A stretch of DNA of 64,000 nt from Verrucomicrobiia bacterium (GTDB lineage: Bacteria; Verrucomicrobiota; Verrucomicrobiia; Limisphaerales; Pedosphaeraceae): the NCBI GenBank assembly GCA_036268055.1, contig DATAUW010000002.1:28124-92123 (forward strand). Direction: 5' to 3'. A program made the translations under genes and the position numbers. Of the stretch, positions 1-64,000 are shown in pieces. Numbering within the stretch: the first letter of the stretch is position 1; each line of letters opens with the position of its first letter. Below the pieces are notes generated by a model. The model saw only the letters and a list, made by a program, of their open reading frames with translations. It searched no databases and was not told the origin of the DNA.

Positions 1-1000
1 TCGGCTCGCCGCCCATCGTCAAGCGCACATCATTCTTTTTCAGGTCGGCGTCAATCTTGTGCCCAAGCGATTCGATCTCAATCCATTGTTCCTCGGTATA
101 AGGCTTCGTGACGCGCGGCGATTCGTAGATGCGCCGCACGGACATCTCGTGGGAAAATTTGGTTTTGCATTTGTCTATCGCGCCGCTCACGGGCGCCGCG
201 CCAGTGGGCTTGGGCGAACAGGCGAGGGGAATGTGCCCTTCCCCGGCGAAGAGTCCCGACGTGGGATCAAGACCGATCCAGCCGGCGCCAGGAAGATAAA
301 CTTCCGTCCACGCGTGCAGGTCAGTGAAATCAATTTCCGAACCGGATGGGCCGTCGAGCGATTTGACGTCGGGCTTGAGTTGAATCAGGTAGCCGGAAAC
401 GAAACGCGCAGCGAGGCCGAGTTGGCGAAGGATGTGGACGAATAGCCACGCGGAATCGCGGCAGGAACCCGAGCGGAGTTGCAAAGTCGTCTCGGGCTTT
501 TGCACGCCCGATTCCATGCGGATGAGATACTTGATGTCGCGCCAGAGCTTTTGGTTGATCTTGACCAGGAAATCAATCGTGCGCGCTTCCGACACATCCA
601 CGGTCTGAAGATATTCCGCGAGAAAGGGCCCGGGCGTCCGCTTTTTGATGAACGGGCCGAGTTCCTTTTTTAGGGCGGGCTCATATTGAAACGGATATTT
701 TTCAGCAGACGGTTCGAGGAAAAAATCGAACGGATTGTAAACCGCCATCTCGGCGATGAGATCAATTTCAACGAGGAATTCCGTGGCTTTATCAGGAATG
801 GTGAGGCGCGCGAGGTAATTGCTGAAGGGGTCCTGCTGCCAGTTGAGAAAATGTTTCTCGGGAAGAATTTTTTGCGAGTAACTGAGAATGGGCGTGCGGC
901 AATGCGGCGCGGGTCGTAGGCGGATGACGTGCGGCGAATGCGCGACCGGGCGGTCGTACAAATAATGGGTGCGATGATTAAGCGCGACGTGTATGGGCAT
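1..1000 (-). CDS. Transglutaminase-like family protein. Partial: the C-terminus runs off the left window edge. Third gene of the CP-ATP-grasp/alpha-E/transglutaminase module.
   Basis: Manual translation of the minus strand from the ATG at 1000 gives MPIHVALNHRTHYLYDRPVAHSPHVIRLRPAPHCRTP..., which is a Bact_transglu_N-type N-terminus. This is followed by ...LQLRSGSCRDSAWLFVHILRQLGLAARFVSGYL..., which contains the transglutaminase-core catalytic Cys. The frame is open to position 1. It is absent from the ORF track because it is edge-truncated. Confidence 0.85.
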   Translation of the reverse strand, partial: MPIHVALNHRTHYLYDRPVAHSPHVIRLRPAPHCRTPILSYSQKILPEKHFLNWQQDPFSNYLARLTIPDKATEFLVEIDLIAEMAVYNPFDFFLEPSAEKYPFQYEPALKKELGPFIKKRTPGPFLAEYLQTVDVSEARTIDFLVKINQKLWRDIKYLIRMESGVQKPETTLQLRSGSCRDSAWLFVHILRQLGLAARFVSGYLIQLKPDVKSLDGPSGSEIDFTDLHAWTEVYLPGAGWIGLDPTSGLFAGEGHIPLACSPKPTGAAPVSGAIDKCKTKFSHEMSVRRIYESPRVTKPYTEEQWIEIESLGHKIDADLKKNDVRLTMGGEP

Positions 1001-1044
1001 GAGTCGGTGGCGAGATGGTTTTTGTGCGCCGTGGTATGGGACGT

Positions 1045-1290
1045 TGATTTTGACGCAGAGGCGCAGAGGCGCAGAGGCGCAGAGGAGGAAAGAATGGCGA
1101 GATAATGAAAGAAATGAGTTTTTCTTCATCCCATTTCTGTCCTCGCTTAATTACGAAATGAGATTTCACGAGCGCCAACAGCTTGTGATTTATACGTCTA
1201 AGCCACCTGCTGGAGTCTTCTCCCTCTCCGCCGCTTGCGGGGGAGAGGGTTGGGGAGAGGTGGTCCCGTTCACCCCATTTATGGATAAGG
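1045..1290. repeat. Composite repeat region, a degenerate MITE-like relative of the element at 53091-53204. It includes a tandem octamer (gcagaggc) of about 4.5 copies at 1054-1090 and an inverted repeat ccctctccgcc..ggggagaggg at 1215-1250.
   Basis: ttttgacgcagaggcgcagagg... matches the left TIR of the element at 53091. The internal ggaaagaa..atgag string is shared with it. It occupies the unusually long spacer between the alpha-E and transglutaminase genes. Confidence 0.45.
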
Positions 1291-1387
1291 AGAAGATTGA
1301 GGGTTCGATTGTTTTGGGAGATTCGTGTGCATTGAGAGTTAGCAAGGTCTTCGCGCTCGGGGGCAGGGATGCTCGCGCGATTTGAGT

Positions 1388-2371
1388 TCATTGCACACGC
1401 TCTTTGACGGGAGTTTTGGCTTCGGGCATGCGCTTGGCGAGGAAGCGCTCGTAGATGCCGGTACTCGCGAGGTTCATGTTGGTTTGCAGCGCGTCGAGAT
1501 ATTCGTGGAGACCGCTGTTCATGATTTCGTCCATGTTCGCGTAGGCAAGGTCGGAGCAAATCTGGCCAAGCAATTTTTCAGCAGGCTTGCGGTACGTGCC
1601 GATGGGTGTGCCGGAAATGGCGTGGAGCGAATCGCGGGCGGTGCTGAGGCAAAAGCGAATCGCGCGCGGGAACTCGGGGTTGAGCAAAAGAAATTCGGCA
1701 ATCGCCTGCGGCGAGATGCGACCGTGGCATTTGCGATACATCTCAAACGCGCTGGCCGAACGCAACACGGCGATCCATTGCACCTCGTCCAGCGGCGTGC
1801 CGACGTCCTGCACGGAGCGAAGCAGAATAAAATATTTTACGTCGAGAATGCGGGAAGTTTTATCGGCGCGCTCAAGCAGTCGCCCAAGCCGGCCAAAGTG
1901 CCAGCCTTCGCCGTGAGTCATGGTGGCATCGGTGATGCCGCTGAAAAGATGGCTCGCGAGTTTGACCTCGGAAAAAAATTCGTTGGGCGAATAAAACCCC
2001 TTGCCGCTGGTGGCGGCGGAATTAACCATCAAAAAAAATGTGTTCAGTTGCAGCCACATTTCCGACGAGATGATTTCTCGGACGGAATGCGCATTTTCCC
2101 GCGCAGCGCGAAGGCAGGAAATGATCGAATTGGGATTATCACGATCGAAAGTCAAAAACTGGATGACGTTTTCCTGCGTGGCCGCGCCTTTGTAACGCTC
2201 ACCGAAAGATTCATGATCGCCGGTGATATTGACGAGCGGTTCCCATTGCTGATCCGCATTGCCGGAGTCCAGCATGAGATTCAAATTGACGTCCACAAAG
2301 CGCGCGACATTTTCCGCGCGCTCGACATAGCGGCTCATCCAGTAAATTGAATCGGCGACGCGGCTGAGCAT
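1388..2371 (-). CDS. Alpha-E domain protein (DUF403), the middle gene of the CP-ATP-grasp module
   Basis: 327 aa, MLSRVADSIYWMSRYVERAENVARFVDVNL... is a typical alpha-E N-terminus. Its start codon overlaps the upstream gene stop at 2371. Confidence 0.85.
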   Translation of the reverse strand: MLSRVADSIYWMSRYVERAENVARFVDVNLNLMLDSGNADQQWEPLVNITGDHESFGERYKGAATQENVIQFLTFDRDNPNSIISCLRAARENAHSVREIISSEMWLQLNTFFLMVNSAATSGKGFYSPNEFFSEVKLASHLFSGITDATMTHGEGWHFGRLGRLLERADKTSRILDVKYFILLRSVQDVGTPLDEVQWIAVLRSASAFEMYRKCHGRISPQAIAEFLLLNPEFPRAIRFCLSTARDSLHAISGTPIGTYRKPAEKLLGQICSDLAYANMDEIMNSGLHEYLDALQTNMNLASTGIYERFLAKRMPEAKTPVKERVQ

Positions 2372-3897
2372 CAGGCATTCGCTCCTGCCACCTGGGATTG
2401 GCTTTGGGTTTGAGGCTGGGGCTGAGTGTCTTTATGAGTATCGGTCTCGTGGGATATGGGACTGTCGGCCAGCACCCAGGTATCTTTGCTGCCGCCGCCC
2501 TGGGAGGAATTCACAACCAGCGAACCTTTCTTGAGCGCGACGCGAGTAAGGCCGCCCGGCAGTACGAAAATATCTTTGCCATATAATATATATGGCCGGA
2601 GATCCACATGACGGCCAGCGAGGCTGCCGTCCACCAGCGTGGGGACGCGCGAAAGCGCCAGCGTCGGCTGGGCGATGTAGTTGCGCGGATTGGCCACAAT
2701 TCGCTTGGCGAATTCCGCGTGATCTTCCTTCGTTGCGTGCGGACCGATGAGCATGCCGTAACCGCCGGATTCGTTGGCGGCTTTAACGACCAGTTCGGGC
2801 AGATGTTCGAGCACGTATTTCAAATCTTTTTCCTCGGCGCAAATATAGGTGGGCACATTGGGAAGAATAATATCTTCGCCCAGATAATATTTGATGATGC
2901 GCGGGACGTAAGCGTAAACGACTTTGTCATCGGCGACGCCGGTGCCGGGGGCATTGGCGAGAGCGACGTTGCCGGATTTGTAAACACTCATCAGGCCCGG
3001 CACGCCAAGCATGGAATCCGCGCGGAACGCCTCAGGGTCAAGAAAGTCATCATCCACTCGGCGGTAGATGACATCCACGCGCTCGAAGCCGTTCGTCGTG
3101 CGCATCCAGACGTAACCTTCCGACACGACGAGGTCGCTGCCTTCGACGAGTTCCACGCCCATTTGTTGCGCGAGAAACGAATGCTCAAAGTAAGCGGAAT
3201 TGAAAACGCCCGGCGTCAGCACAACCACGCGCGGAGAACTCGAGGCGTCAGGCGCGAGATATTCGAGCATGTCCCGCAGTCGAATGGGATAATTCGAGAC
3301 GGGCCGAATGTGCGACGCGGCGAAGACTTGCGGAAAAAGACTTTTCATCAACCGCCGATTTTCCAATACGTAGGAAACGCCGGATGGACAGCGAAGATTG
3401 TCTTCGAGAACGTAAATATTGCCGTCGCTGTGACGAACAAGGTCCGTGCCGGTGATGTGACACCAGATGTCGCGCGGCGGATTAATGCCGACGCATTGTT
3501 CGCGAAAACCTTTGGACGACGAGATGATGTCCATGGGAACCGCGCCGTCCTTGATGATCTTGCGGTCGTGATAAAGATCGTCAATGAACAGGTTCAGCGC
3601 GCGGATGCGCTGGGTGAGGCCGCGTTCAATACGCTGCCATTCGGTGGCATCCACGATTCGCGGGACCAGGTCGAAGGGCAAAGTCTTTTCCACGCCGGCG
3701 CTTTCGCCGTAAACATTAAAAGTGATGCCGGCCTGAATCAACGCACGGTCGGCGGCAAGCTGGCGGTTGAGCAATTCGCCGGGAGGAAGTGATTCGATGT
3801 TGCGAGCAAGAGGCTTTGCGGCGGCGCGTGGTTGGCCATTCTTGCAGAACATTTCATCAAAAAAACCGCCGCAATCGTATTCGTGAAAATAATTCAT
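2371..3897 (-). CDS. Circularly permuted ATP-grasp type 2 protein (DUF404/DUF407 amidoligase-like)
   Basis: 508 aa with conserved family-level similarity across its length. The gene order CP-ATP-grasp > alpha-E > transglutaminase is the canonical conserved operon. The C-terminal ~25 aa form a Thr/Gln/Pro-rich tail (DTHKDTQPQPQTQSQSQ). Confidence 0.85.
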   Translation of the reverse strand: MNYFHEYDCGGFFDEMFCKNGQPRAAAKPLARNIESLPPGELLNRQLAADRALIQAGITFNVYGESAGVEKTLPFDLVPRIVDATEWQRIERGLTQRIRALNLFIDDLYHDRKIIKDGAVPMDIISSSKGFREQCVGINPPRDIWCHITGTDLVRHSDGNIYVLEDNLRCPSGVSYVLENRRLMKSLFPQVFAASHIRPVSNYPIRLRDMLEYLAPDASSSPRVVVLTPGVFNSAYFEHSFLAQQMGVELVEGSDLVVSEGYVWMRTTNGFERVDVIYRRVDDDFLDPEAFRADSMLGVPGLMSVYKSGNVALANAPGTGVADDKVVYAYVPRIIKYYLGEDIILPNVPTYICAEEKDLKYVLEHLPELVVKAANESGGYGMLIGPHATKEDHAEFAKRIVANPRNYIAQPTLALSRVPTLVDGSLAGRHVDLRPYILYGKDIFVLPGGLTRVALKKGSLVVNSSQGGGSKDTWVLADSPISHETDTHKDTQPQPQTQSQSQVAGANA

Positions 3898-4526
3898 CGG
3901 TGGAGGCGGGTCGCCAGAGTTTGGACACGACTCGCCCGCATCGAAGGAGAAGCGGCAAGGCGCTCAAAAAAACGCCGACACGATGTGGATTCAGCCAGGT
4001 TTAACGCTTCCGTCATAAGAGTTTCGCGAGCCAGGAACTCAAGGCCATTGAGCATTTCAAGTGCCACGGCCCGACTGACGCGATGAACATTGCCGCAAAC
4101 CATCCCAGGCATGCAGTGGCGGGCATTTTCCATACCCGGGAGCATAGTCATTTCTGAAAGCGACAGCAAATAAATTGCCGGAAAGATGGTCATAAATTTG
4201 CGCCATGTTCAAAAGAAAACAGGGACAGTGCGGAATGCGGAGTGTGGAGTGCGGAATTGTCGCACTAAAATCCAGTTTGATCGTTTGGGTGCACGAAGGA
4301 GGACAGAAAATCGCGATTTTGTGCGCGATTTGCGAACCGAAAGGCAAATTGCTTTATGGAATTTTGCGAGCCGTTTTGTTTAAGCAGAGGCGTAATGGTT
4401 TAAAGATTTTGGAAATGAGGGGGTTAAAATTTTGAGTCCGCGCGACAATCTGTCGCCATCAAAATGTTTTTTGCGGGCATGGGCGTTGCTAAATAAAGCT
4501 GGCCCATTAACAAAAACCAAAAAAAT

Positions 4527-5888
4527 ATGACGACCCCAAATCAAACCGATACATCCACGGATACGGCGTCGCGTTTTCAAAACGCAACGGCGTCCACCAA
4601 CAATAAAAGCAAAATCACCAGCGCGAAGTCTGCGACCGGGTCGAAAGCGGCGTCCAGCAAAGCGAAAAATTCTTCGAGCCAAACGAAGCACACGGGTTCC
4701 AAGGCAAGTGCGAAAGGTTCGAGCGCAAAATTTTCCAAAGGAGCATCCCGTTCGGGCGCTTCCAGGGGAAAGAAAAACCAGAAAGCACAAACAGAAAGAT
4801 CAAATATGTCGAATCAACAGCAGCGAGGCCGAAATGGAAATCGCGGAAGCGATTACAATGACCGCTTTGAAAATCAAGACAACCGCCGGCGCGAAAGCCA
4901 ATCCTCGAACTGGGGACAAAGTTCGGATGATTGGTCTGAACGCTACGGCAACGGCGGGCGTCTCTCGAATCAGGAGCGTGATGAACGCAGCCGTTATGAA
5001 GAGACGGGCAGTCGGCAGGGCAACAACCGCCGGCAAGGGCGCGCGGGCAACGGGGGTTCGCAATCCTCTTCGCAATATCGCGGACAGGATTATTATGACC
5101 GGCAGGATCGCGAGAACTCCGGCACTTCTTCCTATGGATCGCAAAATGAAAATTGGGATGACCAGCGCAATTACGGCCAGAGCAGCCAGCGCGGAGGAAG
5201 TTACGGACGCGGAAGTAATTTCAATCGTGAAGGCCGCGGACATTCGCAGAATTCCCAGGGCTCGCAGAATTGGCGGAACACCGGTCAAAACGACGAGTAT
5301 GATTCGGGAAATTCGCGTTCACAAAACCGTGAGCGCAATCAGGGCTCACAGAGTCGCGGATATAACGAGGAATCGGATTGGGGCCCAGGCTTCAACCAGG
5401 GTTCTCAAAGTTCCAACCGGAATCAACAATCTGGTCAAAATTCGCAACCGCGCAATCGTCGCTCGGAATCGCAGAACCGCGATTGGGATGACGCCGCCGG
5501 ACGCTACGATCAACCAAACGATTATCAATCCTCATCGCGTTCGGGCAGCGGGCGCGATTGGAATGAAACTCATGCAGATCAGCAAGGCAGTCGCCGTCGC
5601 TCGCGCAATCAGACTCAGGAACAATACGACCAGGATCGCTTCCAGAATTCCGATTACGCGCGCGCTTACTCCGGTTCGAGCGACTGGGATGATTCCCAGG
5701 AATATGACCGTCCCGGCAACGTGAGTTCTTCCGGACGACCCGACCGCGAACGCGAAGAGTGGGATCGTTTTGAAAACGAAAGCACCGAGCAGCCCGGCCG
5801 TGAATATCAAAGCTACGATCAGCGTCAACGCGGATCGTCGCGCGGAAATTCGCGTCGGCAATCACGCGATTATTCTCGCTCGAATTAA
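4527..5888 (+). CDS. Hypothetical intrinsically disordered hydrophilic protein. N-terminal Lys/Ser/Ala-rich basic segment. C-terminal Q/N/S/R/G/D/E-rich domain with repeated DW/Y motifs.
   Basis: 453-aa ORF almost devoid of aliphatic residues. There are about 9 Trp residues, each in a xDW[DN][DE]...Y[GD] context. It contains [GS]Y[GS] and RG-rich motifs. A strong intrinsic terminator lies immediately downstream (5917-5952). It sits in a divergent arrangement with the amidoligase operon. The alternative frames are also open because of low complexity, so the coding frame is inferred from the start context and the terminator. Confidence 0.6.
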   Translation: MTTPNQTDTSTDTASRFQNATASTNNKSKITSAKSATGSKAASSKAKNSSSQTKHTGSKASAKGSSAKFSKGASRSGASRGKKNQKAQTERSNMSNQQQRGRNGNRGSDYNDRFENQDNRRRESQSSNWGQSSDDWSERYGNGGRLSNQERDERSRYEETGSRQGNNRRQGRAGNGGSQSSSQYRGQDYYDRQDRENSGTSSYGSQNENWDDQRNYGQSSQRGGSYGRGSNFNREGRGHSQNSQGSQNWRNTGQNDEYDSGNSRSQNRERNQGSQSRGYNEESDWGPGFNQGSQSSNRNQQSGQNSQPRNRRSESQNRDWDDAAGRYDQPNDYQSSSRSGSGRDWNETHADQQGSRRRSRNQTQEQYDQDRFQNSDYARAYSGSSDWDDSQEYDRPGNVSSSGRPDREREEWDRFENESTEQPGREYQSYDQRQRGSSRGNSRRQSRDYSRSN

Positions 5889-5916
5889 TCGGCTAATTCA
5901 GTCCGTAGTGTGAACA

Positions 5917-5952
5917 CGCGGGCAGGACGTTCGTTCTGCCCGCGATTTTTTT
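5917..5952 (+). terminator. Rho-independent terminator of the 4527-5888 gene
   Basis: cgcgggcag / gacgttcgtt / ctgcccgcg stem-loop followed by tttttt. Confidence 0.55.
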
Positions 5953-5990
5953 GACCACAGATTGAACACGAATAAACCCGAAATCGAACG
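5951..5990 (+). repeat. Small dispersed intergenic repeat, family A (ccacagattgaacacgaataaacccgaaatcgaac). It is a divergent member.
   Basis: Shares the ccacgga/ccacaga-t-gaacacg-a core with the copies at 12235, 12945 and 33699 (reverse orientation). Confidence 0.4.
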
Positions 5991-6087
5991 TAAAACAGAC
6001 TTTGACGCGTATTGCTAAAAGCTAATGCAAAGTTTTCGAGCCAATCGTTTCAAGCATTCGATTCAGCCTAACGCCTTTTTCCTTTTG

Positions 6088-6120
6088 AACTGAAAACTGA
6101 AAACTTGAAACTGAAAACTC
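6088..6120. repeat. Tandem heptamer array (tgaaaac)(tgaaaac)(ttgaaac)(tgaaaac), upstream of gltX
   Basis: Direct reading of ctgaaaactgaaaacttgaaactgaaaactc. Similar arrays occur at 58087-58122, 37318-37345, 12193-12215 and 13505-13530. Confidence 0.5.
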
Positions 6121-6231
6121 TCTGCCGCGTTTACTCTGTGGCTGAAAAAAGAGCATTGAGTAACACTTGCCAGTCTGGGCGGAGACGCATTAGGGTGGGG
6201 AGAATTTGATTTTGGAAATTTTATATTCAAT

Positions 6232-7578
6232 ATGAAAGTACGGGTAAGATTTGCTCCGAGTCCGACGGGTTTTTTGCACATCGGCGGCGCGCGAACGGCG
6301 TTGTTCAACTGGCTGTATGCGCGGCATACGGGCGGGACATTTGTATTGCGCGTCGAAGACACTGACGCGGCGCGCAACTCACAGGAGGCGGTGGATGTCA
6401 TCCTGAACGGCTTGCGCTGGCTGGGACTCGATTGGGACGAAGGCCCGATCAGCGGCGACGTGACCGGGCCGAGCAAGGGGGATCGCGGGCCGTATTTTCA
6501 GAGCCAGCGAAGCGAGAATTATAAATTGCGTGTGGAGGCATTGTTGTCGCACGGACTCGCGTACGAGCACGAAGGCGCGGTGAAATTCAGGATGCAGCGC
6601 GAACCGGTCGTCATCCCGGATTTGGTCGTGGGAAATGTGACGCGTGAATTGACCGACCGTGAAAAACTCGACCCGGATTTTGTGATCGTGCGCTCGGATG
6701 GTCAGCCGGTGTTTCATCTCGTGAACGTCATTGATGATTTGGAAATGGGCATCACGCACGTAATCCGCGGCGAAGATCATTTGAGCAACACCGCGAAGCA
6801 CATTGCGTTGTTCCGTGCGTTCGGCATCGAGCCGCCGAAGTATGCGCACATTCCGCTTATTTTGAATATTGACGGGTCGAAGATGAGCAAGCGCGATAAG
6901 GGCGCTTCACTGATGACGTATCTGGACGAAGGTTACGCGCCCGAAGCGGTGGTGAATTATTTGTCGCTGCTGGGGTGGTCACCCAAGGGCAATCGCGAGA
7001 AAGTGCCGATCAAGGAAGTCGTCGAGCTTTTTGATCTACCACAAATTTTGCGTCACAATTCCCGATTCGATCTGAATAAATTGCACTGGCTCAACGGCGA
7101 ATACATTCGTGAGATGACGCTGGACCGGTTTCACGAATTGGCGGTGCACGCGCTGGGGCGCCTCGGAATTGATACGAACAAGTATCCGCTGGATTATGTG
7201 AAGGCAGCGCTCGATACGTGCAAGGCGAAGGTGAAATTATTTTCCGAAGTGCCCACGTTTGCGGATTTTTATTTCAAGGACGTGATTGAATTGGACGCGG
7301 AAATGTTGAAAAAAGATTTCCCCGCCGAATTGAAACCGAAGCTGAAACATTTGCGCGATGCGCTCTCCATGTTGCTGAAGTTTGACTCGGACACATTGAA
7401 CCGGACGACGAAGGAAGTGGCGGGCCAACTCGGAGTGGGCATCGGCGTGCTGGTGCATCCAACGCGACTGGCATGCACCGGGCGAACGGTCGGACCGAGC
7501 TTGTATCACTTGATGGAGGTACTGGGAAAAGAGCGGGTGGTGGCGCGGTTTGATTGGGTATTGGGGATGATGGGGTAA
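6232..7578 (+). CDS. gltX: Glutamate--tRNA ligase
   Basis: 448 aa. The HIGH motif (PTGFLHIGGAR) and the KMSKS motif (KMSKR) are present. Family-level similarity along the whole length. Confidence 0.95.
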   Translation: MKVRVRFAPSPTGFLHIGGARTALFNWLYARHTGGTFVLRVEDTDAARNSQEAVDVILNGLRWLGLDWDEGPISGDVTGPSKGDRGPYFQSQRSENYKLRVEALLSHGLAYEHEGAVKFRMQREPVVIPDLVVGNVTRELTDREKLDPDFVIVRSDGQPVFHLVNVIDDLEMGITHVIRGEDHLSNTAKHIALFRAFGIEPPKYAHIPLILNIDGSKMSKRDKGASLMTYLDEGYAPEAVVNYLSLLGWSPKGNREKVPIKEVVELFDLPQILRHNSRFDLNKLHWLNGEYIREMTLDRFHELAVHALGRLGIDTNKYPLDYVKAALDTCKAKVKLFSEVPTFADFYFKDVIELDAEMLKKDFPAELKPKLKHLRDALSMLLKFDSDTLNRTTKEVAGQLGVGIGVLVHPTRLACTGRTVGPSLYHLMEVLGKERVVARFDWVLGMMG

Positions 7579-7845
7579 GTCCATGCGAGACTGCGGTGGT
7601 GGAGCGGCAGCATCGCGCCACCACGTCACAGTTGAAATAGCCCACCGACTCAATGCGCGGCTTGAAAACATTTGCCTTTCTTCCGACGTTGCTTCTGAAT
7701 CTACACCGACAATCAAAAAGTCATGGCCGTGGTTCCCGAACTCTATCACATTTTCAAATTAGGCCCGCCCAAGGCCGATGCCCACGAGTGTATGGTATTC
7801 CGGGTCGGATGATGCGCGCCGCAGAAAATTTGTGAACTGATCTCT

Positions 7846-10299
7846 ATGGCCAAGCGCTCCCACTCGAAGCCGCAAAAAGAGCCCAAGGCTGTCCCGTCTC
7901 AAAAGCGCGAACCGGCCCAAACGGATCCCGCAAATAACTTGGGACCGCTCGTCGCGGCTTTTCTGCTGACGTTCCTGATCACCAGAATCCCCCGCGAAGT
8001 GGTAAATGCCGGCCTGGATGCCGCCTGGGGTTACGTGCTGAATTTTGCGCATCAAAAGAACCTGCAGTTCGGAACGGACATCGTCTATACCTACGGTCCG
8101 CTGGGTTTTCTCGAGCAGGAATGGTTCGCGGGACCGGGTGAGGGACTGCGAATATTTTTCGCCTTCCTGCGCGGTTTCGGAATCGCCTACGGCGTTTGTC
8201 TCGTTGCCTGGCGAATGAGACTTGCGTGGAGATGTATTTTCCTCGGAGTCTTCATTCTGCTGCCCGCAACCGTTCACGCCAACCGAATCGAGCCTTTATT
8301 GGAAGTGGGCTTATTTTGCTGGGCCATGCTGAACCTGGTTGAACCAGACCAAAACAAAGGCGTATTTGCCATCGGTCTCATCGCCATCGCAACCATTGGC
8401 TCGCTGGGAAAGTTCACGTTCTTCTTGCTCGCGACTATGACCGTCGCGGTCGTCGCTTGGCATCTTGCGTTGCGCGGACGGCGAAAGTGGGGAATTGGCA
8501 TCGTGGTTGGTTACGTTTTGTCCTCGTTCCTTGGATGGATTTTGTTGCGTCAAAGCCCGCTGATATTGGGCGCTTATTTCAAAAACTCGCTGGCACTCTC
8601 GTTTGGTTATGAGGAAACCATGGGATGGAAAACGCCTTCCGAAATCTGGACCCCCGGCATTATCATGATGACGCTCGCGCTGGCGACTGCGCTCATCTAT
8701 TCCATCGCCGCTTATGACAAAACCGTTCGCCGGCCCGGATTACGCCCGACGCTGCTTTTCGGCTGGGTGGCTTGTTTCACGTTTCTGTTTTGGAAACACG
8801 GTTTCATCCGTCACAAAATGGATCTGTTCGCAACGTCCGTGCCAGTGACCGTGCTCGCATTGGACATCCTCCCAAGCCCATTCAAGGCAGCCCGGCTTTG
8901 GGCACGCGGTTGCGCCCTGGTTTGTTGCCTCGCCGCCGGTATTTTAATGACCACGCTGACGCCAGGATATTTTGGAGATTTCGTTTCCACCGATTTTCAT
9001 CTTCTCTCCGACAACATCAAGACACTGTTGAATCCCTCCGCCTACCTCGCCCGCATGAACCAGTCGCTCGACGCAGAACGCAATGGCGCGCAGTTGCCGC
9101 GCATCCGCCAAATCGTCGGTCAGGCTACGGTGGATGTGTTCGGCGAATATCAATCCTACGCGCTCTTCAATGGCCTAAATTACCGCCCGCGCCCCGATTT
9201 CCAAAGCTACTCGACTTATAATTCATCCCTGATGAAGGTGAACGAAAATCTATACAATTCCCCGGCGGCGCCGGAATTTGTATTATTTAATCTTGAAGCG
9301 ATTGATGCCCGTTTTCCTCCGTTGGAAGACGCGTATGTCCTGCGCGATTTGCTCATCAACTACGCGCCGATCGAATGCGAAGGCCGCTTCCTGCTGCTCA
9401 AGCGCAGCCAATCCAACACTCCTGAAATGTCGTTGCTCAAGGAAGGCACCGGCCACATCGGCGAAGCCATTAGTCTGAGCGAGTACAGCAACACCGATCT
9501 CTGGATGGAGATCTCGATGCAGCCAACCTTGCGCGGCCGTCTGCGGAAACTCTTCTTTAAACCGTCGGAAATTTATTTGAGCGTCTGGGGAAGTCAGCCC
9601 GCGTCGCAACCAGCCACATTTCGCGCGCCCGCGCCCATGCTTGCCGCCGGCTTCCTCGCAAGTCCATTTTTGCTCCGCGATTCCGACGTGGTGGATTTAT
9701 ACACGGGTGAAAACATTCACCGTCCCGGAGCCTTCGCGATCGAGGTGGAAAGGCGCGCCGAAAATTTCTGGCGCGAAGATTTCGATTATAAAATTTATCA
9801 AATCAAATCCAAACTCGGGCGCAGCGTTCCGGCAGAAATGGCCCGGTTGAAATTGCCGGGCTTTCAAATGATGCCGCAAATTGTATCTCCCGCCGGTCCG
9901 CCTGGCATCGCCGCCGTCGGCGGCAGCCCTGCGCTTTTGCTGCGCCCCGGTGGCTACATGGTTTTTAAGGTTCCCCAGGACGCACGAACTATTACGGGAA
10001 ATTTCGGATTTGCCGAGCCTGCCTACGTGCAAGGCTCGACCGAGGGTGCCGAGTTTCGGGTTGAAGAAGTTACTAGGGATGGCGCCTCCCATCTACTCTA
10101 TAGTCAATTCCTTTCACCACGAATCCGCGCGGAAGACCGCGGCCTGAAACATTTCTCTGTTCCTCTCCCGGCTCAGAACGATGAAACAATTGTGTTCCGT
10201 TCCATTTCTGCTACCAATTCCAATCCCCAATGGGACCTGACCTGCTGGTCAGAAATCAGATTCGAAACGAACCAGCCTCCGACCGGAACCCAACCATGA
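7846..10299 (+). CDS. Large polytopic membrane protein of unknown function. About 10 TM helices in the N-terminal half and a large C-terminal extracytoplasmic domain. Possibly a GT-C-like glycosyltransferase.
   Basis: 817 aa. Multiple hydrophobic segments at residues ~35-380. No confidently recognised catalytic motif. Confidence 0.55.
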   Translation: MAKRSHSKPQKEPKAVPSQKREPAQTDPANNLGPLVAAFLLTFLITRIPREVVNAGLDAAWGYVLNFAHQKNLQFGTDIVYTYGPLGFLEQEWFAGPGEGLRIFFAFLRGFGIAYGVCLVAWRMRLAWRCIFLGVFILLPATVHANRIEPLLEVGLFCWAMLNLVEPDQNKGVFAIGLIAIATIGSLGKFTFFLLATMTVAVVAWHLALRGRRKWGIGIVVGYVLSSFLGWILLRQSPLILGAYFKNSLALSFGYEETMGWKTPSEIWTPGIIMMTLALATALIYSIAAYDKTVRRPGLRPTLLFGWVACFTFLFWKHGFIRHKMDLFATSVPVTVLALDILPSPFKAARLWARGCALVCCLAAGILMTTLTPGYFGDFVSTDFHLLSDNIKTLLNPSAYLARMNQSLDAERNGAQLPRIRQIVGQATVDVFGEYQSYALFNGLNYRPRPDFQSYSTYNSSLMKVNENLYNSPAAPEFVLFNLEAIDARFPPLEDAYVLRDLLINYAPIECEGRFLLLKRSQSNTPEMSLLKEGTGHIGEAISLSEYSNTDLWMEISMQPTLRGRLRKLFFKPSEIYLSVWGSQPASQPATFRAPAPMLAAGFLASPFLLRDSDVVDLYTGENIHRPGAFAIEVERRAENFWREDFDYKIYQIKSKLGRSVPAEMARLKLPGFQMMPQIVSPAGPPGIAAVGGSPALLLRPGGYMVFKVPQDARTITGNFGFAEPAYVQGSTEGAEFRVEEVTRDGASHLLYSQFLSPRIRAEDRGLKHFSVPLPAQNDETIVFRSISATNSNPQWDLTCWSEIRFETNQPPTGTQP

Positions 10300-10450
10300 C
10301 CTTTCGCCCTTCACTCAGGCCGCACCGCGCCAAACTAAACGATAATGTTTCATACGGTTCTTAGCGCGTAGTGAAGCGGAACTTGGATTGGGGGCGAAGT
10401 GATCCGAGAATATGAGCGCTCGCGGAACGCTCATCTTCCCAATGAGAAGT

Positions 10451-10942
10451 TCATTTTAAATTTTTGTTTTTGGCGCGGGATTCACGGGCCATGCGGGATT
10501 TGAATTTTAAGATGGCGGATTGAAGTTTGAGGTCGGAGGTGGCGAGTATTTTCACCGCGAGAAGACCGGCGTTGCGGCCGTTGCCGATGGCAACGGTGGC
10601 GACGGGAACTCCGGCAGGCATTTGCACAATGGAGAGAAGTGAGTCGAGACCTTTTAATGCCTTGCTTTCGATGGGCACGCCGATGACGGGCAGGGGGGTG
10701 TGACTCGCGACCATTCCTGGCAGATGCGCTGCACCACCGGCTCCGGCGATGATGACCCGCAGGCCGCGCTTGTGCGCGGTGCGGGCATAGCGGGCCATGT
10801 CGTCGGGCGTGCGATGGGCGGAGACGACGCGGGTTTCGTGGGGCACGCCGAATTCGGCGCAGGCATCGGCGGCGGCCTTGAGCGTGGGCCAATCGGAATC
10901 GCTGCCCATGATGATGCCGACGAGTGGTGCGGATTTTTTCAA
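10451..10942 (-). CDS. purE: N5-carboxyaminoimidazole ribonucleotide mutase
   Basis: 163 aa, [40 protein letters not shown]... is a canonical PurE. Confidence 0.95.
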
Positions 10943-12156
10943 GAATTGTCTCCGAAGCGGATGAAACCCGCGGCGCGTTGAGCGGTGGCGAGGGCTTCAT
11001 CCATGGTTTGGCCGAGCGCGGTTAAATGCCCCATCTTGCGGCCGGGTGCGCTAAGCGATTTGCCGTAAATGTGCGGATGCGCGCCAGGCACGGCGAGCGC
11101 GTCAGCCAAGCCGTGCGGCGCACCAGAGCCTTTCGATGCGCCAAGAAGATTGACCATCACGGCAGCGGGCGCGCGCATGGCGGTCGAGCCCAGCGGCCAG
11201 CCGAGCACGGCGCGAATGTGATTTTCAAACTGCGAACAAACGCACGCCTCAATGGTGTAATGGCCGGAGTTATGAACGCGCGGCGCGAGTTCGTTGATCA
11301 AAATTTCGCCGGACATCTTGAAAAACATTTCGACGCCCATCGTTCCCACTGTGCCGACGGCTTCGACCGCGCGGCGCGCGAGGTTACCGGCGCGCGTGAC
11401 GAGTTCAGCGGGAATTTGCGCAGGGGCTTTGACGACGTGGCAGATATGATTGCGCTGGATGGTCTCGACCACCGGGTAGCAGGCGATTTCTCCGTTGCGG
11501 CCGCGCGTTATCATCTGGGCAAGCTCGCGCTCAAACGGACAAAACTGTTCGACGAAAAGGGCGTTCTTATCTCCGCCGAGTTGTGACCAGGCGGAATCAA
11601 GATCGGCGGGCGAATGCAGCGTGAAATTTCCTTTGCCATCGTAACCGTTGCGGCGTTTTTTCAGAAGCAACGGCCAGCCTAATTTTTGCGCGGCAGCGAG
11701 CACGGCGGCTTTGTCATCGGCGGGGAGAAATGCGGGGACCGGCAAACCGGCATCGGCGAGGGCTTGTTTTTGCAGGAGCTTGTCCTGCACGAGCCGGATG
11801 GTGCGCGACGTGGGATAAAGCGGATGACCAAACTGTTCGAGGGCCGCTAGGCTATCAGCATCCACGAATTCATTTTCGAGCGTGACGACATCCACGAGCG
11901 AGCCAAGGACGAGCAGAGAATCGGGATTGTCCCAATCGCCGATGACCGTCTCGGCAGCGAGATTTGCGGCGGGGCTATGATCGTTGCGTTCGAGGATGAC
12001 GATGTCGCAGCCGAATTGCGTGGCGGATTGCGCCAGCATCTTCGCGAGTTGGCCGCCGCCGATGATGCCAAGCGTGGACGCGGCTTTGGGTCGCCGCGCC
12101 GGGAGGCGGTCAAGGACAGGTTGAGGCATTGCAATCTCGCGCATGTGATTCAGCAA
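10939..12156 (-). CDS. purK: N5-carboxyaminoimidazole ribonucleotide synthase (ATP-grasp)
   Basis: 405 aa with an ATP-grasp fold. Glycine-rich loop [12 protein letters not shown]. Overlaps purE by 4 nt, giving a purK-purE operon. Confidence 0.9.
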
Positions 12157-12234
12157 AAATATTCCGCGTCAGGCGGACGAAGATTTGCGGGAAAAGGCGG
12201 AAGTTTCAAGGTTTGAGTTCGTCGGGAGAAAACT

Positions 12235-12272
12235 TTCAGCCACGGATTGAACACGGAAAAAACACCGATTGG
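12235..12272 (+). repeat. Dispersed intergenic repeat, family A (ttcagccacggattgaacacggaaaaaacaccgattgg), upstream of pgsA
   Basis: Near-identical to 12945-12983. The two copies flank pgsA in the same orientation. Confidence 0.5.
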
Positions 12273-12355
12273 AAATTAAACAGGATCGCTCCAATAGTTT
12301 TGCGGGTGAGGAGAAGATTTGACAATCGGCGCGACGGGTCAAGACTAGCTGAGAC

Positions 12356-12943
12356 ATGACGACGGCGAATAAAGTCACGATCGTGCGGATTCTGCTGGTG
12401 CCCGTGTTTATCGTGCAGGTGCTCTATTATTTTAAAAATGGCGATGAGGTGCATCGCTTTGCCGGGCTATTGTGCTTTGCGATTGCGGCGGTCCTTGACG
12501 GGGTGGATGGCTATATCGCGCGGCGCTACAATCAACGAAGTGAGTTGGGCGCGATCCTCGATCCGCTGGGCGACAAATTGCTTTTGGTATCGGGGGTGGT
12601 GTTGCTGAGTTTGCGGAGTTGCACCCTGACGCGGGTTCCGCTTTGGGTCACGGGAACGATCATCAGCCGCGATGTGGTGCTGGTGGCGGGAATGGTGTTG
12701 ATCCAGATGATTTGCGGGAAGGTGATTGTGCGCCCGCGAATGGTGGGCAAGATCGCGACGGTCTTGCAAATGGTGATGGTGTTATGGCGGCTGTTGAAAT
12801 GGAATGATCGCTGGTCGGAATATTTGGCGGCCGCGGCGGCGATTCTGACGGGCGTATCGGGATTATTATATGTGTGGGACGGAATGCGGCAGTTGAGCGC
12901 GAGTCCGAGAAGTCTGCCATCGCCGGAGCAGGGCAAGAAATAA
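12356..12943 (+). CDS. pgsA: CDP-diacylglycerol--glycerol-3-phosphate 3-phosphatidyltransferase (CDP-alcohol phosphatidyltransferase family)
   Basis: 195 aa. The CDP-OH phosphotransferase motif DGVDGYIARRYNQRSELGAILDPLGDK is present. Multiple TM helices. Confidence 0.85.
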   Translation: MTTANKVTIVRILLVPVFIVQVLYYFKNGDEVHRFAGLLCFAIAAVLDGVDGYIARRYNQRSELGAILDPLGDKLLLVSGVVLLSLRSCTLTRVPLWVTGTIISRDVVLVAGMVLIQMICGKVIVRPRMVGKIATVLQMVMVLWRLLKWNDRWSEYLAAAAAILTGVSGLLYVWDGMRQLSASPRSLPSPEQGKK

Positions 12944-12944
12944 T

Positions 12945-12983
12945 TTTCAGCCACGGATGAAACACGGATTAAACACGAATGGG
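12945..12983 (+). repeat. Dispersed intergenic repeat, family A (ttttcagccacggatgaaacacggattaaacacgaatgg), downstream of pgsA
   Basis: Direct-repeat partner of 12235-12272. Confidence 0.5.
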
Positions 12984-13025
12984 AAAAGATTGATGTTAAG
13001 GAGTTGATGGAACAAAATAATTTAT

Positions 13026-13499
13026 ATGGCAAATGAACCGGTTTTGAAATTGAAAGAAGGGGACAAAGCTCCGGCGTTTTCGGCGGCGACGAATGGCGGC
13101 GGAAAAATTTCGCTGGCGGATTTTAAAGGGCAGAACGTCATTTTATACTTCTACCCCAAGGACGATACGCCCGGTTGCACAAAGGAAGCCTGCGCGTTTC
13201 GAGATAACTGGGATGATTTCAAGAAGAAGGGCGCGGTGGTTTTCGGCGTGAGCACGGACCCGGTGAAGTCGCACGATAAATTTGTGAAGAAGTTTGAATT
13301 GCCCTTCACGCTGGTATCCGACGAGGACAAGAAAATCGTGGATGCCTATGGCGTGTGGGGGCCGAAGACTTTCATGGGCAGGAAATATAACGGGACGTAT
13401 CGTGTCACATTTTTGATCGGGCCGGATGGAAAAATAAAAAAAATTTGGCCCGCGGTGAAACCGACGGAGCATGTGGCGGAAGTGTTGGCGGAGCTTTGA
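13026..13499 (+). CDS. bcp: Thiol peroxidase / peroxiredoxin Bcp
   Basis: 157 aa. Peroxidatic Cys motif DDTPGCTKEAC. Bcp-type AhpC/TSA fold. Confidence 0.9.
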   Translation: MANEPVLKLKEGDKAPAFSAATNGGGKISLADFKGQNVILYFYPKDDTPGCTKEACAFRDNWDDFKKKGAVVFGVSTDPVKSHDKFVKKFELPFTLVSDEDKKIVDAYGVWGPKTFMGRKYNGTYRVTFLIGPDGKIKKIWPAVKPTEHVAEVLAEL

Positions 13500-13649
13500 T
13501 CAAAGAATTTCAAGTTTGGAGTTTGAAAATGCGGCGTGTGAACGCGGTTGGTGAAGCGATTTCCGCTACTCGCGGTTTGACACTCCTTTGCCTGGCAATT
13601 ATAACTGCGGCTCGAAGTGGTCAAGTTAACCAAATAACAAAATAATATT

Positions 13650-14129
13650 ATGGCATTATCTGTGGGGACAAAGGCTCCCGATTTTTCTTTGAAATCCAAG
13701 ACAGCGACCGGGCTGGTGGATGTGAAACTCTCGAACAATTTTGGCACCAAAAACACGGTGTTGCTGTTTTTCCCGGCGGCGTTCACGGGTGTTTGCACGA
13801 CAGAGTTGTGCGACATCACCGCGGGTCTGAGTCAATACACGGGGCTGAACGCAAACGTCATCGGCATCAGTGTGGATACTCCGTTTGCGCAGGAAGCGTG
13901 GGCGCAGAAGGAAAAAATCGGCATCACCCTGGTGAGCGATCTAAACAAATCCGTGACGAAAGAATATGATGTGCTGTTCCCGATGCTCGCGGGCGTGGGT
14001 GATACAGCAGCGCGCGCGGCGTTCGTGATTGATAAAAACGGCGTCATCCAATACAGCGAAAAAACCGCGACGCCAAAAGATTTGCCAAATTTCAATGCGG
14101 TGAAGGAAACATTGGCGAAGTTGAATTAA
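13650..14129 (+). CDS. Peroxiredoxin (redoxin / Prx5-like, AhpC-TSA family)
   Basis: 159 aa with FTGVCTTELCD active-site context. Second peroxiredoxin in tandem with bcp. Confidence 0.85.
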   Translation: MALSVGTKAPDFSLKSKTATGLVDVKLSNNFGTKNTVLLFFPAAFTGVCTTELCDITAGLSQYTGLNANVIGISVDTPFAQEAWAQKEKIGITLVSDLNKSVTKEYDVLFPMLAGVGDTAARAAFVIDKNGVIQYSEKTATPKDLPNFNAVKETLAKLN

Positions 14130-14146
14130 CGCGGTTAGGTTTTTCA

Positions 14147-14181
14147 GAAGCGGACGGAGGGCGACTTCCGTCCGCTTTTTC
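14147..14181 (+). terminator. Rho-independent terminator after the peroxiredoxin gene
   Basis: gaagcggacgga / gggcgact / tccgtccgc followed by ttttt. Confidence 0.6.
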
Positions 14182-14296
14182 GTAATCAGGGAAGGTTTTG
14201 TACGCGCGGGCGCATCGCCTTGCTTGACAGGGGGGCGGGCAAACCGCATTTTTCTTGGCGACAATTCGCAGGCCCTGACATGGACCGGATAATTAT

Positions 14297-17131
14297 ATGA
14301 CTAAATTGCATAATTTGTTTAATTCGTTGCAACAATTTGATTTGGGCAATGGGCAGCAGGGATTTTTTTACTCGCTCCCGGCGCTGGAAAAAGCGGGCGT
14401 GGGCGCGATTTCCAAATTGCCGGTGTCCATCCGCATCGTGCTCGAAGCGGTGTTGCGAAATTGCGATGGCAAAAAAGTCGCCGAGAAAAATATTAAGGAA
14501 CTGGCGCAATGGCAGGCCAAAGGCGCGCGCACTGAGGAAATTCCGTTCATCGTGGCGCGAATTGTTTTGCAGGACTTTACGGGCGTGCCGCTCTTGGTGG
14601 ATCTCGCGGCGATGCGTTCGGCGGTGGAGCGCATGGGCAAAAATCCAAAAATCATCGAGCCGCTGGTGCCCGTGGATTTGGTCGTGGATCATTCGGTGCA
14701 GGTGGATTTCGCGGGCACGGCGGATTCCTTGCAACGGAATTTGGACATCGAGTTTCAACGCAACCGCGAGCGTTATCAATTTTTGAAATGGGGCATGCAG
14801 GCGTTTGAGACGTTCAAGGTGGTGCCGCCGGGAATCGGCATTGTGCATCAAGTGAACCTCGAATATCTCGCGCAGGGAGTATTGTCGTCGAAGGATCGCG
14901 TTTATTATCCCGACACGCTCGTCGGCACGGATTCGCACACGACGATGATCAATGGCATCGGCATCGTTGGTTGGGGCGTGGGCGGCATCGAAGCGGAAGC
15001 GGGCATGCTGGGGCAGCCGGTTTATTTTCTGACGCCGGATGTGGTGGGCGTGCATCTGACCGGGGCGTTGCGTGATGGCGTGACGGCGACCGACCTCGCG
15101 CTGACGGTGACGCAACTTTTGCGCAAGGCAAAAGTCGTCGGAAAATTTGTGGAATTTTATGGTCCCGGCGCGGCAGCATTGCCAGTAGTGGATCGCGCGA
15201 CGATTGCGAACATGGCGCCGGAGTATGGCGCGACGATGGGCTTTTTCCCGATTGACGGCGAGTGCGTGAATTATTTGCGCGCGACCGGCCGCACGGAACT
15301 CCAGTGCAAGATGTACGAAAATTATTATCGCGCGCAGGGATTGTTCGGCATCCCGAAAAAGGGCGACATCGAATATTCGACGGACGTGGAACTTGATCTT
15401 TCGGCCGTCGTGCCAAGCGTCGCGGGGCCGAAGCGTCCGCAAGACCGCATCGAATTGCCGAAGATGAAGCAGGAATTTCTCGGCGCGTTTTCCAAGCCGG
15501 TCGCGGAAAATGGATTTGGAAAAAAGCCGGATGATTTGAAGTTGCGCGTGACGGTGGATACCGGCGCACCCATCGGCGAGAAAATTGATCACACCTACGG
15601 ATTGGATACGGCGCAACTTTCCAAGAGCGAATCGGAGATGCGCGACCAGCATCCCGCGCCGGACCCGGCGGAGAGCTTGCCGGCATCGGCCTTTCCGAAA
15701 GTGGAGGCGCATATCGGGCACGGCAGCGTATTGATCGCGGCGATCACGAGTTGCACAAATACGTCGAATCCAAGCGTGATGCTCGCAGCGGGTTTGCTCG
15801 CGAAGAAGGCGGTCGAGCGCGGGTTGCAACCGAACCCGGCGGTGAAGTCCTCGCTCGCGCCGGGCTCGCGCGTGGTGACGGATTATTTGAACAAGACCGG
15901 CTTGCAACCGTATCTCGACCAGCTCGGATTTAATCTGGTTGGTTATGGCTGCACGACGTGTATTGGAAATTCCGGACCCCTGGCTGCGCCGATTGAAGAA
16001 GCAATTATCAAAAATGATTTGGTGGCGGCTTCCGTGCTTTCCGGCAATCGCAATTTTGAGGCGCGCGTGCATCAAAACATCAAGGCAAACTTTTTGATGT
16101 CGCCGCCGCTGGTGGTGGCGTTCGCCTTGGCGGGCCGTGTGGACATTGACTTGAATAGCGAGCCGATTGGCAAAGGCAAAGATGGAAAGGAAGTTTTTCT
16201 CAAGGACATCTGGCCGTCGCTGAAGGAAATTCGCGATGAAATGCAGGCGGCGTTGAAGCCGGAAGTATTCCAGAAATTGTATCGCGATTTCGCGGGACAA
16301 AATCCCAAGTGGAACGAGATTCCGTCAAGCACGGGAAATGTTTACGAGTGGGACACCAAGAGCACTTACATCCAGGAGCCGCCGTTTTTCACGAACTTCA
16401 GTTTGCAGCCCGGCGAGATTCACGAGATCAAGGGCGCTAAGGCATTGGGAATTTTTGGCGACAGCGTGACGACGGATCACATTTCGCCAGCCGGCAGCAT
16501 CAAAAAAACTTCGCCCGCTGGAAAGTATTTGCTGGAGAACGGCGTGGATTACGCGGACTTCAACAGCTACGGATCGCGCCGCGGCAATGACCGCGTCATG
16601 ACTCGCGGGACGTTCGCGAATGTGCGAATTAAAAACCTCATGGTGCCGGGCGTGGAAGGCGGCGTGACCAAGGCGCCGGCGACGGGCGAGGTCATCAGCA
16701 TTTTTGACGCGGCGATGAAATACGCGGCGAACCATGTGCCGTTGATCGTGCTGGCCGGGCAGGAATACGGCACAGGCAGTTCGCGCGATTGGGCGGCGAA
16801 GGGGACGAATCTGCTCGGCGTGAAAGTGGTCATCGCGCAGAGCTTCGAGCGCATCCATCGGTCGAACCTCGTGGGCATGGGGGTATTGCCATTGCAATTC
16901 AAGGAAGGCACGACCGCGCAGACATTGAAGCTGGACGGCACGGAAACTTACGACGTGCTCGGGCTCGACGCGCATTTGAAGCCGCAACAGGACCTCACTG
17001 TGCGCATCACGCGCGCGGATGGTAAAGTGGAAAATATCGTGGCGCGCTGCCGGATTGATACGCCGATTGAGATTGATTACTACCAGCACGGTGGAATTTT
17101 GCCCTATGTGCTGAGGCAGTTGGTGGCCTAG
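14297..17131 (+). CDS. acnA: Aconitate hydratase A
   Basis: 944 aa. Full-length aconitase A family similarity with Fe-S ligating Cys motifs ([18 protein letters not shown]). Confidence 0.95.
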
Positions 17132-17194
17132 TAATTTTCGATTTTCGATTTCGACTCGCGCGCAGTTTTGATGCGCGGGATGACTTGAAAATAT

Positions 17195-18325
17195 ATGAGC
17201 CAAGCCATCCAAATTGCGGAGCGGGTCATTGCGAAGTCGAATCGAGAGCGTCCGGCGGATGGAGTGTTGCGCACGGAGTTAAAAAGCGCGCGAGGGATTT
17301 CGCGAAATGACGGTGCAGCGGCGAGTGAGGCGGTGTTTGCGTATTATCGCTGGCTTGGCTGGCTCAATCCGAACGCCAAGGTGTCGGAACAAATTGTGGA
17401 GGCGGTCGAACGCGACCGCGATTTTCAAAAAAAGTCTGATGAGATTTCCGCGCCCGAATTGCAACGCGCGATTCCCGGTTGGGTGAAGGCCGAGGTAAAA
17501 TATTCCCCGGAATGGCTGCGCGCTTTGCAGTTGCATCCGAAACTTTGGCTGCGCGCGAAATTAGGAACCGGCCGCGCGCTCGCAGAAAAATTGGGCGAAT
17601 GCTGGATCGGCGGCGAGAGATTTCCAACCGACGCGATCAGTTACGAGGGCAGGGAGGACTTGTTTCGCACGGCGGAATTTTATGCAGGCGAATTCGAATT
17701 GCAGGACATCAGTTCGCAAGCCGTCGGGCTTGTGTGCAATCCGCAGCCAAACGAAACATGGTGGGACGCCTGCGCGGGCGAGGGCGGCAAAGCGCTGCAT
17801 CTTTGTGATTTAATGCGGGGCAAGGGACTGCTTTGGGCAAGCGATCGCGCGGACTGGCGCTTGAAGAAATTGAAACGCCGCGCGGCGCGGGCGAAGGCTT
17901 TTAATTATCGAGCGGCGTTGTGGGACGGCGGCGCAAAACTGCCGACGAAAACGAAATTCGACGGAATTTTGGTGGACGCACCGTGCAGCGGACTGGGAAC
18001 GTGGCAGCGAAATCCACAAGCGCGCTGGACGACGACACTCAAGGACGTGCACGAGTTGAGTGCATTGCAGGAACAGTTGGTGGCTAACGCGATCGCAGCG
18101 TTGAAGCCAGGCGGACGTTTGATTTATTCCGTCTGCACGCTGACGGAATCGGAGACTACGCGCGTGGCAGATGCGATCATGAAACGCTTTGCGGAATTGA
18201 AACCGTTAAATTTTTTAAATCCACTCACGCCTGACGAACCAGCGGCGGAGCGTTTATGGCTTTGGCCGCAGACCATCCAGGGCAACGGCATGTTTATTTG
18301 CGGCTGGGAAAAGACGCGTGTCTAA
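17195..18325 (+). CDS. RsmB/NOP2/Sun-family RNA m5C methyltransferase
   Basis: 376 aa. SAM-binding and catalytic motifs are present (DACAGEGGKA, VDAPCSGLGT, YSVCTL). Confidence 0.85.
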   Translation: MSQAIQIAERVIAKSNRERPADGVLRTELKSARGISRNDGAAASEAVFAYYRWLGWLNPNAKVSEQIVEAVERDRDFQKKSDEISAPELQRAIPGWVKAEVKYSPEWLRALQLHPKLWLRAKLGTGRALAEKLGECWIGGERFPTDAISYEGREDLFRTAEFYAGEFELQDISSQAVGLVCNPQPNETWWDACAGEGGKALHLCDLMRGKGLLWASDRADWRLKKLKRRAARAKAFNYRAALWDGGAKLPTKTKFDGILVDAPCSGLGTWQRNPQARWTTTLKDVHELSALQEQLVANAIAALKPGGRLIYSVCTLTESETTRVADAIMKRFAELKPLNFLNPLTPDEPAAERLWLWPQTIQGNGMFICGWEKTRV

Positions 18326-18732
18326 TTTGAACGATAGTAATCGTCTGGATTTAGGACAGTGCTGTCGTCGAAGCGTTTGTTCGGGCCGGCGGACCGGACG
18401 AGGATGCCTTCACCGGCAAAATAGATGCGCAACGGCGTGCCCCACGGGTCAACGAACTGGCCCTTGGAATCGAGATCCTGCTTGCGGCCAACGAGGATGA
18501 TCAGGTTTTTGGAGTTGTTGCCCATGAGCGCCTTGGCGACCTCGGCGTTGTTGCCGACGGGATAGGAACCGACGCGTTCCTTGTATTGTTGCAAGGCGAA
18601 AAAGAGGTTGTCCACGTCTTCGTTAAACTGCGCGGTCCGGGCGTTCACGCGCCAGGTGCTCCAGGACTGAAAGGCCCAGCCGCCCCCGGCTAAAATGCAA
18701 AGAATGGCGACTACTGCGATTGCTTTTTTCAT
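18322..18732 (-). CDS. GspG-like pseudopilin-domain protein. It has a membrane anchor but lacks the canonical prepilin cleavage/methylation motif.
   Basis: 136 aa. The C-terminus VDPWGTPLRIYF...VRSAGPNKRFDD matches the T2SS GspG C-terminal signature (DPWGxPYxY...SxGxDG). Confidence 0.6.
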   Translation of the reverse strand: MKKAIAVVAILCILAGGGWAFQSWSTWRVNARTAQFNEDVDNLFFALQQYKERVGSYPVGNNAEVAKALMGNNSKNLIILVGRKQDLDSKGQFVDPWGTPLRIYFAGEGILVRSAGPNKRFDDSTVLNPDDYYRSN

Positions 18733-18766
18733 ACGGAAACAAAATCAGCATGCGTGATGCCAAGAA

Positions 18767-20311
18767 TCACTGGCTCCGCTGTGCGCCGTTTACGTAAGTC
18801 GTCCAGGCATTCGTTTCAACGTATAGCTCGAAAAAAGTTTGCGGCCGTAATTCAAAAAGGCCGGCCATGATATGCGTTTTTTTCTGGTCGAGATTGGCTT
18901 GAAAAGCCGTGGAGACGATCATGGCATCGGAATAGGGATCAGCGGGAACGCGCGGCCAGAAACCGACTTGCTTGAATTGCCGCAAATACCAGGGGAGGGG
19001 CCAGTATTCGCTGTCGGGCGCCATGACTTTGATCACAAAGGAATTTTTTTGCGCATCGGTCGGTGCCAGTTTATCAAGCCGCTCGACAAGGTTGAGAATG
19101 TCGTCCGAAGTTTGCGCGTAGATATAAGGATTATGGATGTTCGACGCGTAGGGCACGCTCACTTGCCACGCTTGATACGCGAGTTGCACGGTCAACGCGA
19201 GCAGGACGCAACTCACGGGAATTTTCCAAATGAATTGTGAGCCGAGATTGATCAGCGCCATCGCGCCAACGCCCGCGAGCAGAATCATCCCCTGCCAAAA
19301 ACTGAGCAGACACCACGGCGTCTTGTAGCTGATGGCACTGTAAATCGCCGTGAGGATAATAGTGTAAAGCGCGATGAAGCGAATGAACTTGCGATTGCCT
19401 TCGAGACGGCTTTTGGGATTGAAAGCCGCGATGATGCCGACGATGGCCAAAATCAAAACGAGCGCTTCACTCCAAACCGGACCTCTGCCCGAATGAAAAT
19501 AAATGAGCCGCGACAAATAATAATCCCACGGATGAAGATGCGGCGACGCGCCTTCGACGCGATGCAGCCAGGGAAAATAAGTGAGCACGGCATCAAGCGG
19601 GCCACGAGCGTTGGTGAAGAAAGAAGTAAATAGAACAATCACCGTGATGAACCACGCGGCAATGGCGGCGATAAGGTGCTGGCGATTGAGTGAAAACACA
19701 TTTGCAGTTTCGTTGGGGTCGCGATTGCAAAGTTTATTTAGAAAAATGGCGGCGACCGCGGCGGCGATTGAGAGCACAAAAGTTTCCTTGGTCGCTTGCA
19801 TTAAGCCGATTGACACACCGGCAAGCACGGCCCAACCGGGTTTTCGATTGCGCGTATAACGCCATCCCGCCGCGATGGTGAGAAATGTAAAAGCCACCAG
19901 CAACATTTCGTGGATAAAATAGCGGCTGTAGAAAACCATCGCGGGCGATACCGCAATCAATATTGCCGCGCAGACGATCGCGCCGCGGCCTAGCGCATCG
20001 GATATAAGAGGCAGAAACAAGATTAATCCCACGCCGAAAATAACTGTGATAAGGCGCAGTTGAATCTCGTCGAAGTGAGCGAATTGCACGGGCCCGATGA
20101 GTTTCATCCACGCGAACGTAAGATAGATCAGCGTGGGGCCGTGATATTCCTGCGGGTCGTATTTATAAGAGCCTTGTTCCCAGAGCGTGCGAAGTTTGAT
20201 GGCATTGACCGCCTCGTCGTTGTGCATCGGGCGGATGTCGAGCTGGGGACATCGCAACGCAAGCGCAGCCGCGAGGGCGAGCAGCAGGCCAAAAATCAGC
20301 GCCCGGCTCAT
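18767..20311 (-). CDS. GT-C fold membrane glycosyltransferase, GT39/ArnT/PMT-like
   Basis: 514 aa with about 11 TM segments. A DE motif in the first extracytoplasmic loop (MHNDEAVNAIKLR) is typical of GT39/GT83 enzymes. Confidence 0.55.
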   Translation of the reverse strand: MSRALIFGLLLALAAALALRCPQLDIRPMHNDEAVNAIKLRTLWEQGSYKYDPQEYHGPTLIYLTFAWMKLIGPVQFAHFDEIQLRLITVIFGVGLILFLPLISDALGRGAIVCAAILIAVSPAMVFYSRYFIHEMLLVAFTFLTIAAGWRYTRNRKPGWAVLAGVSIGLMQATKETFVLSIAAAVAAIFLNKLCNRDPNETANVFSLNRQHLIAAIAAWFITVIVLFTSFFTNARGPLDAVLTYFPWLHRVEGASPHLHPWDYYLSRLIYFHSGRGPVWSEALVLILAIVGIIAAFNPKSRLEGNRKFIRFIALYTIILTAIYSAISYKTPWCLLSFWQGMILLAGVGAMALINLGSQFIWKIPVSCVLLALTVQLAYQAWQVSVPYASNIHNPYIYAQTSDDILNLVERLDKLAPTDAQKNSFVIKVMAPDSEYWPLPWYLRQFKQVGFWPRVPADPYSDAMIVSTAFQANLDQKKTHIMAGLFELRPQTFFELYVETNAWTTYVNGAQRSQ

Positions 20312-21027
20312 TTCATCGGCCGCCCGTAAATTTCCACTTCGGTGTATTCGTTGAAGGAGCCGTCCGTGCTGCCCTTGGTATAGAGGCGGACATAACGCGC
20401 ATTCTCACCTTTTGCGTTAATGGTTTTGCCTTCAAACGATTCAAAATATTCGTGGTCCGTGCCCGCGCCGCGACCATCGGCGTTGGCCGCGTCATTGTTG
20501 AATATCGTGCGGACATTTTTGGTGAAGCCGGCATCGTCCGCGAGTTGCACCACCACGCCGTGATAAACTTTCGGTGTGTCATACGCGTGCCAGATGACCA
20601 GCGCGAAAATCTGTTGCGGGCTGCCAAAATCAAATTGGATATATTGCACTCCTTTGCGCAACAGGACGAGATTGGCGTCGTCGGCTTCCTTGATGCCATC
20701 GGTGATTTTGCGCAACGCATCCGGTTTGGCGTTGGCATCGCTCGTCGTGATTTGCGCGGACGGCGCAATGTTTACAGCGTCTTTCGGAATCCTCAGCGGC
20801 GGCTTGGATTTATCCACCGAGGGTTCAATGATCGAACCAGGGGGTATATCCTTGGGGGTGCCGACGAAGGCCGCGGCGGGCAATTTGGGCTTGAGCGGCA
20901 CGAGTTCATTCGAATCATCGGCCAATAAATTCACTGCTCCAAGCAAACTAGCAACGAACAAAATGGCAGCCGTAAATGCGGCGCGGCCTCTGCTTCGATG
21001 GCAAATTTCAGAGAAACTTTTGGTCAT
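20308..21027 (-). CDS. Secreted or membrane-anchored protein with a C-terminal F5/8 type C (discoidin, galactose-binding-like) domain
   Basis: 239 aa with an N-terminal signal/anchor. The C-terminal ...ARYVRLYTKGSTDGSFNEYTEVEIYGRP matches the discoidin-domain terminus. Overlaps the GT39-like gene by 4 nt, indicating an operon. Confidence 0.5.
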   Translation of the reverse strand: MTKSFSEICHRSRGRAAFTAAILFVASLLGAVNLLADDSNELVPLKPKLPAAAFVGTPKDIPPGSIIEPSVDKSKPPLRIPKDAVNIAPSAQITTSDANAKPDALRKITDGIKEADDANLVLLRKGVQYIQFDFGSPQQIFALVIWHAYDTPKVYHGVVVQLADDAGFTKNVRTIFNNDAANADGRGAGTDHEYFESFEGKTINAKGENARYVRLYTKGSTDGSFNEYTEVEIYGRPMK

Positions 21028-21120
21028 TGATTAATCATTAACGCAACCTCGCGCGGTGACAAGCCGTCTTTGCTACCGCGAAAATGATTGTTTGTTGGAA
21101 TCAAAACCACCCGTTATGTA

Positions 21121-21852
21121 ATGGGCATGGAACTGCCGCCCTTGATGCCCGGAACGCTTTACCTGGTCGCGACGCCGATTGGGAATCTCGAAGACATGAC
21201 GTTGCGCGCGCTGCGGACGTTGAAGGAGTGCGATGTCATCGCGGCGGAGGACACGCGCCGCACCGGGCAACTGCTCAAACACTTCGGCATCACCAAGCCG
21301 ATGATCAGTTATTTTCAATTCAACGAAGCGCGGCGCAGCGAGGAAATTTTGGAGCGATTGCAGCGGGGCGAAAAAGTTGCGTTGGTGACCGATGCCGGCA
21401 GCCCAGGCATCAGCGATCCCGGCGAACGCGTCGTGCGCGCGGCGCGGGCGGCGGGCTTGCGCGTGGAATCGGTGCCGGGACCCTGCGCGCTGGTGGCGGC
21501 GTTGACTGCGAGCGGATTGGCGACCGACGAATTTCATTTCATCGGTTTTCTGCCGCACAAGTCCGGCCAGCGGCGAAAGCAGCTTGAGGCGTTGAAGGCG
21601 TTCGCCGGCACGTTGATCTTGTATGAGTCGCCTTATCGGATTGAAAAATTGCTCGGCGAGTTACTCGAAGTCCTGCCGGAGCGGCGGGTTGTGCTGGCCC
21701 GGGAGCTTACAAAAAAATTCGAGGAGTATCTCAGCGGCACACCCACGGAACTGGCCGAGGTGCTCAAAAAACGGTCTTTAAAGGGCGAGTTTGTAGTATT
21801 AATCAGTGGCGAAACGGATTACGCCGATAAGCCAAATACTGATGTCACCTAA
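21121..21852 (+). CDS. rsmI: 16S rRNA (cytidine1402-2'-O)-methyltransferase
   Basis: GTLYLVATPIGNLEDMTLRAL...VIAAEDTR is the RsmI hallmark. The ORF-track start at 21088 is probably an N-terminal over-extension. Confidence 0.9.
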   Translation: MGMELPPLMPGTLYLVATPIGNLEDMTLRALRTLKECDVIAAEDTRRTGQLLKHFGITKPMISYFQFNEARRSEEILERLQRGEKVALVTDAGSPGISDPGERVVRAARAAGLRVESVPGPCALVAALTASGLATDEFHFIGFLPHKSGQRRKQLEALKAFAGTLILYESPYRIEKLLGELLEVLPERRVVLARELTKKFEEYLSGTPTELAEVLKKRSLKGEFVVLISGETDYADKPNTDVT

Positions 21853-22038
21853 AACCATCGCATTTTTTACTTGTGTCCAGCGAAAAAATGTCATTACTTT
21901 AGTGGCCGTCCGAGAGCAGTGGCTTAGTGATCCGGAAATTGTCAGATGAAAGCTTAGCGCTATGACGATTTGAGACCTAACAACGGGAACGTTCACCAAT
22001 GCACGACTTCGCGGATAAACAACGAAAGTATCAAGCTA

Positions 22039-22404
22039 ATGGCGACCAAATTATTCGTCGGGAACCTTCCCTTCAGTGTCACCGAAAATGATCTGCAAGA
22101 TTATTTTGCGACGGCCGGCACAGTTATCGCAGTAAACATCATGCAAGATCGCGCCACCGGACGTTCGCGCGGCTTTGCCTTTGTCGAGATGGGGTCTCAA
22201 GCGGAAGCCGATTCGGCTATCCAGCAGTTTCATCAAAAGGAATTTCAAGGTCGTCCCTTGACCGTCAACGAGGCGCGTCCTCGTGAAGAACGTCCTCCCG
22301 GCGGCGGTGGCGGCGGATACGGTGGCGGCCGTGGCGGTGGCGGCGGCGGTGGAGATCGCCGTGGCGGCGGTGGTGGCGGTGGCGGCTATCGCGATCGTCG
22401 CTAA
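22039..22404 (+). CDS. RNA-binding protein with one RRM domain and a C-terminal Gly/Arg-rich tail
   Basis: RNP2 (LFVGNL) and RNP1 (RGFAFVEM) motifs. A GGGGYGGGRGGGG tail. The likely start is MATKLFV (22039) inside the longer track ORF. Confidence 0.85.
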   Translation: MATKLFVGNLPFSVTENDLQDYFATAGTVIAVNIMQDRATGRSRGFAFVEMGSQAEADSAIQQFHQKEFQGRPLTVNEARPREERPPGGGGGGYGGGRGGGGGGGDRRGGGGGGGGYRDRR

Positions 22405-22421
22405 GTTCACCTGAACTTTTC

Positions 22422-22462
22422 AAAAAACCATCGTTCGAAGGAACGGTGGTTTTTTTATTTTT
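22422..22462. terminator. Bidirectional rho-independent terminator between the RRM gene and the convergent FAD oxidase gene
   Basis: aaccatcgttc / gaag / gaacggtggtt, flanked by A-run and T-run. Confidence 0.6.
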
Positions 22463-22484
22463 AGAGTCTGCCGAAAAAAAGGCT

Positions 22485-23864
22485 CTACTCGACGAATTTG
22501 CCAGGATTCAAAATTCCGTGCGGGTCGAGCGCGCGCTTGACGTCGCGATGAAGTTTCCGCACTTCGGGCGAGACAGCCAGCGACCACCACGGTTTTTTCG
22601 CGAGGCCGATTCCGTGTTCGCCGGTGATGACGCCGTTCCACGCGAGCACCTGTTTAAAGAGATCGTCCAACGCCGCTTGCGAACGCTCGAAGGCATTCGG
22701 CTGCGTCATGTCCACCATCACGTTCGTATGGATATTGCCATCGCCGGCATGCCCGAAACAGGCGAGCCGCAAACCGTGTTTCTTTTGCAGGCGAATCGCG
22801 AAACGAAACAAATCTTCGAGACGGCTGCGCGGGACGACGATATCCTGGTTTAATTTCGTGAGGCCAGTATCGCGCAGGGCATAGGAAAATTCACGGCGCA
22901 ATTTCCAGATCGCCTCGCATTCGACCTCGCCAAAACCCGTCTCGATGAAAAGAGGATTTTGCGCGCGCACGATTTTTTGGACGGATTTAAGTTCATTGCG
23001 CACGGAAAATTCCTGGCCGTCGAGTTCAACGATAAGATGGGCATTGCAACCGCTGAGGCGTTTGCTTTTGGTGCGCTCGCGGGCGGCGGCGAGAGTGAAG
23101 GCGTCCGCAACTTCCAGCGCGCAGGGCAAAAATCCGGCGGCAAGAATCGCGCGCAACGTGCCGATGGCTTCCTTCATCGCGGCGAATCCGACGGCGAGAC
23201 ACGCGCGATAAGGCGGCAGAGGCAAAAGCTTCAAGGTCGCTTCGGTCACGACGCCGAGCATGCCTTCGGAGCCGACGAACATTCTGGTGAGGTCGAAACC
23301 CGTTTTGTTTTTGTGCGTGCGCCCACCGACTTTGGCAATCGCGCCGTCGGCAGTAACCACTTCCAGGCCGAGAACATAATCGCGCGTGACTCCGTATTTC
23401 AAACAGCGCGGTCCGCCGGCATTGGTGGCGATGTTTCCGCCAATGGAACAATCCGCGCGGCTCGCGGGATCGGGTGGATAAAATAATCCCTGCCGTTCGA
23501 CGCTCTCCTGAAGTTGCTGCGTGATTACGCCGGGTTGCACCACGGCGACGAAATCATGCGCGTTGATTTCCTTGATGCGATTCATGCGCATCAGCGAAAG
23601 CGAGATGCCGCCCTCGACCGGGACGCAGCCACCGACGTAACCAAAACCCGCGCCGCGCGGAGTCACGGGGATGCGATGCTCATTGGCGAAGCGCAATATT
23701 CTGGCAACCGATTCAGTGTTGCGTGGCAGCGCGACGGCATCCGGCACATTCGCGGCGAACCATTTGTCACCGGCGGATTTTTCGCGGGCGGATTTTTCCA
23801 AACTGACTTCGCCGGGGAGAAGCCGTTTTAGTTTGGCGAGAGCTTTCAGGCTGCGCGCGTTCAT
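22485..23864 (-). CDS. FAD-binding oxidoreductase (GlcD / D-lactate dehydrogenase family, FAD_binding_4 plus FAD-oxidase_C)
   Basis: 459 aa. Family-level similarity throughout (RGAGFGYVGGCVP...). Confidence 0.85.
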   Translation of the reverse strand: MNARSLKALAKLKRLLPGEVSLEKSAREKSAGDKWFAANVPDAVALPRNTESVARILRFANEHRIPVTPRGAGFGYVGGCVPVEGGISLSLMRMNRIKEINAHDFVAVVQPGVITQQLQESVERQGLFYPPDPASRADCSIGGNIATNAGGPRCLKYGVTRDYVLGLEVVTADGAIAKVGGRTHKNKTGFDLTRMFVGSEGMLGVVTEATLKLLPLPPYRACLAVGFAAMKEAIGTLRAILAAGFLPCALEVADAFTLAAARERTKSKRLSGCNAHLIVELDGQEFSVRNELKSVQKIVRAQNPLFIETGFGEVECEAIWKLRREFSYALRDTGLTKLNQDIVVPRSRLEDLFRFAIRLQKKHGLRLACFGHAGDGNIHTNVMVDMTQPNAFERSQAALDDLFKQVLAWNGVITGEHGIGLAKKPWWSLAVSPEVRKLHRDVKRALDPHGILNPGKFVE

Positions 23865-24088
23865 TCTGATGGCGCGGGGCCGGGATCGGCAAGAAATTCG
23901 CGGGCAGCCTTGGCCTCGTCTTCGGGCACTTGCACCAAAATGCCGCCCACGCTGACGGAATAACCCATGGTGCTGAGCGCGCTTAATCCATTGGTGATGA
24001 CGGGATGAAATTCAGCCGCGTCGAGCCGTGAATTAACCAGATCGGCATCTATCGGACTAAAAGCAGTAAAGACCGTAACCAGTTGCAT
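23861..24088 (-). CDS. DUF2007-like small protein
   Basis: 75 aa. Overlaps the downstream gene by 4 nt. Pattern consistent with DUF2007. Weak call. Confidence 0.45.
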   Translation of the reverse strand: MQLVTVFTAFSPIDADLVNSRLDAAEFHPVITNGLSALSTMGYSVSVGGILVQVPEDEAKAAREFLADPGPAPSE

Positions 24089-24118
24089 GGCTCAACATCG
24101 CCTGACTAGCCAAGGACT

Positions 24119-25141
24119 TCAAGCCGTAACCGGTGGCGTCGCCGGTTTGGCTTCCGCAAATACAATCACGCCCGCGCCGGTTTGCAAAAGGCTTTGCACC
24201 TGCACGTGGACTTCCTGGCCGATCAGACTCTGGCCCTGGTTGACCACCACCATCGTTCCGTCGTTCAAGTAACCGACGCCCTGGCCTTTGTCTTTGCCTT
24301 CGCGCACCAGTTTGATGTGCAACATTTCGCCGGGGATGAGAACTGTTTTGAAAGACTTGGCGACTTCGTGGATGTTGACGTGCTTGACGGATTGCAACTC
24401 GGCGATCTTGCCGAGGTTGTAATCGTTGGTGAATAATTTCGCGTTCAGATTGCGCGCGAGTCGGACCAGCTTGGCGTCCACTTCCTTTTCCTCGGGAAAA
24501 TCGCCGTCGTGAATTTTCACTTCCGCGACGGTATTGCGTTGAAGACGATTGAGCATGTCGAGACCGCGGCGGCCGCGGGCGCGGCGGATGGGATCGCTCG
24601 AATCGCCAATCTGTTGAAGCTCCTTCAACACAAAACGCGGCACGACTACGAGCCCTTCGATCAATTTCGCCTCGATGAGATCGGCGATGCGACCGTCAAT
24701 GATCACGCTGGTGTCCAGCAATAGGAGATTGTCGGGCTTATTTTGCGGCGCGAAGCGGACGTAAGGAATGATGAGCGAAAAATCCTCCTTGTTGCTGCGC
24801 ATGGCGAGCACGATGCCAATGTAGCCAAAACCGAGAAACAACGAAAGGCGGATCAGCCAGCGGGTTTTGTCATCCACGTTTTCGAAGAGCGCGGAATGGT
24901 CTATGAGAAATGCGACGATGCTGCCCAGAAACAAACCGAAACTCGTCGCGGAAAATGCGCGCAGGGAAAATCCCTTGAGCATTTCGTCAATCGCGATCAA
25001 CAGGCCGCCGAAACCGAATCCAAAAAGAAAACCAAAAAATTCTCCACCATGCCCGATGGTTTCGGGGCGGACCTGGCTGATGGCCATGCCGCCAAAGGAA
25101 CAAAGGGTAAGGAAAAAAATCCGAATGTACCACAGCGACAT
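24119..25141 (-). CDS. Membrane-anchored PIN-domain plus TRAM-domain protein (YacL-like)
   Basis: 340 aa. About 4 N-terminal TM helices. PIN motif LLLDTSVIIDGRI. A C-terminal TRAM-like beta domain. Confidence 0.7.
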   Translation of the reverse strand: MSLWYIRIFFLTLCSFGGMAISQVRPETIGHGGEFFGFLFGFGFGGLLIAIDEMLKGFSLRAFSATSFGLFLGSIVAFLIDHSALFENVDDKTRWLIRLSLFLGFGYIGIVLAMRSNKEDFSLIIPYVRFAPQNKPDNLLLLDTSVIIDGRIADLIEAKLIEGLVVVPRFVLKELQQIGDSSDPIRRARGRRGLDMLNRLQRNTVAEVKIHDGDFPEEKEVDAKLVRLARNLNAKLFTNDYNLGKIAELQSVKHVNIHEVAKSFKTVLIPGEMLHIKLVREGKDKGQGVGYLNDGTMVVVNQGQSLIGQEVHVQVQSLLQTGAGVIVFAEAKPATPPVTA

Positions 25142-25148
25142 AGTTTAT

Positions 25149-26135
25149 TTATGGTTGCCGCGGCGGTGCCGGAGCAAACTTCAGTTGCTTGTCCTCATCG
25201 GCGGCCTTCGGATGATACCAGATGAAGTGCCATAATCCAAGACGATTCAGGTTGCCGGTGGTGACCGCGAGATTGCTGACGATAGACGACACATTATCCG
25301 CGACCTCCTGATTTTTTAATACCGTGCCGGCCAGCCCCTGGCCAGCCTGGACGCTGCCCAGAATGTTGGTCAACATATCCGTGGAAGTATTGATATTGCT
25401 CAGGGCCTGCGAGATTTGCGCCCGGTTCGTGTCCACGATACCGTGGATTTGGAGTGCCACATCGTTCAGGTGGTGGGAAAAAAGCACCAGATTGCTTACG
25501 GCCAGGTTGACCGGCTGGCCGTTGGTGCGGATGAGCTGGTTGATGTTGTCCACAGTGGTGAGGGCATCCACCGAAACCTGTTTCAATGTGCCGACAGTGA
25601 AGGAAAGGTTGGTCAGCGTGGTTTCATTGAGCACGAGACGGCGCACGTCGCTGATGGCGCCGTCCAATTTTTTCGCGGTTTCGTCCATGCGTTTGATGAA
25701 ACCATTCGCGGACTTGGCGGCTTCCTGGAGGTTGAACGGCGCTTCGACGTAAACGGTGGAACCATTGGTCAGCGGTTTGCCCTGGCTCAACTCGGGATAC
25801 ACTGCGACATATTGATCGCCCAAAAATCCGGCCGACTCGACGGCGAAACGGGCGTCGTCGCGAATGATATATTGGCCGTAAATCTTTACGTGAATGAGCA
25901 CGTTCGTGCCCTGCGGCGAAAGCTCAGTCTTCATCACCGTGCCGACTTTCACGCCGGACATCAACACGGCGGCATCGGCGCGCAAGCCCGCGACATTTTC
26001 GGCGTCGAGCGTGATTTGGTAGGTCTTGCGGAAAAGGGTGTTGCCCTTGCTGAATTGCAGCAGCAAAGCCGCCAGCAAAACAAGGCACATCACGACGAAG
26101 GCCCCGACTTTTAACTCCAGACGCGATTGGCTCAT
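25149..26135 (-). CDS. mlaD: MCE-domain protein MlaD (phospholipid ABC transporter substrate-binding component)
   Basis: 328 aa. An N-terminal TM followed by an MCE domain. Downstream of mlaF and mlaE. Confidence 0.85.
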   Translation of the reverse strand: MSQSRLELKVGAFVVMCLVLLAALLLQFSKGNTLFRKTYQITLDAENVAGLRADAAVLMSGVKVGTVMKTELSPQGTNVLIHVKIYGQYIIRDDARFAVESAGFLGDQYVAVYPELSQGKPLTNGSTVYVEAPFNLQEAAKSANGFIKRMDETAKKLDGAISDVRRLVLNETTLTNLSFTVGTLKQVSVDALTTVDNINQLIRTNGQPVNLAVSNLVLFSHHLNDVALQIHGIVDTNRAQISQALSNINTSTDMLTNILGSVQAGQGLAGTVLKNQEVADNVSSIVSNLAVTTGNLNRLGLWHFIWYHPKAADEDKQLKFAPAPPRQP

Positions 26136-26878
26136 AAATGATGCTCCTGAGGTTTGGAAATGCCGTTGACGAAATTATAAATGACCGGATCGGTCGAGCT
26201 GAATACTTGTTCTGGCGTTCCGCTGAAATAAATTTTTTTGTTGTAGAGCATGATGATTCTTTGGCCGACGCGCCGCGCGCTACGCATGTCGTGGGTTACG
26301 ACCAGGCTGGTGATTTTCAATTGGTCGCGCACGCGCATGATCAAGTGATCAATGCTGTCGGACACGACCGGGTCAAGGCCCGTGGTCGGTTCGTCGTACA
26401 GAACGATTTGCGGTTCGTAAACGATCGCGCGGGCGAGGCCGACGCGCTTGCGCATGCCGCCGGACAATTCGGAAGGATTTTTGGTTTCCGTGCCGGAAAG
26501 TTCAACCATGTCGAGCGCCTCAGCGACTTTATTATTGATTTCGGCTTCGGTAAATTTTCGCTGGCGGCGCAACGCGAAGGCGACATTCTCCGCCACGGTC
26601 ATCGAATCGAACAATGCCGCGCCTTGGAACAACATGCCGAATTTTTGGCGCACCCGGATGAGTTCGCGCTCGTTCATGCCGCGCATGTTTTCGTTGTCAA
26701 TGAGCACATCGCCTTCGTCCGGCAGCAACAAGCCGACGATGTGTTTGAGCAAAACGCTTTTGCCGCCGCCGCTGCGTCCGATAATGACGACGGATTCGCC
26801 GCGCTCGACGCGCAAGCTGACGTCATCGAGAATCAGGTTTTTCCCGAAGCTTTTCCGCAGATGACGGACCTCAATCAT
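26132..26878 (-). CDS. mlaF: Phospholipid ABC transporter ATP-binding protein
   Basis: Walker A GRSGGGKS, ABC signature LSGGMRKR, Walker B LYDEPTTGLD. Confidence 0.9.
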   Translation of the reverse strand: MIEVRHLRKSFGKNLILDDVSLRVERGESVVIIGRSGGGKSVLLKHIVGLLLPDEGDVLIDNENMRGMNERELIRVRQKFGMLFQGAALFDSMTVAENVAFALRRQRKFTEAEINNKVAEALDMVELSGTETKNPSELSGGMRKRVGLARAIVYEPQIVLYDEPTTGLDPVVSDSIDHLIMRVRDQLKITSLVVTHDMRSARRVGQRIIMLYNKKIYFSGTPEQVFSSTDPVIYNFVNGISKPQEHHL

Positions 26879-27656
26879 AGAGATGGAACAACTGGTTCAG
26901 GGTCAGCGTCAGGAAAAAATTGGAGATGAGAATGGTGATGGACGCGTAAACGACGGCTTCGGTCGTGGCGCGACCTACGCCCTCGGCGCCTTCGCCACAG
27001 GACATGCCTTTGTAACAACCGATGATCGAGAGGATGCCACCGAAGATGAATGCCTTGATCACGCCGACGAGCACGTCAATCGCGCCGGTATATTTTACCA
27101 TGTTGTTAAACAGAAATGCGGGGTCAATGCCGAGCAACACGACGCCCACGATGTAGCCGGACAGAATTCCCATCGCAATGGATTCCACGGTGAGCAGGGG
27201 CAGGGTGCTCAGCGAGGCGAGCAGGCGCGGCACGACGAGATAATCCACCGGATGCGTGGCGAGCGTGCGGAGGGCGTCAATTTGCTCGGTGACTTTCATC
27301 GTGCCAAGTTCGGCGGCCATCGAAGCGCCGACGCGCCCGGCGACCATCAACGCCGTCAGCACCGGACCGAGTTCGCTGCACATGGACACACTGACCACCG
27401 CGAGCGTGGCATTGTCCATCTTGACCTTGTGAAATTGGAAATAGGTTTGCGCGCAGAGAACCATGCCGGTGAACGCGCCGGTGACCAGCACGACCGATTG
27501 CGATTTCACGCCGATGAAGTAAAGTTGGTAGATGTAATCGCGCCACGACAGCTTGAACGTGAAGAGCGATTGCAATGATTCCTTGGCCAGCAGCGTGATC
27601 TTTCCCAGACCCTGCACCCATTCTGTCAGGACGGACTTGGCTAAAAAATTCATCAC
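26871..27656 (-). CDS. mlaE: Phospholipid ABC transporter permease
   Basis: 261 aa. MlaE-family TM topology and conserved blocks. Confidence 0.85.
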   Translation of the reverse strand: MMNFLAKSVLTEWVQGLGKITLLAKESLQSLFTFKLSWRDYIYQLYFIGVKSQSVVLVTGAFTGMVLCAQTYFQFHKVKMDNATLAVVSVSMCSELGPVLTALMVAGRVGASMAAELGTMKVTEQIDALRTLATHPVDYLVVPRLLASLSTLPLLTVESIAMGILSGYIVGVVLLGIDPAFLFNNMVKYTGAIDVLVGVIKAFIFGGILSIIGCYKGMSCGEGAEGVGRATTEAVVYASITILISNFFLTLTLNQLFHLYD

Positions 27657-27861
27657 TGATGATTTAACAAATGGACATTCGAGTTGCTAGTACAATGAAT
27701 ATGTTGCGCTGCCTACAATACCCGGGCTTTTTCCGCGACGGCAGCGCGTCCCGGGAAATATCATGTCACCAAAACTTTGCGTCCGCAAATGTTGTCTTTA
27801 TGTAAAAAAATATCGTCTTGCGACCTATTGAAATACTGCCTTTGAGGTTTTAGTTTGCATT

Positions 27862-28332
27862 GTGAATGCAAATTATCTTCTGCGGATTCGCGTTGCCTTG
27901 ACGATATTTATTTTCGGGTTGCTGCTCAGCGGCGCAACGGCGTTTCCATTGGAAACGGAAGTGACCTGGCTGGCAAAACAAACGGCGGCTTATCCAGACT
28001 CCGCGCTCAACCATTGGTTCGTCACGGTGCGGGACGCGCTCGTGACTACAAACGGACATTACTCGTTTCTTGCGTATGGAACCGATTGGCTGGGATTCGC
28101 GCACATCGTTTTAGCGATTGCGTTCCTTGGGCCGTGGCGTGATCCAATTAAAAATATTTGGATGATCGAATTTGGAATGGTGGCGTGTGTGTTGGTGCTG
28201 CCGTTTGCGTTCATCGCAGGAGGCGTTCGCGGGATTCCGCTCGGTTGGCGGTTGGTGGATTGTTCGTTTGGGATTTTGGGGATTATTCCGCTGCTTTATT
28301 GCTGGTCGCAGATTAAGCGGATGAAACAATAA
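27862..28332 (+). CDS. Hypothetical membrane protein (4 TM). Apparent GTG start embedded in a palindrome.
   Basis: 156-aa hydrophobic ORF. No recognised domain. Confidence 0.4.
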   Translation: MNANYLLRIRVALTIFIFGLLLSGATAFPLETEVTWLAKQTAAYPDSALNHWFVTVRDALVTTNGHYSFLAYGTDWLGFAHIVLAIAFLGPWRDPIKNIWMIEFGMVACVLVLPFAFIAGGVRGIPLGWRLVDCSFGILGIIPLLYCWSQIKRMKQ

Positions 28333-28374
28333 ATAGACTTGCGGGAACGCTCGCCCTTCTTGAGCGGAAATGAA

Positions 28375-28405
28375 AAACGCCAACCGCGTTTGCGATTGGC
28401 GTTTA
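28375..28405. terminator. Hairpin, candidate bidirectional terminator between 27862-28332 and clpC
   Basis: aaacgccaa / ccgcgtttgcgat / tggcgttt. Confidence 0.35.
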
Positions 28406-28426
28406 GCAACCTTCAACCAATATGGT

Positions 28427-30934
28427 TTAGCTCGAGAGCGCGCCGTGCGCGGACGTGTTCTGGATGAACACAAGTTTGTCGTTTTCCAAGGTGACCTGGA
28501 TGGGATCGTTTTCGTGGAGATTGCCCTTGAGCAATTCCTCCGCCAGCGGATCTTCGAGGAAACGCTCGACCGCGCGGCGCATCGGACGCGCGCCATAATT
28601 CGGGTCGTAGCCCTTCTGCACGAGGAAGTCCATCGCCTTTTCATCCAGCGTGAGATGAATATTCTTGTGCTTCAGGCGCGTCGTGACCTTGCTGATCTCG
28701 AGGTCGAGAATCTGGATCAAGTCCGGTTTCGTAAGCGAGCGGAAGACAATAACATCATCCAAACGATTCAGGAATTCCGGCTTAAACGTGCGCTTGGCTT
28801 CATCCATGATTTTCTCGCGCATGCCTTCGTAGGTATGCTGATCGGAGATCGGCGAAAAGCCCATCGTGGATTGTTTCTTGATGGTTTCTGAACCGACGTT
28901 CGAAGTCATCAATATGATCGTGTTGCGGAAATTCACCACGCGGCCCACGCTGTCGGTCAACTTGCCTTCCTCCAAAATTTGGAGAAGCATGTTCCAGACG
29001 TCCGGATGCGCTTTTTCAATTTCGTCGAATAGCACAACCGAATAAGGCTTGCGGCGCACTTGTTCCGTCAACTGGCCGCCTTCTTCATAACCCACATATC
29101 CGGGCGGCGAACCGACGAGGCGCGACACATTGAATTTTTCCATGTATTCGCTCATGTCGAGTTGAATGAGCGATTTGGTATCGCCGAACATCTGTTCCGC
29201 GAGAGTTTTCGCGAGCAAGGTTTTGCCAACGCCGGTCGGCCCAAGCAACGCGAACGTGCCGATCGGGCGCTTCGGATCTTTCAAGTCCGCGCGAGCGCGG
29301 CGCAAGGCCTTGCACATCGCCACCACGGCTTCGTGCTGGCCGACGACGACCTTGGACATTTCCTGCTCGACCGCGAGCAACCGCTGGGCTTCGCCTTGTT
29401 CCATGCGCTTGAGCGGAATGCCGGTCCACTTGGCGACCACATGCAGAATATCTTCCTCGTCCACGCGAACACGTTTTTCTTCGCGGTTCGTGCGCCATGC
29501 GGTGAGGATGGCGTCGAGTTTTTCCTTCGCCTGCTTTTCTTTATCGCGCATGGACGCCGCGCCTTCAAAATCCTGTTCCTTGATGGCGCGTTCCTTCTTG
29601 ACCTTGATGTCTTCGATCTCGACTTCCACGTCCTTCACTTCGGGCGGGCGAGTCATCGTGCCGATGCGTGCGCGCGAACCGGCTTCGTCCATCAAATCAA
29701 TCGCCTTGTCCGGCAGGAAACGATCGGGGATATAACGGTCGGAAAGCTTGACCGCCGCCTCAATGGCTTTATCAGTGAATTCTGCCTTATGATGCTCTTC
29801 GTATTTGCCGCGAAGGCCCTTGAGAATAAGCACGGCTTCCTCGATGGAAGGCGCTTCGACTTTCACACTCTGGAAACGACGTTCGAGCGCGGCGTCTTTC
29901 TCGATATATTTGCGATATTCATTGAGCGTGGTCGCGCCGATGCATTGCATCTCGCCGCGGCTGAGCGCGGGCTTGATGATGTTCGAGGCGTCCATCGTGC
30001 CTTCGGCGGAACCCGCGCCGACGATGGTGTGCAACTCGTCAATGAACAAAATAATATTCTTCGCGCGGCGGATTTCGTCCATGACCGCTTTGATGCGCTC
30101 TTCGAACTGGCCGCGATATTTAGTGCCCGCCACCATCAACGCGAGGTCGAGAGTGATGACGCGTTTTTCGCGCAGCAATTCCGGCACGTTGCCTTGGGCG
30201 ATTTCCTGCGCGAGACCTTCGACGATGGCGGTCTTGCCGACACCCGCTTCACCGAGCAGCACGGGATTATTTTTCGTGCGGCGGCAAAGGATTTGAATGA
30301 CGCGCTCGATCTCGTTCTTGCGGCCGATGACCGGGTCCATTTCATTTTTGCGCGCAATCTCCGTGAGGTCGCGCCCAAAGGCTTTCAACGCCGGGGTTTT
30401 GACATCGCCTTTTTTCTCCGGCGGGGCAGGGCGTTCCGCGCCTTCGCCACCTTGCGGCGGAGTTTGTTCTTCTGAGGCGGAAAAATTCGGATCAAGTTCC
30501 TTGAGGATTTCCTGGCGCGTCTGTTCGATGTCAATGTCCAGATTCTTCAACACGCGTGCGGCCACGCCGTCGCCTTCACGCAGCAGGCCCAATAATATAT
30601 GCTCCGTGCCGACGTAGGTGTGATTGAGCGCCTTGGCTTCCTTGGCGGCGAGTTGCAAAACCTTCTTCACGCGCGGCGTATAAGGAATATTGCCGATCAT
30701 TTTTTGATCGGGACCGGTGCCGACTTGCTTCTCGACTTCCATGCGGACGGTTTCGAGATCGAGCCCGAGTTTTTGCAAGACGTTGACCGCGACGCCCTGT
30801 CCCAATTTGATCAGGCCGAGCAAAAGATGTTCGGTGCCAACGAAGTTATGGTTAAAGCGATCGGCCTCTTTGCGCGCCAGCGCGAGCACTTGTTGTGCGC
30901 GTGGCGTAAAATTATTCATTGATTCATCACTCAT
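28427..30934 (-). CDS. clpC: ATP-dependent Clp protease ATP-binding subunit ClpC
   Basis: 835 aa. Two Clp_N repeats, two AAA+ modules ([16 protein letters not shown]), a UVR motif. Confidence 0.95.
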
Positions 30935-30945
30935 AATTCAAAATG

Positions 30946-32064
30946 CTACGGTTTTTCAGGTTTGTCCACTTTACCGCCTTCCATGCCCGCGCCGCGAGCG
31001 ACTGGCCGGCTCACGCCGCGCAAATGTTCCCGCACCATATCCGCACGCAGCAAATCCCGTTCCTCAGCCGAAAGTTTCTCCGAATGCTGCTTCTGCAAAT
31101 GCGCCGGCTGCGTCAATATAAATAACTCATCGGTCAAGGACCGGTCGCCGCCGGGGAACAAATCCAAGTCTATTCCCAGGCGCATGAATGACAACAGGTT
31201 CATCGTTTCTTTGGACGTAATCGTATGGGCGTTCGCGAGAATGCCGTAGGCGCGACCTATATGGTTGAAAAGCATTTTGGGCTTCTTTTCCAGGAGCATC
31301 GCACGCGAATTTTCTTCGTGCTCGATGATCTGGGAAAGCACTTTGTCGAGGCGTTCGACTATGGCAGTTTCGGTTTCGCCCAAGGTCATTTGGTTGGAAA
31401 CCTGGAAAACATTGCCCAGTGCTTCAGTACCTTCGCCATACAAACCGCGCACGGCCAGGCCAAGTTTGTTCACGGATTGGATGATCGGGTTGATCTGTTC
31501 GTGGAGGACGAGTCCGGGCAGGTGCAACATCGCGCTTACGCGGATGCCGGTGCCGAGATTCGTCGGGCAAGCGGTGAGATACCCGATGTCCGAGCTATAG
31601 GCGTAATTCAATTTGCGCTCAAGCGCGGTATCCGCCTGATCAATCGCCAGCCACGCCTGCTTAAGTTGCAAACCGGGGCGAAGCGCTTGCATGCGCAAAT
31701 GATCTTCCTCGTTGATCATCACGCAAAGGGATTCTTCGCGATTGAGAACAAGTCCGCTGCCGGCGCTTTTCGCGGCGTGCTCGCGGCTGATGAGATGGCG
31801 TTCGATGAGAATCTGTTTATCGAGCGCGGAAAGATTATCCATGGACTCCGAGAACGCGCCTTTCATTTCCGAAAGGCTTTCGACGGCGGGCCGGATGATG
31901 TCCATGAGGCGGACCTTCTCCGATTTTTTCGCCCAACCCGGAAACGCCCCGTCCCGGACATTGCGCGCGAGCCGCACCCGGCTCGACATCACGATCCGGT
32001 CGTGCGGGCCTTTGCGGCGCACGCTGTCAGCCGGCGGGATGAGGAAGTCATGAATGTTCATCAA
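30946..32064 (-). CDS. mcsB: Protein arginine kinase (ATP:guanido phosphotransferase)
   Basis: 372 aa. Phosphagen-kinase signature CPTNLGTGIR. Confidence 0.9.
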   Translation of the reverse strand: MMNIHDFLIPPADSVRRKGPHDRIVMSSRVRLARNVRDGAFPGWAKKSEKVRLMDIIRPAVESLSEMKGAFSESMDNLSALDKQILIERHLISREHAAKSAGSGLVLNREESLCVMINEEDHLRMQALRPGLQLKQAWLAIDQADTALERKLNYAYSSDIGYLTACPTNLGTGIRVSAMLHLPGLVLHEQINPIIQSVNKLGLAVRGLYGEGTEALGNVFQVSNQMTLGETETAIVERLDKVLSQIIEHEENSRAMLLEKKPKMLFNHIGRAYGILANAHTITSKETMNLLSFMRLGIDLDLFPGGDRSLTDELFILTQPAHLQKQHSEKLSAEERDLLRADMVREHLRGVSRPVARGAGMEGGKVDKPEKP

Positions 32065-32574
32065 TCAAGTCGTCGCTAAATTGCCCAGCTTATTGGACAT
32101 CTGTTTGATCTCGTCGCGCAACAAGGCGGCCTGCTCAAAATTTTCGTCGTCCACGGCCTTGGAAAGTTTTTTCTGCAACGTCTTCAAACGCTCGGTCAAC
32201 TCGCGGCTCTGTTGAAGCGATTGCGGCACCTTGCCGACGTGGTGCGTGCCCTTGTGCATGGTCTTGAGCAACCCTTCGAGGCCCTCCGCGAAGGTCGCAT
32301 AACATTCCGCGCAACCGAGGCGTCCGGCTTTTTTGAAATCCGCTTGCGTGAAACCGCACTTGGGACATTTCAAATCCGCGCCGCCGGAGGCCGCTTCCAA
32401 TTCCTGCGAAGCGCCGAGGCCGAGCAAAAGATCGGCAAGCGAAAAGCCGGTGGGATCGTTGACGCCTTTTTGCTTGGCGCATTCTTCGCACAAATCTACC
32501 TTCTGCATCTTGTCGCCCTGAATCTGGGTCAGATGCACGGTGGCTTCTTTTTCTTTGCAAACACAACACAACAT
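32065..32574 (-). CDS. mcsA: Protein arginine kinase activator McsA (two CxxC zinc ribbons plus a UVR domain)
   Basis: 169 aa. CCVC..CEEC and CPKC..CAEC pairs. A C-terminal UVR-like helix (AALLRDEIKQM). Confidence 0.8.
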   Translation of the reverse strand: MLCCVCKEKEATVHLTQIQGDKMQKVDLCEECAKQKGVNDPTGFSLADLLLGLGASQELEAASGGADLKCPKCGFTQADFKKAGRLGCAECYATFAEGLEGLLKTMHKGTHHVGKVPQSLQQSRELTERLKTLQKKLSKAVDDENFEQAALLRDEIKQMSNKLGNLATT

Positions 32575-32578
32575 ACGG

Positions 32579-32743
32579 TCAATTTTTATCGCTTAACAAC
32601 TGCGCCAAATCTATTCCGGCGGGATTGTTCAATCCCTTTTTCCGGGCGCATTCTTCGCAGAAATCTTTCGCCCGCGCGGTGTCTCCCTGCACCTGGCTCA
32701 AGTGCACGGACGCTTCCTTCTCTTTACAGACGCAACACAGCAT
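32579..32743 (-). CDS. Mini-McsA. A 54-aa stand-alone zinc-ribbon paralogue of the McsA N-terminus.
   Basis: Manual translation gives MLCCVCKEKEASVHLSQVQGDTARAKDFCEECARKKGLNNPAGIDLAQLLSDKN. This is near-identical to McsA residues 1-50 (MLCCVCKEKEATVHLTQIQGD...CEECAKQKGVNDPTGFSLADLL). Its stop lies 4 nt before the mcsA start. It is below the ORF-track size cut-off. Confidence 0.5.
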   Translation of the reverse strand: MLCCVCKEKEASVHLSQVQGDTARAKDFCEECARKKGLNNPAGIDLAQLLSDKN

Positions 32744-32754
32744 ATCCTTGATAT

Positions 32755-33621
32755 TTATATCGGCTCACCGGAGCTATTAGTCAAGGTGTGGTAGGCCTTA
32801 ATCAGCTTTTGAGTCACGGGACCAGGCTTGCCGGTGCCGATGACGCGGCCATCAATTTTCACCACGGAAATCACTTCCGCACCGGTGCCGGTCAGGAAGC
32901 ATTCTTCCGCATTGAACATATCGTAACGCGTCAGGTTCGGCTCGTTTACGGTCAAACCAGCTTCGACCGCGAGATCCATCACCGCTTTGCGGGTGATGCC
33001 GTAAAGCGCGCCTGCCGAAAGCGGCGGGGTGGACAAAGTATTGCCATTGAGGATGAAGATATTGTCGCCAGTGCATTCCGCGACGTAACCCTCGGCGTTG
33101 AGCATGATGGCTTCTTCGACGCCGCCATTGTTCGCCTCGATTTTCGCGAGGATGTTGTTGAGATAATTAAGCGACTTGATCGCCGGATTGAGCGCGCTGT
33201 GCAGGTTGCGCGTTGTGGCCACGGTGATGATGTCCAGTCCGCGTTTGTAGAACGATTCAGGATAAAGCTGGATTTTGTCCGCGATGATGATGACGGACGG
33301 ATTTTTGCAGCGGTTGGGATTCAGTCCGAGCGTGCCCACGCCGCGTGTCACGACGAGGCGGATATAGCAATCACGCAATTTATTTCTGCGGCAGGTCTCG
33401 ACGACGGCTTTCATCATCTCGGCATGCGAGAGAGGAATGGTGAGCAGCAGTGCCTTGGCCGAGCAAAAAAGCCGGTCAATGTGTTCTTTCAAACGAAAGA
33501 CGCGGCCATTGTAAGCGCGAATTCCTTCAAAGATTCCATCGCCATAAAGCAAGCCGTGATCGAACACGGACACCTTGGCGTCCTTCTCTGCCACATATTT
33601 TCCGTCGAGATATATTTTCAT
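32755..33621 (-). CDS. ilvE: Branched-chain amino acid aminotransferase (class IV PLP enzyme)
   Basis: 288 aa. Family-level similarity (DHGLLYGDGIFEGIRAY, catalytic Lys region). Confidence 0.9.
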   Translation of the reverse strand: MKIYLDGKYVAEKDAKVSVFDHGLLYGDGIFEGIRAYNGRVFRLKEHIDRLFCSAKALLLTIPLSHAEMMKAVVETCRRNKLRDCYIRLVVTRGVGTLGLNPNRCKNPSVIIIADKIQLYPESFYKRGLDIITVATTRNLHSALNPAIKSLNYLNNILAKIEANNGGVEEAIMLNAEGYVAECTGDNIFILNGNTLSTPPLSAGALYGITRKAVMDLAVEAGLTVNEPNLTRYDMFNAEECFLTGTGAEVISVVKIDGRVIGTGKPGPVTQKLIKAYHTLTNSSGEPI

Positions 33622-33698
33622 GATTAAAACAAACTCAACCTACGTTAAACCCCCGCCAATGCGCAACAAATAAGGTCGCTTTATTTTCTTCGATATTC

Positions 33699-33775
33699 GA
33701 ATCCGTGTTCCTCCGTGTTCCATCCGTGGCCAAAATTTCTTTCCCCCAGTGGCCGTCCGCAAGGATCTTCGTGGT
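33699..33775. repeat. Junction of two dispersed repeat families. A family A copy in reverse orientation (gaatccgtgttcctccgtgttccatccgtggccaaaa) lies immediately next to the family B core (tttcccccagtggccgtccgcaaggatct).
   Basis: Sequence matches to 12945-12983 (reverse complement) and to 53155-53185. Confidence 0.45.
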
Positions 33776-33828
33776 AAAAAAATGCTTCTCACTATACACA
33801 ACCGCAAATGTTTGCTAATCTCTCCGAT

Positions 33829-34389
33829 ATGGCACTCGACGACATCATATTGGAAGCGGAAGAAAAAATGCTCAAGACCGAGGAAGTAGTCCAGCACGAG
33901 TTCTCTGGCGTGCGCACCGGCAAGGCTTCGCCGGGGCTGGTCGAAAATATTTTGGTGGACGTTTACGGTTCGCAGATGCGCATCCGCGAACTCGCTGGCA
34001 TCACCACGCCCGAGCCGCGCATGCTGCTCATCCAGCCGTGGGACGCCGGTTCAGTCAGCGCCATTGAGAAGGCGATTCAAAAAAGCAATCTGGGCCTCAA
34101 TCCGATGACGGACAAAAAATTCATCCGCATCGTTTTGCCGGAATTGAGTCAGGAACGCCGTCAGGAATTTATCAAAATCGTAAAAAAAATGTCCGAGGAT
34201 GGGCGCGTGGCCATCCGCCATGTCCGTCGCGATGCCCTCGAGCAACTAAAAAAAGATGGCAAAGCGGGTGGTGTGACTGAAGATCAAGTGGAAGCGGCGG
34301 ACAAGGAAGTTCAAAAGCTGACGGATCAATATATCGCGAAAATTGACACGCATCTCGCCCACAAGGAAAAAGAAATTATGACGGTGTGA
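33829..34389 (+). CDS. frr: Ribosome recycling factor
   Basis: Aligns along its full length with Frr (RTGKASPGLVENILVDVYG...). The start at 33829 (MALDDI) is preferred over the track start at 33808. Confidence 0.95.
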   Translation: MALDDIILEAEEKMLKTEEVVQHEFSGVRTGKASPGLVENILVDVYGSQMRIRELAGITTPEPRMLLIQPWDAGSVSAIEKAIQKSNLGLNPMTDKKFIRIVLPELSQERRQEFIKIVKKMSEDGRVAIRHVRRDALEQLKKDGKAGGVTEDQVEAADKEVQKLTDQYIAKIDTHLAHKEKEIMTV

Positions 34390-34405
34390 GTGAGCAAAAG
34401 CTCGT

Positions 34406-34726
34406 TCAATGCGTGGCGCCGTTGGTGGTCGTTTGATCGAAGCGAATGACCGTTTCGCCGGGCTTGGCGTAGCCGAGTCTTTCGCGGGTAAGACGTTCAA
34501 CGGTTTTCGGGTCATGCTGCAAGGCATCAATCGCCGCGCGCAATTTCCGGCCGACTTCGTCTTCCTGCTGCGTTTGGGCCGTAAGCTTGAAGATCTCGTG
34601 GCGCATGCGCTCGTTCTCGTTGATCAGCGGTAGATACCAGCCGACCACGAGCGCGAGTCCGCCCGCCAGCGCGAGTATCGTTACCACCCAGGTCAGCTTG
34701 CCCCAAATGCCGAGGTCAACTTTCAT
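34406..34726 (-). CDS. ftsB: Septum formation initiator / cell division protein FtsB (DivIC family)
   Basis: 106 aa. An N-terminal TM, a coiled coil, and a C-terminal ERLTRERLGYAKPGETVIRF signature. Confidence 0.7.
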   Translation of the reverse strand: MKVDLGIWGKLTWVVTILALAGGLALVVGWYLPLINENERMRHEIFKLTAQTQQEDEVGRKLRAAIDALQHDPKTVERLTRERLGYAKPGETVIRFDQTTTNGATH

Positions 34727-34833
34727 TTTTTATCAATAAACCGCTTTTTTGCGGATTTGCAAAGCACAATAGTTGAACGCCGCAGATAAAGAGTTGTCAT
34801 TTTAGTGGTTCATCAGTAAGACTTTTCGCGTAC

Positions 34834-35442
34834 ATGATTAAAGCCATACAACTTATTTTTGAGCCCGTCTCCACCTGGGCCAAAATCGGCCTCGACCGCA
34901 AATCCATTTTCCAGATATTCAGCTTTTTTTTAACGCCCCTGATCGTCCTGTCCGTGGCCGCCGAAGTGGCCGGTATTTTTTATCTCAACAAATATCGTAA
35001 TCCGAATGGATTGCTCACCATTCCGCGCACCCGCCTTTTTGAATACATCGGGGCGGAATTCTTTGGCAGTTTTCTGATGGTGTTTGTAGCGGCATTGGTA
35101 TTGAGGTCGCTGGCGCGTTCCTTTCATCCGCGCCATACCTACGCGCAGTGTTTCACGCTTGCGGCTTACGCCTACAGCCCGCTTTTTCTGGTGCGCATGT
35201 TGGACGCAATTCCCCCGATCAATCCTTGGGCCACGTTTGCCCTGGGAATTCTCCTGACGGTTGCCACCGTATATTATGGCGTGCCCGCCGCGCTCCAACC
35301 CGACCCGCCAAACGCCTTCGGTATTTATCTGATGAGCGCGTTATTGATCGCGGGTATCGCCGGAATATTTCGTTTGCTGACGCTGCTGTTGCTTGCAGGC
35401 AAGTTGAAAATTCTCAACGCCGACGCGCTTTATAACTACTAG
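34834..35442 (+). CDS. Yip1-family-like integral membrane protein (5 TM)
   Basis: 202-aa hydrophobic protein with a topology resembling the Yip1/DUF1282 family. Weak call. Confidence 0.4.
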   Translation: MIKAIQLIFEPVSTWAKIGLDRKSIFQIFSFFLTPLIVLSVAAEVAGIFYLNKYRNPNGLLTIPRTRLFEYIGAEFFGSFLMVFVAALVLRSLARSFHPRHTYAQCFTLAAYAYSPLFLVRMLDAIPPINPWATFALGILLTVATVYYGVPAALQPDPPNAFGIYLMSALLIAGIAGIFRLLTLLLLAGKLKILNADALYNY

Positions 35443-37273
35443 CGCGCCGGTCGAGCCACGCGCAGGCGTCTTTAATCACCCAGCGCGTATTGCGCAATGC
35501 CTCCTCAGCGACCGCGTAATCCACGCCGCGCAATTCCCGCACGATCCGTGCCGCGCGATCCTGCAATTTGATGTTCGAGGGATTGAGGTCCACCATCAGA
35601 TTGCTGATTACTTTGCCCGTGCGCACCATGGCGAGCGTCGTGAAAATATTCAGCACGAGCTTGGTCGCTGTGCCGGATTTCAAGCGCGTGGAACCGGTCA
35701 AAATTTCCGGCCCGACATTCGGCGTGATCATCAGCGTGGGCTGCGCGGCTTTTGAAATAGTCACGAACGGGTTGAACGCCACCAAAATTGTTTTTGCGCC
35801 GCGCTTTTTGGCTTCGCCAAGCGCGCCCCATACATAAGGCGTTCGTCCGCTCGCGGCGATTCCCACTACCACGTCTTTTTTGGTGACGCCGCGAAACTCG
35901 ATCGCGCGTGCGCCCGCCACCGGGTCGTCTTCTGCGCCTTCCACCGCGCGCCACAACGCGCCCTGGCCGCCCGCGATGATTCCCTGCACCAACTCCGGCG
36001 GTGTGCGAAATGTCGGTGGGCATTCGCTCGCATCCAGCACACCAAGCCGCCCGCTCGTGCCCGCGCCGATGTAAAAAAGCCGCCCGCCCCGCTTGAACGC
36101 GGCCGTGATATATTCCACCGCGCGCGCAATTTTTTTGCTCTCAACGCGGATGGCCGCGGGAATTTTTTCATCCTCGGAAAGCATCAATTCGACGGCATCG
36201 GAAATTGGCAACACGTCCAGTTTCAGTGAACGAGGATTGCGCTGTTCCGTGGGCGAGAGTTTGACCAGTTGCGAAAGCGGCATTTCGGGAACTCCCGATT
36301 TCAATGATGGTTTTATTTTGCGTTGAGGCGGGGAAGATACTTTTTGCACGTCATTTTCCCAAATTTTCTCTGCCAACACGACCGCGCCCCAGGCACTTTC
36401 GCGTTCAAGCGGCGAAACGATTGCGCCAGGCCACGCTTTTTTTATTTCAGTCGCCAGCATGCGCGTGAACTTCGGTTGCTTGAGCAAAACGCTGCCAGCC
36501 AAAATAAATTGCGCCGGGTTTTTTTCGCCCGTCAATTTTTTCGCGCAGGTGACGGCGTCGCGCGCAAGGCTCGACTTCGCGCCGGACAAAATATCCGCGG
36601 CGATTTTATCGCCTTGATCCCACGCGTCAAAAACCTGCACCGCGAGGGCCGCGATCTCCGATTTTTCCGCGCTCTGCACCCAGCCGATAAGATCGTTAGG
36701 TTCGTTGAGTTCCAACCGGTGCAATAGCCGTTCTCCGAGCTTCGGCCATTTGCCATCGCGATCATAATAATAGACGACGGCTTTCAAACCGCGCAGGCCT
36801 ATTTCATAACCGCTGCCTTTATCGCCGAGAATGTGGCCCCAGCCGCCGCTCCTGGCCGTTCGATCACCGTTGCGGCCATAACAACAGGAACCCGTGCCGC
36901 TCAACACAAGCACACGGGTCGCGGGAGATTTTTTATTTTCTCCGGCGGCGAGCGCCGTTTCCAAATCATTCGTGGCGTGGCAGGGAATTTCCGGCCACAC
37001 GCGCGCCGCGGCCAAACGGATTCGCACCCAATCGGATTCGACCCGCGCCCCCGCCATGCCGATGCCGACCGCCGCCGGTTGTGGCAAAGCCGCGGCGATG
37101 GATTTGAATAACTCAAATAATTGCGCGTCGCTTAACAAACGCACATTCGCCGGGCCCGCTTCAAAGCGTTTGATGAGGTTCTGTTTCGCGTCCGCCAGAA
37201 TGGCGACCGTATGGCTGCCGCCGCCTTCGATGCCGAGAAATAATGGGCCGGTCGTTTGATTCGAGCTACTCAT
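35414..37273 (-). CDS. murQ: Bifunctional fusion. The N-terminal half is a BadF/BadG/BcrA/BcrD-type sugar kinase (MurNAc/GlcNAc kinase-like, MurK-like). The C-terminal half is N-acetylmuramic acid 6-phosphate etherase MurQ (SIS domain).
   Basis: 619 aa. The N-terminus LFLGIEGGGSHTVAI is an ASKHA kinase fold. The C-terminus ...AVEYITAAFKRGGRLFYIGAGTSGRLGVLDASECPPTF... is the MurQ hallmark. Confidence 0.75.
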   Translation of the reverse strand: MSSSNQTTGPLFLGIEGGGSHTVAILADAKQNLIKRFEAGPANVRLLSDAQLFELFKSIAAALPQPAAVGIGMAGARVESDWVRIRLAAARVWPEIPCHATNDLETALAAGENKKSPATRVLVLSGTGSCCYGRNGDRTARSGGWGHILGDKGSGYEIGLRGLKAVVYYYDRDGKWPKLGERLLHRLELNEPNDLIGWVQSAEKSEIAALAVQVFDAWDQGDKIAADILSGAKSSLARDAVTCAKKLTGEKNPAQFILAGSVLLKQPKFTRMLATEIKKAWPGAIVSPLERESAWGAVVLAEKIWENDVQKVSSPPQRKIKPSLKSGVPEMPLSQLVKLSPTEQRNPRSLKLDVLPISDAVELMLSEDEKIPAAIRVESKKIARAVEYITAAFKRGGRLFYIGAGTSGRLGVLDASECPPTFRTPPELVQGIIAGGQGALWRAVEGAEDDPVAGARAIEFRGVTKKDVVVGIAASGRTPYVWGALGEAKKRGAKTILVAFNPFVTISKAAQPTLMITPNVGPEILTGSTRLKSGTATKLVLNIFTTLAMVRTGKVISNLMVDLNPSNIKLQDRAARIVRELRGVDYAVAEEALRNTRWVIKDACAWLDRRASSYKARRR

Positions 37274-37381
37274 GTATGTGAATTATCTGTAACTCAAAAG
37301 TTTTTACAAAGCTTTCTTGCTCCTGCGGAAAACTTGAAACTGAACGCTTTAAACTTTCCGCAATTCGGATTAACTACATCC

Positions 37382-37639
37382 ATGACCGCGACCGAACAGA
37401 CGATTTTGCAAACGCTGGTGGAACTCGATTCCGCCGTGCGCTCCATGCCCACGGCAAATCCCAAGCCGAACCTTTTGCCAATCTTTTCGCGGTTGGACGC
37501 CTTGACGAACCAGCTCCCACGCGGCACCGATGCGCAACTTCTTCATTATCTGCACAAGAAAAGTTACGAGAAGGCGCGTTTGTTTTTGTCCGGCCGTGAT
37601 GCCGAAAATGCCGCGGGAAATTGCCGGCACGTTGACTGA
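37382..37639 (+). CDS. Hypothetical small protein (about 85 aa) translationally coupled to mnmE
   Basis: An ORF ending with a TGATG overlap onto the mnmE start codon. No recognised domain. It could alternatively be a 5' leader. Confidence 0.3.
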   Translation: MTATEQTILQTLVELDSAVRSMPTANPKPNLLPIFSRLDALTNQLPRGTDAQLLHYLHKKSYEKARLFLSGRDAENAAGNCRHVD

Positions 37640-39012
37640 TGCTTGACGATACCATCGCCGCAATCGCAACGCCGCTGGGCGAGGGCGGCCTGGCGGTCAT
37701 TCGCCTTTCAGGAAAGCACGCGCTCGCCATCGCCGATAAAAGTTTCGTCGCCTTGGGAAAATCCGCCGTCGCGCCGAGCGCCGCGCCCACGCACACCCTT
37801 CATTACGGCAAAGTCGTCCGCCACGGTCGCGATGTGGATGAGGCGATGCTCGCGGTGATGCGCGCGCCGCGCACGCTTACGCGCGAAGACGTGGTGGAGA
37901 TCACCTGCCACGGCGGATTGCTTCCAGCGCGATCGGTGCTGGACACTGTTTTAGAAAACGGCGCGCGCCTCGCCGAACCCGGTGAATTCACGCGCCGCGC
38001 TTTTCTCAACGGGCGGATTGATCTCACGCAGGCGGAGGCGGTCAATGATTTAATTTCCGCACGCACGGAACTCGCGCTGGCCGCCGCGAATGAACAACTG
38101 GCCGGAAAACTATCGCAACGTATTAATCTATTGCGCGATGATTTGGTGAAGACGCTGGCGCACGTTGAAGCGCACATTGATTTTCCCGACGAAGACATTG
38201 CGCCCGACACCAAGGGAAAATTAATTTTACGCCTTGAGCATGGCGTGAAATTCATGGACGAACTTTTGCGCACGGCGAATGAAGGCCAGATTTTGCGCCG
38301 TGGCATTCGCGCGGCCATTGTTGGCCGGCCCAACGCGGGCAAGTCGAGTTTGTTAAATCAACTGCTTGGCCACGACCGCGCCATCGTTTCGCCGATTGCC
38401 GGGACGACGCGCGACACGATTGAGGAGACGGCGAATATTCGCGGACTGCCGGTGATTTTCGTGGACACGGCGGGCTTGCGCGAAGCGGGCGACGAGCTTG
38501 AGGCGGAAGGCATCCGGCGCAGCCGCGAATCGTTCGCACGCGCGGAATTTATTTTGCAGGTGTTGGACGCGTCGGAGCCATTGAGCGCCGCTGATGAAAA
38601 ATATCTTGCCGAATTTTCCGGCAAGCCGCGCATTCTCGTGCGCAATAAAATGGATTTGCCGATGCGATTGGTTTTGCCGGAGAGTGTTGGCGGTTTGCCG
38701 GTCGTGGAGGTGTGTTGCCTCACGGGGAAGGGGATCGAGGCGTTGAAAGATGCGATTAAGGAATTAGTTTGGGCGGGCGAAATCCGCGCGGAGATGTTGC
38801 AGATGATGATCAACTCGCGGCATCAGGAAGCGTTAACGCGCGCGCGCGCCGGGGCACAGCGGACGATTGACGCGCTGCGGTCGGACCATACGCTTGAACT
38901 TGCGGCAATGGATCTGCGCATCGCGACGAATGCGGTGGGAGAAATCGTCGGCAAAACGACTACGGAAGATTTGCTTGATTCCATCTTCAGCCAGTTTTGT
39001 ATTGGGAAATGA
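37639..39012 (+). CDS. mnmE: tRNA modification GTPase MnmE (TrmE)
   Basis: 457 aa. G-domain motifs (GRPNAGKSSLLN, DTAG). A C-terminal CIGK tetrapeptide. Confidence 0.95.
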   Translation: MLDDTIAAIATPLGEGGLAVIRLSGKHALAIADKSFVALGKSAVAPSAAPTHTLHYGKVVRHGRDVDEAMLAVMRAPRTLTREDVVEITCHGGLLPARSVLDTVLENGARLAEPGEFTRRAFLNGRIDLTQAEAVNDLISARTELALAAANEQLAGKLSQRINLLRDDLVKTLAHVEAHIDFPDEDIAPDTKGKLILRLEHGVKFMDELLRTANEGQILRRGIRAAIVGRPNAGKSSLLNQLLGHDRAIVSPIAGTTRDTIEETANIRGLPVIFVDTAGLREAGDELEAEGIRRSRESFARAEFILQVLDASEPLSAADEKYLAEFSGKPRILVRNKMDLPMRLVLPESVGGLPVVEVCCLTGKGIEALKDAIKELVWAGEIRAEMLQMMINSRHQEALTRARAGAQRTIDALRSDHTLELAAMDLRIATNAVGEIVGKTTTEDLLDSIFSQFCIGK

Positions 39013-39077
39013 GGGGCGGCATCCTCGCTAATCAGCGAAGACATAGTCTTGCGCAGGAGGGAGCGTAAATCTTAGTC

Positions 39078-39335
39078 TTGCATTGGATGACTTGGAAACA
39101 AATCTTTTTTGTAGTCACCGGTTGCGCGCTGGCCGGAATGGTTATGGGCGGTTTGTTTGGCGTGGCAGCCGGCAAACTGGCACCGGAGTTTTTTCGGCAT
39201 ATTATTATTTGGCAGGACGTTGAGCCGGTGGGATTTGCGGCTTTTTGCGGCGCGACGATTGGTATTTTGCTGGGCGGTGGCCTGGGATGTTTTGGCGTCG
39301 TATTACAGACGATCGCTCAGTGGCGGAAAAAATAG
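39078..39335 (+). CDS. Hypothetical small membrane protein (2 TM, Gly-rich)
   Basis: 85-aa hydrophobic ORF. No domain recognised. Confidence 0.35.
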   Translation: MHWMTWKQIFFVVTGCALAGMVMGGLFGVAAGKLAPEFFRHIIIWQDVEPVGFAAFCGATIGILLGGGLGCFGVVLQTIAQWRKK

Positions 39336-39471
39336 GGAGCGCTCCTTCGGAGCTTTTTTGGATGTCGTAATTCACCGGCTTTTCTTCCGACGAAATCCTT
39401 TCATTACACACTTGCCCCGAAGGCTTGGTTAGCGCAATATCCCCGACCCGTGATTGTTCACGGGTTGTCGA

Positions 39472-40347
39472 ATGAAGAATAAATTACGCTTTGGGTTGCC
39501 CAAAGGCAGCTTGCAGGACGCCACGATCGAGAAGATGGCGAAGGCCGGATTTAATATCCAGGTCAGCAGCCGCTCGTACGTGCCGTATGTGGATGATGAG
39601 GAATTGGAAATCCGGCTGATTCGTGCGCAGGAAATCAGCCGCTATGTCGAGCACGGTTATTTGGATTGCGGCATCACCGGCCACGATTGGATTCAGGAAA
39701 ATCATTCGGACGTCCATGAAGTCGGTGAATTTAAATTCAGCAAAATGACCCGCCAAGCCGCCCGCTGGGTGCTGGCGGTGCCGGAGAATTCGCCGATCAA
39801 GTCAGTGAAAGATTTGAAGGGCAAACGCATCGCGACCGAGGTCGTGAATCTCACCAAAAGATACCTGCGCAAGCATGGCGTGAAGGCCGAAGTGGAGTTT
39901 TCCTGGGGCGCGACGGAATTCAAGGCGCATGAGTTGGTGGACGCGATTGTTGAGTTGACGGAGACGGGTTCTTCGTTGCGCGCGAATAAGTTGCGCATTG
40001 TGGACACGCTGCTTTCCTCGACGCCGCGGCTCATTTCCAACCACGAAGCGTGGAAGAATAAATGGAAGCGCAAGAAGATTGAGACGATGGCGATGCTCCT
40101 GCGTGGGGCGTTGGAAGCCGAGGTCAAGGTGGGCCTCAAGATGAACATCGCCGAGAAAAATGTGGCAAAGTTGTTGCAAAGTTTGCCATCTCTGCGTAAT
40201 CCAACGGTGTCCAACCTCAGTCTTAAAGGCTGGGTGGCCATCGAAACGATCATAGATGAACACGTCGTCCGCGAATTGATCCCGCTGCTGAAAGCCGCGG
40301 GCGCGGAAGGCATCATCGAATATCCTTTGAATAAAGTAGTTTACTGA
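39472..40347 (+). CDS. hisG: ATP phosphoribosyltransferase (long form)
   Basis: [16 protein letters not shown]... together with the C-terminal regulatory domain. The start at 39472 ([14 protein letters not shown]) is preferred over the track start at 39454. Confidence 0.9.
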
Positions 40348-40362
40348 AACGCAAATTAATAT

Positions 40363-40464
40363 ATGGGTTCACTGAAAAAACGCCGCAAGTCGAAAATCAA
40401 TAAACATAAACGCCGCAAGCAGCTTCGGGCCAACCGCCACAAGAAGCGCACCTGGCAGAAGTAA
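40363..40464 (+). CDS. Small basic protein, bS22-like (AURKAIP1/COX24-family ribosomal protein homologue)
   Basis: Manual translation gives [33 protein letters not shown] (33 aa). This closely resembles the mycobacterial bS22 pattern MGSxxKKRRK..K.HRKLLR.TR.QRR. It is below the ORF-track cut-off. Confidence 0.5.
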
Positions 40465-40547
40465 CCGCCGTTTTGGCGAAGTGCTTTTTGAGTCCGCGCA
40501 ACTTTTCGCGAGAGTTGCGCGGACGCTTAAAAGAGTTACCTTACCGC

Positions 40548-42245
40548 ATGCTGTGTGGTCGCAATCGCGGGTTGTTGCTGCTGCTGGCCCTAAGCTTTGT
40601 GCTGCTGGCCGGTTGCGTTACGCCGTCTAACCGCGCCACCAGTCTCGCTTCCGATCAAACAACGGTCGCTCCACCGTTGCCGGAAGTGGATGATCACCTC
40701 GTTCAGGCTTATGCGCATTACGCGCAGGGCATGATCTATGACATGGACGAACAGCCGGACCTCGCTTTGGATGAATTGGCGAAGGCTGCCGCCGAGGATC
40801 CTTCCAACACCGATTTAGTGCTGGATCTTTCCCGCCGTTATCTTCAACTGAAACAACTCGACCGCGCACAGGATTTGTTGACTCGCGCCACGGCGGTTCC
40901 CGGAGCTTCGGGAGTTCTCTTTGCGCGCCTGGCGATGGTTGATTCCGCGCTGGACAAGGGGCCGCAAGCGGTGGATGCCTGCGCGACGGCCATCAAGCGC
41001 TCCCCTGATTCGATCGAGGGTTATCGTATTTTATTTTTCATCCAACTGCAAAAAGGCCAGCACAAGGATGCGCTGAAAACTTTGCAGCAGGCGGCCAAAG
41101 TTCCCGATACGAGCGCGGAATTCGATCTCGATTTGGTGGAGCTTTTCGTGACGCTCGAACATCAGGCGCCGGCGGAAACGGTGTCGGCCGGAAAAACACC
41201 GCTGGAAGTTTTGCATCGCGCGGCCGCTTTGCAACCGGACAACGCGCAACTGCGCATGAAACTGGGCGACAGTTACAGCGCGCTTGGAGACATCACCAAC
41301 GCCACGCAGGTTTATCTTGATCTCGTGGATGCCTATAATGATCTGCCCGCCGCGCGCGCGGTCGTTCACGACAAGCTCGCGCGGATTTATTTGCGCGAAA
41401 AGGATTACACGAATGCCACCGTCCAGCTCAAGGCCATTGTCCAGGACGATCCAGCGAATGCGCAAGCGTATTATCTGCTCGGCAGTTTGGCGGATGACCA
41501 GCGCCAGTTGCCCGAAGCCGTGGATTATTTTCAGAAGACGCTGATCTTGAGCGAGGATTTTGAGGAAGCATATTACGACCTAGCGCGGGTGCAAATTGAT
41601 ATTAATGATCCCAAGGCCGCACTGGAAACATTGGCGAAGGCGCATACGAAATTTCAACTGGGTTTCGTGCCGGAAGTCCTGACCGCGCTCGCGTACGAGA
41701 AACAGAAAGATTTCACCAACGCGATCAATCATTTCACCTCGGCGGAAGTCATCGCAAAAGCTTCCGACCCGAAGCGGTTGAACAGCGGATTTTATTTTGA
41801 CCAGGGCGCGGCGTATGAACGCGGCGGGGATTATGAAGAGGCCGAGCGTTGCTTTCAGAAAAGTTTGGAGCTTTCGCCGGATTCCGCTGAAGCGTTGAAT
41901 TACCTTGGTTACATGTGGGCTGACCGCGGCGTCAAACTGGAAAAGGCGCACGACCTCATCGAGAAAGCCGTCAGGCTCGAGCCGAAGAGTCCCGCATATC
42001 TCGATAGCCTCGGCTGGGTGCTTTACAAACTGAATCGTCCGCAGGAAGCCTTGCCGCAACTGCAAAAGGCCATCGAACTTTCCGACGAGCCGGACCCCAC
42101 GCTTTACGATCATCTCGGCGATATTTATGCGCTGCTCAAGCAGACTGACAAGGCGCGCGAAGCGTGGACAAAATCCCTTTCGCTCGATCCCAATACCGAG
42201 GTGCGCAAAAAACTGAACGACGTCGTCAGCAAGCCCAGCCAATGA
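40548..42245 (+). CDS. TPR-repeat lipoprotein
   Basis: A lipoprotein-like signal (LLLLALSFVLLAGC) followed by multiple TPR motifs (e.g. AYYDLARVQ, ALNYLGYMWADRG). Confidence 0.7.
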   Translation: MLCGRNRGLLLLLALSFVLLAGCVTPSNRATSLASDQTTVAPPLPEVDDHLVQAYAHYAQGMIYDMDEQPDLALDELAKAAAEDPSNTDLVLDLSRRYLQLKQLDRAQDLLTRATAVPGASGVLFARLAMVDSALDKGPQAVDACATAIKRSPDSIEGYRILFFIQLQKGQHKDALKTLQQAAKVPDTSAEFDLDLVELFVTLEHQAPAETVSAGKTPLEVLHRAAALQPDNAQLRMKLGDSYSALGDITNATQVYLDLVDAYNDLPAARAVVHDKLARIYLREKDYTNATVQLKAIVQDDPANAQAYYLLGSLADDQRQLPEAVDYFQKTLILSEDFEEAYYDLARVQIDINDPKAALETLAKAHTKFQLGFVPEVLTALAYEKQKDFTNAINHFTSAEVIAKASDPKRLNSGFYFDQGAAYERGGDYEEAERCFQKSLELSPDSAEALNYLGYMWADRGVKLEKAHDLIEKAVRLEPKSPAYLDSLGWVLYKLNRPQEALPQLQKAIELSDEPDPTLYDHLGDIYALLKQTDKAREAWTKSLSLDPNTEVRKKLNDVVSKPSQ

Positions 42246-42266
42246 CGCGGCTCAATCACGGAAATT

Positions 42267-42650
42267 GTGGCGCATAAATTCAAAAAACATTATACGCGCG
42301 AAGAGGCGAGCGCGCTGTTGCCCAAGCTTCGCGAATGGCTTGACCGCCTTGTAGAATTGCGGAGCGAGTTGGAAAAAAATGACCGGCGAATTGCGGGCTT
42401 GATGGCGGAAGGGCAGGACACGGGCGGCGAGTTGGTCAATCAGTCCATCAAATTGTTGAGCGAGATCAAGGGACTGCTGCAGCATTTCAGCGACCGTGAA
42501 ATCATGATCAAGGATCTGGCGCGCGGGCTGATAGATTTTCCCGCGCTGATCGGCGACCGCGAAGTTTTTTTGTGCTGGGAAAAAGACGAGGAAAATGTGG
42601 AGTTCTGGCATGATATTGACTCGGGATTTGCGGGGCGGGAACCGTTGTAG
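42267..42650 (+). CDS. DUF2203-like small protein
   Basis: 127 aa. The N-terminal FT(L/R)EEA..LLP.L pattern is consistent with DUF2203. Weak call. Confidence 0.45.
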   Translation: MAHKFKKHYTREEASALLPKLREWLDRLVELRSELEKNDRRIAGLMAEGQDTGGELVNQSIKLLSEIKGLLQHFSDREIMIKDLARGLIDFPALIGDREVFLCWEKDEENVEFWHDIDSGFAGREPL

Positions 42651-42765
42651 TAGTTGCATAGGATCCATACGGCCTCTGGGCCTTATAATTTTCTCTTTGA
42701 ACAAAACCCTCTTTTGCTGCGTCAGAATTATTTGACAACTTGCGGCAAAAATTTATAAATCGAAA

Positions 42766-42806
42766 AAAGCCCGGCACGCAACCGGGCGGGCCGGTAAATT
42801 TTTTTT
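42766..42806 (+). terminator. Candidate intrinsic terminator or structured leader upstream of the ABC operon
   Basis: aaaaaagcccggcacgcaaccgggcgggccgg followed by a T10 run. Confidence 0.35.
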
Positions 42807-42959
42807 GAACATCCGGCGGGCAGATTGTCAAAATTTGCGGAACACTTTTACGTGAGCGCGCCGGCAGTGGCGCGCGCGCGGTGTGAGAAACGAGTTTACA
42901 TTTGGACCTGAACTGGTTATCTCCACCCGTCACCTACGACAAGAAACGGAGCTAGTTTA

Positions 42960-43916
42960 ATGATTAAGGTTCAGAATCTGGTAAAATTATTCGGTTCGAA
43001 GCGGGCAGTTGACGACATATCTTATTCGGTAGAACGCGGTGAAGTGCTGGGCTTTCTCGGGCCGAACGGCGCGGGGAAATCCACCACCATGCGCATGATC
43101 ACGGGGTTCATCCCGCCTTCCTCCGGCTCGGTGACGGTCGGTGGATTCGACATGGCGGAAAATCCCATCCCCGCCAAACGTCTGATCGGTTACCTTCCGG
43201 AAAATGCTCCCGCTTACACCGACATGACGGTGTTTGGCTTCCTGAGTTTCTGCGCGGAAATTCGCGGACTCAACGGCGACTCGCGCCGCAAGGCCGTTCA
43301 TCGCGCCGTCGAAATGTGCTTTCTCGAAGCGGTGCTGCATCAAAGTGTGGAGACGCTTTCCAAGGGCTACCGGCATCGCACCTGTTTCGCGCAATCCATC
43401 ATTCACGATCCTGACGTGCTGATTCTCGACGAGCCGACCGATGGCCTCGACCCCAATCAAAAGCACGAAGTCCGCACGCTCATCCGCAAGATGGGCGAAA
43501 AAAAGGCGATCATTTTTTCGACGCACATCCTGGAAGAAGTGGATGCCGTGTGTTCGCGCGCCATCATCATTGATCGCGGCAAAATCGTCGCCAACGGCAC
43601 ACCGCAACAGCTTCGCCAGAAATCGGATTTCGCCGGCGCGGTCACTTTGCGCGTGAACGGCGTGAATGCCGCGTCGTTGAACCAGAAACTTTCGCAACTT
43701 TCGACCGTGAAAAATATTGTCATCGTAAAAGAAGAAGCCACGAGCGTCACCGCACGCATCACGCCGCGGTCCGGCGCGGCCAACGGCGCGCTCGCGCAAA
43801 GCATCGCGGACGCGGCGACAGGACTGCGCATCGAAGAATTGCACACGGAGGAAGGGCGGCTGGACGAGGTGTTTCGCACCATCACCATGCCGGACACCGC
43901 GAAGGAGGCGAAATGA
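42960..43916 (+). CDS. ABC transporter ATP-binding protein (GldA-like, ABC-2 type)
   Basis: Walker A GPNGAGKST, signature LSKGYRHR, Walker B LILDEPTDGLD. Confidence 0.9.
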   Translation: MIKVQNLVKLFGSKRAVDDISYSVERGEVLGFLGPNGAGKSTTMRMITGFIPPSSGSVTVGGFDMAENPIPAKRLIGYLPENAPAYTDMTVFGFLSFCAEIRGLNGDSRRKAVHRAVEMCFLEAVLHQSVETLSKGYRHRTCFAQSIIHDPDVLILDEPTDGLDPNQKHEVRTLIRKMGEKKAIIFSTHILEEVDAVCSRAIIIDRGKIVANGTPQQLRQKSDFAGAVTLRVNGVNAASLNQKLSQLSTVKNIVIVKEEATSVTARITPRSGAANGALAQSIADAATGLRIEELHTEEGRLDEVFRTITMPDTAKEAK

Positions 43917-44662
43917 ATTCCTGGGCCAACATCAAAGCCATCGCCAAGCGCGAACTCGTCGCGTATTTCGATTCGCCGGTAGCGTATGTGTTCATCGTGA
44001 TCTTCCTGCTGCTCACGGGATTTTTCACATTCATGCTCGGCGGGTTTTTTGAGCAGGGACAAGCCACGCTGCATTCGTTTTTCATGTGGCATCCGTGGTT
44101 GTATTTATTTCTCGTGCCGGCGGCGGGAATGCGTTTGTGGTCCGAGGAGCGAAGACTCGGCACGATGGAATTATTGCTCACCATGCCGATTACTCCGTGG
44201 CAGGCGATCATCGGAAAATTTCTGGCGTCATGGTTGTTCCTGGCGATTGCGCTGGTGCTGACATTCCCAGTGATCATCACGGTGAATTATCTTGGCGCGC
44301 CGGACAACGGTGTGATCCTTACCAGTTACATCGGCAGTTTCCTGCTCGCGGGCGGTTATCTGGCGATCAGTTGCATGACCTCGGCGATGACGCGCAATCA
44401 GGTGGTGAGTTTTATCATTTCGGTGGTGCTGTGCTTCCTGTTGATTCTCGTCGGTTATCCGCCGGTGACGAATTTTCTCTATCAAGTGATGGGCTTCAAG
44501 CAATCGCTGGTGGAGACGGTGGCGGCGTTCAGTGTGATGACGCATTTCGAGAGTTTACAGCGCGGCGTGCTCGATTCGCGCGACATCATCTTTTTCCTGT
44601 CGGTGATCATTTTCTCGTTGTTCACCACGGGCGTAATCATCCGCAGTCACCGTGCCGGCTAA
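43913..44662 (+). CDS. ABC-2 family transporter permease (GldF-like)
   Basis: 249 aa, 6 TM. Overlaps the ATPase gene by 4 nt. Confidence 0.8.
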   Translation: MNSWANIKAIAKRELVAYFDSPVAYVFIVIFLLLTGFFTFMLGGFFEQGQATLHSFFMWHPWLYLFLVPAAGMRLWSEERRLGTMELLLTMPITPWQAIIGKFLASWLFLAIALVLTFPVIITVNYLGAPDNGVILTSYIGSFLLAGGYLAISCMTSAMTRNQVVSFIISVVLCFLLILVGYPPVTNFLYQVMGFKQSLVETVAAFSVMTHFESLQRGVLDSRDIIFFLSVIIFSLFTTGVIIRSHRAG

Positions 44663-44677
44663 AAAATTTTTCAAGCG

Positions 44678-46573
44678 ATGAAGAAGAACTCTTTCGAAAA
44701 TATCCTCTACTCGGTTGGCGGCGTGGTGATCCTGCTGATCATCATCATTGCGTTTAACGCGCTTACTGCAACAGTCAAACAGCGGTTTGATTTTACGAAG
44801 GAAAAAGCCTACACGCTTTCCGCCGGCACCAAGGCCATTCTCGCGCACCTGGACACGCCGGTGAAGATTCGTTTTTACTATTCTTCCGGTGATAACGAAT
44901 CGCCGGACACTATTTTTTTCAAGACCTACGCCCAACACGTTTCCGACCTGTTGCAGGAATACAAACAGGCAGGTCACGGCAAAATCATCGTTGAGCAATA
45001 CGATCCCAAGCCGGATTCTGATGCCGAAGATTCCGCGCGGCTGGATGGTGTCGAAGGCCAGCCTTTGCCGACCGGTGAAAAACTTTATCTCGGCTTGTCA
45101 GTGAGCCAGGTGGACACCAAGGAAGCGATTCCCTTTCTCGACCCGAGCCGCGAGCGTTTGCTGGAATACGACTTGTCGCGCGCCATCACGCGCGTGACTG
45201 AACCGCAGAAGCCGATCGTGGGGGTGATGAGTCCGCTGCCGATTTTTGGCAAGCCCGCCAATCCGATGCTCGTGCAAATGGGGCAGGGCGGGCAAGGCGA
45301 ACCGGCGTGGGTGTTCATCAGCGAATTGAAATCGGATTTTGACGTTCGCGAAATTGAGATGACCACGGCGAAGATTGATAACGACGTCAAGGTGCTGGTG
45401 GTGGTGGATCCCAAGGATATTTCCGACACGGCGCAATATGCGATTGATCAATTCGTCCTGCGCGGCGGAAAGTTGATCGCGTTTCTCGACGCCGTTTCCA
45501 TCGTGGACAGCCGCAGCCAAAGCATGATGGGCCAGATGCCGGGACAGGGCTCGTCGCTGGACAAATTGCTCAAGGCGTGGGGCATTCAATTTGAGACGAG
45601 CAAAGTCGTCGCTGACATGAATTTCAAAGTGAAGACGATGGGGCCGAATAATCAGCCGGTGGACGCGCCGACATTTCTGGCGCTCGACACCAGCGGCATC
45701 AATACCAACGACGTCGCGACGAGTGAGATTCACGATATTTGGTATGCGATGGGCGGCGTCTTCACTGGCACGCCGGTGGCGGGGCTCAATGAAACGGTTT
45801 TGCTGAAGACCACCAAGGATTCGCAACTTGTGGACGGCATGATGGCGAGTTTTTCGAGTGATAACATCATGCGCGACTTCAAGCCTTCGGGCACGGAGTA
45901 CGCGCTGGCGCTTCGCTTGACCGGCAAATTCAAGACGGCATTTCCCGACGGGCAGCCCAAGGACAAAGACAGCACGAATGCTGCTCCCGCCGGGAATTCG
46001 TTGAAGGAATCCACAGACAGTCCGGTAGTGGTATTGTTCGGCGATGCCGATATGATGGCGGACCAATTCTGTCTTCGCCAGCAGCAGACTTTTTTGGGCA
46101 CGGAAGTTATTCCGGCAAATGGCAATCTTATCCTTGCGCAGAATTTAGTGGACCAGCTTGGTGGGGATGTGAATCTCATTACGGTTCGCAGCCGCGCGGC
46201 GATGGATCGTCCATTCACGCGCATCAAGGCGTTGCAGGCGAAGGCGGAGGAAGCTTCGCAGAGTAAGATCAAGGCGTTCGAGGCGACGCTGCAGGACGCG
46301 CAGGAAAAAATCAATGAGATGCAAAAGAGCAAGGGCGAAGGCCAGCAGAAGTTCATTCTCTCGCCCGAGCAGCAAGTCGAACTGGAGAAGCTCAAGAAGA
46401 ACGAGGCCGAGGTCAACGTCCAGTTGAAGCAGGAGAAGAAAAATTTAACGCGGGAAATCAACGCGCTTGAGAACACGATCAAGTGGAGCAACATCATCGC
46501 CATGCCGGCGCTGGTGGCCATCTCGGGCATCGGCCTCGCCATCTTTAAACGTAAACGCACGTCTGCCAAATGA
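44678..46573 (+). CDS. GldG-family ABC transporter auxiliary component
   Basis: 631 aa. N-terminal and C-terminal TM anchors. GldG-like periplasmic domain. A C-terminal coiled coil. Confidence 0.7.
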   Translation: MKKNSFENILYSVGGVVILLIIIIAFNALTATVKQRFDFTKEKAYTLSAGTKAILAHLDTPVKIRFYYSSGDNESPDTIFFKTYAQHVSDLLQEYKQAGHGKIIVEQYDPKPDSDAEDSARLDGVEGQPLPTGEKLYLGLSVSQVDTKEAIPFLDPSRERLLEYDLSRAITRVTEPQKPIVGVMSPLPIFGKPANPMLVQMGQGGQGEPAWVFISELKSDFDVREIEMTTAKIDNDVKVLVVVDPKDISDTAQYAIDQFVLRGGKLIAFLDAVSIVDSRSQSMMGQMPGQGSSLDKLLKAWGIQFETSKVVADMNFKVKTMGPNNQPVDAPTFLALDTSGINTNDVATSEIHDIWYAMGGVFTGTPVAGLNETVLLKTTKDSQLVDGMMASFSSDNIMRDFKPSGTEYALALRLTGKFKTAFPDGQPKDKDSTNAAPAGNSLKESTDSPVVVLFGDADMMADQFCLRQQQTFLGTEVIPANGNLILAQNLVDQLGGDVNLITVRSRAAMDRPFTRIKALQAKAEEASQSKIKAFEATLQDAQEKINEMQKSKGEGQQKFILSPEQQVELEKLKKNEAEVNVQLKQEKKNLTREINALENTIKWSNIIAMPALVAISGIGLAIFKRKRTSAK

Positions 46574-47805
46574 ATCGTAAACAGTTCGGAATTCTGCTAA
46601 TTCTTTTAGTCATCCTCGGAGGGGCTGGTCTGCTCCTGCGGAAAAATCATGAACGCGCCGCCAATGAAGGTGAGCAGGGCACGGGGCAAAAATTGCTCGG
46701 AGATAATTTTCCGATCAACGATGTCACGGAACTCGACATCAAGCATGGCACGAACGAATTGGTTTTGTTCAAAAAGGACGATATGTGGCGGGTGCGCGAG
46801 CGCTCGGATTATCCCGCGAATTTTTCCCAGATCAGTGATTTTCTCATCAAGGCCGCGGACCTGAAAGTCATTCAGAATGAAGAAGTCGGGCCGTCGCAGT
46901 TGGCGCGATTGGAACTGGAGCCCGGCACGGGCACGAATTCCGGCGTCATCGTTGATCTAAAAAACAAGGATGGAAAATCCATCAAGACACTGGCGCTCGG
47001 GAAAAAGCACATAAACAAATCGGCGCGGCCGCCGTCGCAGTTCTCGATGGGTGGCGATAATATGTCCGATGGCCGCTATGTGTTTGTGGGCGGCAACACG
47101 CATAATGCTTTGCTGATTGCCGATCCGCTCAACAATCTCGAAGCGAAGCCGGACGTGTGGGTGAGCAAGGATTTTTTCAAGATCGAGCGTCCGAAAGCCA
47201 TCGCTGTGACTTTTCCGGCGGCGACGAATTCGTGGAAGATTGTTCGTGATACGGAAACGGGCGATTGGAATTTCTCTGATGCGAAGGGTGATGAGAAATT
47301 GGATCAGGCGCGGGCGTCGGGTGTGTCGAGTCCGTTTTCGTCACCGTCATTTACAGATGTTTTACCCGCCAATACGCAACCCCAACCCGCCGGTCTGGAT
47401 AAGCCGACGGTTGTCACCGTGGACACATTTGACGATCTCACTTACACGGTAAAAGTCGGCAGCAAGACGAACGACGATTATCCAATCACGGTGACCGTGG
47501 CGGCGAATTTTCCGAAGCAGCGCGTACCTGCGAAGGATGAAAAGCCGGAGGATAAAGCCAAGGCCGACACCGCGTGGGCGAAGCGCCAGTCTGACCTTGA
47601 AGCCAGGGTAAAACAGACGAAAGAATTTGAGAATTGGATTTATTTGATTCCGTCGTGGACGGTGGAACCGGTCTTGAAAGACCGCAAAGATTTGGTGGCC
47701 GAGAAAAAGGAAGAGACGAAGAAAGAAGATTCGACGGATTCGCAACCGGTGATCGAGAAACACGAGGAGGGGCTGGTTCCTCCCGAGAAGCCTGACGCGA
47801 AATAA
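46570..47805 (+). CDS. DUF4340 domain protein (typically found downstream of GldG-like genes)
   Basis: 411 aa with an N-terminal TM anchor. The gene context and the architecture fit. The C-terminal region is Lys/Glu-rich. Confidence 0.55.
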   Translation: MNRKQFGILLILLVILGGAGLLLRKNHERAANEGEQGTGQKLLGDNFPINDVTELDIKHGTNELVLFKKDDMWRVRERSDYPANFSQISDFLIKAADLKVIQNEEVGPSQLARLELEPGTGTNSGVIVDLKNKDGKSIKTLALGKKHINKSARPPSQFSMGGDNMSDGRYVFVGGNTHNALLIADPLNNLEAKPDVWVSKDFFKIERPKAIAVTFPAATNSWKIVRDTETGDWNFSDAKGDEKLDQARASGVSSPFSSPSFTDVLPANTQPQPAGLDKPTVVTVDTFDDLTYTVKVGSKTNDDYPITVTVAANFPKQRVPAKDEKPEDKAKADTAWAKRQSDLEARVKQTKEFENWIYLIPSWTVEPVLKDRKDLVAEKKEETKKEDSTDSQPVIEKHEEGLVPPEKPDAK

Positions 47806-47910
47806 GTTCTTCCATCAGTCTCTCTGCGTCTCCGGGTCTCCGCGGTTAAATTGGACTTGCCGTCTCCACACTTGCCAAGTCTGCGGGATGAAACTATCTT
47901 GCGTGCCCTT

Positions 47911-48840
47911 ATGGAAAAAGTTGTGATTATTGGGACAGGTTGCGCGGGACTCACTGCCGCGCTCTACACCGCCCGCGCCAATCTGCAACCGCTCGTGCTG
48001 ACCGGCTTGCATCCCGGCGGTTTGCTGACCACGACGAGCATCGTTGAAAATTTTCCCGGTTTTCCCGAAGGCATTGACGGTTATGAATTGATGTGCCGCA
48101 TGCAGAAGCAGGCCGAACGCTTCGGCGCGCGCATCAAATTTGCGACGGTCGAATCGGTGGATTTTTCCGGCACGCCGCTGGTGCTCACCGTGGATGGCGA
48201 GCGGGTGGAAGCCGAGACGGTGATCATCGCGAGCGGTGCGGGGCATCGCCATCTGGGTTTGGACTCGGAACATTTGCTGGAGAAAAAGGGCGTGACGTAT
48301 TGCGCGACCTGCGATGGGGCGTTGCCGATATTTCGCAATCAGCCGCTGGTGGTCGTTGGCGGCGGCGACTCGGCTTGCGAAGAGGCGACTTATCTCACGC
48401 GCTTCGCATCGGTGGTTTATCTGGTGCATCGGCGCGATACCTTGCGGGCATCGCAAGTAATGGCGGAACGCACTTTGGCGCATGCGAAGGTCAAACCGAT
48501 TTGGGACACGGAAGTGACGGAGATTTTAGATGTCAAACAGGACAAGGTTACCGGCGTGCGCTTGAAGAATTTAAAGACCGAGGCCGAGAGCGTGCTCGAT
48601 TGCGCCGGAGTTTTTGTGGCGGTCGGCCAGATGCCGAACACGCATTTGTTCAAAGGCATCATAGACATGGATGCGAACGGTTACATCGTGCAAAAACGAG
48701 GAACGGCGACGAATATTCCGGGCGTGTTTGTGGCGGGCGATTGCGCCGATTATGTTTATCGCCAGGCGGTGACGGCAGCGGGCGAGGGTTGCGCGGCGGC
48801 GATTGATACGGAGCGTTATCTCGCGGCGCGGAATGAATAA
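47911..48840 (+). CDS. trxB: Thioredoxin-disulfide reductase
   Basis: FAD motif VVIIGTGCAGLTAA. Redox-active CATCDG. NADPH motif VVGGGDSACEEA. Confidence 0.9.
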   Translation: MEKVVIIGTGCAGLTAALYTARANLQPLVLTGLHPGGLLTTTSIVENFPGFPEGIDGYELMCRMQKQAERFGARIKFATVESVDFSGTPLVLTVDGERVEAETVIIASGAGHRHLGLDSEHLLEKKGVTYCATCDGALPIFRNQPLVVVGGGDSACEEATYLTRFASVVYLVHRRDTLRASQVMAERTLAHAKVKPIWDTEVTEILDVKQDKVTGVRLKNLKTEAESVLDCAGVFVAVGQMPNTHLFKGIIDMDANGYIVQKRGTATNIPGVFVAGDCADYVYRQAVTAAGEGCAAAIDTERYLAARNE

Positions 48841-48852
48841 AGGGGTTGGATT

Positions 48853-49473
48853 ATGGAATCGTTGGACAAGGAAATAAGCGAGTTAAAAGTTTTCATAGCG
48901 GACCTGAAGGCGGACCGCGTTTCGCAGAAGGAAAAAGAGAAGCGCGAGTCGTGGACGAAATATACTTCGATGTCCATCGTGTTCATCGCGGTGTTCGCGG
49001 CGGTGGCGACGCAATGGGCGGGGAAATATTCGAGCCGGACGCTGACCTCGCTGAACGACGCGACGTATCATCAGGCATTGGCGACGGACAAGTGGGGGCA
49101 ATACCAGGCGGATTCCATCAAGCGAAATCTTTACGAGGTGGTTCACGATCTTTCGACCAACGTGGCGGCGGTGGGCGTTGACGCGGACAAGCGGGAAAAA
49201 GTTTTCACGGCGAAAGTGAAAAAATATCAGGATGACCAGGACAAGGTCAAAGCGGACGCGGATAATGAAACGAGCTTGAGCGGGCAGGCCTTGGATACGG
49301 CGAGGAATTCGAGCGCGCATGGCGGACGAATGGGCAATGTGACTTCGATTTTCCAAATTTCAATCGCGATGGGTTCGATCTGTCTTGTGGCGAAGAAGAA
49401 ATGGCTTTGGTACGTTTCATTGGCGCTGGCGGCGATTGCGACGGGGCAGATGGTGATGGTTTGGCTGCATTGA
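48853..49473 (+). CDS. DUF4337-like membrane protein (coiled-coil N-terminus, C-terminal TM pair)
   Basis: 206 aa. Architecture consistent with DUF4337. Weak call. Confidence 0.4.
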   Translation: MESLDKEISELKVFIADLKADRVSQKEKEKRESWTKYTSMSIVFIAVFAAVATQWAGKYSSRTLTSLNDATYHQALATDKWGQYQADSIKRNLYEVVHDLSTNVAAVGVDADKREKVFTAKVKKYQDDQDKVKADADNETSLSGQALDTARNSSAHGGRMGNVTSIFQISIAMGSICLVAKKKWLWYVSLALAAIATGQMVMVWLH

Positions 49474-49621
49474 GGAGAGCGTAGATAGAGTTTAGAGTTG
49501 CGGTATAAGCCGGGGGCGGCAGTCTTAGCCGTGCGTTGCTGCGAGTCATAGACTCGCGGTCCATTAGGAGTATGAAACGGTTGCAAGTTTGGGGCGCGGG
49601 GTGTTATATCGGGGTAATTCT

Positions 49622-50515
49622 ATGGGCACAGATAATAATTCAGGGCAGGGGATTAAACTTCCGGAAGGCGTCACTTTAACCAAGGGTTCGGGCGGCTTGC
49701 CGATGGTAAGCATCAAGGCAGGGCAAAGTGTGGCGGAGATTTATTTGCACGGGGCGCATGTGACCCATTTTCAAAAACAAGGCGAGGCGCCGCTTTTGTG
49801 GATGAGCGCGAAGAGCAAGTTCGATGAGGCGAGCGCGATTCGCGGGGGCATCCCGGTAATTTTTCCGTGGTTCGGCGGGCGCACCGGTTGTCCAGCGCAT
49901 GGATTTGCACGCGTGAAGAATTGGATTTTGGCGGGAGCGTCGAAGGGCGCGAATGGAGCGGTGACGGTTCATTTGCATTTGCCGGAGACGAATGAGGCGG
50001 GCTTCGCCAATTTTGAGGCGGATTATTTCGTGACGGTGAGTGAGGTTTTGGAAGTCAAATTAACGGTGACAAATAAATCTTCCAGTGAGGAATTCAAATA
50101 TGAAGATTGTTTGCACAGTTACTTTACCATCGGTGACATCGGCTCAGTCGCGGTGAAAGGACTCAAGGGTGTGCGCTATTTGGACAAGGTGGATGGCGGC
50201 GCGGAGAAGACGGAGACGAATGATGCGATCGTGATTTCGTCCGAGGTGGACCGGGTTTATATGGAGACCAAGGCAACGGTGGAGATTCACGATGGCAAAT
50301 TGCACCGGAAAATTTTGGTGGAGAAAACCGGTTCAGCGGCGACGGTGGTTTGGAATCCGTGGATAGCGAAATCCAAGGCGATGGCGGATTTTGGCGATGA
50401 AGAATATCACACGATGGTTTGCGTGGAGTCGGGCAACGTCAGCAAAAATAGTGTGACGCTGGCGCCGGGAAAAACGGCCACGCTAACGGCCAGGTTGTCG
50501 AGCGCGCCTTTGTAA
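49622..50515 (+). CDS. D-hexose-6-phosphate mutarotase (aldose 1-epimerase family, YeaD-like)
   Basis: GIPVIFPWFG...HGFAR and downstream conserved blocks. The start at 49622 is preferred. Confidence 0.85.
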   Translation: MGTDNNSGQGIKLPEGVTLTKGSGGLPMVSIKAGQSVAEIYLHGAHVTHFQKQGEAPLLWMSAKSKFDEASAIRGGIPVIFPWFGGRTGCPAHGFARVKNWILAGASKGANGAVTVHLHLPETNEAGFANFEADYFVTVSEVLEVKLTVTNKSSSEEFKYEDCLHSYFTIGDIGSVAVKGLKGVRYLDKVDGGAEKTETNDAIVISSEVDRVYMETKATVEIHDGKLHRKILVEKTGSAATVVWNPWIAKSKAMADFGDEEYHTMVCVESGNVSKNSVTLAPGKTATLTARLSSAPL

Positions 50516-50596
50516 TTGGGTTTTCCAGCACAATACCAAAGCTGTTGGTGTTAAATTTGAGAAACGGTTAAAACCGTTTCTTGCATACGTTGGGAT

Positions 50597-50775
50597 TTTC
50601 CCCTAACTGAAGTTAGGGATTAATGAGAAGTGTTGGGCAAGTAGGTGAGGGTTGGTTCCATAAGCGGATTTCTTTCGTCCCTTCGGGACTTGATTTGCAA
50701 TGGACGCAAACCCAGCAATAAATTGCTGGGCAAATATCTGCCGTCCCTGCGGGACTTCGGACGGGGAGCGTCAGC
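50597..50775 (+). repeat. Structured ~180-nt repeat element, copy 1 (candidate ncRNA or MITE). It contains a 7-bp-stem/UGAA-loop hairpin, two gtccc-N3/4-gggac hairpins, and the 20-nt perfect palindrome cccagcaataaattgctggg.
   Basis: About 80% identical to 60270-60445. Both copies lie in convergent intergenic spacers. Confidence 0.55.
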
Positions 50776-50887
50776 TCCGTCCTGCGCGCGTTGGAATCTT
50801 CCTGCCGGACTGGGGCGAGACGTTTATAGTTATGCTCTTCCATCAAGGACGGTTACGCGCGCCGCTTGTAGCTTATCTTATAAAATT

Positions 50888-52483
50888 CTAGTGCGGTGCG
50901 GCCTTGGGACTGCCCTGCCATTCCAAAACTTGTTTTTCGGCGAGGAGTTGGGCCTGGAGTTTGGCGACGTCAATTTTTTGCACCGCCACTTTATCATTGA
51001 TCGCTTCGCAAGCGGCAGCGGCGGAGGATTGACCGAGCACCATGAAAACCGGTTCCATACGAATGGAGCCGTAAGCGATGTGCGTTGAGGAAAGGCAGAC
51101 GGGGACGAAAAGATTTTCGCACTCGGACACTTTCGGCACGATGGAACGATAGGCGATTTGATAGGGTGGGAAGCCGCCGATTTGAGTATCGCCTTCATTT
51201 TCGACGCGGCCATTTTTTACGATGCGCTGGCAGTTGTGCGAATCCATCGTGTAGGCGGCGAGGCCGATGGCGTCGGGAAGTTTGGTCGAGTCGCGGCAAT
51301 TATTTTCCGTCATGACGTAATCAGAAATCATGCGGCGCGCCTCGCGGATGTAAAGTTGATGGGGCCAGCCGCCGGTGTCGGTGAATTCATCTTTGGCCAG
51401 GCCCCATGATTGCATGTAGCGGCGCATGGTTTCGGGAACGCGCGGGCTGGTCGCGAGAAAGTAGAGGAAACCGCGCGTGTAATCTTCGTGTTCGCGAAAG
51501 ATCTGTTCACGTCGCGTGTAATTCGCCTCGGGATAATCGTAACTCGCGCCAATAAAATCAGTGGAGAAACCGCCGTTGTTGTTGATGTCGGTTTTGCCGT
51601 TCGGCATCGGCTGGATGTGCATGAACTCGCCAAGCTTGGGGTTTTTGCCGGCGGCGACAAGGGCTTCGAGGTAACGCGCGAGTAGTTCGTAGCGCGCGGG
51701 ATCGTAATTGGCAGGCGCGGCGATGGGAATTTTGTTGGTGGGATTTTGCGTGAGGCAGAGGCGGAAATTGTACGCTTGCACGCAACGGTCACCGGCACCG
51801 GGCACGCCGCCATCGCCGGGTTGAACCAGGGGAATCAAGCCGCTGGTTGGGTCGCCGGGTTTCACGTAGGGATCTACGGCAATGGTGAATTGATGCTTGG
51901 GCGTTTGGGGGCGGACGCCATCGAGGGTTTCGTGATATTGCGAATTGGGTTCACGCCCGACGAAATAGGAAACGCCGGCGCGCGCCATGAGGTCGCCTTC
52001 ATAGCTGGCATCAATGAACATTTTCGCGCGAAAAATATTGCCATTTTCCATCACGATTTCCGTGATGCGCGCGCCGTCTTTTTTTACGGAGGCAAGGCGT
52101 TGTTGAAAATAGACGGGCACTTTGGTTTCGTGCGCCATTTTGACGAAGATATTTTCGGCGACGCTAGGCTCGAAGGACCATTGTTCCTCCTTGTGATAAT
52201 GGCGGCCCATGCGCTGATAGAATTCGCGCGAGAGACCGCCGATGGCGGCTTTGTTGCCGATGTCGGTTTGGCTGAGGCCGCCAGAACTCATGCCGCCGAG
52301 ATGCGAACCGAATTCGGTGAGGACGACAGATTTGCCAAGGCGCGCGGTTTCAACGGCGGCGATGACTCCGCCGGCAGTGCCGTCGTAAACGCAAACGTCG
52401 GCGGTGATGATTTCAGCGGCGGAATTGTGCGCAGCGAGCGCGGACGCGGCGCAGAACAAAAACGCGCGCCAGAATTTTTTCAT
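50888..52483 (-). CDS. Secreted FAD-dependent oxidoreductase (FAD_oxidored family)
   Basis: Signal peptide MKKFWRAFLFCAASALAA. FAD-binding dinucleotide motif VCVYDGTAGGVIAAVETAR. The ORF-track N-terminal extension to 52579 was rejected. Confidence 0.7.
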   Translation of the reverse strand: MKKFWRAFLFCAASALAAHNSAAEIITADVCVYDGTAGGVIAAVETARLGKSVVLTEFGSHLGGMSSGGLSQTDIGNKAAIGGLSREFYQRMGRHYHKEEQWSFEPSVAENIFVKMAHETKVPVYFQQRLASVKKDGARITEIVMENGNIFRAKMFIDASYEGDLMARAGVSYFVGREPNSQYHETLDGVRPQTPKHQFTIAVDPYVKPGDPTSGLIPLVQPGDGGVPGAGDRCVQAYNFRLCLTQNPTNKIPIAAPANYDPARYELLARYLEALVAAGKNPKLGEFMHIQPMPNGKTDINNNGGFSTDFIGASYDYPEANYTRREQIFREHEDYTRGFLYFLATSPRVPETMRRYMQSWGLAKDEFTDTGGWPHQLYIREARRMISDYVMTENNCRDSTKLPDAIGLAAYTMDSHNCQRIVKNGRVENEGDTQIGGFPPYQIAYRSIVPKVSECENLFVPVCLSSTHIAYGSIRMEPVFMVLGQSSAAAACEAINDKVAVQKIDVAKLQAQLLAEKQVLEWQGSPKAAPH

Positions 52484-53001
52484 TTGGGGGAGGGACGTGA
52501 ATGAGGGGCTTCGGACTTGGCTTTGGCATTGGCGGCGGACTGGTCTTTCATGGGGCGAAAATTTCCCTGTTCGCAGCATTGCACAAAACCTTCAGTGACG
52601 GATTTCAATTCCTCCCAGCGGCCGCGGATGTCGGCGGCTTCACTGGCGACGATTTGGTTGTCGGCAACGGCGGTGGCGATGACAGCGAGGAGGTCGGCGA
52701 ATTCCTGGATGATTTCATTGGTGGCGGGAATGAGAAATTCCTGGTGAGCATTATGCGTCTTGGGATTCTTGATGAAGAATCCGCCGTTGCGCTGGCAGAG
52801 CCATTGGACGATGCGCAGATCGCCGGTGCATTTTTGGAGGGCGTCAATGCGATCGAGGGGATTGGCGGTTCCGCTGCCGACGGTGGCCTCGGGTGGCTCA
52901 GCCCATTTGTAAATCATGGAGAGCGAAAGGCTCAACTCGGCGGCGACTTGTTTGGCGCTGCATTTCTGAAAAACTTCGCGCAATAACTCGTGAGATTGCA
53001 T
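52480..53001 (-). CDS. Hypothetical protein, possibly a helix-turn-helix DNA-binding regulator
   Basis: 173 aa. The segment QVAAELSLSLSMIYKWAEP resembles an HTH. No confident family assignment. Confidence 0.35.
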   Translation of the reverse strand: MQSHELLREVFQKCSAKQVAAELSLSLSMIYKWAEPPEATVGSGTANPLDRIDALQKCTGDLRIVQWLCQRNGGFFIKNPKTHNAHQEFLIPATNEIIQEFADLLAVIATAVADNQIVASEAADIRGRWEELKSVTEGFVQCCEQGNFRPMKDQSAANAKAKSEAPHSRPSPK

Positions 53002-53090
53002 GGGAAACTAAAATGCAGGGAGCGGTGGGAATTGCAAGCCAGAAGGGCGTGTGGTGTATTCGTGAGCGTTGGGGTTTTCGGTGAATTAGA

Positions 53091-53204
53091 TTTGACGCAG
53101 AGGCGCAGAGCGGGGAAAGAAATGAGACGAGGATGAAGGGATATTATTCATGACTCTTTTTCCCAGTGGCCGTCCGCAAGGACCTCTGTGCCTCTGCGTC
53201 AAAA
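53091..53204. mobile_element. MITE-like non-autonomous element (~114 bp) with 20-nt perfect TIRs tttgacgcagaggcgcagag / ctctgtgcctctgcgtcaaa
   Basis: TIRs read directly from the sequence. The internal core tttcccagtggccgtccgcaagga recurs at 33745. The left TIR plus an octamer expansion recurs at 1048-1090. No coding capacity. Confidence 0.5.
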
Positions 53205-53393
53205 ATGATTTGGAATGATGGCGTGATTGCTTCGATGCGGGTTATAAACGCGGGATGAAATTATAAATGATTTTGAATCGGGCGCGTTGTATCAAATGGA
53301 GCATGCGAAGCGGAGAGGATTTGGCGGCTTGAAATTCCTTGCTGGGCAAATGGATTTCGCGGATAAGTAAAGAAAACGAACAGGCGGGTATTT

Positions 53394-53957
53394 ATGGAAT
53401 TCTTTATCTATCTTATTTGCTTGGGGGTTGGACTGGTTTTCACTTTGTTGACCGCATTTTTTGGGCACGTGATGGGCGGGGGCGGGCATGATGCGCACGT
53501 GGGCGGGAGCGGCGGGCATGCGGAGGCAGGCGGAGATGCGAGTGACATGCCGGGGGTTTCGATTTTCAGCCCGACGGTCATCACGACGTTCATAACGGCC
53601 TTTGGCGGATTCGGAATTATTTTTCATCAGATTCCGGCGACGCATAATGTTTTGTTGAGCGCGCCGTTGGCCGCGGTGTTCGCGGTGCTGACGTCGGGAG
53701 TGGTGCTGATGGGCTTGCGGCAATTATTTAAGCGGACCCAAAGTTCGAGCGAATCGAAAGTTGGTGATTTGGAAGGAGCGGTTGGGCATATCATCACGCC
53801 GATTCCGCAGAATGGCGTCGGAGAAATCGCTTACGTGCAGTCGGGCAGCCGCTATACCGCGCCGGCGCGTGAAACCGATGGGGCACCGGTGCCGACGGGC
53901 GCGACCGTCAAGATTGTGCGCATTGTCGGTTCGCAATTTTACGTGAAGACGGTTTGA
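53394..53957 (+). CDS. NfeD-family membrane protein (partner of flotillin/SPFH proteins)
   Basis: 187 aa. N-terminal TM helices. A C-terminal OB-fold/beta-barrel segment (GEIAYVQSGSRYTAPAR...VKIVRIVG). Confidence 0.7.
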   Translation: MEFFIYLICLGVGLVFTLLTAFFGHVMGGGGHDAHVGGSGGHAEAGGDASDMPGVSIFSPTVITTFITAFGGFGIIFHQIPATHNVLLSAPLAAVFAVLTSGVVLMGLRQLFKRTQSSSESKVGDLEGAVGHIITPIPQNGVGEIAYVQSGSRYTAPARETDGAPVPTGATVKIVRIVGSQFYVKTV

Positions 53958-53977
53958 AATTCAGAGAGACGAATTCT

Positions 53978-55537
53978 ATGACAAACTTGAATCCAATTCT
54001 GGCGGATATAGGCGGGTTGACTACGACGGCCATGGTAGTTGCGGCGGTACTGATCATCGCGGTGGTTCTTTTCACATTGGTGGTAACCATTTTGAGCCGG
54101 TACACAAAAGTGGGGCCGAACCAGGTGTTGATTGTTTCCGGCAAGAGCCACCGGTACACCGATCCGGACGGCCAGGTAAACACGCGCGGCTTTCGCATCG
54201 TCAAAGGCGGCGGCACATTTGTTTATCCGGTGGTAGAAAAGGTGGACATCCTTTCGCTGGAGTTGCTCACGATTGATGTGAACACGCCGGAAGTCTATAC
54301 GAGCAAAGGCGTGCCAGTGAAGGTGGATGGCATCGCGCAGATCAAGGTGAAGGGCGATGATATTTCGGTGGCGACGGCGGCGGAACAGTTTTTGAGCAAG
54401 TCCACGGACGAAGTCAAAAACGTGGCGATGCAAACGCTCGAAGGCCATTTGCGTGCGATTCTCGGCACGATGACGGTGGAGGATATTTATCAGAACCGCG
54501 ATGCGTTCGCCTCGAAGGTGCAGGAAGTGGCGGCGGGCGACATGGCGAACATGGGTTTGACCATCGTCAGTTTTACGATTCGGGATATTCGCGATGCGCA
54601 GGGTTATCTCGAAGCGCTGGGGCGTCCGCGGATCGCACAGGTAAAGCGCGACGCGCAGATCGCGCAGGCGGAGGCTGACCGTGACGCGATGATCCGTTCG
54701 GCGGCGGCGACGCAGGCGGGGCAGGAAGCGAAATTCGTGGCGGACTCGAAGATTGCCGAGGCGCAACGGGATTATCAATCGAACGTGGCGACTTACCAGG
54801 CGGTGGTGAACCAGAAAAAAGCCGAGGCGGATCTGGCGTACGATTTGCAGAAGTTCAAGACCGGGCAGTTGGTGAAGGCGGAAGAAATTCAGGTCAACAT
54901 CATCGAAAAGCAGAAGCAGATCGAATTACAGCAACAGGAAATTTTACGCAAGCAGCGCGAACTCGAAGCGATGGTGCAGAAGCCGGCGGACGCCGAGCGG
55001 TACCGCGTGGAGACATTGGCGAACGCGAAGAAATATCAATTAGAAGCGGAAGCGTCCGGCGCGGCGGCGGCGGCGAAGGCGACGGGCTTTGCGAATGCGG
55101 ACGTGGCGAAGGCGACGGGCATCGCGGAAGCGGAAGCGAACAAGGCGCGCGGTTTGGCGGAGGCGGCGATTATTGAGGCGCAAGGTACTGCAACGGCTGA
55201 AGCGATGAAGCTGAAAGCGGAGTCGTTTAAGATTTATAATGAGGCGGCGGTGATCGAAATGATCGTCCGTATTTTGCCGGAGGTTGCCGGCAAGATCAGC
55301 GAACCGCTGGCCAAGACGGACAAGATGGTGATCATCAATAGCGGCAGCGGACCGGGCGGCGGCGCGAGCAAATTGACGGGCGACGTGGCGCAAATCATCA
55401 GCCAATTACCGCCGGTGATCGAGAGTTTGACGGGCATCCGGTTCGAGAAATTGCTTCAACAGGTGCCGGCGATCAAACGGGCGATGGAATCGGAAAACGA
55501 CGTGAAGAAAACGGAAGATGACAAGAAACAGACGTAA
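53978..55537 (+). CDS. Flotillin-like SPFH/band-7 protein (FloT/YuaG-like)
   Basis: SPFH domain followed by Ala/Glu-rich flotillin repeats (AEAEANKARGLAEAAIIEAQGTATAEA). Downstream of NfeD, as in the canonical nfeD-floT pair. Confidence 0.9.
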   Translation: MTNLNPILADIGGLTTTAMVVAAVLIIAVVLFTLVVTILSRYTKVGPNQVLIVSGKSHRYTDPDGQVNTRGFRIVKGGGTFVYPVVEKVDILSLELLTIDVNTPEVYTSKGVPVKVDGIAQIKVKGDDISVATAAEQFLSKSTDEVKNVAMQTLEGHLRAILGTMTVEDIYQNRDAFASKVQEVAAGDMANMGLTIVSFTIRDIRDAQGYLEALGRPRIAQVKRDAQIAQAEADRDAMIRSAAATQAGQEAKFVADSKIAEAQRDYQSNVATYQAVVNQKKAEADLAYDLQKFKTGQLVKAEEIQVNIIEKQKQIELQQQEILRKQRELEAMVQKPADAERYRVETLANAKKYQLEAEASGAAAAAKATGFANADVAKATGIAEAEANKARGLAEAAIIEAQGTATAEAMKLKAESFKIYNEAAVIEMIVRILPEVAGKISEPLAKTDKMVIINSGSGPGGGASKLTGDVAQIISQLPPVIESLTGIRFEKLLQQVPAIKRAMESENDVKKTEDDKKQT

Positions 55538-55572
55538 CCAATCCGTGGGCGTTCCGCGGAGAAAGGGATGAT

Positions 55573-55872
55573 ATGAGTTTGTTCGTTGGAATCATTGCGG
55601 TGTTTGTGTTGTTCATAGCGGCCGTGGTTTTGTGCCTGACGCTGGTGCCGATGGCGGTTGGGTTGTTGTTTCCGCTGGTGTTGCTGGCGCTGATCGCATT
55701 CGCCTTTGTGTTTTGGATATGGATGCTGGTGGATTGCATCCGAAATGAAAATATCAGCGGCACGGAAAGGGTGATTTGGGCGCTGGTGATATTTTTCACG
55801 CATTGTTTGGGCGCGTTGATTTATTTTTTTGTCGGACGTTCCAGAAGCCCGCGGGCAAGTTTTGTCCGATAG
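55573..55872 (+). CDS. PLDc_N-domain small membrane protein
   Basis: 99 aa, 2 TM. The WMLVDCIRNE...W.LVIFF...G..IYFF pattern matches the PLD-nuclease N-terminal domain. Confidence 0.5.
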   Translation: MSLFVGIIAVFVLFIAAVVLCLTLVPMAVGLLFPLVLLALIAFAFVFWIWMLVDCIRNENISGTERVIWALVIFFTHCLGALIYFFVGRSRSPRASFVR

Positions 55873-55887
55873 TTTGGCGAAAAATTC

Positions 55888-56736
55888 ATGCGACTATTTG
55901 AAGCAATCGTTGAAGCGAATCACCGCGCCCTCGCGGGGGATTTGACAGCGGGATTGCACCAGGCGGAGTTTGCCGAGTCGTTGCCAATTGTGGCGCTGAC
56001 GTGCATTGATCCGAGGCTGAACCCGATCTTTCCCGATGTGCTGGGGGTGACGAAGGAAAATTTCATCCAGTTGCGCACGGCGGGAAATATCGTGGATGGT
56101 TCGATAACGGGGACAGCGCGTTCGCTGGCGCTGGCGTGCGCGCTCAAGGGCGCGAAGGAGATTGCCATCATCGGCCATACGGATTGCGCGGTGCGCAAGA
56201 CTTCGGCGATGAATTTGACGGAATGTTTTCGCGCGCTGGGGATTGAGCGGGGGATGCTGCCGGATAATTTGACGGAATTTTTCGGCTTGTTCGCCAGTGA
56301 GCCGCAGAACGTGATGAGGGGAGTCGAGCATATTCGACAGAGTCCGTTGATCGGCCCGAAAATACCGGTGCATGGGTTGATGGTGGACATCGTCACGGGG
56401 AAATTGAATTGGGTGGTGAACGGTTATGAGGCGACGACGCTGGCGGCGGTGCGGAACACCGAGGGCGCGACTTTGACCGGCGGGTTTAATGTGGCAGTCA
56501 ATTCGCTGCCGGATTTCAAGATTGGCGAGATGAAATTTCCGGAGACGAAGATTGGAGATTTGGCGTCGAAGGTGGAACGGACTTTGCAGGTGAATGAACC
56601 AAAGCCGGCGGGAGGGACTCCGGTTGCACCCGCGACTGCGCCGCCGGTGATCGTGAAATCACCGCCGGTTCCGCCAAAGGTTCCGATGCCGGTGGTGCCG
56701 CCGGGATTCAAGCTGCCGCGGAACATGAAATTTTAG
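55888..56736 (+). CDS. Beta-class carbonic anhydrase-like protein with a Pro-rich C-terminal tail
   Basis: Zinc-site residues in the expected order (CIDPR ... HTDCA). The tail PPVIVKSPPVPPKVPMPVVPP is Pro-rich. Confidence 0.5.
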   Translation: MRLFEAIVEANHRALAGDLTAGLHQAEFAESLPIVALTCIDPRLNPIFPDVLGVTKENFIQLRTAGNIVDGSITGTARSLALACALKGAKEIAIIGHTDCAVRKTSAMNLTECFRALGIERGMLPDNLTEFFGLFASEPQNVMRGVEHIRQSPLIGPKIPVHGLMVDIVTGKLNWVVNGYEATTLAAVRNTEGATLTGGFNVAVNSLPDFKIGEMKFPETKIGDLASKVERTLQVNEPKPAGGTPVAPATAPPVIVKSPPVPPKVPMPVVPPGFKLPRNMKF

Positions 56737-56816
56737 CGCGGTTGTGGCGGATAAATGAATGGAGTGATGGCGAGCGGGGTTTCAAAGCGTATTTCTAAAT
56801 CACAAATAAATATTTT

Positions 56817-57497
56817 ATGACTGACATCTCAACGGTTGAACCGGTGCAAAAAAAGAAGCGCGGCTGTTTTTTCTACGGGTGCATCACTTGTATCATTTTG
56901 GCGGTGCTGGTGGCGATCGGCGTTGGGGTGGCGACCCATTACGCCTACAAGTTTATGAGCGAGATGGTGTCCGATTATACGGACACGAGCCCGATAGCGC
57001 TGCCGAGTTCGGGAATTTCGGCGGACGATCTGAAAAAATTAAATGAGCGGATGGCGGCGTTCGACGCGGCGGTGGATGCGCACACGAATGTGCCGCCGCT
57101 AGTGTTGACGGGGCCGGAGTTGACGGCGTTGATCAATGATTGCGAGCCGGTGAAGGCGGTGGGCGGGAAAGTTTATCTGACGCTCGACGGCGACCAGATC
57201 AAGGGGCAGATGAGTTTGCCGCTCGATAACATCCAGGCGTTGCAGATGTTGAACGCGAAGGGGCGTTATTTCAATGGCAGTGGGACGTTCAAGGCGTCGG
57301 TCTCGAATGGGAATTTGTCGGTGTCCATTATTTCGCTGGAGGTCAAGGGGAAGCCGTTGCCGCCAAAATATGTCGCGGCGTTCCAGACGAGCATGTCGCA
57401 GCAGTTCAATGGCCAGCCGAACAAGCCGGCGTTTGATAGTTACGAGAGCATTCAGGTGAAGGATGGAACGCTGGTGGTGACGCCGAAGAAGAATTAA
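56817..57497 (+). CDS. Hypothetical membrane-anchored exported protein
   Basis: 226 aa with a single N-terminal TM (CFFYGCITCIILAVLVAIGVGV). No recognised domain. Confidence 0.4.
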   Translation: MTDISTVEPVQKKKRGCFFYGCITCIILAVLVAIGVGVATHYAYKFMSEMVSDYTDTSPIALPSSGISADDLKKLNERMAAFDAAVDAHTNVPPLVLTGPELTALINDCEPVKAVGGKVYLTLDGDQIKGQMSLPLDNIQALQMLNAKGRYFNGSGTFKASVSNGNLSVSIISLEVKGKPLPPKYVAAFQTSMSQQFNGQPNKPAFDSYESIQVKDGTLVVTPKKN

Positions 57498-57532
57498 CGA
57501 TGTGTGTGCCAGCTTACGTTTTTCGTAAAAAT

Positions 57533-57565
57533 AAAAAACCAGCCGGGGAGCCGGCTGGTTTTGAT
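57533..57565. terminator. Bidirectional rho-independent terminator
   Basis: aaaaccagccgg / gga / gccggctggtttt. Confidence 0.6.
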
Positions 57566-57587
57566 TTAAATATTTTTTGCGGCGTTT

Positions 57588-58004
57588 TTAATGGTGGCAA
57601 CCGCAGCCGGAACCGCAACCGCCGCCGGATTCGAGATCGCTTTCTTCGGGGACGCGGCCAAGTTCAAAGGTTTTGCTGACGTATTGGGAAACGGTTTGTT
57701 GAACTTTCTGCATGCCTTCCTGGGCGTCGAGGAAACCGCGGGCGATGGGGTTTTTCAGAAAAGCGTCGCGGAGGCGGTCGAAATCTTCGACTTCGGCATC
57801 GGTGAGTTGGGCGCCGGAGTGTTGCTTTTGCTGGAGCGCTTGGCCTTTCATCATGAGGGCGTCGTATTGGCCGCGAACGGCGTCGTCAGCGGAGAAGGCA
57901 TCGAGCTTCTGCCGCATGGCGCGAACCTCGGGTTCGTCCAGGATGGCCTGGCAGAGTTCGCGGGTTTTGGAGATGAGAGCGGAGGCTTCGATTTGAGTTT
58001 CCAT
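57588..58004 (-). CDS. YlbF/YmcA-family protein (RicA/RicF-like) with a C-terminal Cys cluster
   Basis: 138-aa helical protein with YlbF/YmcA-like length and pattern. The terminal GGGCGSGCGCHH suggests a metal or Fe-S ligand site. Confidence 0.5.
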   Translation of the reverse strand: METQIEASALISKTRELCQAILDEPEVRAMRQKLDAFSADDAVRGQYDALMMKGQALQQKQHSGAQLTDAEVEDFDRLRDAFLKNPIARGFLDAQEGMQKVQQTVSQYVSKTFELGRVPEESDLESGGGCGSGCGCHH

Positions 58005-58086
58005 AATTTAAATTGTTACCAGGTTTTGGACTTTGTCACTGGGTTTAATACACCACAGGCGGGTCATAAATGCAAATGGCAATGTG

Positions 58087-58122
58087 GCGGGGAAGTTTCA
58101 AGTTTGAAGTTTCAAGTTTTCA
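58087..58122. repeat. Heptamer array (minus-strand reading: tgaaaac ttgaaac ttcaaac ttgaaac), upstream of sixA
   Basis: Direct reading. Related to the 6088-6120 array. Confidence 0.45.
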
Positions 58123-58286
58123 GTTGGGACGGCGGAGCGGCAGTTCCGCCCTACCGCGCGGTGGATTTCCGAATGCGGTGGTAAAGATCGAGAGTTGATA
58201 GGTGCGGAAATGAGTTGAGGCAGGTTGCGTGTGGGATTGACTTCTGTTGCGTGGAGACGGAATGATTGCGGGAACACAATTCACCC

Positions 58287-58793
58287 ATGGAACTTTATCT
58301 CTTGCGACACGGCATTGCGGAAGATCGAAACCCGGAGGCGCCGAATGACGACAGTCTGCGGCGTTTGACGGCCGAGGGGCGGACGAAGATGCGCCGCGCC
58401 ACGGGGGGAATGAAGTCACTGGAATTGGAATTTGACTTGATCCTGGCGAGTCCCTACCTGCGCACGAAAGAGACGGCGAAGATCGTGGCGGAAGGGCTGG
58501 GGTGCGAGGAGTTGATGGAGGTGTCGGGGGCGCTGGCATCCGAAGGGGGCAATCCCCGGGTGTTGATTGAGGAATTGAAGCGTGACTACGGCGAGTGTGA
58601 GAGCCTTTTGGTGGTGGGGCACGAGCCTTATTTGAGCCGGTTGATCGGGCGGCTGATTTCGGGGGATGACCGGTCGCTGGTGACGATGAAAAAGGGGGCG
58701 TTGTGCAAATTGGCAGTGGGCGACTTGTCCTATGGACGTTGCGCCTGCCTGGAATGGCTGCTGACGTCATCACAGTTGCGCCAAGCAGGTTGA
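58287..58793 (+). CDS. sixA: Phosphohistidine phosphatase SixA
   Basis: MELYLLRHGIAE... is the histidine-phosphatase RHG motif. About 165 aa. Confidence 0.8.
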   Translation: MELYLLRHGIAEDRNPEAPNDDSLRRLTAEGRTKMRRATGGMKSLELEFDLILASPYLRTKETAKIVAEGLGCEELMEVSGALASEGGNPRVLIEELKRDYGECESLLVVGHEPYLSRLIGRLISGDDRSLVTMKKGALCKLAVGDLSYGRCACLEWLLTSSQLRQAG

Positions 58794-58994
58794 AATGGGG
58801 AGTGTCAAGGGTCGGCGGGAGGGGGCTTGCGTGAGAATTTTTTCTGTCTTGAATCAAGACAGGTGGTAGAAAATCTTTCAAAAACCACAATCTGTAGTGG
58901 TATCTGCTTCAATGACCCTGCCTATGGGAGTTGACGAAGGGCGTTTCTATGCTAGAATTTGGACGCTTTAATTCATTCTAACGAGGTTTACCCC

Positions 58995-59516
58995 ATGTCG
59001 AAACTTACACACATAAATCCATTGTTCATGGCGCGCGCGGCTTTTACCGGCTGCCTCGTCATGGCCGGCGGCCTATGTTTTCCTGGAACCGCCGGAGCCA
59101 TCACACCTGGACCAACCACTGCCGTTGTCAAATCGGTGGATGATCCGGCGTCACTTGATGCGAAACGGCTATATGCCCTGGGGATGATCGAAACGGGGAA
59201 TGATGACCGCGCGGTGGGCGCGGCGGGCGAAGTGAGCCGTTATCAATTAAGTCCCCCGGTTTGGAAGAGCTATTCCAAATCGGTGGAGTATCAAAATCCC
59301 GGGATCGCACTGCAAGTGGCGCGATTGCACTGGGCGTATCTGGCGGCGTATTTCAAGGAGAAGAACGGCCACATGCCGGACGACTACGACATGTATGTCA
59401 TGTGGAACACGCGGTTCGGGTATTACGCGCACAAGGGTTTTTCCAAGCGCACGATTTCTCCGGTCGTGCAGGACCGCGCACAACGCTTTGTCAATTTGGT
59501 TCGCCGGAAAGATTGA
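58995..59516 (+). CDS. Secreted lysozyme-like / lytic transglycosylase-like protein
   Basis: Signal peptide. The segment IETGNDDRAVGAAGEVSRYQL loosely matches the GH23 E..S...AGA.G..Q block. Weak call. Confidence 0.35.
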   Translation: MSKLTHINPLFMARAAFTGCLVMAGGLCFPGTAGAITPGPTTAVVKSVDDPASLDAKRLYALGMIETGNDDRAVGAAGEVSRYQLSPPVWKSYSKSVEYQNPGIALQVARLHWAYLAAYFKEKNGHMPDDYDMYVMWNTRFGYYAHKGFSKRTISPVVQDRAQRFVNLVRRKD

Positions 59517-59549
59517 TGTCAGCGGTCGTTCAGCGTATGAATTGACCGC

Positions 59550-60035
59550 ATGAACAAAATCATCGCCGCCTGGCTGATTGGTCTCGCACTGATTTTGCCA
59601 CAGTTCGGCGCGCGGTCGGAGGAGGCATCGCCGGGCGATGAAATCATCGGCGTGTGGCACACGACGGGTGATCGCGGCGATGTAAAAATCTTCAAGCGAG
59701 ATGGCCGTTACTTCGGAGAGGTGTTAAACATCGCCGAGCCGAATTGGCCGGCGAATGACAAGCACGGCATGGGCGGCAAGCCCAAGAACGACCGCTATAA
59801 TCCCAATCCAAAACTACGCGATCGTCCGGTGATCGGGATCGAACTGATGACGGAGTTTGTCTATGCGCGAAAAAATCTGTGGGACGAGGGCAAAATCTAT
59901 GATCCCGAAACGGGCAAGACTTATAAGTGCAAAATGATTTTGAAATCGCCGAACAAGCTTGAAGTGCATGGATATATCGGGATTTCACTGTTTGGCCGGA
60001 CGGTGACTTGGACGCGGGCGGAGGAGACGAAGTAA
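59550..60035 (+). CDS. DUF2147-domain secreted protein
   Basis: Signal peptide. GVWHTTGDRG...KIYDPETGKTYKCKMIL...GRTVTWTR matches the DUF2147 pattern. Confidence 0.7.
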   Translation: MNKIIAAWLIGLALILPQFGARSEEASPGDEIIGVWHTTGDRGDVKIFKRDGRYFGEVLNIAEPNWPANDKHGMGGKPKNDRYNPNPKLRDRPVIGIELMTEFVYARKNLWDEGKIYDPETGKTYKCKMILKSPNKLEVHGYIGISLFGRTVTWTRAEETK

Positions 60036-60269
60036 GTTGCCGTATGAAAGCGAAAACTGAAAAGCGAAAAACTACTGACGCCATTGAGATTGTTGACCGG
60101 ATGGCAGGGGACAGTCCCGAACTAGCCAATTCGACGAACGGGCACAGAGAGGAAAACGAGATTAGGGATTGTTGGAATATGGATTGGGTGAAATTTTTGT
60201 TGGTTCGGTTTTGTTCCAAGGAACGGGCCCGCCTCGCTTTGCTCGGGATAGATTTTTTAAGGAGCGGCA

Positions 60270-60445
60270 TTTCCCCCGGCTGAAGCCGGGGGTTAATGAG
60301 AAGCGATTGGTTTTTGCGGGCGATGGAAGAGTGGCGGCGGAATTTCTTTCGTCCCTGCGGGACTTAATTTATGACGGATGGGAACCCAGCAATAAATTGC
60401 TGGGCTAAGTTCTGTCGTCCCTGAGGGGACTTTGGACGGCCGAGC
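60270..60445 (+). repeat. Structured ~180-nt repeat element, copy 2 (candidate ncRNA or MITE)
   Basis: Paralogue of 50597-50775. The 5' hairpin ccccggc-tgaa-gccgggg retains pairing through 3 compensatory changes relative to copy 1. Confidence 0.55.
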
Positions 60446-60748
60446 GGCGGTTCCGCACTGGCATGCCATGACATTTTCCGGCGTCCTTTCAGGACGCGAG
60501 AGAAAAGGGGATTGGCGTTCCGGGGGTGTTCGTCGCGCTGCGCGCTTCTCGACCGCCCGGCTAATTTTCGTCAACCCTCCGGGTTGAAAAAATCGGAAAT
60601 GCGATCAGTAAAAGCCGCCGCCGCAATATGACGCACGATCTGGCGGCAGATGCGCTTGCACCACAAATTTTATGTCAGCGCCAAATGATATTCATGACCG
60701 CAGATGCAGTTCAAAGTTGGGTTGAGATTGGAACGGCCAAAGCACCCA

Positions 60749-61528
60749 TTATTTTTTTAATTGCGAAGAAAGAATGCAGAGATGAGTTCCGTCTTTAATG
60801 TCTTTATCGGTTCCTCCTAGTAGAACAAGGGCGCCGCCTTTTGGCACTATTGCCCGGCAAGCAGCGTCAAATTTCAGTTCCGGAGCAGGGGCGGTGTTGG
60901 ACGGTGGCAGGCTCCAGCCGCTAATATAGACTTCCGTGAGAAGGTTAATGTCCTTGCCCGAGACTCGGGGACAAATACTAATAATTGGTCCTATAGACAC
61001 GGGCTTACCCCCAAAATTAGAAGTGGTCACCGATTGAATTTGAGCTGAGCTTCCAGCGGCAGTGATAATTTCGAGATGCTCCATTCCGTCCACATGGTCC
61101 GTACGCTCAACGCGATCTATCAAAGTCTTCGCTTGAGCAGATGAAAGAATCCAGGCACGAGTGCCATTGGCATTGGTTGTGATCGCTGCACCCAAATCCA
61201 ATAGTTCAATCGGAGACGAGAGCGTGAACAACGATGCTTTCACGGATATGCCGGGTTGTTTGGGGGTGAAACGCGACCAAAGCCGCAATATCCATAGGGG
61301 AAGCTTTCCTTCGATCCTTCTCCACCCTCCATCGTAAGCTTGATGAAACTCCGGTCCGGTAAGCCAGACAATTTGTTGCGCCGGCCTTTTGCGGACGGTA
61401 AAAAACGAAATGGAGATTGTGGCGATGATGATGACAACAAAGGCGAATCGCGCGGCGCGAAATCGGGACCGTTTTTGCGGTTTGGTCACGGCAGTGGTTT
61501 CCACCGGTAAAAGGGTTTCGTGGTTCAT
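60749..61528 (-). CDS. Hypothetical membrane-anchored protein
   Basis: 259 aa with a single TM near the N-terminus. No recognised domain. Confidence 0.4.
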   Translation of the reverse strand: MNHETLLPVETTAVTKPQKRSRFRAARFAFVVIIIATISISFFTVRKRPAQQIVWLTGPEFHQAYDGGWRRIEGKLPLWILRLWSRFTPKQPGISVKASLFTLSSPIELLDLGAAITTNANGTRAWILSSAQAKTLIDRVERTDHVDGMEHLEIITAAGSSAQIQSVTTSNFGGKPVSIGPIISICPRVSGKDINLLTEVYISGWSLPPSNTAPAPELKFDAACRAIVPKGGALVLLGGTDKDIKDGTHLCILSSQLKK

Positions 61529-61551
61529 CGCTGGTTCGAAGATTGATCGAA

Positions 61552-62229
61552 TTAATTGATTCCAGTTTTGGCGGCAGCGATGGGGTCGATTTTCATTAGG
61601 GCGTTAGTCATTTCTCTGCGAACGGTTGGATTGGTTTCAGCCAAATTTATGAGGAGAATCGGCACGACTTCGCTTGCCTTGGGGCCAAAAGAGCCAACGA
61701 CTACGGCGGCGTGATAACGCACCCATTGGTTGGTATCGGTCAAAGCCTTTGCCAACGCTGGAATAACGCCCGGCCCCATGTATTGGAAAGTGTCCAGACA
61801 AAATGGATTTTCTACGGACAGTCGCATGAGTTCCGGTGCGGCAGATTCTCCAGCCGGTCCCAAAACCCAAAAAGCCTGAACCGCTCGGTGGCTGCGGTCA
61901 TTAAAGGTTACGAACCTGAACCGATTCTGATTGATATACATTTTGCCGAGAAGATCGTTGCCCAAATTCGCCATCCCTTCCCGCAGCCGATGACGGGGCC
62001 GGTCAAGATCCGATAGCAGTCGGGGCAAAATGTTTGTGCCCAGTTCCCTGATTGCGATGGTGGCGTTGCTGCGCACAAGCGGCGGCTGGCCATAATCCAT
62101 TCCGGCCAGCCATTCACTCAATGGCTTTCCTTTATAAATTTTTTCATTCGATCGCTCTATTAGCCAGGCCACGCCGCTGAACAAAACAAGCGCCGCTATA
62201 GCCAAAATTATAAGACGGTGTTTTCCCAT
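61552..62229 (-). CDS. HEAT-repeat (PBS-lyase-like) protein with an N-terminal anchor
   Basis: Repeated A..AL..IG/..A...L..LL.D.N..VR blocks (DTNQWVRYHAAVVVGSFGPKA, ETNPTVRREMTNAL). Confidence 0.55.
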   Translation of the reverse strand: MGKHRLIILAIAALVLFSGVAWLIERSNEKIYKGKPLSEWLAGMDYGQPPLVRSNATIAIRELGTNILPRLLSDLDRPRHRLREGMANLGNDLLGKMYINQNRFRFVTFNDRSHRAVQAFWVLGPAGESAAPELMRLSVENPFCLDTFQYMGPGVIPALAKALTDTNQWVRYHAAVVVGSFGPKASEVVPILLINLAETNPTVRREMTNALMKIDPIAAAKTGIN

Positions 62230-62268
62230 AAACTCAGACTTAGGATCATGATTATGGGTGTCTGATTA

Positions 62269-63648
62269 TTATTGCGCCGTCTTGAGAATCGAAGATTTTG
62301 GGAGGGAGCTTTGGAGGAGGGATTCGGCTTGGTCGGCGCAGGCGTGCGAGCTATCGGCTAATCCGGCGGCGGCTCCGCTGACGAAGGCGGTGGCGGTGGA
62401 GGTTCCTTCTACGAGGTAGCTTTGGCCGTCGTAGGGGACGACGTTGTCGCCGGGGGCGGTCATGTCTATGAAGCTGCCGCGATTGGCATACGAGGCGATG
62501 TTTCCGCTGCTGTCGGTGGCGGTCACGGAGATGACTTCGGGATAGGCCGCGGGATAGGTCGGGGTGGTGACGGGGTCGTTGCCGGCCGCGGCGTAGATGG
62601 GGATGCCTTGTTGCGAAACCTGGATGATGGTGTTGTGCAAAACCTGGCTGTCGCCCGTGCCGCCGAGGCTGAGGTTGATAATGTTCGCGCCGTTGTTCAC
62701 GGCTTGCACGATGCCGCTGGCGACGTCGAAGGTGGTGGTGGATTCACTGTTGCCATAGACATCCACGGGCAAGATTTGCACGGAAGTGCTGCCGCCGGTC
62801 TTGGCTTGCAGCGCGTCGAGAATGGTTTCAGCCATCGCCGTGCCGTGGGTGAGCGCGGTGGAGGCGGAAACATCTCCGGCGACGTGGATGGCCGGTTTCA
62901 GGAAGCTGTTGAGGTTGCCGGAAAGGGATTGCACCGGCGTATCAATCAAGCCGACGACCAACTGGCAATTATCTTCGCTGGAACGCGGTTTGAGTTGCAG
63001 GTCGGGACTGGAACTGTCGGAGGCCACAGCGGTTGGGGGCGCGTCCACCGGGAAATTCACATCCACGCTGGCGACGTCGGGATTGTTGGCGAGTTCTGTG
63101 CGCGCGAGTTGCGTGGCGGCATCGTCCTGGAACTGGAGGAGATATTCATTTTGGCCATCAATGCGCCCGATGATTTTCGCGTTGAGCGCGCGCGCGAGGT
63201 CTTCAATCTTGGTTTTAGAATGTGACTTGAGCGTGACCACGAGTTCGTTGGGAATCGGCTCGGCGGGTTTGTGCGCGGCAATGAGCGTAGTGGCCTGCTG
63301 GCGCGAGGTGCGGAACACATACAAGCGCGAAGGGCCGTGCGCCTCGGGAACCAGCGCGAAATTCAAACTGCCGAGCAGCGAACGAAGCGCATCGCCGCTG
63401 TTGAGGTTCTTGAATTTGGCGGAAACTTTGTGGACGGCATTGGGATCGAGATAAACGCGCCAGCCGGTCTCCGCGGCGATGCGTGTCAGCAGTTGGCGGA
63501 CGTCCCAGGAGCTGACATCGGCATCCACTTTATTGCTGTCCTTGTGCCATGCCAGCGAATTGGCCGGGGCGGGAGCGGCGGGCGCGCTTGCGCAACTTGC
63601 GAAACACACAAACAGCCAAACCAGCCAGCAACGCCAGATCATTTTCAT
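62269..63648 (-). CDS. Subtilisin-family serine peptidase (S8) with a long N-terminal pro-region
   Basis: Catalytic triad contexts VVGLIDT, HGTAMAE, GTSTATAFVSG. Oxyanion NLSLGG. Signal peptide MKMIWRCWLVWLFVCFA. The start at 63648 is preferred. Confidence 0.85.
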   Translation of the reverse strand: MKMIWRCWLVWLFVCFASCASAPAAPAPANSLAWHKDSNKVDADVSSWDVRQLLTRIAAETGWRVYLDPNAVHKVSAKFKNLNSGDALRSLLGSLNFALVPEAHGPSRLYVFRTSRQQATTLIAAHKPAEPIPNELVVTLKSHSKTKIEDLARALNAKIIGRIDGQNEYLLQFQDDAATQLARTELANNPDVASVDVNFPVDAPPTAVASDSSSPDLQLKPRSSEDNCQLVVGLIDTPVQSLSGNLNSFLKPAIHVAGDVSASTALTHGTAMAETILDALQAKTGGSTSVQILPVDVYGNSESTTTFDVASGIVQAVNNGANIINLSLGGTGDSQVLHNTIIQVSQQGIPIYAAAGNDPVTTPTYPAAYPEVISVTATDSSGNIASYANRGSFIDMTAPGDNVVPYDGQSYLVEGTSTATAFVSGAAAGLADSSHACADQAESLLQSSLPKSSILKTAQ

Positions 63649-63667
63649 CGTCCTGCCCAAAGCATAT

Positions 63668-64000
63668 CTAGGGTGTAACACTGATGCGATAGAATTGTTG
63701 CGCGGGAGATGCGTCGGTTGCCGTCCATTGCGCGGCGGAACTGGCGGGCACGAACATGGCGCGAGTTTGAAAGGGGGTCGTGTCCAGATTCGTAGTGCTT
63801 TGGATAAAATAACTGCGACCGGCAGTCGCAGGCCAAAACAGCGTCAGCGGCGACGGGTTGAACGTGAGCGTGAACGGATAATCCACACCGATGAGATTTG
63901 CGCCATTGTTCGCCACGCTGATGAAACGCACATTCTGAGTTTGGGTGCGATACTGATGCCCGGTGTTGTCGGTCACAATGGCGTAAAATGGATGCAAGCC
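63668..64000 (-). CDS. Hypothetical protein, C-terminal fragment. The gene continues beyond the right window edge.
   Basis: The open frame continues through position 64000. The C-terminus ...QFYRISVTP lies immediately upstream of, and co-oriented with, the subtilase gene. Confidence 0.35.
   Translation of the reverse strand, partial: GLHPFYAIVTDNTGHQYRTQTQNVRFISVANNGANLIGVDYPFTLTFNPSPLTLFWPATAGRSYFIQSTTNLDTTPFQTRAMFVPASSAAQWTATDASPAQQFYRISVTP

What the first reader, a model, noticed from the sequence alone, without database searches (positions are those of the whole stretch)
60270..60445. Compensatory base-pair changes in the 5' hairpin between the two repeat copies
Copy 1 reads ccctaac-tgaa-gttaggg and copy 2 reads ccccggc-tgaa-gccgggg. 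Three consecutive stem positions differ on both arms (TAA/TTA versus CGG/CCG), yet a perfect 7-bp stem and the identical UGAA loop are retained. Covariation of this kind is the classic signature of selection on RNA (or DNA cruciform) structure rather than on primary sequence. It argues that the element is functional rather than decaying junk.
Basis: seen in the sequence. Interest (0 to 1): 0.7.

Follow-up and report, generated by a model that had tools for sequence, protein, structure and literature searches.

The report
Transposase-linked palindromic repeat, compensated hairpin
The two hairpin variants are real, but they sit in copies of a known multi-copy intergenic repeat (Rfam Acido-Lenti-1) that in related bacteria forms the inverted ends of a small HUH transposase gene, so the compensated stem is more likely a DNA hairpin kept for propagation than a new functional RNA.

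Summary
Copy 1 (50601-50618) reads CCCTAAC-TGAA-GTTAGGG. Copy 2 (60274-60291) reads CCCCGGC-TGAA-GCCGGGG. Three adjacent pairs are changed on both arms, and all six changes are transitions. A neutral simulation gives P of about 3e-4 to 2e-3.

Only three copies of this 5' module could be found, in two variants. The third (L045, a Verrucomicrobiia MAG, different locus) is identical to copy 2. This is one compensated event, not a spectrum.

The hairpin is the first of three to four tandem modules, each a variable hairpin followed by a GUCCC..GGGAC hairpin. The central module scores above the Rfam gathering threshold for Acido-Lenti-1 (RF01687) in both copies. The 5' hairpin of copy 2 is a weak match to that model's first hairpin, and its three variable pairs fall in the zone that varies across the family.

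In soil-metagenome relatives the modules occur singly, in tandem and as head-to-head pairs. In five independent loci they bracket an IS200/IS605-family Y1 transposase gene in inverted orientation, the layout of REP/RAYT (TIRtron) systems.

Best reading: a REP-like, transposase-associated repeat in a Verrucomicrobia genome, with stems kept as single-strand hairpins. RNA function is not excluded. It is a new member of a known kind, of modest interest.

The parts
50601..50618 (+). Copy 1, hairpin X1 (the reported '5' hairpin'): CCCTAAC-TGAA-GTTAGGG, 7 pairs
50620..50630 (+). Copy 1, conserved linker TTAATGAGAAG, followed by a 37-nt variable stretch (50631-50667)
50668..50691 (+). Copy 1, A1 leader plus hairpin (GTCCC-TTC-GGGAC at 50677-50689). 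Partial Acido-Lenti-1 match, model positions 24-45, 19.5 bits
50711..50756 (+). Copy 1, full Acido-Lenti-1 module: B hairpin 50711-50730, 12-nt linker, A2 hairpin 50743-50755
   Evidence: 47.9 bits, gathering score 37; 49.7 bits
50759..50782 (+). Copy 1, hairpin X3 (GGAC..GGAGC-GTCA-GCTCC-GTCC), with compensated changes relative to L045
50795..50811 (+). Copy 1, remnant of a third A-type hairpin; its 5' arm and loop are deleted relative to copy 2
60220..60272 (+). Copy 2, 5' extension shared with L045 and absent from copy 1
60273..60292 (+). Copy 2, hairpin X1: CCCCCGGC-TGAA-GCCGGGGG, 8 pairs (reported as the 7-pair form 60274-60291). With the next 15 nt it is a weak match to the B hairpin plus CUAau of Acido-Lenti-1
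   Evidence: 18 bits, E 0.06 over 4227 families; 19.1 bits, E 0.016
60293..60303 (+). Copy 2, conserved linker TTAATGAGAAG
60341..60365 (+). Copy 2, A1 leader plus hairpin (GTCCC-TGC-GGGAC at 60351-60363)
   Evidence: (18.5 bits)
60385..60431 (+). Copy 2, full Acido-Lenti-1 module: B hairpin 60385-60404 and A2 hairpin 60417-60430
   Evidence: 46.4 bits; 47.3 bits
60438..60497 (+). Copy 2, third module: X3 hairpin 60438-60456 and A3 hairpin 60481-60497
   Evidence: (16 bits for A3)
60520..60586 (+). Copy 2, fourth module: long X4 hairpin 60520-60560, CTAATTTTCGTC linker, A4 hairpin 60572-60586
   Evidence: 60553-60586, 17.1 bits, E 0.049; D1

Best explanation
The reported hairpin is the first palindrome (X1) of a head-to-tail array of three to four modules. 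Each module is a variable-stem hairpin followed by a short leader and a GUCCC..GGGAC hairpin. The core A1-B-A2 belongs to the Acido-Lenti-1 family (Rfam RF01687).

The family behaves as a REP-like or TIR-type dispersed DNA repeat tied to an IS200/IS605-family (RAYT-like, 'TIRYT') Y1 HUH transposase. In relatives the same A1-B-A2 composite brackets the transposase gene as inverted repeats. Elsewhere it occurs as single copies, tandem arrays and head-to-head doublets between unrelated housekeeping genes.

Proposed mechanism (inferred): Y1 transposases act on single-stranded DNA and recognise hairpins by shape plus a few fixed bases. Only copies that can still fold are propagated or retained. The stem interior is then free to change as long as both arms match. 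The base of the stem, the closing pair and the loop stay fixed.

The TAA/TTA against CGG/CCG difference is one such compensated variant, probably carried by different master copies.

Shown here: family membership of the core, the module architecture, the transposase association in Acidobacteria-like contigs, and the non-random compensation.

Inferred: that the Verrucomicrobia copies are or were mobilised in the same way, and that X1 itself is recognised. Co-transcription of these hairpin arrays in the 3' regions of the convergent flanking genes may add an RNA-level effect, but it is not needed to explain the data.
For: Core membership: both copies reach the Rfam gathering score for RF01687 (47.9 and 46.4 bits against 37).

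Module architecture:
- A1, A3 and A4 give partial hits to the A half of the model.
- X1 of copy 2 and of L045 gives partial hits to the B half (18-19 bits).
- The variable pairs of X1 (5-7 of 8) fall in the zone that varies in the family's B hairpin (pairs 3-7). The fixed pairs 1-2 and 8 and the loops with U in first position, including UGAA, are also shared.

Arrangement: of 41 module clusters in soil and peat loci, 25 are single, 10 are head-to-head inverted pairs with gaps of 93-209 nt, and the other 6 are 2-4 modules in tandem or other combinations. Neighbouring genes are unrelated housekeeping genes.

Transposase link:
- Three loci fetched by the DNA pattern alone encode a Y1 transposase bracketed by modules. 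These are L039 (PF01797, E 5e-21), L034 (E 2.7e-24) and L012 (frameshifted).
- Two further homologues looked up independently (P0184, P0142) show a (-) module 123-137 nt upstream of the gene and a (+) module 45-63 nt downstream.
- Each of these two genes sits at one conserved chromosomal site in every place shown, 10 each, as RAYTs do (my own knowledge).
- JGI names many homologues 'REP element-mobilizing transposase RayT'.

Colinearity: the downstream inverted repeat (A1, about 21 nt, B, 12 nt, A2) is colinear with the window cores.

Gain and loss: L045 carries the copy-2 type at an unrelated locus in another species. DUF2147 orthologues in six relatives have no element downstream.

Genomic position: both window copies lie between convergent genes, the preferred site of REPs (PMC3733652).

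Prior description: the same paper describes Acidobacteria Y1 transposases flanked by long inverted repeats, one of which is a repeat family in K. versatilis. That species supplies many Acido-Lenti-1 seed sequences.
Against: - No Y1 transposase gene lies in the window or in the 17 kb beside it.
- All transposase-linked loci look Acidobacteria-like (NCBI names homologues Ca. Korobacteraceae); none is known to be Verrucomicrobia.
- X1 and its TTAATGAGAAG linker are not part of the inverted repeat next to the transposase genes. They were found in only three copies, so their role is inferred from weak similarity to the B hairpin.
- The window copies are one-orientation arrays, not inverted doublets.
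- The transposases meet NCBIfam's IS200/IS605 model (56-66 bits against a cut-off of 55) but not the RAYT equivalog (16-30 bits against 80).
- The tetranucleotide next to B is CTA[A/T/C] rather than a fixed CTAC (= GTAG).
- Weinberg et al. rated the motif 'probably RNA' with strong covariation, and some A loops are cUUCGg-like.
- Copy number in the source genome is unknown.
Confidence: 0.68

Rival explanations
1. The roughly 200-nt unit is an independently transcribed structured small RNA, an extended Acido-Lenti-1 sRNA. X1 is then an RNA hairpin, and the compensated pairs reflect selection on RNA folding.
For: - Rfam and Weinberg et al. class RF01687 as an sRNA with strong covariation.
- All six differences are transitions, so each pair could have passed through a G.U intermediate.
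- L045 has a U.G wobble in the B hairpin on the + strand.
- RNAalifold recovers all hairpins, with compensated changes also in X3.
- Copy 2 folds better than its shuffles (z = -3.6).
Against: - No promoter-like site is shared upstream of the copies, and there is only a weak terminator-like site inside the unit, at A1.
- Copy 1 has an MFE z-score of only -1.3.
- Head-to-head doublets, tandem arrays with periods of 69-115 nt and modules bracketing a transposase gene are not expected of sRNA genes.
- In the published seed, non-canonical cells are mostly A.C on the annotated strand (33 against 7 G.U), which is against RNA on that strand.
- The element is absent from orthologous sites in relatives.
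Confidence: 0.12
2. The hairpin array is a host-retained cis element in the 3' untranslated regions of convergent genes. It would act as a transcription barrier or protect mRNA against 3' exonucleases. Selection would act on RNA hairpin stability whatever the origin of the repeat.
For: - Both copies lie between convergent genes, 80-230 nt after a + strand stop codon.
- A1 is followed by a T-rich stretch (TTGATTT or TTAATTT) and scores as a weak terminator-like site in both copies.
- REPs have been hypothesised to play such roles (PMC3733652 abstract).
Against: - In the soil loci the crude gene context is mixed: convergent, tandem and divergent.
- There are no U-tracts after most hairpins.
- This does not explain inverted doublets or the transposase association.
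- The stability of X1 differs almost two-fold between the copies.
Confidence: 0.1
3. The compensation is a mutational by-product rather than selection. One arm changed and the other was corrected from it by intra-hairpin template switching. Alternatively, the whole hairpin cassette was swapped by gene conversion from another family member.
For: - The three changed pairs are adjacent.
- Outside X1, L045 is closer to copy 1 (20% different) than to copy 2 (29%), yet in X1 it is identical to copy 2. This is a mosaic pattern.
Against: - Template switching needs a first arm that already carries three adjacent changes.
- No donor with a TAAC/GTTA stem was found in 350 kb of related loci.
- Strong conservation of X1 plus linker between copy 2 and L045 argues for constraint.
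Confidence: 0.06
4. Chance: two diverged copies of a decaying repeat happen to keep a palindrome.
For: There is only one lineage event and only three sequences. The shuffle control cannot go below about 0.03.
Against: The neutral simulation gives P = 3e-4 to 2e-3. All other hairpins are also kept (97% of cells paired, against 19-56% when partners are slid).
Confidence: 0.02

Closest known systems
Acido-Lenti-1 RNA motif (Rfam RF01687; Weinberg et al. 2010, PMC2864571)
   Same: The central 46 nt of both copies (B hairpin, GGC-UA..CUG.C linker, GUCCC..GGGAC hairpin) score above the gathering threshold. The copies have no consistent gene neighbours and occur several times per genome. Tandem copies are visible in the published Lentisphaera araneosa coordinates.
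   Different: The host is a Verrucomicrobiae MAG; Table 1 of the paper lists Acidobacteria and Lentisphaerae as the common taxa. The reported hairpin lies about 95 nt upstream of the Rfam model and is not in it. The unit here is an array of 3-4 modules. The evidence gathered here points to a transposase-associated DNA repeat rather than an sRNA.
REP/REPIN elements and their RAYT transposases (E. coli, Pseudomonas; reviewed in PMC3733652)
   Same: Short imperfect palindromes with compensated stem variants. They are extragenic, often between convergent genes, and occur as singles, inverted doublets and clusters. Inverted copies bracket a single-copy Y1 HUH transposase gene at a fixed chromosomal site.
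   Different: The repeat unit is a composite of two or three different hairpins (about 95 nt) instead of one 20-40 nt palindrome. The GTAG tag is not fixed (CTA[A/T/C]). The transposases score below the NCBIfam RAYT cut-off. Head-to-tail arrays are common, whereas they are rare for REPs.
TIRtrons / TIRYT transposases of Acidobacteria (Di Nocera et al. 2013, PMC3733652)
   Same: These are Y1 transposase genes flanked by long inverted repeats unrelated to GTAG REPs. In Koribacter versatilis one such repeat is a member of a dispersed repeat family. This matches the layout seen in L039, L034, L012, L061 and L071.
   Different: Sequence identity between the published K. versatilis repeats and Acido-Lenti-1 could not be checked, because the figure is not held as text. 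The window is from a different phylum, and no transposase is in view.
IS200/IS605 ends and their non-autonomous derivatives (IS608 paradigm; my own knowledge)
   Same: The transposases meet the IS200/IS605 model. Recognition of sub-terminal hairpins on one DNA strand would explain stem compensation with fixed flanking bases.
   Different: IS200/IS605 ends are direct, not inverted. IS copies are multi-copy at variable sites, whereas the transposase genes here sit at one conserved site per species.
BOX elements of Streptococcus pneumoniae and BIMEs of E. coli (modular intergenic repeats; my own knowledge)
   Same: Modular build from a few hairpin-forming boxes, variable numbers of tandem modules, and an intergenic location.
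   Different: There is no sequence relationship, and no transposase link is known for BOX.

Membership tests
Rfam RF01687 Acido-Lenti-1 | Covariance-model score at or above the curated gathering score (37 bits) | tested here: met
   50711-50756 scores 47.9 bits and 60385-60431 scores 46.4 bits. A model rebuilt from the published seed gives 49.7 and 47.3 bits.
Rfam RF01687 Acido-Lenti-1 | The reported 5' hairpin is part of the family model | tested here: not met
   The hairpin lies 93-95 nt upstream of the match. It is itself only a sub-threshold partial match in copy 2 and L045 (18-19 bits) and gives no match in copy 1.
Rfam RF01687 Acido-Lenti-1 | Two hairpins joined by a conserved GGCUA..CG linker, with covarying stems | tested here: met
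   Alignments. Pair counts on the seed and on 55 distinct full modules are.
REP / REPIN with RAYT | Short extragenic imperfect palindromes, many per genome | tested here: inconclusive
   Palindromic and extragenic: yes. Copy number: only 2 clusters in 81 kb of the source contig. The whole genome was not available.
REP / REPIN with RAYT | Conserved unpaired GTAG (CTAC) tag next to the stem | tested here: not met
   After the B hairpin the seed has CTAA 17, CTAT 16, CTGA 12 and CTAC 4 of 61. The window has CAAA (copy 1) and CTAA (copy 2).
REP / REPIN with RAYT | Inverted doublets and clusters | tested here: met
   This holds for the family: 10 of 41 clusters are head-to-head pairs. It does not hold for the window copies, which are one-orientation arrays.
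REP / REPIN with RAYT | Inverted copies flank a Y1 (HUH) transposase gene | tested here: met
   Seen at five independent loci: L039, L034, L012, L061-type and L071-type. It was not seen in the window or in its 17-kb flanks.
REP / REPIN with RAYT | The transposase meets the curated RAYT model (NCBIfam NF047646, cut-off 80 bits) | tested here: not met
   Scores are 16-30 bits. The same proteins meet NF033573 (IS200/IS605) with 56-66 bits against a cut-off of 55.
TIRtron / TIRYT (Di Nocera 2013) | Y1 transposase flanked by long inverted repeats that also form a dispersed repeat family | tested here: met
   an inverted repeat of about 95 nt, A1-B-A2; dispersed copies. Identity with the published K. 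versatilis repeats was not tested.
Trans-acting sRNA gene | Own promoter and terminator, and a discrete transcript | not testable with these tools
   Consensus scans found no + strand promoter-like site near either copy and only a weak terminator-like site at A1. No expression data were available.
CRISPR array | Near-identical direct repeats separated by unique spacers | tested here: not met
   The repeated A hairpins are only 71-86% alike. The 'spacers' are themselves conserved between copies and across phyla.
5' leader / riboswitch | Lies upstream of, and co-oriented with, a regulated gene | tested here: not met
   Both copies lie between the 3' ends of convergent genes, so neither strand precedes a gene.

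The most novel reading that the evidence does not exclude
Acido-Lenti-1, curated for 16 years as a candidate sRNA, may in fact be the composite three-hairpin end of a distinct RAYT-like (TIRYT) Y1 transposase system. That system would have spread REPIN-like repeats through Acidobacteria and the PVC phyla. The Verrucomicrobia copies would then carry an extra lineage-specific B-like palindrome (X1 plus the TTAATGAGAAG linker) that has been co-opted, possibly at the RNA level in 3' untranslated regions.
Probability: 0.45. Interest if true: 0.5.

Novelty: new member of a known kind. Interest (0 to 1): 0.35.

Why it matters
For the window, it explains two long, gene-free intergenic regions as arrays of a known repeat family. 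It also warns against reading stem compensation as proof of a functional RNA.

More generally, the data link an Rfam 'sRNA' family to a Y1 HUH transposase. If confirmed on complete genomes, this would justify re-annotating RF01687 as a REP/TIR-type DNA repeat. It would extend its range to Verrucomicrobia. It would also offer a composite, multi-hairpin substrate for studying how RAYT-like enzymes recognise their ends.

Tried and rejected
Searches that led nowhere:
- More copies of the 5' module. The genome scan with TTAATGAGAAG-N35-55-TTTCGTCCCT gave one true hit (L045) and three chance hits. Two viral scans gave nothing. nhmmer over 350 kb of loci gave nothing new. Extending the source contig by 8 kb on each side gave no copy.
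- Orthologous copies. Six DUF2147 orthologues (54-78% identity) have other genes or a short spacer downstream and no element. Synteny breaks there, so no orthologous comparison was possible. The look-up of the aldose-epimerase neighbour of copy 1 found no record.
- Spurious-ORF trick. A composite query of six-frame translations of the three copies found no protein at E <= 1. Exact look-up of the overlapping ORFs found nothing.

Readings considered and rejected:
- CRISPR array, tRNA/tmRNA, 5' leader or riboswitch: see the membership test.
- Small ORF starting at the AUG of TTAATGAGAAG. It would give peptides of 23-32 aa. Copy 1 against L045 shows 2 synonymous and 8 non-synonymous codon changes, and copy 2 is unrelated.
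- X1 as the terminator of the upstream gene. No T-run follows it, and copy 1 has a separate terminator-like hairpin at 50561-50580.
- X1 as a relic of the 3' end of the transposase gene. Relaxed tblastn gave only noise.

Inconclusive tests:
- Strand test by G.U against A.C. The published seed favours the reverse strand (33 A.C against 7 G.U), but many of those copies are not independent. The soil set is nearly all Watson-Crick (5 against 2).
- Gene-context statistics from crude ORF calls were too noisy to use.

Full report
**1. The observation**

The two hairpins exist exactly as described. CCCTAAC-TGAA-GTTAGGG is at 50601-50618, and CCCCGGC-TGAA-GCCGGGG is at 60274-60291, both on the + strand. 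The coordinates in the finding cover only the second.

The two loci align over about 190-220 nt. They are the only copies in the window and in about 17 kb of flanking contig fetched through neighbouring genes.

Pairs 4-6 of the stem are replaced on both arms. The loop, the closing C-G pair and the CCC/GGG base are unchanged. All six differences are transitions.

Predicted RNA hairpin energies are -10.0 and -18.4 kcal/mol. Swapping the arms between copies destroys the central pairs.

With three sequences the shuffle control cannot go lower than the 13/500 observed. A neutral simulation at the measured divergence gives P = 3e-4 to 2e-3 for three double changes with all pairs kept. The compensation is therefore not chance, but it is a single event.

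**2. How many copies and variants**

The window comes from a 715-kb JGI metagenome contig of a Verrucomicrobiae MAG.

A scan of 185,579 species genomes used a pattern that leaves the hairpin free. It found one further copy, L045, in a Verrucomicrobiia MAG, between different genes.

Its hairpin and linker are identical to copy 2, and it shares a 50-nt 5' extension with copy 2. The rest of the unit is closer to copy 1 (20% against 29% differences).

That makes two stem variants in three copies, with no intermediates. The complete conservation of hairpin plus linker, against 29% divergence elsewhere, shows constraint.

Orthologues of the flanking DUF2147 gene in six relatives carry no element.

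**3. What the unit is**

The 3' half of both copies is a full match to Rfam RF01687, Acido-Lenti-1 (47.9 and 46.4 bits; gathering score 37). This is a two-hairpin motif (B hairpin, linker, A hairpin) described by Weinberg et al. 2010 as a probable sRNA with no gene association.

Sensitive scans show more:
- The hairpin upstream of B (A1), with its leader, matches the A half of the model.
- Two more A-type hairpins follow in copy 2.
- The reported 5' hairpin of copy 2 and of L045, plus GUUAAU, matches the B half (18-19 bits).

Each locus is thus a head-to-tail array of modules, each a variable hairpin X followed by an A hairpin (coordinates). X1 is the reported hairpin.

In the published seed and in 55 distinct modules from soil and peat contigs, the B stem keeps pairs 1, 2 and 8 fixed and varies with compensation at pairs 3-7. 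Its loops have U in first position, and UGAA is common. The fixed and variable positions of X1 follow the same pattern.

RNAalifold on the three copies recovers X1, A1, B, A2 and X3, and shows further compensated pairs in X3.

**4. How the family is arranged**

A metagenome scan with the B-A pattern gave 40 loci. None of them has X1 with the TTAATGAGAAG linker, so this 5' module is specific to the window's lineage.

A covariance model built from the published seed found 142 full or partial modules. Of 41 clusters of full modules, 25 are single and 10 are head-to-head inverted pairs with gaps of 93-209 nt. The other 6 hold 2-4 modules in tandem or in other combinations.

The published Lentisphaera coordinates also show tandem arrays with periods of 69-74, 110-115 and about 195 nt. 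Neighbouring genes are unrelated housekeeping genes.

**5. The transposase link**

Three of the loci fetched by the DNA pattern alone encode a Y1 HUH transposase bracketed by modules:
- L039: gene 253-690, PF01797 E = 5e-21, HUH and Y motifs visible.
- L034: gene 411-860, E = 2.7e-24.
- L012: frameshifted gene 687-1110.

In each, a (-) module lies just upstream of the gene and (+) modules lie downstream.

The protein has more than 1,400 homologues. JGI names many of them RayT, and NCBI places some in Ca. Korobacteraceae.

Two homologues were looked up independently.
- P0184 is always found between gyrA and a Ser/Thr kinase gene.
- P0142 is always found after dnaB.

In both, a (-) module ends 123-137 nt before the start codon, and a (+) module starts 45-63 nt after the stop codon.

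The downstream repeat (A1, about 21 nt, B, 12 nt, A2) is colinear with the cores of the window copies.

This is the REPtron/TIRtron layout. Di Nocera et al. 2013 describe Acidobacteria Y1 transposases flanked by long inverted repeats. In K. versatilis one of these is a dispersed repeat family.

The proteins meet NCBIfam's IS200/IS605 model but not its RAYT equivalog. No Y1 gene is present in the 81 kb available from the source genome.

**6. Most likely mechanism**

Y1 transposases of this superfamily work on single-stranded DNA and recognise hairpins (established for IS608 TnpA and E. coli RAYT; my own knowledge). A repeat that must fold to be copied or retained will keep its stems through compensated changes while its fixed recognition bases stay put. 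New compensated variants would spread as sub-families.

This accounts for:
- the compensated X1 stem;
- the identical variant at an unrelated locus in another species;
- the arrays and doublets;
- the position between convergent genes.

Shown here: core membership, module architecture, the transposase association in Acidobacteria-like contigs, and the non-random compensation.

Inferred: that the Verrucomicrobia copies depend on such an enzyme, and that X1 itself is a recognised hairpin rather than a passenger.

RNA-level roles cannot be excluded. These include an sRNA or hairpins in 3' untranslated regions. No shared promoter was found, and there is only a weak terminator-like site at A1. In the published seed, non-canonical pairs are mostly A.C on the annotated strand (33 against 7 G.U). 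That speaks against an RNA on that strand and would fit G.T wobble on the opposite DNA strand.

**7. Verdict**

The element is a new member of a known kind, an Acido-Lenti-1 / REP-like repeat in a Verrucomicrobia genome with an extra B-like hairpin.

The most useful by-product is evidence that an Rfam 'sRNA' family is associated with a RAYT-like transposase. Interest is modest.

Noticed in passing
L039 253-690; L034 411-860; L012 687-1110; L061 2001-2438; L071 2001-2438: IS200/IS605-family Y1 transposase genes are bracketed by inverted Acido-Lenti-1 modules. Each of the two homologues looked up independently (P0184, P0142) sits at one conserved chromosomal site in every place shown, 10 each. 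This suggests RF01687 is a REP/TIR-type DNA repeat rather than an sRNA.
   Followed up: yes
window 60438-60586: The intergenic region after copy 2 holds two more modules beyond the reported repeat (X3/A3 and X4/A4). The 713-nt gap between the DUF2147 gene and the 259-aa gene is therefore largely an array of four modules.
   Followed up: yes
Published Acido-Lenti-1 seed (PMC2864571, Additional file 5): Non-canonical stem cells are mostly A.C on the annotated strand (33 against 7 G.U). B loops read UNNC, which is GNNA, mostly GNRA, on the opposite strand. The Rfam strand may be the wrong one, or the constraint may act on DNA. Many of these copies are not independent.
   Followed up: partly
window 60044-60283 (+): A 79-aa ORF is called as a gene in two Logan contigs (L003, L004) but not in the JGI contig. 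It ends at the TGA inside the loop of hairpin X1 and is probably a spurious call.
   Followed up: partly
window 50561-50580 (+): There is a perfect 7-pair hairpin, GAAACGG-TTAAAA-CCGTTTC, 46 nt after the aldose-1-epimerase stop codon and 20 nt before copy 1. It is likely that gene's terminator and marks the 5' edge of the repeat.
   Followed up: no
L052 17018-17140: A Pedosphaera-like relative carries one module with B stem CCCGGCGA/UUGCCGGG. Relative to the window's B hairpin it has a compensated A-U to G-C change at pair 4 and a G.U at pair 7. It is preceded by an inverted A-type hairpin. The family is therefore present elsewhere in Verrucomicrobia.
   Followed up: partly
L039 991-1187: A second, truncated copy of the 3' end of the transposase gene (27 codons, 63% identical) is followed by its own A1-B-A2 repeat. 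This indicates a local duplication of a gene end plus repeat.
   Followed up: no
window 60304-60350 against 60341-60363: In copy 2 the variable stretch between X1 and A1 is complementary to the A1 leader and its 5' arm, and the MFE fold pairs them instead of forming A1. It may be a degenerate inverted A hairpin. Copy 1 and L045 lack this.
   Followed up: no
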